This document shows positions 1-64,000 of a DNA stretch of 64,000 nt, piece after piece (positions within the stretch are counted from its first letter, which is position 1; every line of letters starts with the position of its first letter). A program made the translations under genes and the position numbers. Below the pieces are notes generated by a model. It did not search any database, was not told where the DNA came from, and saw only the letters and a list, made by a program, of their open reading frames with translations. Source of the DNA: Nemertoderma westbladi (Eukaryota > Animalia > Xenacoelomorpha); NCBI GenBank assembly GCA_032718475.1, contig JAUCBJ010009108.1, positions 62,001 through 126,000 of the forward strand. Direction: 5' to 3'.

Positions 1-1360
1 CGAATGTTTCCCACGCTATACGAATACGTTACGAATGTTTTACGAGTGTTATACGAATGTTTACCGCAGGATTTTTATTTTTTTTATTATTTCGCTACAG
101 TTTACATAGTTTTAACAGTTTACAACTGTTAAAACGTGTCCATTTTATTTTATTTTTTTGAATATACTTGATATTCCGAATCGAATATGAAAGCCATTTT
201 CAATTTCCCCAATAAAATGTTCAGATGTTATTCAAGAGCACGCAATTTCAGACGTAAATCGTTATAGTTCTGATGATTTTATTATCTAGAATATTAATTT
301 CAAGCTTTTAATTAATCTTATTAATTATTATTGATAGTTTATTATTTTTTATGATATTTTATTATTATATTATTATATTATATTATTTTATTATTATATA
401 TTATTATTATTATTATATATATATTTTATTACTTATTATCGAAAAAAAAGCGAATTAATATTCTACAATATAGTAAAAAAAACATTGAAATTATGTTGAT
501 GCATCTCCTAAAATGTATGCCTTTGATGTATTTTGTCTGTAAGATTTTTTTACCATTAATAAGTGTAGGGCCTACTGTAGCAGTTACCGGTAATTAACTG
601 CTACAGTATATCAGTAGACTTTTTAATGGCGTTTTATAGCGAATTAAACAAATTCGACCTGTAGACCTAAGAAACTGTGTGAGAATATCACCATACACGT
701 ACATAAGTTTTAGAAAGTTTTTACGTTAAGCTACAAATGCTACCTTATAGTGAAATAATCCATCACCGCTCCATGAAAACAGTAAGTAAGACTGTTTTCA
801 CCAATCGAAATACAAACTATTTACAAATATCTCTTAGGTCTAATGGTGGGGCCTAAAATATAAAATAATCAATATCTAATTATTGCATACTTATTATTGC
901 AGGTACAGCGTAAATACAATCTATCATACATAAAAAATACAAATTTACCAATTAACTTTAGTGCATAAAATACAAAAAAAGAGCTTTCGGTTATCAAAAT
1001 GAACAAATAAAACAAATTAGAACAAATCAAAACAAATAATTTCAAAACTTTCAATAATCTTTTATATATTACAAATATACATAATAAAATTTCCAAATTA
1101 AATAAGTCCAATATAAACAAACATAATGCGCTAATAATTTCCAAATAAGTCTTAAAGTGTCCTCCTGACGATCTTAAAAGTTCGTCCTGCTGGTCTGGAT
1201 ATCTTCTCCTGAGCACTGATTGCTAACGGTAGGCTCGCAAGCCTTCCTTCTCTACCTCGCCCCTCCAAACCCAACATCCAAATATAATATCCAATATAAA
1301 TATCCAAATATAATATCCAATCGGTAGGCTCGCAAGCCTTCCTTCCTTCATCTTGCTCTC

Positions 1361-4300
1361 CTAATCCTTTGTCGATTTAGGTGGTGGTCGGGATCGAACT
1401 GGACTCGGACTTTGGCGTCGAACTGTTGGTGGTTCTAAAACACTAGGAAAGGTGACGACGGGAGTCTCACACATCCGTCGTGCGCTCAGTCCTCTAAATC
1501 CTCGTCCGATTCCAATCATTCGCTTTGTAGTATCGGACCGAGTCTCTACAACGCTAGGAGGGAGTCTAAGGGGTGGGACCGTTCCGTCCGCTGACACCTC
1601 GCTCTCTGACGTCGTCTGAATTCTCATAGGTTCTGGTAAAGCATATCCTGTCCCTCCGCGTGGTTCTCTAGGAAGGGAAACCGTGCCCCGAGTCATCCGG
1701 ATTTGCGACTTCGATGTCGTCCTCTCGGCGACATTTACTACCTTTTTTATTTCCTGTCCGGCCTTCTGGACTCTAAGTATACGAAGTTGCGGATCTTCCT
1801 GTGGGTGACGTGTCCTTTCGGCTAACGGTGTGGCCCTGAAGCCAGTCTCACGCAAAACGTCCGCCTCATCTAAGATACAAGAGATTACGTGTTTGTGATA
1901 AAATGCGCTCTTGTATGCCCAAGCTTTCGAATGCCAGGCTCCTCGATTCCGCTGTTCGACTCGCAATTTGTCGAATTCTCCGGCGGTAATCTTATTCACT
2001 ACAGTCTGAAGGTTCCATGTGTTCTTATTGTCGGGGTGTACCTGTAGAAAGTAGTCCCTACAACTTTAAATCCGCTATCCAACGGGTTCATCGTATTGAG
2101 GCATAGCTGACACATATCCTTCTTTCGACATGATGAGAGGGTTTACGGCCCAAAATCCCAAATGCGCTCTCATGGGGAAACGGCGCCGCTGTGTCAACAC
2201 ATGCTCGTCTGCTAGATTCTCCCAATGGTCGAATAGCTGTCTAACGATTTTAACTGACATATGCTCATAGGGAACGTCCCTAAGTTGGCACTCTGATGCC
2301 CTATGACCTTTAATATTGCAATACGTGCACTGCGCCATGAAACGCCAACAAGTGTAGAAAGTGTGTGAACGTTGATCCCCACACCAGTTGCACACTAAGT
2401 CTGGTAGAGATATGTGTTTCGCTCCACATTTCTATGCGTGGTGGCCAGTTGCCCCGCATCTGCCACAAATGGTGTTGGCAGGATACCAAACTCGCTCATA
2501 GATGAGGTCTCCGATGGGGCGAGCGCTACCGTCCACATGATAATTCTCATCATCCGGGTCAGTCGGTATGTTCGTCTCCGTAGGTTGTACACAAACCATG
2601 GCATCGCTTTTCTCTAACTCGCGTATCTCAGTTCGCGTCTTCCTCGGAAGCTTCTCTTCTATTTCTATGAGTTGCCGCAACGGTTCGTCTATTATCGCGG
2701 ACTCGGTCGGATCCACATCGTCATGATGGGCGGTAGGCTCGCGAGCCTTCCAGGATCCTTCCGGGTCTTTTAATTCCGCGTGGCGTTCCCCGTCGTAGGG
2801 TACTAACGTCAACATCGACGGTCTGTCGACTAAGCTTCCCGCGTGAGTGAGATAAACGTCCCTAAAAACGCTAAGTCCTGCTCACGTGAAAACTTCGTAG
2901 TGCGCATCGGTGTTATAAAAGGGTTGGAGAAATTGGCGGAATACATCAGTATGTGTCCTTCCTCCGTCGTAAATGGTATGTCCTTCACCGAGACATAACG
3001 GATGTCGCTTTAGAGTCCTAGACACTACATCGGCAATGAAGCAAACGTTCACCGAAGATTCTATCGCCAAATAGTATTGCAAGATTATTCGTGGAGGTGA
3101 GGTAATACAGTACACGCAACCTCGCCACTTTAACTGTGACTCGAACTCGTTTACGCCGGGGGTATCTCCCTCACCGTATACATCCGTGTATTTGCTCCTC
3201 TTACTCTCTTTATAATCCCAACTGAACATTAGGTATGAGATATAACCCGTTCCAGTTTTTAGCGTGTTATACTCCCTAAAATATCCTTGCTCAATAGCCC
3301 AAAGCAACAATGGTCTTGTATCCACGTATGGCGTAGGCAATCGATCCTCCTCCTCGGGCATTCCTGCGAAATCGCTAATGAGGTCATCCCATACACCGGA
3401 TCCGATCTTGACGATACCTTTATCAAGTACAACATCTCGCACGGCCTTTGGCAACATCCTAGCTTCTATGCTACAAGCCAGGTCCATGGATTTAACTATC
3501 CGTTTTATCATCGCGTGTCTTTGCGTCATTCCTTCCAGCATAGGCATCTTTCTATCGCTCCTCTATCGGCTGAAGGCATGTAACACTCCATCGGGTGCTC
3601 GAATTTGTATGGTCTTTGAAGTGAGGCTCTGCTGATGGCTTCCTCCTTCATTATCATAAAACATATAACCATTCTCCTGCAGAGATCGGCTTGTTGCGTC
3701 CTAATCGTCTAGTAAATCGTCAGTAGGGTTCCAAATTCTCCCTATGGACTTTTCATCGTCAAAACTAATAGGTTTTCCGGTTCAATTGGTCGCAATATCG
3801 GTGTCGGTTTCAAACGTGCCGACTCCGATCCATAATCGAATCGTTTTCGCTAAATATCCTCGCAAGATACAAGGTGCGATATCCATCCCCGCGCGATCCA
3901 CTTCCTTAAAGTCCGTAATATGTGGAAGTACGTTGCGTACGATTTTCTGAACTATTGTTCTATGAAACTCTGCCGCCTCTAACACATCACCAAAGCACAT
4001 CAAAACACACCAAAACACATCACATCGCCGATGGGAGGAAATGCAGGTTCGAAATGATCTCCGGGTGTTCAACTATAGGAATCTCGTAAGTTGTCTCCTC
4101 TCGGGTTGGTATGCTAATAGGAAAGCTGGTTGGTCTCGCGACTGGTACTACCGCTTTAGTAGGATGGGGATGAGGTTCTTGCGTCATCTCGACATGAGGT
4201 ATCTGTAGTCTCTGCGACAAACGCTGAGCAAAGGTGATACTATCGAAGAGTTCGGGTGTCATCTCCTTAGGTTCAGTTTGATCGTAGGATATCCAGTAAA

Positions 4301-5093
4301 ATGGTAGGCTTGCAAGCCTTCCGCCGAACTCCTCGATCTCGCCTTTCTCGTACGCTTTGTACGCCCTATAGAGGCTCAAAGCTTCCCGTTTCTCTTGTGT
4401 CGACTTATTAGACTCGTCCACTATCATACTATAGACGTCTGGTTCGACTAATTTGGGTTGGTTAACAATTTCGCCTGTGTTTGGTCCACTCATCTTAAAC
4501 GAATGGTACGGATTCGTCAAAGGGTATCCGCCTTCTTGGTAACACAGACTTTGGTGGTATGAACATCGTGCTAATATCGGCTCGGGGTTCTCCGAGTTCA
4601 AGCGCATAGGAATCGCGTTGTCTTGCTCACGCATACATCCTCCACATTTGTAAAACAGTTTATAAATGGAGAACGCGTCCTTTGTCTCTGGATCCACTCC
4701 TCGAGCACGTTTATAAAGATGCATTCCATCGAATTCATCCCTGGCTGCAGGCAAGGGTTCGCTCGCCGTCAAATATTGCAGCGTATGATATAATCGGCGT
4801 ATCTCCGTGTCTGGATCCTCGCAAATGTCACTGGCATCGCATAAAGCATCGTAGGGATACAACGCATTGAACTCTGCGCGTAACTCCTCCGCTCTTTTGT
4901 TATAAGCGTCCAATCGCTGTCGAGTAACATTCGGGTCCGCCTTGGATTTAGCGAGCTTGGCTGTACTCCTAGCCATACTCTCCACTCCAAACACGTTAAA
5001 GTTTTTGGCTCCATAATGATTAAACGGTGCCTGGTGCTCCTGTTCCTGCGTAAATCCCTGACGTAACTCCTTATAAATCTTCTCCGCCATCAT
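1361..5093 (-). pseudogene. Accessory ORF of the retrotransposon: Cys/His-rich N-terminus, DEDDy-type 3'-5' exonuclease, three Zn knuckles
   Basis: ORFs 3782-4072, 2882-3547, 2432-2815, 2075-2395 and 1361-1999 are all in one frame. Reading through stops gives YMFYDNEGG (ExoI), TIQIRAPDG, KIGSGVWDDL (ExoII), YVDTR, W..QYYLAIE (ExoIII-like), then CGRCGATGHHA*KC, CNWCGDQRSHTFYTC and CTYCNIKGHRASEC. ORF 4020-5093 joins via one inferred frameshift. Confidence 0.75.
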
Positions 5094-5130
5094 ATACGCG
5101 TATATATGGTTACATATCGTTACGTTTCTA

Positions 5131-5328
5131 CTAGAAGAAGCACAAAATAGAGGTTAGATGTGAGGAGACTTAGAGTTTGTCGGCTTTTGGCTCAACTTTG
5201 CTCTAAAACCCCTACCCATTTGCCTAATGACTTCGGGTTTCGCGTGATTTCGCACTGGCTCCTAATCCAAAAAATGTGCCGATAAAAACGAACTCCGGGT
5301 AAACTAGCCGCGAGTCTAAAATACTCAC
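5131..5328 (-). other. Predicted spliceosomal intron in the leader of the accessory ORF
   Basis: Minus strand: AG|GTGAGT donor at 5328; CTAAC branch site at 5157-5153; pyrimidine tract CTCTATTTTGTGCTTCTTC then TAG ending at 5131; ATG at 5093. Confidence 0.6.
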
Positions 5329-5694
5329 CTTTTAATTTCCCAAACTACATCCCAAAGAAAATAGTGCAGTCGAGAATTAATTTGGTCTAAGATAATAGTA
5401 GACACGACTAAGTAGAACAAGGCCGATTTTCTTTTCCAAAAAAATTTTATCGGTAGGCTCGCAAGCCTTCCATCCACTCTTGTCCTCCCCAATTTTAATT
5501 TTTATCTAGCTGTATTCTAGAATTCACATTCACTGGAGAATCATTTTTCTTAAATTTAAATCCAACCAAATGGATTTGTCTAATAATTTTTGAAAATTGT
5601 CTCACTTGTGGGTTCCAAGTGGAATTCCATTCCTACTGTACACACAATCCCGCTCCTATGTGATACATTAGGGTACTACCCTCCGCCTCCATGT

Positions 5695-6660
5695 TCACAT
5701 ATAAAGACAATGGAATTCGCTTTCCCAAACGCCGCCTCTCCACAGACTGTCGGAAATGTTAAAGTTCCAAACAATACGGTGAGGTCGTAGTTTCTCGGAA
5801 ATCTGGTTTTGGTCCAACTTCTTTAAAGCTCTGGTGATTTCATTCCATGCATCCACAAAGTTAGTCGCTTGGTCGCAATAAATGGATTTGACCAATCCAC
5901 GTCTAGCGATAAATCGCCGTAAGGCTAGGATAAAGGCGTTGGTGGTCAAGTCTGTCACACGCTCAATATGGAGAGCTCTGCTGGCCATGCAAGTGAAGAT
6001 CAATCCCCAACGTTTTACCTGTACCCTTCCGCGTTTCACGATTATGGGTCCAAAACAGTCTATCCCTTAGTCTCAGTGAAAGGGGGTCTAAAAGCCTGTA
6101 ATCTCGCTAGTGGTAGTTCACTCATTTCTTGGTGTCCTATCCTCGCGTGCACCTTCTTACAAATCATACAGTTCCGTTTTACCGAACTCAATGCCTTGCT
6201 AGGCCTAATCAGTACAAACCTCGAGCGTAAGTGTGATAGACAGTGGTGCCTACCTACGTGTTTGAGTCGTACATGTGCATCCAGTATCATAGCACGCTGT
6301 AACTCATGGTGTTGCGGTATGATGATAGGATACCTAAAGTCAAGTGCAAAGTCAATGTTTTGGAGTCTGGACTTGTGACAAAGTAAGCCCCTATAGATTA
6401 TCGGACTCCAACTCAAAATCGGTGAAGACTTGATCTGTTTACCCTGATTGAACGCTGTGAACTCTCGTGCGAAATATCGCAATTGATAATGATGAATAAT
6501 ATCAACTTCACAAAGACCAACTTCCCCTAAGGTAAGTCTTCTAGGAAAGTCGCGTTTGCCTCTGGCATATTTTCTCAAACGTTTGAGCCATGCTAACTTG
6601 CGGCATGCGTCAGTCCATGATCTAGTTAGGTTTACTATCCTGTCAACGTAAGTGTTAGTG
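5695..6660 (-). pseudogene. pol: BEL/Pao integrase (HHCC plus core), C-terminally truncated
   Basis: HVRLKHVG...CMIC, MSELPLARL, FTCMASRALHIE, RRFIARRG, DQATNF, GGVWE; similarity is lost after about 5715. Confidence 0.88.
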
Positions 6661-7064
6661 ACGTCTTCAGGTAAGGTATAGTCGAAATGTGGATACTTGT
6701 TCGGACTTGGTAGGCCCACGGGCCTTCCGGTGAGTGTCTCCCTTTGTACAATAGGTTTGTCTGAGTCCTCAAGTAATTTAATCTCCACGGTCTTATCTTT
6801 ACCGTCCACACTCAGTGAATTGACTGGCAGTAACGGTTTCACGCTTTCGTCCTTAGTCACACATTTACTCGTAGACGGTAAATCAAGTATTTTCCTTGAG
6901 CGGAGTGTGATTGCTGTGGCCACACCTTCGTCCAAAGAAGTCAAATTTGGTAAGTTGTCAATCGCTAATGGGTGTTTACTAGTCCGCTCCAATGGATTCA
7001 TTGCGTCCTTGCAGTACACGTCGTTTCTTTCCAATGGGTCATCTAATGGAAAGTCTAGTAGACA

Positions 7065-7410
7065 CTCTGGTGAGGCGTCCGCGAACAGTCTGGTGAGACG
7101 TCTGGTGAGACATAGCGCGGAACTTCCGGCGAAATGTCCTGTCGCCTGTCCCAAAGAAAGTCTGGCATTGCTTCTGTCAGAAAGTCTGGTCGAAAGTCTA
7201 GTGGACAGTCTGTCGAGATGTCTGGTGGAAAGTCTGGCGAGACGTCCGGTAGACAATCTGACGAGAGTTCCATAAAACAGTCTGGCGAATAATCCGGAGA
7301 ACAATCTGGTGTCATTTCTGGCGAATAATCTGGCGAGACATCTGGTGAACAATCCGGCGAAACGTCTGGTGAAATGTCTGGTCGAGAGTCTGGTGAGATG
7401 TCTGGCGTAA
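7065..7410 (-). repeat. 12-bp coding minisatellite (SPDx tetrapeptides) inside pol
   Basis: Degenerate TCTGGTGAGACA-like units; translation ...SPDVSPDCSPDVSPDYSPE... Confidence 0.85.
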
Positions 7411-7649
7411 TGTCAGGTCTAACGTCCAGGTCATCAGATTTTGTCCGTCCTTGTTTCCTCTTGACCTTAGCATTGGCTTTCGCTTTGGACTTGACAACAG
7501 TGTCGATTTTTATCTCGGCACCTTCCGGTATGGTATTAGTTGTCGCGTCGAATAATGGTGGCCATTCGTCTGATGGACGTTGTAGGAAATCGGGTCCTCT
7601 AAACCAAAAGGAGTTATTGTCCGGTCTACAAAAGTCAATAGGTGACATC

Positions 7650-9400
7650 CCCCGTGACGCGATGTCAGCTGGGTTCAGCTTCCCTGGACAGTGACACCAA
7701 TCTTGTTTGAGCGACCGGTCTAATATTTCAGCCCGTTTGTTGGCTACGAAAGTCTTGAACTTGAATGTTTCGTTGTTTATGTATCAAAGTACCAACGTCG
7801 CATCCGTCCAATATGTGACCTTCAAGTTAGCCTCCAGCTCGCGTTGAACTAGACTGACAATATCGGTGGATATCGTCCTGGCTTGCAGCTCTCCACGAGG
7901 TACAGTCATATACTTCAATGGCATTGTTCTAGCTCTTGAAGTAACGAGAGACACTTCATAGCTGTCCAATGTCACTTGTTGTCTAAGGTATAATGTAACC
8001 CCCAGTCCATCCTTACTAGCGTCACTAAAGCTGTGAAGCTCCAAATCGGCAGGAAAGGTGGTCTGCAAAGGAAAGTATACCCTCGGCATGGTATAGTCTT
8101 GTAAGAACATCAGTTGGGCTTCCCAGTCCCTCCATTGCTCAGCTAACTTTTCTGGGATGGGGTCATCCCATTCCAGTCCGGCTTGCCAAATGCTGCGGAG
8201 TATGATCCTGGCATGTAGGATCACTGGACTAATGAAACACAATGGGTCATACAATCGACTCATGGTCGATAAGCAAGTCCTCTTAGTGAGAGGTCTAATC
8301 TGTTCGTTGGACCTTACACGTACCCTAAAGTTGTCGGTGTTCGGGTCCCAACTAAGTCCTAATACCTTGGTCGTAGGTAGAGGTTCTAGGTCTAAGTCCA
8401 AGTCTCCTCCACTGCGATCAGTCGGGTCGAATGAGTTCACTAATTTGGGTTCATTGGAAGCGAACTTCGTGAGGTGAAATCCACCCTCAGCGAGACAATC
8501 TTGGAGTTGGTGTGCTACGGTCGTAGCGCGCTCCAGAGTGTCACAACTCTTGAGGCCGTCATCCACGTAGAAGTCTCGTTCCACTGTCCGAGCTACCTCT
8601 GGGTCGAATTGGTCTTGTCTGTCTAATGCAGTTTGCTTCAAGGCATACATGGTGCAGTTGGGGCTGTCCCTGGCTCCGAAAACTCTTACCTGCATTTGGT
8701 AAGTTTCTGGCGGAAGTTCTAAATTTCCGTCCGGGTACCAAAGAAACCTTAAACTGTCCCTGTCCCGCTCCAAAGCCTTAACCTGGTGAAACATAGCCTC
8801 TACATCACAGGTGAAAGCCACTTTGCATTGTCTAAAACGCATTAGGACTCCCATGAGGTAATTATTCATATTCGGCCCGTCCATCAGTTCGCTGTTCATA
8901 GAAATCCCTTGGTAAAGCGCAGCGCAGTCGTTGCCTTGCCAGGTTTGTCCGGGTGTCGAACAAAATGATGTGGCAGGTAATATGTCTCATCTGTGGTTAC
9001 CTCTGGATTTAACATCCTAATGGCGTATCCCTTTTGGAGATACGTCTGAAGTTGCGCATTGTATTGCATATGGGCCATCTCATCACGCAACAATCGCTGC
9101 CTTATTGATTTGAGTCGCCTCAAAGCAAGCGGGTAGTTGTTAACGAGCTTAGGTTGTCCATTGCGCCACAACATGCCAACTTCGTAGTGGCCATTCGCGG
9201 TCTGGCGAATGGTATCTCTCATAATATTTAATGACCGTTTTTCCTGTTCTGACATAGCGGTCTCGTAACTACCGGGTTCTGCTGAGTCCTGTTCTAACCA
9301 TTTAATGGTCCGTTCAGTCAGCAGTCGGTCAAGCACTGCTTGCACTGCGCCATGGTCCTCGTCCACATCTTCGTCCGCTGCAGTGGCTAGTGTCAATGTG
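7650..9400 (-). pseudogene. pol: BEL/Pao reverse transcriptase and RNase H
   Basis: YYLPHH, DGPN, DVEAMFHQV, LRFLW, VFGARDSP, FYVDD, VLGLSWD, YDPL, WDDPIP, FSDAS, YWTDA; frameshift near 8900. Confidence 0.92.
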
Positions 9401-9430
9401 TCTGGTAGGCTCGCAAGCCTTCCGGTGTCA

Positions 9431-10498
9431 CTAGTCGGCGTCGAAAAATGTGAGCGGTTTGAAAACCTTCTGATCTGTCGGTAGGCTCGCAAGCCTTCCA
9501 AGATCAACAACCGGTGTCGAAGCCTGGTGGATGGGGTCAATGACCTTCGGATTTTTCGGTAGGCTCGCAAGCCTTCCAAAACCCTCATTCATAGAGTCAT
9601 CCACAGCAACAACCCTTTGGTCTTCAGTAGTCAATACAACCTGGTTTACTGCAAGTAGTTGTAAGTCAGAGGTCCGTGTAGTCGTGTCCAGATCAGTTAC
9701 GTCAGTATCGGTTACGTCAGTGTTAGCGACGCAAGTCTGTCGTAGTGCAGTCTGTACAATTGAAACACAGGAGTGTGGAGGAGAATTATCTATCGTAGTA
9801 GTCAATAAACTACACGTACTCAAAACATCGTCCTCCTGGTCACTTACCTCTAGTGAATGCACTGGTGCTCTAGTGTACCAACCTATGGGAGTTCTACTTG
9901 CGTAGGGGTTGCCCGCTGTAATAACAGATGGGCGTGTCTCCCATACCTGATGTAAGTTAAACTGGTCTGTCCCAATCAACATCGCGATTGAGCGATAGTT
10001 AACAGGACATTCCGGTATTCCAAGGTGTCGGAAATACTTTCGATCTTCCGGCGATTGCTCTGGCACAGGGCGGAGCAAGTTACTAAAGTCCTTCGTGGCT
10101 GCAAAGGTCAAATTTCTTACCGGAAGTAATGAGCGCTCCTCCTTGCTGTGTTCCGCTTTGGAAAGAAGAGTGTCTAAGGTTAATTTTACTCTCGTCACAG
10201 GAATCGCTCTCTTACCATGCATGCTGCTTGCAGTATACTGAGCAGTCTTACCTTTACTCATGTCCGTAACTACGTCGGCTACTTGTTCGTCGACGTAACT
10301 ATGCGATGACGCAGAGTCTAAGATAGCGCATATACGCTTGCTCCCTCGGGTTCCGGTAATCTTTATAGGAATCACGCTAAACCCTTTCAATTGGTTCTGT
10401 GTGAGGAGTGTTATCGATGGTTGTTCCTCCCCCGCATGCACGTAAAAGTGTCGTCTTCCTCCTCGTCCTCGTCCGATGATCCGGATTGATCCATACAA
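9431..10498 (-). pseudogene. pol: BEL/Pao aspartic protease region
   Basis: AILDSASSHSYV (D-S/T-G-like active site), IAMLIGTD, RTPIGW. Confidence 0.8.
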
Positions 10499-12801
10499 TC
10501 AGTATAGAATGTACGAATCTCGCGCGGTGCACGCTCCTTATAAAGTGCGTTGCATCTAGCCGCTTTATCTGGATTCTCTCGTCGAAAGCGTTTGGTTGGA
10601 GTATGACTATTTGTGTGGAGTAACGCGTCGTGGTTACGTCCACATAGAGGACATGTATCGTCGCTCGGGCAATCCTTCCGGACGTGTCCAGGCTTGGTAC
10701 ATCTCCAACAAGAATCCAACGATCGAATTTGGAGTCTTCTTTCTTCAACTTCCAACTCTCTAAAAGCGCGACATCCACGTAGTTTATGTCCGCTGTGGTT
10801 TCTGCCGGTCCGCTCGCAATATGAGCATCCCACAAAGTCCGTCGGTAACTGTTGTCGTGGCGGCTGCTTGGTGCTGATAGGCGTCAGAACTTTAGAAGTT
10901 TCCATTGGGGTAGCATAAGTTACGGCTTTCGCGTTCGTTGGAAATGGTTTGGTCCGATTCGGCGCAGCACTAGCTATTCCTTCTGCCGCTATATGGTGAT
11001 CAGTGTAGTTTGATCGAGTCTCAACCACAGCCTCTCGCGAAATCAGTTGGTAGACGTCGGTAAGCTTTAATAGCCCGCCGGCCTCTTCACGCTGATACTC
11101 AATACGTCGCCATTCTCATCGTAATCGATGATAGAGTCGACCGATTATCCTAATTAGAACTGTCGGTGCGTTAGCGTACTCAAGTTGTCCAATGGACCGT
11201 AAAGTCCCTATAGCGTTCTTAATTTCGTCCGCGAGTCGTAGAAGATCGATCGGTTTCGAAATGCTTCCTCCTCTACAGAGGTCTTCGATAATAGATTTAG
11301 CCATGGCTACGTTGCCGCCGTAAAGCGAATACAAATGGTCGTACGCCAACTCAAAGGCATTCGGAACTCCAATAAAGGTTTCCGCTAATCGTTTCGGCTC
11401 ACCAGACAGTACCTGGAGCAAGTAGTTAAACTTCTCCATCGAGGTGAACGCACACTTAGCGATCTGGGACTCTACGTAGTCTACCAGCGTATGCCAGTGC
11501 TTTGCGTTGCCAGAGAACTTCTGTGGTTGTTGTGCCGGTAATCCATGTCTGGCCGCAAACTTCGCAATCTCGCTAACTAAATCCAACTGTCCACATCCCT
11601 GTTCGGTTATGTTGTCCAGTCGTTCCCTTCCGCGCATCGTCCGTCGGTAAGAAATATTAACGGGATCTTCTTCTCGATGTTTCGGAGTCTGTCTAGTCTC
11701 CTGTTCTCTCCTTGGTGGTCGATGTTGTCTAGGTTGTTCCAACTCCACACTGGTTCGTGATCGATCCGACGGTTGCGCTTCGAGTCGCTCTTCGAGTTGA
11801 GCTAGTCGGTCCGCCATCTCAGTGAACTGTTTGGCGCTAATCGCTTCCGCTGGTTGCAACGTGGGTTTCTGCAGGGGTGTTTCTCGTGGAGGATTGTCGA
11901 TGTATGGGTTCGTCGATCTCTCCTCTCGTTTGTAATCAGCTGCCGCTCTAGTACGGAATATTTCCTGTTCCGTCGACTGCATATCGCTGGATGAATCGCT
12001 GTCGTCAGGATACGGTGGTTGGCGGGTTCGCGCACGGCGTATTACTCTTGGTCGAGTTCGTTGTGGTCTGGGATCTACGGCTCTCCGTTGTTCGGTAGGC
12101 TCGCAAGCCTTCCACGAAGTCGTAGGTCTCGTTGAACTCAGTTCGATCCTGTGGGTACTACCCACATCCGTCGTCCTTCGTTGTTAGGTAGGCTCGCAAG
12201 CCTTCCACGAAGTCGTAGGTCTCGATAAACATTGGGTGAGGCTGAGGGGTCTAGTAAAAACATCAGAGTTAAGTGCTACTGTAGGTTTATAAATGACTGG
12301 GTTCACGCGGCACGTTACAGGTTTAACTTGTAATGGTTTACTCACCTGTTTTATCGTCATAAACGCAGGTTCGTCTCTCTCTACAAGTAAACTACGGCTT
12401 ACAGTAGGTGGACTACTTATCTTACTTGCGAGAATCAGCAATGAAGTCGCTCGTGGCTGCGGAATCGATTCCGACATAACAAACCTATTACCTTGCACGG
12501 GTGATATTTCTTTCAGTTTTGCAACTATAAGCGGTTTTACTGGAGTCGTGGGTTTGAGCATAGGAATAACTTGGGGAAAACGTTGACAGTAATCCTCGAC
12601 GAACTCCTCTCCTCAATCTATCGCTCCCACACTTCCTTCCTCGATTCGCTTCTGAATTCCGCGATATCGAGTCTCCATGCAATCCAGGGGAGACAAGTCA
12701 TGTCCAGCTCGAGACCTTATAGATCTATCTCTCGCGTCGAGTTCGAGGTCCTCTTGCGCAGCAGCAGAAATGACCCCCTCGCTAATTGCGCATTTGTGCA
12801 T
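10411..12801 (-). pseudogene. gag: BEL/Pao gag (capsid-like region plus triple Zn finger)
   Basis: ORFs 12613-12801, 12184-12561, 11116-12165 and 10411-11028 share one frame, split by in-frame stops. Motifs PQKFSGNAKHW...EKFNYLLQVLSGEP...LYSLYG and CSYC..H..C / CWRCTKPGHVRKDC / CPLCGRNHDALLH. Confidence 0.88.
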
Positions 12802-13349
12802 AAGCAGTAACCAAGGCGACTGCTCGCGATGTTAACTCGATATTAGTAGCCCTGTATGCCCCTATGACTAAATATGTTGAAATTAGTTCAAAGGATTAAG
12901 AAAAATAGCCTTGAGGCTATAATAGAAATAGGTCCGTTGCAGAGGAATGGGATTAGTAGAGAGGAATGCATGTATATTACGAGGTGCCTGGATACAGCCA
13001 AGGGATCAAAGCGATGCCAGTTATGGTATCATCAGAGGAGGGTCGCTGGACCATTAACCTTGGGTTATTTATGGATTTGATGCAGTCAAGGCCGCACTGG
13101 GTTATTAGTGAGTCATCGAAGGGGCCGCTAACAGAGGAGCGTAGGATTACGTGGATTGCGTAGGATTACTAGTGAGGCATTGAAGGGGCCACTAAGGACA
13201 ATGGAAATGGTTAGCAATGGCTCGTTCACTGTAAATGCGGCTTGCGGGAGCGATGACAAGGGGAGGGGGTCGCCGATGAGTGTAGTTGATGGGTTGGCGA
13301 GATGAAACTTCGTGGTGAGATGGTTCCAATAATGACGTCATTTAGCAAT

Positions 13350-13560
13350 GGTAAGTAATACAAATAATTAAAACTAAAAGTAGAAAACAATATATAAAGT
13401 AAAATTAAGTACAAATAAATAAAGTAAAAATAAATACAAATAATTAATTAAAATTAAACACAAATAAATAAAGTAAAAATAAATACAAATAATTAATTTA
13501 AATTGAATACAAATAAATAAATTAAAATGAAATTCAAATAAATAAGTATTAATAAATAAA
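13350..13560. repeat. AT-rich low-complexity tandem repeat
   Basis: Repeated AAATAAATAAAGTAAAAATAAATACAAATAATT-like units. Confidence 0.7.
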
Positions 13561-13588
13561 AGAGCCGCAGTGTCACTTATGACACCCT

Positions 13589-13876
13589 TTAGTCATCTTT
13601 GCGACAGTTAGACCTCACTGATGACCATTGCGTATCAGGGCGCTAATCAGTCTGATTAATTAGGATAATCAATTAAACCCTAATTAGGAGTCATAAGACA
13701 CCTATTTGGGTTTAATTGTACTAATTAATTGATGACACCTGTCAGTTAGGGTCTAATTAGCCTAATTAGGTGTCACCCAGACAGTCTGGTGCCAATGACA
13801 CCCATAGGGTGATAATAGGGTGTCATAAGACACCCAATGGGTGTCAGTGAGGTCTAACTGTCACAAAGAGGACTAA
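13589..13876. mobile_element. MITE/foldback element
   Basis: TTAGTCATCTTTGCGACAGTTAGACCTCACTGA is inverted to TCAGTGAGGTCTAACTGTCACAAAGAGGACTAA; internal GACACCC/GGGTGTC subrepeats. Confidence 0.65.
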
Positions 13877-15304
13877 GACTCTACTACTATGAAAGTCAGA
13901 TAAAACCTTTTTCAATTAGCTACTGGGATGGGGGATTCAATGACAAGTAGGAGGATGTGACAATGGACGGATCTCATTTATCATGTGTGAAGGCCTCACA
14001 AGTGAGACTATGGGAATCCGACAGGGGTATAACATCTGGGAGAGTACGAGGAGTTGAGTGGTGAGGGGTGCAACATCCAGGAAGTGTGGGGAGCGAGTCG
14101 AGAAGGAGTATGACTCCTATGGGACTAATGAGACGTGTGAGAAGTGAGGAAATTGGGGCCCGGGGGATCAGATCCAACGGTACCGAATTTAAAATTGTGT
14201 AAGGAAGAGGCGATTGTCTAAATAGAGACACCGCATGACTTGGTGCGCCTTTGCTTGCAAGAGTGCCAAGGGTGGGTAGTAAGATCAGACCCAGTGGGAC
14301 CAGATTGGGAGACTGGTCCTGGAGAAGATAGTCCCACCCCACATCCGATACTAGATCGGATTCCCTGGAGTGGAGCACACTTTGCGGTAGATGCTTTCTT
14401 CTAACCGGGAAGATAGCATGGGGGGTGTTAGCGGATGCATTCCACTAAGCACTTCCAACCAATAAAATGGGGGGGGGGGGGGGCAATTTATCAAGTCGGC
14501 AACCGAGGTATATCTAATAAGGCATACCAACCAAAGGGATGAAGCAATAGGAAAATCCAAGAAGTGGACTAACAAACCACCCCGGTGAGTCAAGGCCAAC
14601 AAGTCAAAGGGGGGCAGGTTTATGAGGTGATGTAGTAAGGCAACCAATTGGAGGGCAGCACCTGTTAGATTTAGCTGTTTCGACCATGACAGGCCAATGA
14701 GATGTGTTAGCCTTACAGGAAATGTATATTTTCACCCTATATATTAACGGTCACGTGCATTGTAAATCAGCTGGAAATTTATCCAGTATCTATATTATAA
14801 GGTGAACTATTTTCACCATATGCCGTATATCAATACTGCTGACCATGCTGTAATCATTATACTGGTAAACTGTGCTATTCTATTTAGAGTATTAACAAAA
14901 TCTATGATCAGATAACTCTAGCATTTACAGTTTTATCAAGTCTACGGCCAGTCAGTATTATCCAGCAGTGACGCGTAGAAACATCACTAAGACGAACAGT
15001 CGGGATCCCAGGCTAACCAGGGTCCCATCACAATTGTTCCAATTTTTTGAGCTCCGTAGTCATTATCCAATTCTCCAAAAAGACTAACATAACGGCCTTC
15101 CTAGTTTATTTAAAATTTGTTTCACTGGCATACTGTCGTGTCTTGTATCAACCAATCACTTGGTTGTAATGAAAAAAAAGTAAAACTTTGTAACTTTACC
15201 AATTTCCTCCATAATGAAAATGTTAATTAGCTACAAAACATCCGGTCACCTCAATACTGAATATACCAACAAGGAACAAACTTGTATAAGTGTCGAACAC
15301 ATGT

Positions 15305-15779
15305 TGGCACATACCATTATAATCTTAAGGCTATAAGGCATATTGTTTGTAAAGTAAATTAATTCGAAATTAACAGGTTAATTTCTATATTAAACTATAC
15401 ATACTAAGTAATGTAGGTAGGACATAATTACGTGGCTCCTAATATGTGTCAATTATGTTCCAATTTTGTTTCAACTAAACAGAGACATACTAGTGGCAGC
15501 ACGTGCGCCAATTAGCGCACATGGTATCAGCAACACGATGTTAAACTAATCCTTCTGTTGTTGTCGGATTGGTTTTTATTACCTTATTTAAATATGGGAG
15601 ATATGACGTTTGCTAAGGTTAATTGTCACTTTCCCAATAGGAATACTGTATGTCACTTGCCCAATGATTCAGTTGCCCAATAAAAAGAGACAGGGGGGAA
15701 ACTCGACGCAAAACCCGCCTTGGCGAATTAATATCCCGCCTCAATGTTGAATTCTCAATTTAGGGAAAGGAGCAGCTTA
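15305..15779 (+). repeat. 475-bp direct repeat, left copy, flanking the RTE LINE
   Basis: Near-identical to 17762-18236, with only a few substitutions or indels. Confidence 0.93.
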
Positions 15780-15838
15780 AGAAAGGAGCCCCCCCCCCGC
15801 TTTTGTTTCCATGCAATCCCAGGGTGTTCGGACACTTC

Positions 15839-17762
15839 TGAAAGAAAGAGTCCCGACTCAAACAGACTACAGCGGCCAAGAATGCAGTTAAGGCTGCATC
15901 TAGGTCCCTGAACAGGCAGTACTCTGTTAATCTACAGGAGCTAATAAACCAACAGGTTGATGCCATCAATGATGCTGACGACAGCAGGCAATCATCCCAG
16001 ACATGAAAATCAATCAATCTGCTTACTGGGCGGAAAAGCCAACCAACCATCAAGGTTAAGGCTGAATCACCAGCCGATCGCCTCAATGGTTGGAAAGCCC
16101 ACTTTGAAAAGCTCCTCAATAATGACAGGGTATTGATTGCCTGATAACTTTATAGAAGTAAAAGTGTCTGAGTCTGTACTCCCAGATATTCCCATTGGCG
16201 ATATCTCCTTTGCAGAAGTGAAGGCTGCTGCAAAGAGCATGAAGACCAATCGTGCCAGTGGAGTAGATGGTGTTCCCCCTGAGGTCTTTAAAATACCTGA
16301 GTGTTTAAAGCTCATCTATCCCATCATAGTAGACATGTACCGAACAACAAGAGTCCCACAAGAAATGAAAACAAATAAGTTGGTGCCAGTTCCCAAGAAG
16401 GGCAACCTAACACTCTATGGTTCTTTTCGGGGAATCTCATTGATCTCGATTGCTGCAAAGCTATACAATAGGATTCTATTAAATCGCATCAGGGATCCCA
16501 TTGAGAGACTGCTCCGTGGAAATCAGAATGGGTTCCGTAAAGGTCGTGGAACCATGGAGCCCATTTTGGCACTTAGAAGGATAATTGAAGAATTATCAAA
16601 AAAGAAAGACAGGCATCTGGCTGTTATCTTTGTTGACTTCTTCAAGGCCTTTGATTCAGTCTCTCGCTCACGTATGTTCAGCATACTTTCATTATATGGG
16701 ATTCCTGATGAAATTATTGCAGCAATCAGATCAGTATACGATGGTTCGACAACATTTGTGTCTACTGTTGACGGTGACACAGAACCATTTGAAGTGTTAT
16801 GGGGCGTATTCTTGTTCATTATTGTGGTTGACTATGTTCTACGCATGTCCTTAGATCATCATAATGATGATGGGGTGATGATAACTCTACCTACTGGCTC
16901 CAGAAGTCGAGGAAATCCTGCCAAGTACCTAACTGATCTAGACTTTGCTGATGACTTAGGAGTACTCTCAGAATCATTAGAGGGAGCCCAACGGCTCCTC
17001 ATCTCATTAGAACATGCTGCTCCTAGTGTTGGTCTTTTTATTAACTCCAGAAATACCAAAATTCTGACCGTTAACTTTGAAAGTCCTCAGCAAGTCTCTG
17101 ATCGGATGAGCATAAGCTCAAAGGATGGTATGCTTGAGCATGTGGACGACTTCTGTTACCTGGGTTCATGGATCCGGAAGTCAGGTGAGGACCTTCGAAT
17201 ATGTAAGGGAAAGGCATGGGCAGCCTTGAATAGGCTTTCCAGGATTTGGAAGTCACCGAGAATTAATCGGAAACTTAAGGTCCGATTATTTAGAGCAGCA
17301 GTAGTTCCAGTACTCCTCTACGGGAGTCCATGCTGGGCTCTAACTGCTGAGGACACCAAATCTCTGGATGGCACATTCACAAGAATGCTACGCCGGGTTC
17401 ATTGTGTCAAGTACAATGCACACATCTCCAACCAGACACTATTTAACATTGGAGGTGTCTCATTGGTTCCCCCAAGCTTGACACTAGAACAAAATCGCCT
17501 CCGCTTTGCAGGACATTGCTTTCGCCGTGAGGACCAGCCAGTGCATAATCTTGTATTTGGCAGCCTCATGGAGTGAATAAGCATGGTGGACAGCCCATGA
17601 CTTTCTTGAGACGCATCTTAAAGGAACCTGGCCTTAAAGATGCGGATGATCTAGCAAATGTCATGGGTGATAGGGAGTTGTGGCGGTGCAATTTTGTTGA
17701 CAAGCCGGCACAGCATTCTTAAAAATGCAGCTGCAATGCAGCATGCCGATCCTAGTAGTAGT
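15839..17762 (+). mobile_element. 5'-truncated RTE-like non-LTR retrotransposon
   Basis: RT ORF 16137-17576, no endonuclease domain, short (TAG)n tail; second copy at 58335-59972. Confidence 0.88.
16137..17721 (+). pseudogene. LINE reverse transcriptase, defective
   Basis: ASGVDG, PVPKKG, FRGISL, QNGFRKGR, FVDFFKAFDSV, DLDFADD, FCYLGS, LLYGSPCW, FAGHCFR. The QGD motif is missing and a frameshift lies near 17555; the ancestral frame runs to about 17721. Confidence 0.88.
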
Positions 17763-18236
17763 GGCACATACCATTATAATTTTAAGGCTATAAGGCATAT
17801 TGTTTGTAAAGTAAATTAATTCGAAATTAACAGGTTAATTTCTATATTAAACTATACATACATAGTATTGTAGGTAGGACACAATTACGTGGCTCCTAAT
17901 ATGTGTCAATTATGTTCCAATTTTGTTTCAACTAAACAGAGACATACTAGTGGCAGCACGTGCGCCAATTAGCGCACATGGTATCAGCAACACGATGTTA
18001 AACTAATCCTTCTGTTGTTGTCGGATTGGTTTTTATTACCTTATTTAAATATGGGAGATATGACGTTTGCTAAGGTTAATTGTCACTTTCCCAATAGGAA
18101 TACTGTATGTCACTTGCCCAATGATTCAGTTGCCCAATAAAAAGAGACAGGGGGGAAACTCGACGCAAAACCCGCCTTGGCGAATTAATATCCCGCCTCA
18201 ATGTTAAATTCTCAATTTAGGGAAAGGAGCAGCTTA
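17762..18236 (+). repeat. 475-bp direct repeat, right copy
   Basis: Matches 15305-15779. Confidence 0.93.
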
Positions 18237-18395
18237 CAGTGGCAGGTTATTTTAACCAAAACAATAAACTAAACACAATAGAACAGGTTACAGTTTTATT
18301 TTTGAAAATAAGCAGCTGTTATTTGCGTCGAATTTCCCCTGGAGAGGGATGAATTTTATTGCGTCCAGTCCCCCCCCCCCCCCCCCCCCCCTATA
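18144..18395. mobile_element. ~250-bp MITE family with poly-G/poly-C TIRs
   Basis: GAGACAG(G)n..GACGCAAA ... TTGCGTCCAGT(C)n; other copies at 24635-24873, 37434-37694 and 44192-44449, partial copy at about 15687-15779. Confidence 0.8.
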
Positions 18396-18836
18396 TGAAT
18401 AAAAATCAGACGAGTCACTTGCCCATGCCCAATGGGCCACTTGCCCAATAGTTTAAAATAGAAAAGTCACTTTCCCAATAGGTCACTTTTGCCCAATACA
18501 TTACCATTAATTGCCCATTAAAATACCACTTCACTTTTATATGCTTTTAAAATTCTTATCTTGCTTATTAAACTACTAATTTTATCAATATTGTATGTAA
18601 GAGGTGTTCGTAGACAATTAAATGGTTCATTCAAATTTATTATTGACAATATGTTAACTAATTTGTAATAATCAATGTAGTATATTAACAGTATGTACAC
18701 AAACACATCCCTTATATAAGGGTAAATTAACAAAAAGGTAATTATACAGAGATGCAGTGGATCACTATCTCTTTCCTAGTAAAGATTTGCCCACACCCCC
18801 CCCCCCCCCCCCGCTTTTGTTTCCATACAATCCCAG

Positions 18837-20076
18837 GGTGTTCGGACACTTCCCCCCCGGACACTTCCCCCCCCGGACAGTTCCCCCCCGGACAGTTCCC
18901 CCCCGCTCAAGTAGGACACTTCCCCCCCGGACAGTTCCCTCCCGCTCAAGTAGGACACTTCACCCCCGGACACTTCCCCCCCCCGGACACTCCCCCCCCC
19001 CCCCCCCCGACTGTTCGCACACTAACTTCGCACATTCGTATTTTTCATTTTGTAAGGTAAACGGGCCGCTTGTATCCAGACAAGTTGTATCCAAATTTCC
19101 TTTCGTAGCTCAGAAAGTGATCTTTTGCATCCCGATTTTACATTTTATATCCAAGTTTTATTTATGGGTTTTATCAATGCAATTACATCGTATTGTTTGC
19201 TAATCTTTAAACAATTAATTAGATGACCTATAAATTCCATCCCCCGAATGATATACTGTTTTTATTTTAACTATAGAATTATAATAATTAATTGTTTTAA
19301 TTATAAGTATTATTATGTAATAGTCTTCTTCAAATTGTATCAAATGGGGATGAATATTATTGTTGCAATTAAAATTATACATCTCCAGGGTAAAATCGAC
19401 ATGCGTCGACCTGTATTCTGTGTTCAGCATTACATATTGATATACATATTACTATACATACATACTATATATATAAATATTATACACACTACATTTTAAT
19501 TTCCTGGTTACTTGCAATATTTTTAATATGATTTTGTTGAATTATATAATATTGTAGTAATTTATATATTAATTTGGTTAACATTCAATACAGCTCCTAC
19601 TTTAGGCTTAGTCAATTTATTATCTGATGATACAAACATGAATTGATTAATTCAAAACGGTCTCAAAGTCTTTCACCACGGGCACACAGGGAAATGCCGG
19701 GGTTTGGGGGCAGCAGCCCCGAACAAAAGAAGCGGGGATTTGGGGGCGGCAGCCCCCAAGAAAAGAAGCGGGGGTTTGGGGGCGGCAGCCCCCAAGAAAA
19801 GAAGCAGGGGTTTGGGGGCGGCAGCCTCCAACAAAAGAAGCGGGGGTTTGGGGGCGGCAGCCCCCAATTGAAAGAAAAACAAACAAAATTTGACTATAAA
19901 AATGTTTCTTTTATAATTTTGAAAAAACTTGTCGAGGTACAACTTGTTCCGTAACCATCTTTAACTTTTGTTTATTGCTTTGATGCACCCAGATTAAGGG
20001 CAAGTGTCCGGGGGGGGGGGAGTGTCGGGGGGGAAGTGTCCGGAGGGAACTGTCCGGGGGGAAGTGTCCTAGATCC
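18837..20076. mobile_element. Non-autonomous MULE/foldback-like element with TTCCCCCCCGGACA subrepeat TIRs
   Basis: Inverted subrepeat arrays at both ends; 8-9-bp TSD (C)AATCCCAG on both sides; internal 36-bp tandem repeat at about 19697-19868. Confidence 0.8.
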
Positions 20077-21235
20077 AATCCCAGAATATTTTATTGCGTT
20101 GTTTAAATCTCATAGTATGAAAGGGACTGCACTGGGATAACATGTTTGTAATTGTTGAAACTATAGTGGCGTGCTATTGCATCATATCTTGCTCAAAATT
20201 CAATATTTGAAGTGGGGTTGCAATATAAAAAAAAACTGCAAAATATTGACACAGTTCAGTTTAAATATTGACACAACAATATAATATTGACACAGTACAA
20301 TATAATATTGACAAAGTACAATATAATATTGACACAGTACAGTTTAAATATTGACGCAGTACAGTTTAAATATTGATGCAGTACTTAAATATTGACACAG
20401 TTCAGTTTTAATATTGACGCTGTACAATACTGTATGAAATGACAATTCAAATTTCCCTCTCCACACATACATGTACTATTTGATTGGATAGTTAATCCAA
20501 TGTACCACCAGTACATAGATGTCAGTGCCATACAGTACGTCATTCCTTATCCTCACTGCTTTAATATAAAAGTACAGTGATGTACTAAGGCATACTGCAG
20601 TGGAGTACATTTAGTACTAACGCTTAGATGTTGAATTTACAATTCAGATATCAGCCACTCAGGTTGTCAGGTAATAGGAATAACCTCATTAAATATTAGC
20701 CAATTAGGAGACAACTGCTACACAGGGTATTGAATGATTTATAAAATAAGCAGACTGATAGCTCGCTGCCCGTTATTTCAACAATACCGGTACAACAGCA
20801 ATAATGTTAATTCAGTAATTTTGTTGTTTTATTACTGTACTGTATTCTGTATTCGCAATAATTTTTATTGTCTGTTTAAATCCTTTTTTTGTCCTTTTTT
20901 TTTGTCTTTTTATGTCCTCCAGAAATCTACCGTTAGGTTCCATGCTACCGGTTTCTCTACTGCTGTTCTCTCAGGCTATCAGTACCGGTATTAGTTTTTT
21001 TTTTACTTTTTATGTCCTCCAGAAATGTACCGTTAGGTTCCATGCTACCGGTTTCTCTACTGCTGTTCTCTCAGGCTATCAGTACCGGTATATAGAGCAC
21101 TATTTTGCAGTATTGCATGTACAGATGTAGGTATAAAGCAGGTATTTTAGTACCGGTACCGGCACCGGTACTGCTGTAGGCCTACTGTGTAGCCTACCAT
21201 TTAAATACGGTACTGGTAGGCCTACCGGCTAACCG

Positions 21236-21900
21236 GTTGTTTTCGTTAGAAAATCCCGCCTCTGTAACCTGCTCCTTTCCCTGATTTGGTAAAAGTGACC
21301 GTTTATTGTTTTGGTTAGAAATCCCGCCTCTGTAACCTGCTCCTTTCCTTCATTTTGTAAAGTGACTGTTTATTGTTTTGGTTAGAAAATCCCGCCTCTG
21401 TAACCTGCCCCTTTCCCTCAATTAGTTAAGTGATCGTTTATGTTTTGGTTAGGAAATCCCGCCTCTGTAACCTGCTCCTTTCTCTCAATTGGTAATGTTA
21501 TCGTTTATTGTTTTGGTTAGAAAATCCCGTCTCTGTAACCTGCTCCTTTCCCTGATTTGGTAAAGTGACTGTTTATTGTTTTGGTTAGAAAATCCCGCCT
21601 CTGTAACCTGCTCCTTTCTCTCAATTGGTAATGTTATCGTTTGTTTTCGTTAGAAACTCCCGTCTCTGTAACCTGCTCCTTTCCTTGATTTGGTAAAGTG
21701 ACTGTTTATTGTTTTGGTTAGAAAATCCCGCCTCTGTATCCCGCTTCTTTCCCTCAATTAGTTAAATGATCGTTTATTGTTTTGGTTAGAAAGGCCCGCC
21801 CCTGTAACCTGCTCCTTTCCTTCATTTGGTAATGTAACTGTTTATTGTTTTGGTTAGAAAATCCGGCCTTAACCTGCTCCTTTCCATCAATTGGTAATTG
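21236..21900 (+). repeat. ~67-68-bp tandem satellite, about 10 units
   Basis: GTTTATTGTTTTGGTTAGAAAATCCCGCCTCTGTAACCTGCTCCTTTCC units. Confidence 0.9.
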
Positions 21901-22593
21901 TTTTTGGCTATAAAATGAGTGTTTTGCTACGTCATGTGGTAATCGATTATCGACAACAACCACAAACTATTAAATTTTTTAATAAATAATTAAACTTATT
22001 AAATTCTTTTTACCACAGGCGCATATGGAAATCTATCTCATAGTCTATAAATCGTGGAATAATTGAATGTTTTGGCACAGGCATAGTGAAACCAACTGTC
22101 CGACAGACCAGAAATCAACAAATTTTGAATGTTTTGGCATAGGCATGTTGAAATCAACTGTCTGACAGTCCAGAAATCAGCAGTCTGACATAAAAAAACA
22201 TAATAACAAAAAATACATAAAAAGTCATTAAAAGGACAACAAAAGTCATTAAAGGGACAACAAAAGTCATTATGCACAATTCGTAAAAAAAGGAGGACAA
22301 AAAAGTCAAATAAAAGGACATAAAAAATCACTCCTTATGTATTTATTAGCTAGGCCTATGTACTGTATTATTAATTTTGAAGTTATTAATTTCTCTTGAC
22401 TGTTAGGCCATACTGTGCGTGGTAGGCCTCTTATGTATGGCATCATATCTGGCTCAAAATTCAATATTTGAAGTGGGTGTTGCAATATTTACAAAAACTG
22501 CAAAATATTGACACAGCACAATATAATATTGACACAGTTCAATACAATATTGACACAGTTCAATATAATATTGACACAGTACAGTATAATATT

Positions 22594-23179
22594 TGTAGGC
22601 CTTGGTATGTTAAGACTGTGATGGGATCCGAGAGGATCCCGGTTTATCCGGTGTTGTTTCGTACGCGTCAGCCGCACCGTGTGATGGAAAAGGAGTTTGT
22701 TGTTCCAGTATTGTTAATAATATGAAATAGGTGATAGCATATACAGATATAGATTGACAGATAGCACCAATGACTGAATACTGCTGGTAATATGGGTGAC
22801 GGTGGCGACGGTCTTAACAGTCACCGTACTGCCTGACTGTACTGGGATGACTACTGAGTAAACTAAACTGAATAGGGAAGCACCAACAGGTAATATACTG
22901 CACAGTTGGCCATATTACTGTATCTAGTCGATGCTGTCCCCCCATTGGCTAATATCCCACTTCTCGCCCTTTCACCTTCCCTGGTGTGTTTCCCGTTGCC
23001 CCTGTTGTTCTCTCTCTGTCAGGGGTTTGGCCCCTGACCCTTATTGTGTGTTTCTCCTTCCCACTTTATTGGGGTGACACGAGGTTGATATTGGTAATCA
23101 ACCTCGTGCTCCCAATATTGCTTCACAGTTTAATGGCTCACTCCATGGGGTTTGGTTAGCGGAATTGGATAAGCTAACA
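22594..23179. mobile_element. Solo LTR
   Basis: TG...CA ends, 586 bp, 5-bp TSD ATATT; interrupts the 21-bp array. Confidence 0.75.
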
Positions 23180-23850
23180 ATATTGACACAGTGTACAGTA
23201 TAATATTGACACAGTACAGTGTAATATTGACGCAGTACAGTTTAAATATTGACACAGTACAGTACAGTATAATATTGACACAGTACAGTTTAAATATTGA
23301 CACAGTACAGTTTAAATATTGACACAGAACAGTTTAAATATTGACACAGTACAGTATAATATTGACACAGTTCAATATAATATTGACACAGTACAGTATA
23401 ATATTGACACAGTTCAATATAATATTGATACAGTACAGTATAATATTGACACAGTACAGTATAATATTGACACAGTACAGTATAATATTGACACAGTACA
23501 GTTTAAATATTGACACAGTACAGTATAATATTGACACAGTACAGTTTAAATATTGACACAGTACAGTTTAAATATTGACACAGTACAGTTTAAATATTGA
23601 CACAGTACAGTATAATATTGACACAGTACAGTTTAAATATTGACACAGTACAGTTTAAATATTGACACAGTACAGTTTAAATATTGACATAGTACAGTAT
23701 AATATTGACACAGTACAGTTTAAATATTGACACAGTACAGTTTAAATATTGACACAGTACAGTTTAAATATTGACACAGTACAGTTTAAATATTGACACA
23801 GTACAGTATAATATTGACACAGTACAGTTTAAATATTGACACAATATAAA
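23180..23850 (+). repeat. 21/22-bp tandem array ATTGACACAGTACAGT(ATAAT/TTAAAT)
   Basis: Directly visible; related arrays at 20240-20430 and 22505-22593, and inverted at 28565-28810 and 29520-30020. Confidence 0.93.
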
Positions 23851-23912
23851 TGACTATTCAAATTTCCCTCCGCGCACATCCCTTTTGATTGGATAGAAAG
23901 TGGGATGTTGTA

Positions 23913-26621
23913 CAGTCCCAATCCCAATAAACATTAACTTGGTCGTTTTGGCGGCCAAAATGACCAAAATCGCCAAAAAAATGTAGTGTATTCCTATGGG
24001 CTACTTGGTCGTTTTGGCGAAGCGATTTAACTCGACTCAGTCAAGTCCAGACAGCCCGTCTCCTTGGACATCCATTTGGTTGCTCTGACTAAATGTCGGC
24101 TCTCTTTCATTTTTATTATTGACAGATTGTTAACTTACCTGGAGCTGAGTCGGGCCTTTCAGTTGTAGTAAAGACCACCCACTGAGGCATACAGCACAGG
24201 CTAATACGTAATAAGGGAGTTAGTTGAATGCGGCTTTGTTAAAAGGAGGAGTATGTATAATAATCGGATTTTGTGTGTTATTATTAGATAATCACTTCTC
24301 ACCTTTTCCTTTGTGTAGCTTCAGTTTAGAGTCATTATGAAATGGCAACGTGTTCTGTATGAAGGCGTCCTAATTATAGTTTTATAGTTAGAAGCTGGGT
24401 CTGTGACAGGGCGAGAGGTAGCTATTAAATAGCGACACTCAGTCTCGAACGAGTTCGGTATACTGATGAAATTCAGATTAGACGGCGCGGCCTATTTCTA
24501 GTAGCTGGGTCTGAATTCGAGGGCGGCGGCGATAGTAACTGAAAACATTATAATATCAGGCTCTGGCTCTGTGCTAACAGTCAACAGAGTCGGCATATTT
24601 GGGTGAATTTATGATGATGTAATTATTATTTATCGAGACAGGGGGGGGGGGGGGGGGGGACTGGACGCAAAACTCGCCTTGGCGAATTAATATCCCGCCT
24701 CAATGTTAAATTCTCAATTTAGGGAAAGGAGCAGGTTATAGTGGCACGTTATTTTAACCAAAACAATAAATTAAACATAAATGAACATTACAGTTTTATT
24801 TTTGAGAGTAATCATCTGTTATTTACGTCAAATCTCCCCTGGAGAGTGATGAATTTTTATTGCGTCCAGTCCCTTACTGTATTTATGAGAGCATTTATAA
24901 TATAGCGTACTAAACAGCTAAATAAAGAAAAATCTATGTAAAGTACTTTTCTCATATTTTAAAGAATTTTTACAAATTAAATATATGAACTTGTTATTTT
25001 TATTACCAATTGAATAGAATTAAAGTAAATAATTAATTATTACGCTGCAAGTGCTAGCACACTGCTTATAACCTAAGTGACAGGTAAAGGTGTGTCAATT
25101 ATTAGATTACTAAAAAATATGTAGAAAATAATAAGTTAGGGCGGGCGCCTCACACAGCACTCTTACAGGCATGTTTACTACAGTGGCGAGCCCAGCCATT
25201 ACTACACTGGAGCCTTTCTCTCTACCTAAAGGTATAGAGAACTCTACATCAGCGCCAACATGCTGGGCTTTACTTGGTATACAGACGTTTCGGCCTAGGA
25301 CGTTTCGGTCCAGGACGTTTCGGCCCGGACATTTCGGCCCGGACGATTCGGCCCGGACGTTTCGGCCCATGACTGTAACTTAATGAAAAGGCCAACTTGT
25401 TTGATATGATAATAATTATTCATTAAAATTATAATTATTTCACAATAACATACAAACACTTAATAAAATATCTTTCATGAAATGGCTATTTAATTTTATC
25501 TTTATTTCAAAATAAAATAAACATTAGGGAAGTGGTGTTCTGGTTACTGGTTCCATAGACAATTCGCCATCAGTTATGTTATGCGGCCGAAAAAATGCAA
25601 GTCAGAACAAATCTATTGGTCTCGAGTACCACATTGCTAATCCTAATATACAGTACTACCAAAGTGAATCAATTTCACGACCCATGTAGAGCTTATATCT
25701 CGTCTGATCGATATATTTTGGAGATACTTCATTAACTTTAAACATTACTCAATTGATAATTCTTGTAGCTGGACAGTGTATTGCAGCTATGTCTTAATGA
25801 TCTGTTGAAACAATAACTCTCATCTTCGATGATAGTGATAGATGATTTTGATTTATACTGATAGATAGATAACGACGTATAATGCTTTTATTAATACATA
25901 TGCTTTTAATACATATTTTATTTCACTTCACATCCACTCTGGTCCTTTTAATGCGCATACATTTCATCTAAATTTAAATTTAATACGCATACATTTCATC
26001 TAAATTTAAATTTAATACGCATATATTTCATCTAAATTTAAATTTAATACGCATATATTTTATCTCATTCCATATGACATCCTGTCTGTCTCTTAATTAT
26101 TAGCAATGCTCCTATAATGAAATATTTCTTATCTATTATATTTTTAAGACCAACATTAAAATACAGTAATAATTTTAATTCGGTTTATTTTAATGTACTT
26201 AATTTATTGACTCACATTTTAAAATACGTATGTTTTTTTATGGGGGAAACCCCATCATCATAATACGTTCCTACTGACAACTCCTCTTGTAACGAACGTA
26301 ACAACTACAAAACAAATATATTGAATAACTTATTTATTATTAATAGCTTATTTAAGGGAGTAAAGTGAATCTTTGGGCCAAAACGTCCGACAAGCAAATC
26401 TTGTATTTCATTCATTGGGCCGAAACGTCCTAGGCCAAAACGTCTTAGACCGAAACGTCTGTTACCCGCTTTACTTACACTCAGCATCTATTCACTGGCT
26501 GTGATTGACAAGCCAACGTGCCTCAGCAGTTCCTTTCATGAATACCGCAGTTTTTACTTGGCCATTTTGGTAATTTTGGCCGCCAAAATGACCAAGTTAA
26601 TGTTTATTGGGATTGGGACTG
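23913..26621. mobile_element. Non-autonomous Tc1/mariner-like element, copy 1, interrupted
   Basis: TIR CAGTCCCAATCCCAATAAACATTAACTTGG, TA TSD; uninterrupted copy at 43470-44996. Confidence 0.85.
25276..26467. mobile_element. Non-autonomous MULE-like element with GGACGTTTCGGCCC subrepeat TIRs
   Basis: 9-bp TSD GCTTTACTT; the empty site is visible in the second host copy at about 44843. Confidence 0.88.
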
Positions 26622-26710
26622 TACCAGTGTACAGCAGTATTACTATACTAAATTAGGCCTACTGTCTGACTGTGAACAGACTGTTAGCAAGATACATAGA
26701 TATATGACAT

Positions 26711-27720
26711 ATGGATGACCTGTCGGCGTCTGTAGTTAGTGGATCTGAGCTCTTTCTGCGAGATTTAGAGAAAGTTCTTGAGTCATGTTTACGCTTTGCG
26801 AGGGACAATTCACACGAAATACATGGACAATATACACACGCCGGTTGTAAGTTGGTGTATGGAATCCTAAAGGCGACGGGGATCAAAGTACAGATGAATA
26901 GAGTTCACAGAATTCTAACTGAAGTTGACCCTGTTTTATCTTCTCAACGATGGGGCGCCCTCGTCACCCGAAGGAAATACTTTGTTCCTGGGGCAAATTC
27001 TCTGTGGCATATAGATGGACATCACAGTTTGATAAGGTTGGTTTGCTTTTTTGTAAGCATTTAAATTAGGCCCAATCCTAAATATCTTATACAATAAACA
27101 ATAATTATACTGATTGATGATACAGATTTTCAGTTTGGATAGTGAAAATCCCTTTGCAAAATGGTGGTGAGTGGGATTTGAACACGGAACTTGGCTTAAT
27201 AGTCATCAACCAATTAAGCTACCGGTATATTACTGTATACAGTAGTGTTTTACAGTTCATAACTATACAGTATTTATTTATATTGGTCTTAGATTATATT
27301 TATTTTATATTTTAATTGTTATACAGATGGGGTATTATTATTCATGGAGGAGTTGATGGATACTCTCGGTCGATAGTATATCTACGAGCCAGTTCAAATA
27401 ACCGTGCAGAGACTGTGTTTACGTCCTTCATCGAAGCAATCAATTTGTTTGGATTTCCATCAAGAGTTCGTGGTGACAAAGGTGGCGGCGAAAATCGCCG
27501 AGTCGCTGATTGGATGATCGAATACTAAGGAACAGATAGAGGAAGCTATATTGCTGGCCGGAGCACCCATAACCAGCGTATAGAGCGGCTATGGCGGGAT
27601 GTATTTAGAGTATATAGTATGTCATTTATACTACAATTTATTTTACTTCTTAGAGCAAAACTCATTACTTAATTTTGATAACAATAATTTTGATTTACAT
27701 TGTTACACTGTTAATCATAC
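26711..27720 (+). pseudogene. Integrase-core (DDE) transposase pseudogene with one intron at 27037-27326
   Basis: Exon 1 ...GANSLWHIDGHHSLIR joins in phase across GT..AG to WGIIIHGGVDGYSR...PSRVRGDKGGGEN...[16 protein letters not shown]; stop at 27526 and frameshift near 27610. Confidence 0.88.
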
Positions 27721-29101
27721 TCTAAGTTATTGGCTGTATACACTTGGATCTCAGTCACAACTGGCGCTACGAGAGACTTGATCCCATGCCGAATTTCAAG
27801 TCCATCTTGCTACCCAAACATTGAAACTAAGATCGATTATTTTTTAATTATATTCGGTACGGATCATGACTTCGCGCAGCACGAGCTAATATACAAATGA
27901 CACAGACATTATAATGTAGCTATGAAAAAACACTAAAACAATCTATGAGTCTATTAATATTTTCAATGTTCAGGAGTAAGTACCAGTACTCAGTCATATT
28001 CTCCCAAATCCTGCGCCAGATTCGAAATATGAATTAATAAACTGTTGTTTCATTCCGTCCTCTGAGATTATATGGCGTGGGATTATAAGTTGTTTGGCGC
28101 AAGTGGAATATGTCAAACGACACCTGCAGCCATCACTATAACTACGATTTAAAGATTACGGTTAAGTTGGCTGTCATAACGGGACTAGTAGAGCCAAATA
28201 AGGAAGGCTACCAGCGGACCGATTCACGGTACTGCGGTATGGGTCATGGGTAGTGCTGTAGTGTTGTGTATGCGTGCCAGTCATTGCAGCATTGAGTCAT
28301 TATTTACAGTACAGCAGTGGGCCTACAGGAATGGAACCATGGAACTGCAGTAGGCCTTAGTACTGTTGTACAGCACTAAACTGCAGTACTGCTATAAGTA
28401 ATGAAGGTAGTAATGAATGGCGTGTAGTACCATGGCCTACGTAGTACATAGTAAGGAATTATGCCTGTACTGCTGTATGCTGTACTGCATACTCCTACAT
28501 TGTGGATTAAATCCAATAAAAAAAGTACATGTATGGAGAGGGAAATTTGAATTGTCATTTCATATTGTGTCAATTTTTAATAAACTACTGTGTCAATATT
28601 TAAACTGTACTGTGTCAATATTATACTGTACTGTGTCAATATATACTGTACCGTGTAAATATTTAAACTGTACTGTGTCAATTTATACTGTACTATGTCA
28701 ATATTTAAACAGTACTGTGTCAATTTTATACTGTACTGTGTCAATATTATATTGAACTGTGTCAATATTATATTGAACTGTGTCAATATTATATAGTGCT
28801 GTGTCAATATTTTGCAGTTTTTTTAAATATTGCAACACCCACTTCAAATATTGAATTTTGAGCCAGATATGTATGATGCCATATCTTATGTATTTATTGT
28901 ATGTATTATTAATTAGGGCCTGCCTACTGGCCTAGGCCTACTTTGTTATGAACTTTCAGTTTTTGTTAGCCAATCGCAATGTCATTTTCATGCACTGAGT
29001 GCGGAATGGTTTTCAAACGCAGTGGGTTTTATAAAAAACACCTGCGTTTGAAATTGAAACACCTTGATGTTACTCCTCCAACTCAAGAGTTAGTTGTTCA
29101 C

Positions 29102-29180
29102 ATGCCTGCATGCGACAAATGTGACCTCTCCTACAACCTGCAGCTTTAGTTTAAAGAGACATGTGATTGAGAAGCACCCC
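29102..29180 (+). pseudogene. C2H2 zinc finger remnant
   Basis: MPACDKCDLSYN../SLKRHVIEKHP with one frameshift. Confidence 0.45.
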
Positions 29181-30319
29181 TCAGTCAGTCCACTCCTCAG
29201 TCAGTACTACAGTACAGCAGTACTACTGTAAGAGTTGCAGGGTTTTTCTTATCGATTAACAGGGTGCCGATATTCCTAATTCTAACACGCTTGCTGTCAC
29301 AAGGCAGGCGTATGAACTAAGGTGGACATCTATTGGCTAATTTTATATAATGAGGTTATTTCTATCACCTGAGTGCTGATTTCTGAATTGTAGATTCAAC
29401 ATCTAAGCGCTAGTGATTTAGTTACAGCAATACTGCTGTATACACTAGTACAACATTCCACTTTATATCCAATCAAATGGGATGTGTGTGGGTAGAGGGA
29501 AATTTGAATTGTCATTTCATATTGTACTGTGTCAATATTTAAACTGTACTGTGCTAATATTATACTGTACTGTGTCAAACTGTCAATATTATTTTGTACT
29601 GTGTCAATATTATATTTTACTGTGTCAATATTTAAACTGAACTGTGTTAATATTATACTGTACTGTGTCAATATAATACTGTACTGTGTCAATATTATAT
29701 TGTATTGTGTCAAACTGTCAATATTATTTTGTACTGTGTCAATATTATATTTTACTGTGTCAATATTTAAACTGAACTGTGCTAATATTATACTGTACTG
29801 TGTCAAACTGTCAATATTATTTTGTACTGTGTCAATATTATATTTTACTGTGTCAATATTTAAACTGTACTGTGTTAATATTATACTGTACTGTGTCAAT
29901 ATAATACTGTACTGTGTCAATATTATATTGTATTGTGTCAAACTGTCAATATTATTTTGTACTGTGTCAATATTATATTTTACTGTGTCAATATTTAAAC
30001 TGAACTGTGTCAATATTTTGCAGTATTTTTAAATATTGCAACCCCACTTCAAATATTGAATTTTGGGCCAGATATGATGCCATTGCAAGCAAGCGGGTTG
30101 TAAATCGCGGATTGCACGCGGGTCGGTCGGTTGGTCGGTCGATGTGAATGTTGGTAGATGGAAATGTGGGAAGATGGGAATGTGGGAAGGTGGGTGGAAC
30201 GTAGGAAGATGGGAATTTGGGAAGATGGATGGGAATGCGGGAAGGTGATTGGGAATGTGGGAAGAGGGGTGGGAATGTAGGAAGTTGGGAATTACGTTAT
30301 TTTTACCTTCCATGGGGGG

Positions 30320-31240
30320 GAAAGGAGCAGGTTACAGAGGCGGGCTTTTCTAACCAAAACAATAAACGATATTGTTACCAATTGAGGGAAATGAGCAGGT
30401 TACAGAGGCGGGCTTTTCTAACCAAAACAATAAACGATATTGTTACCAATTGAAGGAAAGGAGCAGATTACAGAGGCGGGCTCTTCTAAACGAAAAAATA
30501 AACGATGTTGTTATCTACCAATTGAAGGAAAGGAGTAGATTACAGAGGCGGCTTTTCTAAACAAAACAATAAACGTTGGTTTTACCTACAAATTGAGATA
30601 AAGGAGCAGGTCACAGCACCGGGCATTTCTAACCAAAACAATAAACGTTATTGTGTTGTTATCTACCAATGAAGGAAAGGAGTAGGTTACAGAGGCAGGC
30701 TTTTCTAATCAAAACAATAAACGTTGTTGCTATCTACCAATTGAAGGAAAGGAGTAGGTTAAAGAGGCGGCTTTTCTAAACAAAACAATAAACATTGTTT
30801 TTACCTACCAATTGAGAGAAAGGAGCAGGTCACTGCAGCGGGCATTTCTAACCAAAACAATAAACGTTATTGTGTTGTTATCTACCAATTGAAGGAAATG
30901 AGTAGGTTACAGCACCGGGCATTTCTAACCAAAACAATAAACGTTATTGTGTTGTTATCTACCAATGAAGGAAAGGAGTAGGTTACAGAGGCAGGCTTTT
31001 CTAACCAAAACAATAAACGTTGTTGTTATCTACCAATTGAAGGAAAGGAGTAGGTTACAGAGGCGGATTTTCTAAACAAAACAATAAACATTGTTTTTAC
31101 CTACCAATTGAGAGAAAGGAGCAGGTCACAGCAGCGGGCATTTCTAACCAAAACAATAAACGTTTTTGTGTTGTTATCTACCAATTGAAGGAAAGGAGTA
31201 GGTTACAGCAGCGGGCTTTTCTAACCAAACAATAAACGTT
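30320..31240 (-). repeat. ~67-73-bp tandem satellite, same unit as 21236-21900 but opposite strand
   Basis: AAAGGAGCAGGTTACAGAGGCGGGCTTTTCTAACCAAAACAATAAACG units. Confidence 0.9.
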
Positions 31241-31244
31241 GTTA

Positions 31245-31990
31245 TTCCCAACTTCCCACATTCCCATCAACCTTCCCACCTTCCAATCTTCCTACATTCC
31301 CATGAACCTTCCCATTTTCCCACCCAGCCACCATCCCACATTCCCATCCACCTTCCCACATTCCCATCTTCCTACATTCCCACTCACCTTCCCACATTCC
31401 GATCCAACTTCCCATATTCCAACATTCCCATCCACCTTCCCATCTCCCCGCATTCCCACCCACCTTCCCATCTTCCTACATTCCCACCCACCTTCCCACA
31501 TTCCCATCCACCTTCCCATCTTCCCGCATTCCCACCCACATTCCCATCTTCCTACATTCCCATCCACCTTTCCACATTTCCTTCTTCCTACATTCCCATC
31601 CACCTTCCCATATTCACACATTCCCATCTTCCCACAATCCCACCCATCTTCCCACATCCCCATCTTCCTACATTCCCACCCACCTCCCCACATTCCAATG
31701 TTCCCATCCACCTTCCCACATTCCCTTCTTCCTACATTCACATCCACCTTCCCATATTCACACATTCCCATCTTCCCACAATCCCACCCAACTTCCCACA
31801 TCCCCATTTTCCTACATTCCCACCCACCTTCCCACATTCCAATGTTCCCATCCACCTTCCCGCATTCCCATCTTCCCACATCCCCATCCACCCACATTCC
31901 CATCCACCCACATTCCCATCCACCCACATTCCCACCCACCCACATTGCCACCCACCCACCTTCCCCCCTACCCACCCACCCGCCCGCCTT
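31245..31990 (+). repeat. C-rich low-complexity repeat (TTCCCACA / TTCCCATC); G-rich inverted counterpart at 30140-30290
   Basis: Direct inspection. Confidence 0.85.
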
Positions 31991-34089
31991 CTCACTCACC
32001 GTCCCACCGACTGATCAACAGACCATCCTCCTCAAAAAGAGGACTTCTCGCAGCACGTGAATACCAAAATACCCCATGTGAAGTTTCCCTGACTGTTAGG
32101 AAGATGGTCGAAAATACGAAGTTGCCTAATGATTGTGAATGGGTCAAATTCCTTTTCGATGTTTTTTTTTCGCTGGGAAAGGGAATCCTGGGAAACTTCA
32201 CATGGGCGCCATTCAGACAATACACTCACTATATGAGGGTACTAAAAACAACACAATTTATAATTTATTGACCGGATAGTTTCGGAGCCTTTCGTGTGAC
32301 AATCAGTCAGACAGACACGATTTTCTTACAATTTACAGTAAGCAAATCTGAAGATTTACAAATTAAGATTGTAGAATGTATTGTGTATGCGAAATACATA
32401 CTAAATTTACCAATTTACAAACATACCAATTTTGAGTGAATCCATTCCCAGAAAAAAATTATTGAGACATGTAACGGCGACTGTTGGGAGAGTATAATTA
32501 ATTTTGTAAATAATCATGGAATTTTTAGCAACTTATTGGGCGAGAAGTGACCTATTGGGGAAATGACTTATTGGGAAAGTGACTCATTTTTAGTTTTAGA
32601 TACATTTGTATTGGGCGTGTGACTGCACCCCTGGCCCTGGCCGGGCCGGTATCTTACTATAGTAGATGACCAACCCCATTGTTTGTAAAGGATAATCTGT
32701 ACAGAGAGATCACTGGAGATCTAATAATAGATTGAGACTTAGCTCTGGATAGGCTAAGTAAGGGGCCCCTCCAACAATAGCGCAATTCATCCTGCGAAGA
32801 AAGGATTTGCTATTTCTATACTGTAGTTATATTTAGCGGGTTAAGATCCTAATTAGCTTAGAAGGCAATGCGATGGACTGTTTGGCAACATTTATTTTCT
32901 GTATATTATTATGATGTATTTATTTCTTCGATGTCTTCTTACCCAGCAAAAAAAATAAAACCCTTGCGCCAACTTATTAAACCATCATTAATGATACTAC
33001 TGTATATTGAGATTCCTTGGGATTTTTATAATAATAAAGAAGCGCGCGATAAGTAGTAGGGAATGCAGTAGTATTAGAAAGTGAAAGTGGAAAATTAAAC
33101 ATCTAAACATTATTTTTAGGTCTTCCGAATTTAGTTGAGACTAATCAATTATATTTCTACAACACGTAAATCGTGAATGTTGGGTGAGATTGGTTTTAGT
33201 AAATGATTGATATTTTAGACAGCCCAGGGCTATCTTTGGGTGTTTTTTTTGTACATGTCTAACAAACAAGACTTTTCCCTTCATTGTATCAAAGGATGTT
33301 TGAGTTTGGCCTGTAGGCAAAGCAGCAGGCAGCCTTCATCCTGTGCTATATCTGAGCTATCAAGGCTGCTGCTGCTGGCAGTGTATTGTATTCTGCAGGT
33401 TAGAGCAAGGAAAGGGAAATTGAATGTTTACTACTGTGCCTTCTGTTGGTGTTGACTTGCTGATGCTGCATTATTATGTAGGCCTAGGGTTATGTGGATT
33501 GCCTGGGGCGTCCTAGCTGTTGATGTGTCAGTTTAATTTCCGTGATGAATAAGGAATTAAACCCAATGTTTTGTTTATGTTTTCTGTGTTTACGAATCAG
33601 TAATATTGGTTTACACCGTATTATTTGAGTGAATCGACAGGCTACGAATTGTTCTATGTTTGTATACAATAAGTTTGTTATTTTTATGTACAAGTACTAT
33701 AGTAGTCACTGAAACTTTTATGTTCATTTTACTTAATTATAAAATCTGTTTCGTTTATTGGTATAACCAATTGTATTGATATTGGTATTTATTGGCATTT
33801 ATTATTTATTTAAAACCGCCACTCGATTCCTTTTCCTTAAATTACGAAATATAGTTTCGTTTATTGTTTTGATAAGAAAATAATTATCCTTAATTAGGAA
33901 ATATAGTACCGTTTATTATTACTGGTTTAGTAACAATTATGTTTATAATTTCCTATAAAATACTAAATCGTAGAGTTTCTGCTAATAATTTACATAAATA
34001 GTATAATTATAATTAATCGCAAACACACGATCAGGGCCATTCCCATGAGCGACCCGTTGAAACTATTCTGCCTCCTTCTTACAAAGCAA

Positions 34090-34195
34090 AAGTGATTGGC
34101 TATTGGATAGATTAAAACCCCCTTTCATTGGTCGGTACAAACGTACCGGTATAATGCCACTTCTATTCAGGGCTTGATAAATAAATAAGGACTAG
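34090..34195 (+). promoter_or_regulatory. Candidate Pol II promoter (reverse CCAAT boxes and TATA-like element)
   Basis: GATTGGCTATTGG at about 34093, CATTGG at about 34126, GATAAATAAATAA at about 34177, upstream of ATG 34337. Confidence 0.35.
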
Positions 34196-34336
34196 AAAGA
34201 TAGTTTGACCATCAATCGATTTAACGGACCGGTAGATTAATGTAGTAGTCAAACACGTTATTAATTATTCGCGTTTTGAGTTGCGATATCTTGTTTCTTA
34301 AAACGTAAACATTTTTAGTATCAATAAAAATAGTCA

Positions 34337-36624
34337 ATGGCAAATATATTTAGATGTTCAGATCTTCCAGATTGCCGAGCACTCAAGGATAATATAACTA
34401 GCGGTTATTGGTCGCGGAAACTTTGTGCAATGTTTAAGACATTCGACAAGTTGATAAAATTATCAATGCATGGAGTTAGTAAGAACTTTAGAAAGACGGT
34501 ATTTTTAGATCGTTTCCTATTATTGCTTACAAATCAACGGTTGTTTAATTCAAATGACGTAGTGGATATGGCTATTGTTGAAAGTTACTACAAAGAAGAC
34601 GTTCCAGGATGGAAGGACTCCAAGTTACCAGATGCTACAGATATCCCAAAGAAAAGGGGAAGAAGGAAACGTGAGACTGCGCTAAATACTCCTCCTACTA
34701 AGAAAATATGCACATCTGTTGCGAATAGTTCCAATTCGAATAATTCTGCTCCTCCGGTTGAACACTTCGAGCTGATCAATAGAAGAACGGCTCAACAACA
34801 TTATCAGAATGTGTATCTAGACCAACATCAACGAAACTTCTTGCTTCGTTATCGACAGCTGCAAATGGCCGGGCTACAAGAAAACTCTATACAGCAAACG
34901 CTTCATGTTCCTCATCAACAGCTGATATCGCAGCAAGGGCCACTTCAACATTATGAAATCCCTCAGCCTCAGCCACATATTTTCCGACCACAGCATGGCC
35001 TGCAACCGACCCAACATCAGCCCCAACAAGTAATAGGCCTATTCCATACCAAAACCATCATTTTCAAAAGTGTAATCTGTCAGATAGTTTTCACGAGCCT
35101 TTACAAGGCCAAAGACTTACACATTTCAATCAACAATCCCCAAGTTCTTTGACACAACGACAAATGCCACAAGCGCAATTTCCACAACCACAATTTCCAC
35201 AACCACAATCGCTACAGCCACAATTGCCACAACCACAACAATCGCTACAGCCACAATTTCCACAACCACAATCGCTACAGCCACAATTGCCACAACCACA
35301 ACAATCGCTACAGCCACAATTGCCACAACCACAATCGCTACAACTACAATTTACACCATCGTTGTGGGAAGATCTGAATCCTTATTCGGCATTTTCTATA
35401 AGAGATAATATGTCCGTAATTAACATACAAGGGTTGGAGAAAGAAGATGTCACACCAAAGGAGTCGGAGAATAATTCAATCAATGAAGCAGCATGCATCA
35501 AGGTTGATGAAGAAGGTCATCATCGTGAAGGCGAGCAAAGAAGAAGACAAAAACTTAATACTGAACCAGTTACGACATGTAGTAACTCAATCTTAGAAAC
35601 AGTTAGCATTAAAAAAGAATTACCTAATGATATCATGGATTTCTTTCACGATGTATCAAATAATGAAATTGATGTTGATGTACTTATTCAGTATTCCTTA
35701 GAGGAAAAAGAGTTAGTTGATGAAAATATATTTGAAATTGAACATAAACTAGAGGAAGTTAGAGAAACTAGAGTTAAAGAAGAAAGTATTGGCGAGGCTG
35801 CAAATTCCAATGTGTGTAGTCCTGTGGGCTTACATGTTGAGAATTATCTTATTGATTCAACAATGGCCAATGAAGGTAACACTGGTGTTGTTAATAGTGA
35901 TGATAAATATCGTGATGATAACGAAGTCGATATTATATATGAATATAGGCCTATATCAAGTGAAGAAGAAGACGTGAAACCTAAACTAACTTCTATGTAT
36001 AGTGGTATCAATAATAGCGTAACAGATGACATTGGTGTTGATGGAGTTAATTGTCAAGAAAAAATCAATAGTATTCATACACCCAATTATCTACCGAATG
36101 TGTCAGATACAAACTTAGAAACTGATACTAAGAGGAGGAGCAAACAGATTGAAAAGCGTTATATGAAAGGAACAACGGGTCGCCGTCTAAACGAAATTAA
36201 GTATAAAATTGACGAAATTGATGGGAAATTAGATAGTTTATTGTGCGAAGTTATTTACGATAGGAAAAATGAAACAAAACAGGGTGATAATCAGAATAAG
36301 GAAATGTCATTTTCAGAAGGCAGTTCTAATATTTTGGCCACAAAATGGCCCCTCACTTTACAGAAAATCGACAAGCCATCTGCGAAGAGTTATCGTTGTT
36401 GCGCTCCACCTGATCGTAATGGAATGACTCTGGAGAAATCAACATGTAAAACGGAACAAACCATCATAAATGCTGACAAATTTTGTCCATGGCCATCCAG
36501 TCTACAAATAATAGATTTTCCCGAAGCAATAAAAAATGTTAAATATCAAGAGTCTCCGTTCCATAGACTACGTTCGAATCCTTGTTTAATCCCGTTAATA
36601 GTCGACTGTGTGTGTAATGTGTAA
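34337..36624 (+). CDS. Intronless ~760-aa Gln/Pro-rich and acidic protein of unknown function, with one apparent frameshift near 35028
   Basis: Two overlapping long ORFs in AT-rich DNA; the second frame is already open from about 35030. NLS-like PKKRGRRKR and PQPQSLQ repeats; no family recognised. Confidence 0.6.
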
Positions 36625-37961
36625 AAGCATGTTGGAATTAATACATTCTGCATAATTTTTTTATTATGAGTGGAATTTAGATTTACATTTCGTAGTTTCT
36701 AACTTTTTTATTATTTTTCAATTATAGACTTACCATCTAGATTTGTTATGTGGACTATATAGAGTTGTATATAATCATGTTAAAACCTATATATACGTAA
36801 ATATACTGCACATTATATAACTGCCTTTATATGTTTATTTTACTACCGCATCTTACATTATTTAACACTTAGCCAGATTGACTATGCTATTGGTCGGAGT
36901 TTGTTATGCCGACCATCGTCACCCCATCCCCCCCCCCCTAGATGACAGGTGTGGCTCTATTATCCTCCGAGGGTGTGGGCAACGGGCAACCCAATTTGCA
37001 GGTAATATGCTGGTGGGAGAATGATGATGCGGTATATTATCCTAACAAACAATGACCCTTACTTACGATAAGCGATTGGGAATAAGGGGAGAGTGAGTAA
37101 TGATCGTGACACTGTGACAGTGCAGTCATGCAGTAATATGTGCAATATTGATTGCACAGCTAGTTTTTGATTGTTTTTTTTTATTGATAAACATAATTGG
37201 AAGAATATAGATAATGACAATATTCCAGTGTAATCGATTACATTGATTGTTTACGATGGTGATGCATCTACCTCAACCTCAGGTACTATCACTGCGGTTC
37301 GAATGACGAGAGCAATGCAAGATTTCGAAATTATAATTTTTGGAATCATGGCAGTGAAGTGTCTCAAAAATGTAACCAGTTCGGCCTGTTGTACGTTACC
37401 CCCCCCCCCCCCCCCCCCCACCCCCCGGATTACGAGACAGAGGGGGGGGGGGGGGGGGGGGGGGGGGGGCTGGACTCAAATCCCAACTTGGCGAATTAAT
37501 ATCCCGCCTCAATGTTAAATTCTCAATTTAGGGAAAGGAGCAGGTTACAGTGGCACGTTAATTTAACCAAAACAATAAACTAAACACAATAGAACAGGTT
37601 ACAGTTTTATTTTTGAGAGTATTCAGCTGTTATTTGCGTCGAATTTCCCCTGTAGTGGGATGAATGTTTATTGCGTCCAGTTCCCCCCCTATCTGCGGAT
37701 TAAACATTGTTAAATAGCCCCTTTGTTAAATACACCGTTGTTTTTACGTTGGCTGGGAATGTAAAGTAAATAAAGATTGAGGCCGTAATATCCCAAGGCG
37801 AGCGTATAAGAATCTACTAATTATCTCGGAGTATTTAAGGGAAGCACTCCTCACTGAGGGTACAGGTAGACATATTAAACTCTCCCTAAATTTTTCCCCA
37901 TTACGGAGATGGGTTTGGTTAGGGTAAACAAGAAGGGGGTTCCTCCTATGTCCCAAAAATG

Positions 37962-38315
37962 CCCGCCCTATTCAGATTCACAATATTTACGCCGCGTAAT
38001 GGGGCCTGACACGACACGACACACGGATTGACCATGAATAATAAGCAGTTCCACAATGGGAGAGAAAGGGAATGAAAGAACCGATTCCGTAAGCTTCCAA
38101 ATTCATTATACCTGTAACCAACGTTCGGGTAAGATTAATAAGCGACATTTCTTGTTCCATTCTTTCCATTGTTCGTTCTTGTTTCATTTCCAAAAATGTT
38201 TAAGCTAAACCTCGCCCTATTCAGAATCACAATACGCCGCATAATGGGGCCTGACACGACACACGGATTGACCATGAATAATAAGGAGTTTCACAATGGG
38301 AGAGAACGGGAATGA
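37962..38315. repeat. Local direct duplication (~110-bp block, offset ~250 bp)
   Basis: CGCCCTATTCAGA..CGCCGC.TAATGGGGCCTGACACGACACGGATTGACCATGAATAATAAG occurs twice. Confidence 0.7.
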
Positions 38316-41300
38316 ATGGTGCGGATTCCTTACATTTTGGCTGCCAATTGTATTATACAGTTACTAATTGGCGACTGTCGCGTCGCATCTGATGGGCCAG
38401 ACAATACAGCATATTCAGCAGGTTCGACTTACAAAGTAAGCACCATGCCTCCAGCCAGTTGGCCCGGGTTTTTGGTTGCTTATCTAGGAGGAGAGGACAG
38501 AGGCGTAGTGAGCCCTTGTGGCGCCCATGGGAATGAAGCTGAGATGGGGGTGAGTACAAAACGAAGACCCAAGACCCTATGTACAATGTACAAAAAACAA
38601 AGATGTAAAGTCGCGTTAGGTCGCTAGTTACACAGGCGTGTTGGGGGAACTAAAACAATAAACGAAAGTTAACATGTTACAAGATTATGCAGGTCTTTAT
38701 AATTGGGTCTTTGTTTTGTACTCACTCGCTGAGATAGCGCCCCCCACCTCCCCGCAATTTTACATTAAAAAAAATTGGGCGAGTTATAGCGATTTTAAAA
38801 CGCAAAATTAGCAACATCGAAAAATAAGGGGTGTAAACACTACGCCGACAGCAGACAACAGCAAATATGAAAATGTAACCTGAGTTCGTGACTCTCGTAT
38901 ATTGTTTTGGTTAGAATAACCTTCTACTGTAACCTGTTCCTTTCCCTCAATTAATGAATAACATTAATTAGCTTTAATAATGGTTGTCGGCGTTGGTTGT
39001 TGGTAGTCGGTTGTCGGCGTAGCGTTTACAACAAAAAATAAGGCCGTTTCTGAAAACTGAATTTAGTGACGTCACGCATGGTCTTTTAGGCTTGACGTTT
39101 TCTAGATCTGGATATTTTGCCTTACAGTAATTCATAACTGCACAAAACCCAGGTGAGTAGCATTTTAATACACAGGTCCAGCTCACCAACAACAGAGTAC
39201 CATTGGATCCAATAGGAACCGATCGGATCCAACAGCTTCAAACACTTTCAGACAAACTCCAACAGTCAACTTCCAACTCCCATCATGTGAAGAATACCAG
39301 GATTCCACTCTGCGGTCGACTTTTTATTGTAATTTTATATGTGAAGATTTTTTATTTTTTTTAATTTATCTTTATAAACCAAATGTTGGTATGAAATTGT
39401 TAGGGTTCGCAGTTTATGTAACACACCTTGGACCTGGTAGAGAAACGGGTTGCCTCGCATTCGTTTAATTGAAACAATCACTAGGGTACTGTTGTATAAA
39501 CAAATTGCATTAATTCAAGTGAAGTCTGAGGTGATTCGACTCTGCGTGTTTAACAGTGTGAAATTAACAAATTTATAAGAAATTGTTTACTTTAGCTCTC
39601 TGGAATTGTATTTCGGTAAAGCTATATGGTTCTGTTTAAGCCGAGAGGAGAGGACCTTAGGAATGTGAACGCCGAATTCATTTACCTATGCTTTTCAATG
39701 GCAGCCAGATTGTCTGTGCGGCACTGCAGCGGGTAAACCGTTACTATTGTATTATACAAAGATAGCGGTAGGTATAAAGGAAGAGAAATACAGAGATCAC
39801 TAATTATTGGCTGTTCCCACAGGTTAGGTAGGTTTGAATGGTATGGCGCCAGCGTAGTCTGGCTATTAGCTACCTGGCTATATATCTTCTAGAGTTCCTC
39901 TAGAGGCTACAGGCGCATTCACCCAGTAGTAAATTAGAGGTCAGGATGTTGGAGTTGGTTGAGTCTGGAGTGATTGACAGGTTGATGGAAGTTGTGTTAT
40001 TCTGTTTGAAGATGACTGAATCTGTTGGAAGTGGCCCATGTGAAGAATACCAGACTTTCTGTCGTTATATTTCACTTTGCAATGACGTAATCTTTAACAT
40101 GACAACAGCCGAACAAGTTACAGGTATATAGCACACTAGTAATCGCCCTTTGATAATTGTGGATCACAATAATTGTGACTGTAAGTCCAAGTCCAGGTCC
40201 AGTTACAAATAAATGAAATGGTACATCCCAATGGAGTCACATAATATTACAATGCATGAGATAGATACCAGGAGCAAATTATTATTTTTTAATTATTGTT
40301 ACAATTCCAAATAGTATTGAGCACTTAACAGTAAAAAGTTACCTTTAGGAAATCTGCCAAGAAATAATAATTATAGGCCCACAAAGTGAAGTGGCCCCAT
40401 TAGAGTTACATAAAGCCAAACTTGGGAAAGTCATTAAAAAAATTGGACTTTAGTCGAAAATAGATATATTAGCCGTAAATTAGGCAACTATGGGTATGTT
40501 TTTCTTTTGCATCGAGGTAAATTATCTCCACTTCTGGTCATCTTCTATGTGTATGCATGGAATACTGTGTATGCTTTTTATTTGTTCTATTTATGTATTT
40601 AGATTTGTATATTTGTTTACATACATATGAACAGTAGGCCTATACTGTTTATAATTATAGTGTTTTTAGGATATTGGCGATTCAAAGGCGAAAGTGCACT
40701 TTTTGGGCTAGAATTCCTATTTCTTGCTCCAATTGAGGTGGGTCAGATAGAAAATTAAAACACAAAACCATATAAATTCTTAGAATACAAGATATAATTA
40801 AGATTAAGTAAATAAAGGCTGTGTTTAATGTAAGGTTCTTTACAACAATTGTCGTTGCTACGTGTACGCCCTGTGTGAGAGAATCATCCGACGATCATCA
40901 TCATATCCGATTAGAAGCTTGTCAGCTGGTCAGAGTATACTGTAGGCCTAAAATAATGACCGTGAGAAGTTTTATATAGAGCGGCTTTCATTGCTGCGGG
41001 TCAATGTCATTGTTATTCCCTCAATACTTAAATTATCAAACAGCAGTTCGGGGGCCTTGGATTCTTATACCCAGAAACGAAACCGATGAAGCATACCCAT
41101 TATTGCGGTAACAGCTGCTACAGTACTTTATAACAATGAATACGTATAATCATTCCCATATACTTTATATTCTTGTCACAGATAGCAGTACACATGGTGT
41201 ACTACTGTCCTGTATGTGTGACATTTTACTGGTCTTTGATTGGTCAGTAAATTTGCATTGTGTCAACAATGGAAGCAGGACAATTCGGTCCCGGACAATT

Positions 41301-41692
41301 CGGTTCGGACAATTCGGTCCCGGACAATTCGGTCCCGGACAATTCGGTCCCATTAATTTTGTGTTTTGGGACCGAATTGTCCGGGACCGAATTGTCTGGA
41401 TACTGACTAGGACAATTCGGTCCCAAAACATGCATATAATGGAACATAATTGTCCGGGACCGAATTGTCCGGGACCGAATTGTCCAGGACCGAATTGTCC
41501 GGGACCAAATTTAATTGGTAATATATAATGGAGAATGTTCTAGAACCTTAATATATATTATTATATGGTAGCTAGTGTTTTTTTTTACTAGCTACTGTAG
41601 TATTTTTTTAAAAATTAAAAAAATTTACTTTTCTTTGTTAACATTATTATTTATGATAATTGAAAGTACCGACATACTGACTAATATATACG

Positions 41693-41940
41693 GTATACTG
41701 CACAAAAGCTAAGCCTATATTCTATAGAAAAATATATGACATTTTGTCGCCGTAATGGGGTAGGACTCAGGCAAAAATAATTATATTTTTGCCTGAGTTC
41801 TACTATTAAAAATAATTATATTTTTGCCTGAGTTCTACTATTAAAAATAATTATATTTTTGCCTGAGTCCTACCCCTTTACGGCGACAAAATGTCATATA
41901 TTTTTCTATAGAATATAGGCTTAGCTATTGTGCAGTATAC
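41693..41940. mobile_element. Palindromic MITE with ~90-bp arms
   Basis: GTATACTGCACAAAAGCTAAGCCTATATTCTATAG... and its near-perfect reverse complement. Confidence 0.8.
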
Positions 41941-42101
41941 TACCGGTATCATTTAGTGTATGGCGGTTAGGTTTTAGGGTTAGGGTGCGATACATACCTG
42001 TATGTTGAGCATGTTTCAATATATTTGTTCATGTCGTTTTTGTTTGTATTGTTTGTGTTGTTTTTTGATGGCCTTAGGGCTGAGTACTACTTAGGGCTTA
42101 A

Positions 42102-45058
42102 CCCTATTACCACTGGGGTGTTTTGACCATTAGCACCACTGGGGGGGGGGGGGGGGGGCGATTCGGCCCACCCACTATATTTTTGTAGTCGTCCAATGAA
42201 ATCCTACAAAATTTGGGCTGTTGGTGAAACAACTATACAGTAGATGAACACTACCAAACCTTAAAAAATTAAAATTTCATAAGCAGGGTCTCATAATTTT
42301 GATGAAAAATAAAAGTAGTCCCAGGACAAAATTACAAAATTTTTCGTTTTCTAAAAACTAATAGTGTGGCAGTGTTGGCTAGATTTAGTAGGTTTTTCAA
42401 GACGCTGAATCGAATGTGATTATATTCCACTTCCAAAAATTGAAGTGGATGCTATTTTTCGTGCACCTAAGAAGTGGGCGTGGCACTTCAAATTTTGAAA
42501 AATTAGATATTCAGAAAATGCCCCTAATTTTTTTATTTCAACGCATCTTTATGGGTTTTCTGGGCCGCTAAATCGATTGAAAGTAATATAGAAGCCTGAA
42601 GACTGAGTGGTTCGCCATTTTTGGTGCACCAAAATTAGGGCGTGGCACTTCAAATTTTGAAAAATACGAGATTCGGAAAATAAACCAAAATTGAAATTTT
42701 AACGAATTTATATAGGTTTTCCAGACCGCTGAATCGATTGAAAGTAATATAGAAGCCTGAAGACTTAGAAGTTAGCCATTTTTTGAAATCAAAACTTTAG
42801 TGTTTTTTCCGAAAAAAGTAATTTTGAAAATTTGAAGTGCCACGCCCTAATTTTGGTGCACCGAAAATTACGTACACAAAGGATTTGAGGCTTCTATATT
42901 ACTTTCAATCGATTCAGCGCTCCAGAAAACCTATAAAATTAATTTGAAATCAAAACTTTAGTGAATTTTCCGAAACTCGTATTTTTCAAAATTTGAAGTG
43001 CCACGCCCTAATTTTGGTGCACCAAAAATGGCGAACCACTAAGTCTTCAGGCTTCTATATTACTTTCAATCGATTCAGCGCTCCAGAAAACCTATAAAAA
43101 TGCTTTGCAAATCAAAACTTTAGTGTATTTTCCGAATCTCGTATTTTTCAAAATTTGAAGTGCCACGCCCTAATTTTGGTGCACCAAAAATGGCGAACCA
43201 CTACACTTACATACTTGTATAGAACATTAGAGTGATCCAAACCAATAAAAATAAATAAAAATACCCCAAACATAAATAATTACTAAATCACGAATGACTT
43301 TGTAAAATTCGAAAATTTCAAAAAATTTGGTGCTGGAGACCAAATTTTGAGGTGGCACCCACATCGAAAAGTAGAAATCCAATTGCAACGGCGTTTTTTG
43401 CAAAAGATGCGGCATTAAATTTGGCTAATTCTCACAAAAAATTGGGCCGGTACGTAATGTGGTTGCATACAGTCCCAATCCCAATAAACATTAACTTGGT
43501 CGTTTTGGCGGCCAAAATGACCAAAATCGCCAAAAAAAATGTAGTGTATTCCTATGGGCTACTTGGTCGTTTTGGCGAAGCGATTTAACTCGACTCAAGT
43601 CAAGTCCAGACAGCCCGTCTCCTTGGACATCCATTTGGTTGCTCTGACTAAATGTCGGCTCGCTTTCATTTTTATTATTGACAGATTGTTAACTTACCTG
43701 GAGCTGAGTCGGGCCTTTCAGTTGTAGTAAAGACCACCCACTGAGGCATTGATACAGCACAGGCTAATACGTAATAAGGGAGTTAGTTGAATGCGGCTTT
43801 GTTAAAAGGAGGAGTATGTATAATAATCGGATTTTGTGTGTTATTATTAGATAATCATTTCTCACCTTTTCCTTTGTGTAGCTTCAGTTTAGAGTCATTA
43901 TGAAATGGCAACGTGTTCTGTATGAAGGCGTCCTAATTATAGTTTTATAGTTAGAAGCTGGGTCTGTGACAGGGCGAGAGGTAGCTATTAAATAGCGACA
44001 CTCAGTCTCGAACGAGTTCGGTATACTGATGAAATTCAGATTAGACGGCGCGGCCTATTTCTAGTAGCTGGGTCTGAATTCGAGGGCGATAGTAACTGAA
44101 AACATTATAATATCAGGCTCTGGCTCTGTGCTAACAGTCAACAGAGTCGGCATATTTGGGTGAATTTATGATGATGTAATTATTATTTATCGAGACAGGG
44201 GGGGGGGGGGGGGGGGGGGGAACTGGACGCAAAACTCGCCTTGGCGAATTAATATCCCGCCTCAATGTTAAATTCTCAATTTAGGGAAAGGAGCAGGTTA
44301 TAGTGGCATGTTATTTTAACCAAAACAATAAATTAAACATAAATGAACATTACAGTTTTATTTTTGAGAGTAATCATCTGTTATTTACGTCAAATCTCCC
44401 CTGGAGAGTGATGAATTTTTATTGCGTCCAGTCCCCCCCCCCCCCTCTCTAACTGTATTTATGAGAACATTTATATTATAGCGTACTAAACAGCTAAATA
44501 AAGAAAAATCTATGTAAAGTATTTTTCTCATATTTTAAATAATTTTTACAAATTAAATATATGAACTTGTTATTTTTATTACCAATCGAAAAGAATTAAA
44601 GTAAATAATTAATTATTACGCTGCAAGTGCTAGCACACTGCTTATAACCTAAGTGACAGGTAAAGGTGTGTTAATTATTAGATTAGTAAAAAATATGTAG
44701 AAAATAATAAGTTAGGGCGGACGCCTCACACTGCACTCTTACAGGCATGTTTACTACAGTGGCGAGCCCAGCCGTTACTACACTGGAGCCTTTCTCTCTA
44801 CCTAAAGGTAGAGAGAACTCTACCTCAGGGCCAACATGCTGGGCTTTACTTAAACTCAGCCTGTATTCACTGGCTGTGATTGACAAGCCAACGTGCCGCA
44901 GCAGTTCCTTTCATGAATACCGCAGTTTTTACTTGGCCATTTTGGTAATTTTGGCCGCCAAAATGGCCAAGTTAATGTTTATTGGGATTGGGACTGTAGT
45001 TACAGCAACTAAAAACTAGGAAGGGGCCGATTCGGCCCCCCCCCCAGTGCTAATAGGG
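42102..45058. mobile_element. Non-autonomous piggyBac-like element
   Basis: TTAA|CCCTATTA.CACTGGGG ... CCCCAGTGCTAATAGGG|TTAA; internal tandem and inverted repeats of roughly 160-180 bp at 42390-43200. Confidence 0.8.
43470..44996. mobile_element. Non-autonomous Tc1/mariner-like element, copy 2
   Basis: Same TIRs and TA TSD as 23913-26621; highly similar internally. Confidence 0.87.
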
Positions 45059-46289
45059 TTAATGTCCTGATCCTATGTTTTTTGTTAGTTTAAGGGGTGT
45101 AAGACTTTAGTGTTTACCCATTTATTATAATTATTATTTATGGTAGCTATGGTGTTTTTATGGAGCTTGTGAATTATTTACTAGCTACAGTAGTAATAGT
45201 ATGTACAGTATTTAAAATGTTTAAAACTGATTTGTTTTATATACTGCGTAAGTATACTGTATGTGTTGTTGGTTGGTTAACAAGCCTAAATTATTATCCT
45301 AGATAATAGTTGGATCTCATTCAGGGACTGTTATAATATCATCAATATTTTTGGTAATTAATATAATCAACAACAGTTTAGGCCTAATTCTGAAATACTG
45401 TATCAATGTTTTCACAAGTGTTTTTATAATTTCAAGGAAATGCTAGCTAGTAAAAAAAAACACTAGCTACACCTTAATAAATAATATATAATAATGTTCT
45501 CGAACACTACCAATAACAAAAATAAAAAAAGTACAGTATTTTTAAATTTCAAAAAATTCTAGCACGTAAAAATAACACTAGCTACCATAAAAAATATCTC
45601 TACTAATGTTCTCGAACATTCATCAATATCAAAAAAGCACTAAAAAGTTGCTATCAGGAACCGGACAATTCGGTCCCGGACAATTCGGTCCCGGACAATT
45701 CGGACCCGGTCAATTCGGCCCCGGACAATTCGGTCCTAGGACAATTCGGTCCCGGACAATTCGGTCGCGGACAATTCGGTCCCGGACAATTCGGTCCCAT
45801 TTATTTAGTGTTTTGGGACCGAATTGTCCGGGACCGAATTGTCCGGGACCGAATTGTCCGGACCGAATTGTCCGGGACCGAATTGTCCGGAACCGAATTG
45901 TCCTACATCCATTTGGATGTAGGACAAATTTGGATGTATCCCTGTTTGGATTTGTATCCATTTTTTCATTTCATCATTTGGAAAAATGAACTTACTGCAA
46001 GGATACAGCTTATCGAATCAGTGTTTGTTATTTTTCACAAATTGTCAACCTGTGGTATTGATGGCGTGTGACTCAGTGACTCCAGTTGTAGTCAAGGTCC
46101 ATGAATGCTTAGTCCTAATACATCCCAACATAGGACTATTATTATATGGATGATTTCAGAATCAGCCGTATTTGGTCCGTAATCTTTATGGACTTCTTCG
46201 AGAACTTCGGTACTTTTCGTACTTTTTCGATATTTAATGCAATTCGTTTGGTGTGGTTGGACGTGGTGACGTCCATCAATCCGGGTGGT

Positions 46290-47420
46290 CAAATAGAAAC
46301 CGAACTCTATAAAACATTATAATGCAGGTTTAATGCTTAATTTTAATAGCCGACACCCTCGCCTATAGTTATCAGAAATTCCGCCTTGAGTAGGCCTACT
46401 ATCCAGTGGTCCATAAATAGAAGTAGTACACCAGATGCCCAGTCGCGTGCTTTTGCCCGCGTAACCAACATTCTAGTACGCAACGACTATCCAACCCACT
46501 TGATTAAAGAACTCAATAATACCGCACTCTCCCAGCACAGAAATACCCCAAGACAACGCACACCACCACAGATCATAGGCTACTTGCACCACTTAGGTTG
46601 CCTATCATAAACAATACACAGTAGAACAAATAATACGCAAAATTATTAAGCATTCCATTTTCGTCCCCCGCACCAGAGTTGTGGGCGAAGCTGGCCTCAA
46701 GATTAAAGACTTACTCATTCGCTACGCACTAACTCAACCCCATTTCACCCCATCCCCCCCCCCCCCCCCCCACCCCACACGCCCCGTGTCCTATACATGT
46801 ACGAGTGGGATTACAAACTACCCTTACCAAAAATGTGGTGTACCAATTTACCTGCAAACTTTGCCCTGGGGGCTACATTGGGGAAACTGTGGGACCAGTT
46901 CGCGACCGCCTCAGAACGCACCGTAACGCTGTACGTAGGAAAGACCCCGACGAGACTGCATTCGCTACACACTTCCTTACTTTGCACCCCGCACAACAAC
47001 ACATACCCGTCCCATTCTCTGCTCGTCTGCTTCGACGCTGTGCAGGGACTGGGCGGACATTAAACTCGCAGAGAAGTCGTACATTAGGGAAATGTCCCCT
47101 AGCATAAACATACAGTATGGAGACCCATGGGAACACCTCTGTTGGTAAAGTATGCACACACACAACATTACCCCCATTCCCCAAATTTCCTCCCGCATAA
47201 TTACCACGCACCCCCCCCTCCCCCCACCCCCTCACCCCCATCATATTTGTACTCTGGTTTATACAGTAGTTAGACTACCTACCTAGCACTACCCTACCAG
47301 TCATCCTGTAGTGTCTTTTACTGCAACTGTCATTTCGGTGTTTAAACATACTGTATATACTGTACGTTGAATAAAGGCTTGTTGGCCGCAATATACGGTA
47401 CGTCATTAATGTAATTATTC
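46290..47420 (+). mobile_element. Penelope-like element 3' fragment (RT thumb and GIY-YIG endonuclease)
   Basis: KNVVYQFTCKLCPGGYIGET..RLRTH..AFATH at 46805-47107; upstream GLMLNFNSRHP and ILVRNDYP; frameshifted. Confidence 0.85.
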
Positions 47421-48605
47421 TTGGTCATTTTTGGTCTTACTTAATTTGCTTCAAATATGCACGTTCCACAATATGTGTTTCTACTGTATAACTACAACAT
47501 ATGAGATCTACAGTCGAGTTTTTATTATTGATATTTAAGTGAATAAATTGCTTCCTCATAGATTACTGTATGTTCCGTCATAAGCCGAAATTTAAGCCGA
47601 AATAAGTATTTTCTTAATTACAGTATTTGTAAATACTGTATGTATGTAGTTAACAAAGTAGGCATTTACAGAAGATTATATTTCAGAAGAATATTAAGCG
47701 GAGACTCCCACCCTAGGTGTCAAGTTTCCCCGCATTAGGGAGACATTGAACTATTAAAAAAAAATTATTAAAATTTTATTAATTTTTACCTCATTTTGTA
47801 TTTTTAAAAATACGTTTTTATGTTCGTAGTTTGTTATTTAAAAAGAAACAGTAGTAAAATAATATGAATGCTGCAATTTTTTTCTGTTCTAGAACATTAG
47901 TAGATATGTTTTTTTATGGTTTTTATGGCTCGTGTTTTATTACTAGCTAGTATTTTTTGTAATTATAAAAAAAGTGAAAATATTGAAATATCATGTTTAA
48001 ACTGTTGCAAAATATATTAATGACAAAAAAATATTGAGGATATTATACTGTAGCAGTTCACATTTTTTGTATGGTAACAATGATTTATGTTTAAAAAATG
48101 TAGTTTTTTTAATTACTAGCAATTTTAAATTTGAAAAATGAGTAGCTATATTTTCTAGAACATTATATTTTTTATTTTATTTAAATTCTAGAATAGTGTA
48201 TAACAATTATATTTTATTCTAGAGTGTAAATACTCTAAGCTTTCTATATTAAACCAGCGAAATTGGTATTTTGCGTTGCTCTGGAAACTAAATTGTAACT
48301 ACAGTATATATAAGTGAATTCTTCTGTCATGCGATAGACATTAGAGTAAAGTTTGTCTGCTCCAAATTTGGAGAAAATCCCACCAATAGACCCCTTGTTG
48401 CTATGTAAAATCCATGTTGTTAAGGAAAGAAACAGGAAATTGAAAGTGATCCGCATAATATACTGTATTTTTATAGACTTTTTTGGGGGTATTAACAAGA
48501 GAATGTAGAATAATAAAAATAGGTCTGATTGAATTGTGATTTGTTATCAAAATGCATTTCGTTTTCCAGTAAATGGGTAAAACCTGATATTAATACTGTA
48601 TAATT

Positions 48606-49061
48606 GCGCCAGACCGTCCCACGGACATCTTGCCCCACCCACAGGGTTGGTTGGCATTAGGTTCATATAGGGCCAGTCGGGACTCCGCCAGAGTAGTAAA
48701 GCCGCCACTTGGCTGACTGGTAATAGGAATGGAAATCAGAAGATAGGCTATAATCCAATCGTATAATAAAGCGATAGACAGGGTGGTAAATATCCTGCTA
48801 TGGTAATGGTAGGTAACTACTGTAACTAGGTGAGGTAAAGCCTACAACCGTAGGTACTCAACGGACCAGGGATATAGGCCGTGAGGTGTAGTACCGGTAA
48901 GGGTGCGATCTGGCAGTCAGGATCTCACTCGGCACAGGTACGTCCGACTCAGACCGGGACTCACAGATAAGGCTACCAGTAGGTCCCGACTGGCCCTATA
49001 TGAACCTAATGCCAACCAACCCTGCGGGGTGGGGCAAGATGTCCGTAGGACGGTCTGGTGC
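48606..49061. mobile_element. TIR element (~77-bp TIRs) containing an LTR-like fragment
   Basis: 48606-48683 is inverted to 48983-49061; 48858-48965 matches 51558-51665. Confidence 0.7.
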
Positions 49062-49329
49062 GACCTCCTTCGACCTTTTCACCTTTCTATTCTGGTGGCA
49101 CTGCACAACACAATATCAAATCACTATCAATCAGACTAATATTGACACAGCTACACCATTCCTGCTCCATCATCCTCATTACTACATCCACTCAGTTTGA
49201 ACGACTTACGTCACGTTTTAAAATATAAGTTTGTGAAATGAATCACTAGTGACACAATTAACTTTCTGTTTCAGTTGTTCAGTCTGGCCGACTTTACTAT
49301 CAGTTTTAAAGCTAAGTAGGCTCAACACT

Positions 49330-51665
49330 TGTGTTACAATCCGTTGTCCCTAGGGAATCCGTAATGATCGGGAGGCTGCCTTCTGCGGTGGGCTCGGGTA
49401 AGAGGCTCCATATCGAGTCCGCCATCAGCAACACTGTTGGTAGTACGAGGGGGAGACAAACTCAGCGGGTACTTGAGTGGTGCCATTGGACTGGTAACTG
49501 GGTCATTCTGAGGGTGCTGGGGTGGTTTGACAGGTGACGCATCGATGTTGGACGTGTCGTCATCGTCCTCGGACGATTCATGAAGACTTAGAACTGGAGA
49601 CTGATGGTATGGTACACGAAAACATTCCCATGCTCGTGCTCGTATTTGTGACCCCGAGAATTTGCGGACACTGGCATAGTCCGCATCGACAGTGGAAACA
49701 ATATACCGTGGACGTCCATGTAGTATGTATGTATGTATATACTAGAAAGATCTACCAAATTACCAATACTGATTGGAGGAGACACCTTAATTCGTTAACC
49801 GCCACGTGACTTCGATATAGTGCTGGGCTCGTGATTGGCTAGCCGGGACCGATGTTGAGATGTAATGAGGTCGCTGTCGGACATTGGGAGTTGTTCCCCC
49901 GTGAATTGATCCCTCTGGCTAAAAACTTCTCTAGCTGATAGACTTGATGCGCGAATTCTTGAGTTTAATTGGGCGACGGCGATAGCAATGGATACAGCTG
50001 AGTATGGTCCTCCGGTTGGGTGAAGCTTCAATACCTCCTCTTTGAGCTCCCATATTGCGTGCTCTGCTACCGGGTTTTATTAACGTTTTTCGCGTCTCCT
50101 AACTGGATGTTGAGGTTGTGAGCCATCAACCAGTGTGTGGAAGCCACACACAGGGTTGGTGCGTATAACGTCGCGGGGCCTGCAATTGGGTAACGTCCAA
50201 TGCAAAGACACAATAGAGCATCACACAATGTCTCATGGCGCTCGTCTGTGATAAGCGTTGCTGCTGTGTAAGAGGAAACTGTCTCCTGGATAAGGAGTAT
50301 CATCTGTTTATTCTGCCGGATGACGTTGGCGGCGAATGAGATTCCAACAACATCTGGTGGGTCTTCTGACTTCTGGGGAATGGATCTTCGAGGGGCAGCC
50401 TGCAAAGCTACACACTGGGCGCAACGACTATGGCACAATCAATATCTAGGGCACAGAAATATTGTAAAGCTATACGTCGAAGCTGGGCACGGGACGAGTG
50501 CTGTAACTCCAGGTGCATTGACATCAGTAATCCTGGTAAGGCATGGCGGGGAACAATAATAAGATCCCGGGGTGAGTTAAAAGGAGCCATTTGGCAGTGA
50601 ATGAGAAGTCCATCTGAGGCCACTGTAGCACAACCAAGGTATCGCTTTATGTCCCTGATGGATGTCTCTTTTTTGACGGGCGGGTGCCCTGTGACAAGTG
50701 CGCCGCTGTGCGGCGTAAATCGGCACAATCTTGTTGAGTGGCTAACCAAGTGCTGCGAGTAGCATATAGTGGGCAGGATGACGCAGCACTAGCATTATAG
50801 TATGACACTCGAATGATGGGTGCCTCAAACAGCTCCTCGACAAACTTACACACTTGGCAGTGTCCATCGGTGCAGGTTGGTGCTTGTCGGCTTTGGAAGT
50901 CGGCAGGAAGGTTTCGTATGCTGGCAATATGGACTACAGCGACATTATGTTGGTTGAGAGTCGCCAGAAACGTGGTTAGACGGAGCTGGATGAGTACGCA
51001 CCACGGCTAAGCTTGGCAGATGCCTCCACACATGGTTTGCTGTCTGTCATGATGATTGATGGGGTGGTTGATTGAGTCAGATATGGTGCAAAGTGATGGG
51101 TGGCTGATGCTATGGCCAGGGCTTCCATTTCGCACGGGAACCAAGCACGTTGATGCGTTCTGAGCTTTGCAGAGTAAAATCCAGCAAGATGAAGCGTGGA
51201 GTTGCGTTTGGCGTAAAAAAATTGCACCCAATCCATCTGTGCTGGTTGCAGCATCAGTCACGATAAATAGTTCGTCAGATGAATGGGGAATGACGATTGT
51301 CCGGCACGTCTTCAGTGCTGCCTGTGCTCGGCGAAAAGCTGTTAGGGTGACCTCCTCCCAGGCTACTGGATCGCTAGGTTGACCACTGACTAATTCATTG
51401 AGTGGAGCGACTAGTGCTGAACATCGAGGAAGGACCCGAGCGAGTATTTTGTACGAACCGATAAAGGATCGCAATGCGCGAAGTGTATCGGGGGTGGTAT
51501 ACGTAGCAAGTGTTGACACAACATGGGGGGATGCGGCAAGTGAGCCGCGACTCCACTTCAACGGACCAGGTATATAGGCCGTGAGGTGTAGTACCAGTAA
51601 GGGTGTGATCTGGCAGTTAGGATCTCACTCAGCACAGGTACGTCCGACTCAGACCGGGACTTACA
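49330..51665 (-). mobile_element. Degenerate Ty3/Gypsy remnant (LTR-like start, RT C-terminus, RNase H, integrase)
   Basis: LRSFIGSYK, LFIVTDAA..GLGA, WFPCEMEALAI, MTDSKPC, HLELQH..FCALD; many frameshifts; starts with TG at 51665. Confidence 0.82.
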
Positions 51666-52302
51666 ATACTCACTGCTTTATGGTGGGTGGAGGGTTTGGT
51701 AAATTTTCCACATCCGTGGTCTATGATATGCAGTAGGTTTGTGCAATTCGCGCATAGCGTTACATATGTTGTCACGTAAACCCGCCTTGCGTTTTCTTAG
51801 TTATATTTCATTTTTTGATTGCCGTAAGGTTAGTGGTGCAAATTTAGAACGTATTCGGCATAAATGTAATGTTCCTTATTTATATAACTTGACTTCTAAA
51901 ATGTGCTCTTCACTTAAATGGTATAGTAGTAATGACCTTACGTCAACTTATGTTAATATGTACAGAGAACTAATTGAGTGCAGGCACAATAATTTGTCAG
52001 TCCCCGACTTCGAAATGTCTGAACTAAATGAAATCTTGAATTGCATCTGTACCAGTTAATTTGTCTTTTATAGCAGTCATTTTGCCTATTATTTCTAACT
52101 TTATTGTATACTTATTTAATTAATCTACCTTCAATATTTTGTGCTTTTTCCACTATACTGGTCTGTCTGTATGTATGTCTGTATGTATGCTGTACTGGTT
52201 ATATGTATATTTATCTTTATCACGTTACTATGTACGAAATTAATATTCAATTAAATTAAATTATGGGTTGACCCTCTTTTTTTGCTAGACTGACTCGCCT
52301 AA

Positions 52303-53317
52303 CAGTCTATAATTGCTGAAATTTAATTGAATTATAAATTTTATTCTTGAACGTTTCTGCTTAAAAAACGGCAGCGAATTTTACAGATACTTCTCCAGGT
52401 GAATACAAAAGTTGTTCACTTCTATCGCGACCAATAGGAATACAGAGAATGTGAGAAAAGTGATAAACGGCTTTTACGGCCCTTGTTTTATTATCACATG
52501 TGTTAAATCACTCGTCCCGTAACGCTATAAGGTGCTACTTTATGAACAATGACGTAGTTATAATACCATTATTTATATGTGGCGATGTAAGTAGAAAAGG
52601 GAATTTGGCCAAAATCTCGATTTTCACTTTCTGATCGATTCTGGTAGAGATTTTTTCGGGCTTTTTAATGGTATATTTGATTCTTGTGTTATCTTTTATC
52701 ATCATGTCACAATTTAACATAAATGACACGGTATTTTAATTTTTTTGTAATAATTTGTAGTTTATTATTTTTCATAACTCAAATTGTTACAATTGTAATG
52801 CAATTATTACGAATCAACAGTTGTTATCAAATCAGTTAAGTTTTATATGTAAATAAATATTGTATTTTTTAATTGATTATTTTTGATTGTTAAACCAACA
52901 AATTAAATATTAACGTTGCTTTTAAATCATTACAATCAGAGATTAAATATAATATAATACAATTAATACAATTAAATTGTAATCAGTAGTTACCCAAATC
53001 AACGCCACGCAAACCCGCGCCGGTTAAGTTAATCAGTTAAGTTTTTAGTTGAAATGTAAAAGAAAAACCCACGCACAATGTAGTGTTTATTTCAATAATT
53101 TAAAATTTAAAAAAAAAAAAATTCAAAAATTTCAAACGTGATTTTCTCAAAATGATGTTTTGTACCAATTTCCCTTTTCTACTTACACCGCCACATGTAC
53201 GTAGTATAATATTCACCTGGAAATGAGTATATTCACCTCTAAAATTCGCTGCCGTTTTTAAGCAGAAACGTTCTAGAATCAAATTTATAATTCAATAAAA
53301 TTTCAGCAATTATACTG
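52303..53317. mobile_element. MITE-like element with ~75-bp TIRs
   Basis: ATAATTGCTGAAATTT..AACGTTTCTGCTTAAAAAACGGCAGCGAATTTTA and its inverse at 53240-53315. Confidence 0.75.
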
Positions 53318-53437
53318 TGTAGTGCTAAAAATACGTTATGTTACCCCAGTAACATTCTTGAATATCAACTTTACGTCTAATTAAATAAAATTTGTTTGTT
53401 ATACACTAGCTACTGTAGTGGGAATTTCGGGTTTTTC

Positions 53438-53682
53438 AGGCATTTGATTATATTTTTCTAATAATAAGGAGCGGCGAGCGGCCGCGGCGAGTGGCAGCGG
53501 CGAGCGGCCACTTTTTAAAAAAGGACACATTATTTTCTATGGGTGATGATACACCACAAATGGCCGCTGCCGCTCGACGCTCCTCTGGCTGGTGTATCAT
53601 ATCAAAAGTCGCCGCACACAGAGGCCGCGCGCCGTGGCCGCCCGCCACTGCCGCTCGTCGCTCCTGTGGTGTATCATGGCCT
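53438..53682. mobile_element. GC-rich palindromic MITE-like remnant
   Basis: GGAGCGGCGAGCGG.. versus ..CCGCTCGTCGCTCC; internal GATACACCAC/GGTGTATC repeats. Confidence 0.45.
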
Positions 53683-55799
53683 TAAGCATTTAAAGATAGC
53701 GATAATGAGTTACAGTACTAATGCTATGGCCTATATATGACACTACTACTGTGCAGTATATAACGGATCAAGGTTATGTTATTTCTATAAAAAATTTTCT
53801 GGTACAATTTTTTGTGGGAGGCCCTCACGGCCTTATTAAGCATATGTCTAAAACCAGCCTAGTATCTTCATAAGCTTCAGTTTCTCTGTCGGCCGCTAGT
53901 AGGGAGAGAAACGCGTTTTACATACAGTAGTAGCAGTAGGGCCTACAGTACAGTAGTAGGGCCTACAGTACAGTAGTAGGGCCTACAGTACAGTAGTAGG
54001 GCCTACTACTGTACAGCAGTTTGGAGAACAACAATGTGTGTTTCCATTGCAAAATCGCATTCAAGTGGAATCAATTTCAATTTTTAAGGAGTTTAACCAG
54101 CAGACCAGTCCATTGCAGTATGTCACTGCCAGTAATCATATAACAATAAAACAAAGAAAGGCGAGCGAAGCGAGCCGAAATTTTTAAAGCATTAACTAAA
54201 CAGATAAATTAGCCCGTATATGGTCTTGGTCTTCCCCACTGGCAGACAGCAGACAGGTAATGCAATATTTGAGGCACTTCGCCGTACCGTAATTGTTAAA
54301 CAAACAAATTGGTCCTGGTTTATATTTTGGGAGCGCCAAAACCGCCAAAGCGTTTTGGGATTGTCAAGCGCACGGGGCGCCAAATTGGCGCGTTTTTATT
54401 GTAAAGAGCGCCGGATTAATCCGGTTCTAAGTGTATGTATTCCAGTCTGGGTACAGTGTAGCTTACATTTGGCACCAAAATTTCCACATTTTTAATTTTA
54501 GTGACATGAAGTGCATAAATTATGACCCTTTTTTCGAGAAAGTTATGTTTGTGAATCTTAATAAATCATGTACCCTCATCGTGCAGTAGAATAAATAAAA
54601 TACCAAAAATGACGAGTATCGGTATGTACAGTATGTATACTATAGGCATACTGTACTGTACAGTGCTGCAGTGTACACTGTACTGTACAGTGCTGCAGTG
54701 TACACTGCTGTACTGTACATGACATGAATCTTAGAATCGACCTTCTAAACACTCTCTGTTTAGGAGGAGGCGGTTCCCATATTTTCAGACGAAAAGTTTT
54801 TGTATAATTTTTATTTGATTTTTTTATTTTAATTGTATTGCAGTAGCGTCAATAGGACATTCATAGGACTGTAGGACTTAGGGTCATACTGGTGTACTAG
54901 TGCTGTACTGCTGTAGTGGACTGCTGTACTGACATACTGTTCTACAGTTCTATGTCAGTATGCAGACTGAAGACACTGATTATAGTTTCAACATTGACTC
55001 TTTAAACTTCAGGACCAACTAAACTAACGGAACCGTCTGAGATTCCGAATCTGTTTGACTGTTTGAAGCTGTTTTGTATGGTACCTAATACCTATCCGGC
55101 AGGTGGCAGGTCCGGCAGTCCGGAGGAATAGTTGGCTGGTTTAATTTCAACCCTACCTAGCAAACTGCTGAACTGGCTGATCAGCTGATGCTGGGTCAAT
55201 CTACCGCACCGGTCCGGTATGGCAGTATGGTACCGGCTGACCGGTACCAGTACTGCAGTACTGCATTAGGCCTAAAGCTGTAAAGCAGTGTATGGTGTAA
55301 ACTAACAAACAGACAAATTAATCAACAAATTATCGAATCGCGATAGCCTAGGTTTCATCGATGTTGTGGCGACACGTGGCTATACAGGTTGGAACTTAAG
55401 AAAGAAAGGTCTTTTTAATTAGTACCGGTAGCGGTAGGCCCTATTACTGCTATTAATGCAGTAATGGGAAGGTTCTGCTAACAGAGTAGGCCTATGAGTA
55501 TGACGATATGAACAGGACTGCAGGATTGTACATCGATTCCATCCTTTAGTAATTCTCCTTGTCCTGTTGTCCGGTAAAACATTATTAACATTTCCGATTT
55601 AATTCACCAGTAGGTACGCGTTTGATATACGCACGCCTAGCCCTTGATAAGATTGCGGTTACTGAGTTAACGTCTGTATTTCAGATTACCACACTTGCGT
55701 GTTGTAAATAGTTTTCCTACAGTCCTACAAATATTAAACTTAAAAAAGGTGCAAATAATATTAAAATTGCATTAACTCTTGCAGTCTTGCACAGTTGCT

Positions 55800-56294
55800 G
55801 GCCTGTATGGAATCCATCCAAAAAGTGCGCCGGATAGCGCGCCGACCAATTTTTATGCGCGCCGCGCCGACCAATTTTTATGCGCGCCGCGCGCCGATGC
55901 AATTTCGAAGCAAACCCCACGCCAACGAAATTGTTAAGCGCGCCGCACATCTGCACATAGAAACAATTTTGAAGAGCGCCACGCCAATGTAATTTCACTT
56001 TAGGAGTGTAACCAGTCTGCCAATGTCAGTACTGCTGTACCTGTCCCTTTTCAGCAGTACCAGTAACCATACAACAGAGAAAAGAAAGGCGAGCAAAGCG
56101 AGCCGAAATTTTTAAACAGCTACCGGTAATGTAATTTTTAAGGCGCTTCCATAATTGTTAAACCAACAAATCGGCGCCGGTTTTTATTTTTGGAAGCGCC
56201 ACGCGCCAAAGCCGGAGCGCTTATCTATTTTCGAGCGCGCTTTTATTGTAAAGCACGCCGGATTAATCCGGTGCAAAGTGTATGGATTCCAGTC
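55800..56294. mobile_element. Repeat element with GCGAGC.AAGCGAGC motif; partial second copy at 54143-54448
   Basis: 56070-56294 resembles 54143-54448 and ends CGCCGGATTAATCCGG..ATTCCAGTC; weak TIR (TGGAATCCAT/ATGGATTCCA). Confidence 0.55.
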
Positions 56295-56543
56295 TTGGTT
56301 GCTGGTGTGGTTTTATATTTTAAAATTTAAAAATTGCGAACTTTTTCTACATTGATTCGAAGCTCTAGTAGGCCTTTGGATTCATATACAGTCAACAGTA
56401 GGCCTAAACGTTTAAAGTTTCACGAAAAATGTCCTCGCATCCCTATCGCAATAGCTCTATGTTTGTAACAAAGCACACTTATATCAGAACTACCGCTGTA
56501 CCGTACAAAATGTTTTACCTTACAAAAATGTTTATGTCGGGTC

Positions 56544-56952
56544 GGTGTTAGGATAATTGCGACCCAGACAATTGCGAACGGCACAATTTCGACCCGATCA
56601 TAAATATATATACGTAGGTTATGCCAAAACAATTAATTTTAATTCTAAGCATTCCAGAATATCTAATTGCAAACAATGTAAGGGCAGACCTATCCATTTT
56701 GTTCAAATAGCTACTGTAATTAAATATAGCTATAGTAATGAAATGTAGCTACAGTAATTATAATACAATTAGTAAAATTAATATAAAAAGCATTCCAGAA
56801 TATAACATTACGAATAATGTAGTCACTATTTTAAAATATAGCTACAGTAATTTAACTGTAGCCAGCTACAATTTCGACCCAGCAAATTTAATGAAATCAT
56901 GGGTCGCAATTGTCCGGGACGCAATTGCCCGGGTCGCAATTGTGCGGACACC
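56544..56952. mobile_element. Non-autonomous MULE-like element with ACAATTGCGACCC subrepeat TIRs
   Basis: 8-9-bp TSD GTCGGGTC(G) on both sides; GGTG...CACC termini. Confidence 0.75.
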
Positions 56953-58334
56953 GTCGGGTCGGTAGTTGCCTATTATTTATATATTGAAACTATTTTTATT
57001 TTTTTCAAATGAGTTTGATTAAAGGAATCGATGTATTTACTATTTTAGTGCCTGTTTGTTTTCGTGCCGTATTGTTTGCAGGTAGTTTCCCTGCCCAACC
57101 AACTTACTAATAACAACAGGAATTGCTCCTTCCCTACTGTTAGGAGGCTCATCATCATGTATTTGGCCATAGTGCGACGAACGTGGCCATGTAAATACTT
57201 TCCATGCGGCAATTAACTTGCCCTTTGTGAATTTTGTGGCTGGATATCCGATTTGATCATTTGATATCAGATCTTTATATGAAGGAACATAAATGGCACA
57301 TTTCAACATGATGTCATTTCCTTAACATATCTTTCTATTGATTTCCTAACCTTGACCTACCTGCCTAAGTCTGCAATAGATACCAAGTTAGATAGTTTCA
57401 ACACAGTTTTTCCGTGGCAAGTAACTCTTCTAAATATATCTTCAATGTCTGTTTCCACAATTATCTCTAAATATCAATTGTCGAAACTATTGCCTAATAC
57501 TTTCCATTTGCTAAAATTGTGAAACAGGATCCCACCATAGTTACTTGGTTGCTATGTAAAATCTAATTTGCTAAGGAAATGAACAAAACATGAACTTAAG
57601 AATTACCTTAATAGAGTATGGTCAGATTTTTGGTGCACGGGATTTTTGTCACCTACTGTGCAACTACAGGTACTCCTTAGAAAAATTTCGGCATTCTTGT
57701 AACAATTACACCTTTTTACCGAAAAATTTTGGCATTCTTATAACAATTACACAAGGCAATTTACAATTACACTTTTTACCAAGGCAATTCAAAAATTGTT
57801 AATATTATCAGTGAACGACTTTTGAAAATGTATTTCGCACAATTGCCATGGTAACCTGGTTTTAAAAATGACTTGGGTAACGGATTCTATGTTTGTGATT
57901 TGGGGGTGAGTCAAGCTTTAATTTACACCATGCCCTGGAATATAGTGTCCGGCCCTGCCCCTGGCCCCCAAAAATCTTTCTACAAATATTAATGAGGTTG
58001 CATGAAATTTGAAATAGATATAGTTTCACCTCCCTTCTTCTTCCTGGGTGAGCTAAAAATTCTTATTTTCGTTTTCAATCGCTATCTACAAGCGTATAAA
58101 AAAGTGTCTCCAGTGATATTTAACCAGTTACACTGTAGTTATTCTTCAACCTAGTGATTTGTTTGCACCAATGGAAAGCTGGACGTCCAATGATGCCAAT
58201 TTGGTTGGGAAATAGCTGAGATATGGGCTTTCGACATTTGGATGTATTTGCTTCATTCCTCTACAGGCCATTTATTATAATTAATTAAAATCAATACACC
58301 ATGTTCTAGATCATTTTGTTTATGTATGAAATAT

Positions 58335-59972
58335 CACTACTACGATTGGCATGCTGCATTGCAGCTGCATGCATTATATATATATATGACATATATATTA
58401 AGAATGCTGTGCCAGCTTGTCGACAAAATTGCGCCACCACAACTCCCTATAACCCATGACATTTGCTAGATCATCCGCCTCTTCAAGGCCAGTGTCCTTT
58501 AAGATGCGTCTCAAGAAAGTAATGGGCTGTCCACCATGCTTATTCACTCCATGAGGCTGCCAAAGTAAAGGATTATACACTGGCTAGTCCTCACGGCGAA
58601 AGCAATGTCCTGCAAAGCGGAGGCGGCTTTGTTCTAGTATCAAGCTTAGGGGAACCAATGAGACACCTCCAATGTTATATAGTGTCTGGGTGGAGATGTG
58701 TGCATTGTACTTGATACAGTGAACCCGGCATAGCATTCTTGTGAATGTGCCATCCAGAGATTTGGTGTCCTCAGCAGTTAGAACCCAGCATGGACTCCCA
58801 TAGAGGAGTACTGGAACTACTGCTGCTCTAAATAATCGGACCTTAAGTTTCCGATTAATTCTCGGTGACTTCCAAATCCTGGAAAGCCTATTCAAGGCTG
58901 CCTATGCCTTTCCCTTACGTATTCGAAGGTCATCGCCTGACTTCCGGATCCATGATCCCAGGTAACAGAAGTCGTCCACATGCTCAAGCATGAGCTTATG
59001 CACATCCGGTCAGAGACTTGCAGATTGAATTGACCATTGTAGATAAGTCATCAGCAAAGTCTAGATCAGTTAGGTACTTGGCAGAATTTCCTCGACTTTT
59101 GGAGCCAGTAGGTGGAGTTACCATCACCCCATCATCATTGTAATGATCTAAGGACATGCGTAGAACATAGAATGACATGTCGCTAGTGTGTCTCCATGAA
59201 GGACTCCCATAACACTTAAAATGGTTCTGTGTCACCGTTAACAGTCGATCCAAATGTCGTTGAACCATCATATACTGATCTGATTGCTGCGATAATTTCA
59301 TCAGGAATCCCATATAATGAAAGTATGCTCAACATACGTGAGCTAGAAACTGAATTAAATGCCTTGAAGAAGTCATCAAAGATAACAGCCAGATGCCTGT
59401 CTTTCTTTTTTGATAAATTTTCAATTATCCTTCAAAGTGCTAAAATGGACCCCATGGTCCCACGACCTTTATGGAACCCATTCTGATTTCCACGGAGCAG
59501 TCTCTCAATGGGATCCCTGATGCGATTTAATATAATTCTATTGTATAGCTTTGCAGCAATCGAAATCAGTGAGATTCCCCGAAAATAACCATAGAATGTT
59601 AGGTTGTCCTTCTTGGGAACTGGCACCAACTTATTTGTTTTCATTTCTTGCAGTCCGTTTTGTACATGTCTACTATGATGGGATAGATGAGCTTTAAACA
59701 CTCAGGTATTTTAAAGACCTCAGGGGGAACACCATCTACTCCACTGGCACGATTGGTCTTAATGCTCTTTGCAGCAGCCTCCACTCAGGAGCTATCGCCA
59801 ATGGGAATATCTGGGAGTACAGACTCAGACACTTTTACTTCTATAAAGTTATCAGGCAATCCCCTGTCATTATTGACGAGATTTTTAAAGTGGGCCTTCC
59901 AACCATTGAGGCGATCGGCTGGTAATCCTGCCTTAACCTTCGTGGTTGGTTGGTTTTTCCGCCCAGTCAGCA
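58335..59972 (-). mobile_element. Second 5'-truncated RTE-like LINE copy, more decayed
   Basis: Reverse complement of about 16020-17762 with internal deletions and the same 3' tail. Confidence 0.9.
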
Positions 59973-61136
59973 TTAAATTGAAATACCAAGGACTTCTAGA
60001 TCATAGTATTTATTCTGCAATAAATATAGAATATAGATAGAATATAGTACATAGAATATAGAATACATATATAATATTCGAAAATGAAAATTCTGGCTCA
60101 CCTATGGAGGAGGAGGAGGAGGAATGATGTGAAACGATCTTTATGTTTCAAATTCCATGCAATCCCATTAAGATTTGTAGAAAGAAAATTTTGAGCGCGG
60201 GGGGGGGGGGGGGGTGGGGTATGGTCGGTTGGCAATGGGGCATGCCACTGAATTATGACATTATTTTCCATAGCATGGTGTAGTATTTAGAATGCTTTGG
60301 AAGTGACATCTAATTAGTCAGTAATTTATTTTGGATACGTCCCATTAGCACTATTTACTTCAGCCATCACTAAAGGACCAGACAAAAAGGCTTCCTTCTA
60401 CCTTAAAGGAAATTTATTTTCAATTTTCCCTATAGATGTGAATCCATGAGATACCGATAGGTTCAAGATAGGGGTTAGGTTCTTCAGAGCAAGATCATAC
60501 TTGGCTCTAACTCCAACCGACACCACTTGCACTAACTCGTTTATAAATCGCATCACCGAAACCCAGGGTAACCCAACCCTGCGTGCACAATATATGCATC
60601 TTGGCGGCCACTACTGCTATTTATATTTTATTAATTGGTGTTATAAGTGAATGTGTAGTTTCATGTTCTTATAACTTTTTGTTGGGCACAGCTTTTGCAC
60701 TGACGCTCTGACTTGCACTGACTGACGCTCTAACCATTCAGCTAGCGGCTGAGGTAAAACATAGACCTGTAAATACTATCACCTTGTATGTCCACCATTT
60801 ACCTCCTCATGGCCTCCCATCTGTGTTGGTGTTATGGGTGAATGAGTGGCTTCATATTATTATAACTTCTCAAATTATAAATATACAGGTCGCATTTCTC
60901 TATGGATGTAACTGTCCTGATTAAAATAATAGTTAGAGTTTATAATTAATCATGTGGTCGTGATGGTTTATGGTTATTATACACTACCCTTTCATTGCAG
61001 CGAGTGGTTTAAGACGTCCAAGTACAGTAGAGTTGAGCACACAGTGGCAGCATATGATGGTATTGACTAATTGGAGGCCATGAGGAGGTAAATTGCGGTA
61101 TCAGAGATAGTATTTCCAGGTCTACCTTTTACCTCA

Positions 61137-61204
61137 GCCGCTAGCTGAATGGTTAAAGCGTCAGACTTCCAACCCGGGGGTCACCAGTTCGATCCCTCCT
61201 GGAC
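61137..61204 (+). other. tRNA-derived sequence (SINE head or tRNA pseudogene)
   Basis: Box A TAGCTGAATGG, box B AGTTCGATCC, loop CTTCCAA; anticodon and acceptor stems pair poorly. Confidence 0.55.
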
Positions 61205-62794
61205 ATTATTGCCGACTTTGCAAAAGCTATGCCCAGCAATAAGTTATAACTACTGCTATTGTATGATAGATCAGTATGCGCAAGATCTTGTGATTTTACA
61301 GTATGACACACAGCTATTGAGAGGAAAGGAAACATGGAGCTGAAGGTGAGGTCAGCACGTCTACTGTATTGACAGGACATTCCTGTAAAGATTGCTACTA
61401 GATATATACTAGTTATGATAACGAGGATCAATTGGGGGTTTCCATGGCTGATTGTGATTTATGACGGTGGTGAGTCATAAATATTACCAAAGATTAATTC
61501 CAAGGCCGATGCGAGGAGGGGAAATGTATCATTACAATACTGCCAGAAATGATAAAAGGCTAAGGGATAATCTTTTAGGCTCGTCAGGCCAAGGAATGCC
61601 TGTTTACCACCATGGGCGATCTTCTACAGTAAACCCTTCCAATCTGTTTCCCAACTTACCTTGGTTCCCAATTAACGACCAGTGAAGGAGGAAAACCAGG
61701 GTTGGGCTAGGCTGTAGTATTTAAAGCACTGCCAAAAACAGTGCTACTCCATGTAGGGATCGAACCAGGGCTTCTTAATTGGATGCCAAGGATTGTTACC
61801 AATAGAGCAAGCTGTTGCTATGACTAATATAAATGAACCGAGTCTGTGTGATAATTTAGTTTCCCCACTATCATAGGTATGTGTGCTCGTTGTTAATAAT
61901 TAATTATTTGATATTTATTTATCCGTCCGTAAGAACCTTTTTCGGTGGCTAATCTTTAACCATTTTTTATTGTCTGATGAACGTTTCACAGACTTCTGAT
62001 TACATTAACTTTATCAAATATTATGTCACAACGCCGCCCAAAACTAGCCGACGGTCTCTTGCCATCATTTCTAAGAATATTGTTGGGGAATCCCAATCCG
62101 TGGCTCTTAGTGGTTCATTGGAAATGATCACTCCTTAATGGAACAAGGATATATTTAGTTTGTGGTGAGTGCTTCGAGTTTATATTAAATGTTGATTTAA
62201 GTTTTTCATTATTATATGACACGAACTATTAACTGCTGGGTACTATATAGTATATAGTATTCAACTTTAATTATATCTGGATGTTTAAATTAAATAGATT
62301 TAAAATTTAAAGTAAGTGACAATGTTTGTAATGTCTTTTATTCCAAAATTGTAACATTACTTAACGCCGTTAGTATTAACAGCGAGTTGTTATTTAGCAC
62401 TTCACAACTTTAGAGGACATTACAGCATTGTATTGGCCTGTACATTTAGTATTATATTTTGTGTTATCAGTTAAGTAATGTCCCCTTAGTGGACATTACT
62501 TAACGCCGTCATTGGTTACCACGTAAACAATAGGTGGAAATTTGCCTGACAGCCAGATAGGCCTACTGCATTACCTACCGGTAGGCGGGGTATAGCTATT
62601 AATAACCAGTATCTAGATTATTAACATGGCTCCAAACGCCACCATAAATATAAGCTAACTTATTTATAACATAATTTATGTCATTTTTACATTTATTTAT
62701 ACAGTAACTAATTTAATTTGTGCAGTTTCTATCACTTATAATATATGTACAATCATTTCGTAATGTTAAAATTTTGGAATAAAACTACATACTG

Positions 62795-62935
62795 TGTACA
62801 TACTTGTTGCAATGTACTTTACAGTGTTCTGATCCTCGTGGCTTTATTTCACTCACTCATTAACGTTCGTTCGTGTAACAAAACCACTCGGATCATCACA
62901 CTGTAAAGTGCTACTTTACACACACAAGTATGTAA
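62795..62935. repeat. Short imperfect palindrome (MITE-like hairpin)
   Basis: ACTTTACAGTG..TGATCC..GTGG / CCAC..GGATCA.CACTGTAAAGT. Confidence 0.55.
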
Positions 62936-64000
62936 ATAGCTATTTCTTAAGAAGGCTCCTGTAAGGCAGTGGAAATTTCATTAATAATATTTAATTTTCA
63001 TTCAACATCCCGTTATATATAACAATTAAATATATTAATCATTATTGATACTTTTATATTGTGCTTGGGAAGTTCAAATATCTTGCGACATGTTGATTAA
63101 TGGTACCCCTATGCGCGCTAAGGCTCACTCACCTTACTTGGTTGCTCCACTTGCTCGCTCCGCAGTGGAGAAGTATAGGCATCTCGCATTACCGTACTCC
63201 TGTAGAGTATGTAGTGTAGACATGACAGCCTAGGCGAATCACCAGAAGTTAATCAGCGGAGGAGAATACTCTAATTGGTTCTATTTATTTTGGTGAACCC
63301 ATCCCCCCCCCCTCCCTCCATGTATGTACTACAGTAGTTAATAGGGTTAGTCGCGAAAAAGCTGGGCTAGAAACAATTGAATAAGGCGTAACAAGGTGTC
63401 CTGAATCGAGTGGCGGGGTGTGTTTTTTTTAAACATAAGGAAACAGTCGAAATGGCGGGTTTTAAGTAATTGCATCTGTGATTGGCTGGTACAGATTTGA
63501 AGTCACTACAAAGTGATCTGATAATTTCTATCTTGGTTTCTATGGATAGCAATTTTCGATCCATTCAAATACACATTTAATCTCAATCATTTCACACGTG
63601 GCTTATATCAATTGAAAGCGGAAAGTCTGTCGCATCTTTTGACACTATAATTAATCAAATTCATAATGGGGTAAGAATAGATTTGCAGATTAATAATAAC
63701 ACTAACCTTGTAATAATGACCAGCCGGTACCTCAGCCCCTTGGAATATTAAAAATGTGTACCGGTCACCGTTAGTGTAACGGTACAGCGGTAGGTTTACT
63801 CAATTTAATGAACTTAAGCTGCAATACTCCGATACTGCAATGCAATATGCGGATAGTGCTAAGTGCTTGCATCTGTCAGGCATTCTGTATAGCTTACAAT
63901 TGCGAACAGCATTATCAATGTACCTCATCATGAATTTAATTAATTATGCTATCAAAAGATGCTCAAGACTCTCAGCTTTCAATTGATATAATTCCACGTG

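Follow-up and report, generated by a model that had tools for sequence, protein, structure and literature searches.

Eleven copies of a self-complementary 20-nt motif along a BEL/Pao-type retrotransposon of Nemertoderma westbladi: a candidate RNA packaging and dimerisation signal

The replication of BEL/Pao retrotransposons has been called poorly understood (PMC8742986). Belpaoviridae are 4.2–10 kb in length with LTRs of 0.2–1.2 kb (PMC8742986; PMC3118150, excerpt), and neither PMC8742986 nor the available excerpt of PMC3118150 mentions a dispersed repeated signal. Packaging and dimerisation signals of retroelements are described near the 5' end and not along the coding region, and Ty1 RNA dimers are driven by palindromes, PAL1 and PAL2, a pair in the 5' UTR whose self-complementary RNA can pair within or between molecules (PMC6844567, excerpt). 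The UGCG loop of RSV psi stem-loop C, a single-copy structure, is bound by an NC knuckle; the same study, which disputes its packaging role, reports that neither Gag specificity nor packaging depended on the loop (PMC5035970, excerpt). In RNA viruses, packaging signals are dispersed along the genome: ssRNA viruses and HBV carry many short stem-loops of variable affinity within coding sequence, with one common motif and a small shared feature (PMC6281560, excerpt). At the DNA level, plant VANDAL DNA transposons carry family-specific, non-palindromic VANC motifs of 8–9 bp in non-coding DNA, which multiply by tandem duplication, act over whole elements and adjoin an element-coded accessory gene (PMC5735166, excerpt).

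The 64-kb stretch of DNA analysed here (the window) holds a BEL/Pao-type retrotransposon of at least 12 kb, a decayed member of a high-copy family (Table 1). It resembles Belpaoviridae in having a gag with DUF1759 and knuckles followed by PR-RT-RH-IN, and the minus-strand order of DUF1759, zf-CCHC, LDSAS, YVDD, PF05380 and Integrase_H2C2 is that of BEL/Pao. RT-RNase H returned 182 homologues at E≤1e-20, PF05380 being present in all 120 that were listed, and the best matches were 43–44% identical to animal BEL/Pao proteins. The proteins thus uphold the assignment made in a first-pass annotation of this DNA. Unlike Belpaoviridae, the element exceeds 10 kb. No LTRs were found in this copy, and no terminal repeat pair in the 64-kb window. 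Past about 12,760 contig depth is that of single-copy DNA, so that the 5' end of this copy looks truncated; some of the integrase also seems to be missing near 5,720, and no convincing primer-binding site was found in the element. No search made its third gene out to be env-like; it is instead a knuckle-bearing orphan.

Table 1. Features of the element and copies of the 20-nt motif (window coordinates)
Feature	Position	Strand	Details and basis
AT-rich, high-copy 3' part of element	780..1227	-	contig depth
Motif, main form, non-coding, 3' of extra gene	1228..1247	-	motif scan
Motif, main form, non-coding	1323..1342	-	26/27 nt (with flanks) common to 5452 copy, 4.1 kb away
Extra (orphan) gene, ~1,240 codons, downstream of pol	1361..5100	-	frame change near 4,000, seven in-frame stops
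Three CCHC-type knuckle motifs, extra gene	2288..2467	-	zf-CCHC match below Pfam's cut-off
Motif, CGCG centre, in extra gene, WKAREPT	2732..2751	-	motif scan and translation
Motif, UGCA centre, in extra gene, GRLASLP	4303..4322	-	diverged sister contig has CGCG at equivalent site
Motif, main form, non-coding, pol/extra-gene interval	5452..5471	-	motif scan
pol, broken by stops and frame changes	5700..10498	-	domain search, homologues
Integrase (H2C2, core), truncated near 5,720	in pol	-	
Motif, C-G at pair 8/13, CGUG centre, RNase H-integrase linker, GRPVGLP, family state	6709..6728	-	motif scan, contigs
12-nt tandem repeat in pol	7,060-7,430	-	
Protease-like (LDSAS), RT (YVDD), RNase H region (PF05380)	within 5700..10498	-	
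Motif, protease-RT linker, GRLASLP	9404..9423	-	motif scan
Motif, protease-RT linker, GRLASLP, local duplicate of 9558	9480..9499	-	motif scan, flanks
Motif, protease-RT linker, GRLASLP	9558..9577	-	motif scan
gag frame: DUF1759, zinc knuckles near 10,600-10,830, two in-frame stops	10411..12612	-	domain search, translation
Motif, N-terminal unaligned part of gag frame, WKACEPT, local duplicate of 12187	12094..12113	-	motif scan
Motif, N-terminal unaligned part of gag frame, WKACEPT	12187..12206	-	motif scan

The element carries eleven copies of GGAAGGC-N6-GCCTACC, all on the minus strand, which is the sense strand for the extra gene as well as for gag and pol, with none elsewhere in the 64 kb; all eleven read GGA...ACC on that strand, and the scan bore out every coordinate and the single orientation given in the first-pass annotation. 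Ten places in the window matched at ≤3 mismatches (eight exactly, those at 2732 and 4303 with one mismatch each), whereas 100 dinucleotide shuffles gave a mean of 0.00 matches and a maximum of 0, and relaxing the scan to ≤6 mismatches on both strands of the whole window added the 6709 copy (four mismatches) and two junk matches (7228 and 59913). Fifteen of the 20 columns are invariant: each 7-nt arm is constant throughout, as is the A/A pair (3/18). The loop reads UGCG with a U-A closing pair in 8/11 copies and CGCG, UGCA and CGUG once each. The 2732 and 4303 variants do change only the loop, as had been reported, but the 6709 variant is not the simple stem swap then described: it departs from the main form at positions 8, 9, 11 and 13, and its loop is therefore CGUG and not UGCG. 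A single orientation would also be expected, without any function, from copying through RNA or from local duplication. Several known identities were tried and dropped: p53, heat-shock and NF-kB sites and the histone stem-loop by inspection against their consensus motifs, an integrase-end mimic by the 6709 form, which breaks it, internal polypurine primers by purine runs that directly precede only 2/11 copies (1228 and 1323), and a tRNA origin by the absence of any tRNA from the 64-kb window.

Eight of the copies lie in coding frames, where five give GRLASLP-type peptides and three WKAxEPT (the 2732 copy, previously read as WKACEPT, translates as WKAREPT), and the wobble positions of the arms are unchanged throughout. 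Because two reading frames are used and three copies are non-coding, it is the nucleotides and not a peptide that are kept, in agreement with the earlier interpretation. No motif peptide occurs among the 120 listed pol homologues (34–46% identity), and the motif is thus not a general BEL/Pao need. The six gag-pol copies avoid conserved domains, being overlapped by 0–6 of 120 homologues, against a baseline in which 34% of the span has ≤5 of 120. Grouped post hoc into seven clusters, the copies are rather evenly spaced with a smallest gap of 1,149 nt (P 0.008 for smallest gap, 0.024 for CV), although this may mirror only the spacing of the linkers.

Such placement could also arise without function, if a short palindrome were easily copied by RT template switching or gene conversion and survived where harmless. 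In keeping with this, some copies are local tandem duplicates, as previously noted (flank identity 19/30 and 25/30), the 1323 and 5452 copies share the long stretch given in Table 1, the motif lacks stop codons in all three sense frames and is confined to tolerant regions, and formal tests of conservation and covariation were not significant. Against it, identity breaks off sharply where the 20 nt end (flanks match at a mean of 8.5/30 over 55 copy pairs), no other sequence of at least 11 nt occurs three or more times in the element once the tandem linker is set aside, and the four changes of the 6709 copy are all central, all compatible with pairing and fixed in the family. Reverse transcription, moreover, tends to delete direct repeats, at rates given for repeats of at least 50 nt (PMC3187697, excerpt). 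We consider a functionless repeat decidedly unlikely. Sharp borders and terminal inverted arms might instead mark a very small insertion element in its own right, or the footprint of a transposon, lodged by chance in this retrotransposon, but the flanks share neither a target-site duplication nor a target sequence, and the motif occurs in one orientation only and is absent from the other ~52 kb, so that this highly improbable origin is largely refuted.

Comparison with related contigs likewise weighs against a functionless repeat. Contigs of sister subfamilies keep the motif at equivalent sites while their flanks have changed in three cases among 12 listed of 67 rows, which bears out persistence in diverged subfamilies; in one of them (X4), 18/20 motif letters match compared to 8/17 in the flank (counted by hand; Fisher 0.01), a comparison conditional on the motif match. 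At 6709, contig sets X1 and X2 vary at 0/20 motif places versus 10/161 others, a difference that is not significant (P 0.60), and the variant is the fixed state of the family. Sets X4 and X5, the latter possibly an RNA run of another organism, contributed 0 contigs over 6630–6810, though one X5 contig over 6313–6805 carries a 21-letter gap. Viral contigs gave 0 exact motif matches and no relatives, and five single matches in GC-rich metagenome contigs without retroelement similarity were taken as chance. Three pieces of the motif had 0 matches in nine supplementary files of PMC3118150, a weak negative since the element FASTA is possibly incomplete there, and we found no description of the repeated motif in the published literature searched.

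Structure prediction reproduced the hairpin proposed in the first-pass annotation, with a GG/CC base, an A/A mismatch, a 5-bp stem and a four-base loop, as ((.(((((....))))).)) at -7.6 kcal/mol (z -2.3). The energy is the same on the opposite strand (-7.6 for both), which counts against a sense-strand RNA reading. Calling the hairpin covarying was an overstatement: a single pair (8/13) changed in one copy, 138/500 shuffles reach the same level, and two transitions at a Watson-Crick pair are self-compensating. A UNCG-type tetraloop is U-N-C-G, best with a C-G closing pair. The eleven copies do not establish such a loop as the conserved feature, position 2 (G) being its only invariant base. An Rfam search of 500–14,000 returned three matches at E 1.4–4.8, below the gathering score and none on a motif copy.

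The earlier description missed the self-complementarity of the central 14 nt, which on the sense strand includes one or two G-U pairs; adjacent copies, or copies on two RNAs, are therefore predicted to pair mutually over 18/20 positions. The predicted self-duplex reaches -30.7 kcal/mol in sense versus -22.9 in antisense for the main form, and -32.4 versus -28.9 for the 6709 form. Neighbouring copies are predicted to pair with a probability of 0.97–0.99 in all three multi-copy clusters, and the four single copies to form their own stem with a probability of 0.95–1.00. The single changes in the 2732 and 4303 copies turn the central 14 nt into a perfect palindrome. Where the core departs from perfect symmetry, it does so in both cases by a sense-strand G-U, a tolerance (two events) that leans only weakly to RNA over a DNA dyad.

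A double-stranded DNA dyad would consist of GGWAGGC half-sites separated by a spacer of 6 bp, to which the orphan protein or a host factor would bind as a dimer. Such binding would protect active copies from silencing over the whole element, like that of the VANC proteins, which bind the VANDAL DNA motif and remove methylation. Consistent with this, the arms are invariant and the spacer variable, the motif is family-specific, locally duplicated and evenly spread, the element encodes a large orphan protein, and VANC motifs themselves spread by tandem duplication and work across whole elements (PMC5735166, excerpt). The element is also not CpG-depleted (observed/expected 1.07 versus 0.75 for 14,000–64,000 and 0.47 for a LINE piece), although the dead copy shows CpG decay; high CpG is perhaps only the sign of a young, fast-copying family. 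Unlike VANC motifs, 8/11 copies here are coding, and the orphan gene has no VANC homology. In addition, the GGA-left/GGT-right asymmetry never flips or symmetrises in 11/11 copies, and each of the four forms keeps a self-complementary spacer, something a DNA dyad could do without. We regard a DNA site as somewhat unlikely.

The orphan gene itself bears on which molecule is read. Its three knuckles are spaced C-x2-C-x4-H-x4-C, C-x2-C-x5-H-x4-C and C-x2-C-x4-H-x4-C, the first interrupted by a stop in this copy. Knuckle-coding stretches free of stops run over 2,078–2,431 in the extra gene and 10,414–11,115 in gag. CCHC knuckles of Gag-type proteins bind single-stranded nucleic acid, and they are the only recognisable parts of the orphan protein, which argues against a DNA dyad. 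No homologue was found in a search of 5.8 billion sequences, among 1.84 billion representatives, in the Atlas (first 377 aa) or in the PDB, and two single-sequence fold predictions had mean pLDDT of 32 and 33. The orphan protein (in a Rev/Rec-like role) or a host protein could also read the motif as an RNA signal for export, localisation, translation or small-RNA protection. In complex retroviruses, export and translation must be controlled where a gene lies downstream on a long unspliced RNA, and the same would apply to this element; the placement, orientation and spacing of the motif would suit these roles equally, and the invariant A/A mismatch resembles a protein-read feature. However, they leave the self-complementary centre unexplained, and the searches with the orphan gene found no export-type domain or homologue. 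A signal for one of these other RNA steps is unlikely.

We tentatively favour the reading that the motif is under selection as a multivalent RNA signal for packaging and dimerisation, bound by zinc-knuckle proteins that the element itself encodes. These proteins would contact the ~12-kb genomic RNA at many copies and so select it, and two genomic RNAs would be paired via the motif and then packed into a particle. Either Gag's knuckles or those of the orphan gene may recognise the loop or the A/A mismatch and may chaperone a switch from hairpin to duplex, while new copies, arising by short-patch template switching or local duplication, would persist only where proteins tolerate seven extra residues. 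In a more specific and doubtful version, the triple-knuckle orphan protein would have its own 20-nt RNA operator every ~1.2–2.7 kb, including gag and pol, and a switch from hairpin (monomer) to 20-bp duplex (dimer) would zip two genomic RNAs at seven places and not at one 5' site.

Such a packaging signal would resemble those of ssRNA viruses and HBV in its many short stem-loops with one common motif within coding sequence, but here the 20 nt are near-identical and self-complementary and lie in a retrotransposon. It would share self-complementary LTR-retrotransposon RNA with Ty1, except that eleven copies run from 12,206 to 1,228. The UGCG loop and CCHC knuckles recall RSV, but the stem of RSV stem-loop C is unrelated and the likeness is perhaps chance. 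A 20-nt signal present eleven times beside two candidate knuckle domains makes RNA choice and packing in BEL/Pao elements testable with short oligonucleotides. If the RNA reading is true, LTR retrotransposons join the viruses with dispersed packaging signals, and their genomes may dimerise at several points; if the DNA reading is true, an animal retrotransposon has a counterpart to the VANC anti-silencing of plants; and under either, the element rewrote coding linkers of its own so that they hold a cis signal.

The decay seen in this dead copy has a CpG signature: 11/19 A/T-ward changes fall in CpG context, where 26% are expected (P 0.004; 26 transition rows among 50 listed contig-comparison rows). 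The UGCA centre of the 4303 copy may be a simple case of it.

We searched the window for the 20-nt motif GGAAGGC-N6-GCCTACC and found 10 places matching it with at most three mismatches, eight of them exactly, compared to no match in any of 100 shuffled controls. Because a scan allowing up to six mismatches added the copy at 6709 and two junk matches, the motif has 11 copies, and the first-pass annotation was right to report eleven, in a single orientation and nowhere else in the window. Fifteen of the 20 columns never vary (the two 7-nt arms, the A/A pair of positions 3/18 and the G at position 10), with variable positions confined to the central six letters, and no other word of at least 11 nt occurs three times or more along the element, one tandem linker aside. 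The motif is a real feature, is specific to the element family within the window and is very likely under nucleotide-level selection. It had no match in Rfam, in viral contigs or in the supplements of PMC3118150 (long files perhaps covered in part), and five single metagenome matches were attributed to chance. Literature searches, in which few subscription papers or repeat-database entries were covered, listed no LTR retrotransposon whose coding region carries a near-identical hairpin many times over, and the motif is matched to no described system.

Coordinates, strands and readings of features in the window
Feature	Coordinates	Strand	Description
Motif copies, all 11	1,228-12,206	minus	starts 1228, 1323, 2732, 4303, 5452, 6709, 9404, 9480, 9558, 12094, 12187
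Motif, GRLASLP or GRPVGLP reading		minus	5 copies
Motif, WKAxEPT reading		minus	3 copies
Motif, non-coding		minus	3 copies
Orphan gene	1361-5100	minus	3' of pol; ~1,240 codons; three CCHC-type knuckle motifs
Perfect inverted repeats	574-612 and 773-799		element's 3' side; arms ~14 bp and ~10 bp; by eye
Tandem repeat	7060-7430		12-nt period; S-P-D-rich reading; RNase H-integrase linker; lengths vary among family contigs
MITE-like element	13589-13876		high-copy; 48-nt terminal inverted repeats
LINE piece	15305-18236		RT-coding (16137-17576); flanked by two 475-nt direct repeats, 98.7% alike
Open frames	34334-36624	plus	two, long, Q/P-rich, acidic

Judged by its proteins, the element is of BEL/Pao type: its minus strand carries, in the order typical of BEL/Pao, gag (DUF1759, zinc knuckles) followed by a protease-like region, RT, RNase H and integrase. 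Among the matches listed of 182, the closest share 43-44% identity, and the named taxa are cnidarians, echinoderms, molluscs, fishes, a tunicate and a ribbon worm, which makes an animal host likely. Its size and third gene are unusual, since the ICTV Belpaoviridae profile puts the length at 4.2-10 kb and lists an env-like gene as optional (PMC8742986). This orphan gene found no homologue in four database searches; its predicted folds were too poor for use, and the middle of its product is predicted to be strand-rich. It is a candidate new kind of BEL/Pao accessory gene; the accessible part of PMC3118150 names only env as an extra gene. The copy is dead, with at least 10 in-frame stops and several frame changes, and belongs to an abundant family, with summed contig depth (a depth sum, not a copy number) mostly 10,000-57,000 in the sequencing-derived contig sets X1 and X2, compared to ~20-45 in the single-copy stretch beyond ~12,760. 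Within the window we detected neither an LTR pair nor a PBS or a clear PPT, and the 5' end looks truncated. Loose contig ends near 5,720 suggest that part of the integrase is missing.

The six gag-pol copies are overlapped by 0-6 of 120 homologues, where 34% of the span has five or fewer; this is only suggestive of avoidance of conserved regions because the six form three clusters. The motif peptides are absent from all 120 homologues in any frame. Overall, the copies fall into seven clusters, defined post hoc, whose spacing of 1,149-2,772 nt is more regular than expected by chance (P=0.008 for the smallest gap, 0.024 for CV) in a test limited by linkers that are themselves spaced and by the apparent integrase loss. 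Both strands of the main, UGCG-centred form give GRLASL in one frame, with all four asymmetric positions (3, 9, 12 and 18) at third codon positions, hinting at an origin of the motif within a reading frame of pol. Flanks are unrelated between copies (mean 8.5/30 over 55 pairs), except for 12094/12187 (25/30) and 9480/9558 (19/30), supporting the local tandem duplication proposed earlier for some copies, and 1323/5452 (15/30), where 26 of 27 nt agree in and next to the motif; copies so appear to have spread both through duplication nearby and as short patches carried across kilobases. That this spread was neutral seems improbable to us. Reverse transcription tends to delete direct repeats, at rates given for longer repeats in the portion of PMC3187697 available, so retaining eleven copies is probably not free. 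The copies share no target-site duplication, and it is very improbable that the motif is itself a tiny insertion element.

Family contigs retain the motif, whose ends are involved in at least three of 67 contig rows, counted among the 12 listed. One contig of set X4 (depth 290) tracks the window to 4,285, continues with 17 unlike letters and then matches the 2732 form for 21 nt, placing a motif where 4303 lies; by hand, 18/20 motif letters agree versus 8/17 in the flank (Fisher 0.01, conditional on the match). In set X2, one contig carries a motif at the 9558-equivalent place with a 35-nt rather than 32-nt spacer, and in an X1 contig 31 nt separate two motifs, compared to 75 in the window's 3' pair; their depth of 49-64 corresponds to one or two genomic copies. 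Alignment of 144 X1 and 105 X2 contigs over 6630-6810 (none aligned from X4 or X5) shows the 6709 form to be the state of the family rather than damage in this one copy. Variation of at least 3% occurred there at 10 of 161 flank places versus 0 of 20 motif places, which is not significant (P=0.60). In the contig alignment that gave the three retained motifs, no variable motif place appeared among the 40 rows listed of ~1,670, too few to be informative. Copy number, placement and retention are direct observations.

The hairpin described in the first-pass annotation is recovered by prediction (-7.6 kcal/mol, equal on the opposite strand). Its proposed covariation is not, amounting to one pair in one copy, as reached by 138 of 500 shuffles. 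Pairs 9/12 (U-G, C-G or U-A) and 10/11 (G-C or G-U) stay pairing-compatible, which leaves the central 14 nt self-complementary on the sense strand in all four forms, whereas the antisense strand has A-C mismatches in the centre of the main form and 6709. Predicted self-duplex energies are -30.7 kcal/mol sense versus -22.9 antisense for the main form, and -32.4 versus -28.9 for 6709. In context, the four single copies are predicted to form their own stems (probability 0.95-1.00 for pairs 4-7), and neighbouring copies in all three multi-copy clusters to pair mutually (0.97-0.99). Of the copy's family-wide differences toward A/T, 11 of 19 fall in CpG context against 26% expected (26 transition rows among the 50 listed), and CpG decay may account for UGCA at 4303. 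The UGCG loop noted earlier seems to be a real family state, as do CGCG and CGUG. The A/A mismatch is never repaired, though in no setting is position 18 constrained, suggesting that something reads it.

Our tentative reading is a multivalent RNA signal: zinc knuckles of Gag or of the orphan protein would read the motif at many sites and so let the element choose, pair and pack its genomic RNA. PMC5035970 describes an NC knuckle in which the RSV psi UGCG loop stacks, but reports no effect of the loop on Gag specificity. Ty1 dimers need the PAL1/PAL2 palindromes of the 5' UTR (PMC6844567), and dispersed signals are in use among many RNA viruses (PMC6281560). An export or stability signal is an unlikely alternative use of such an RNA. 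The main rival, somewhat unlikely in our view, is a DNA dyad bound by an anti-silencing protein, as the accessible part of PMC5735166 has it for VANC/VANDAL. Invariant arms around a variable spacer would suit such a site, as would the element's CpG ratio of 1.07 (1200-12700), without CpG depletion, compared to 0.75 over 14,000-64,000 and 0.47 for the LINE piece; CpG bias is present among the copy's own changes despite this ratio. Against a dyad, the asymmetry is fixed, the spacer is self-complementary and the candidate orphan protein is knuckle-type. Elsewhere in the window, the two plus-strand open frames belong to no Pfam family and are perhaps a host exon.
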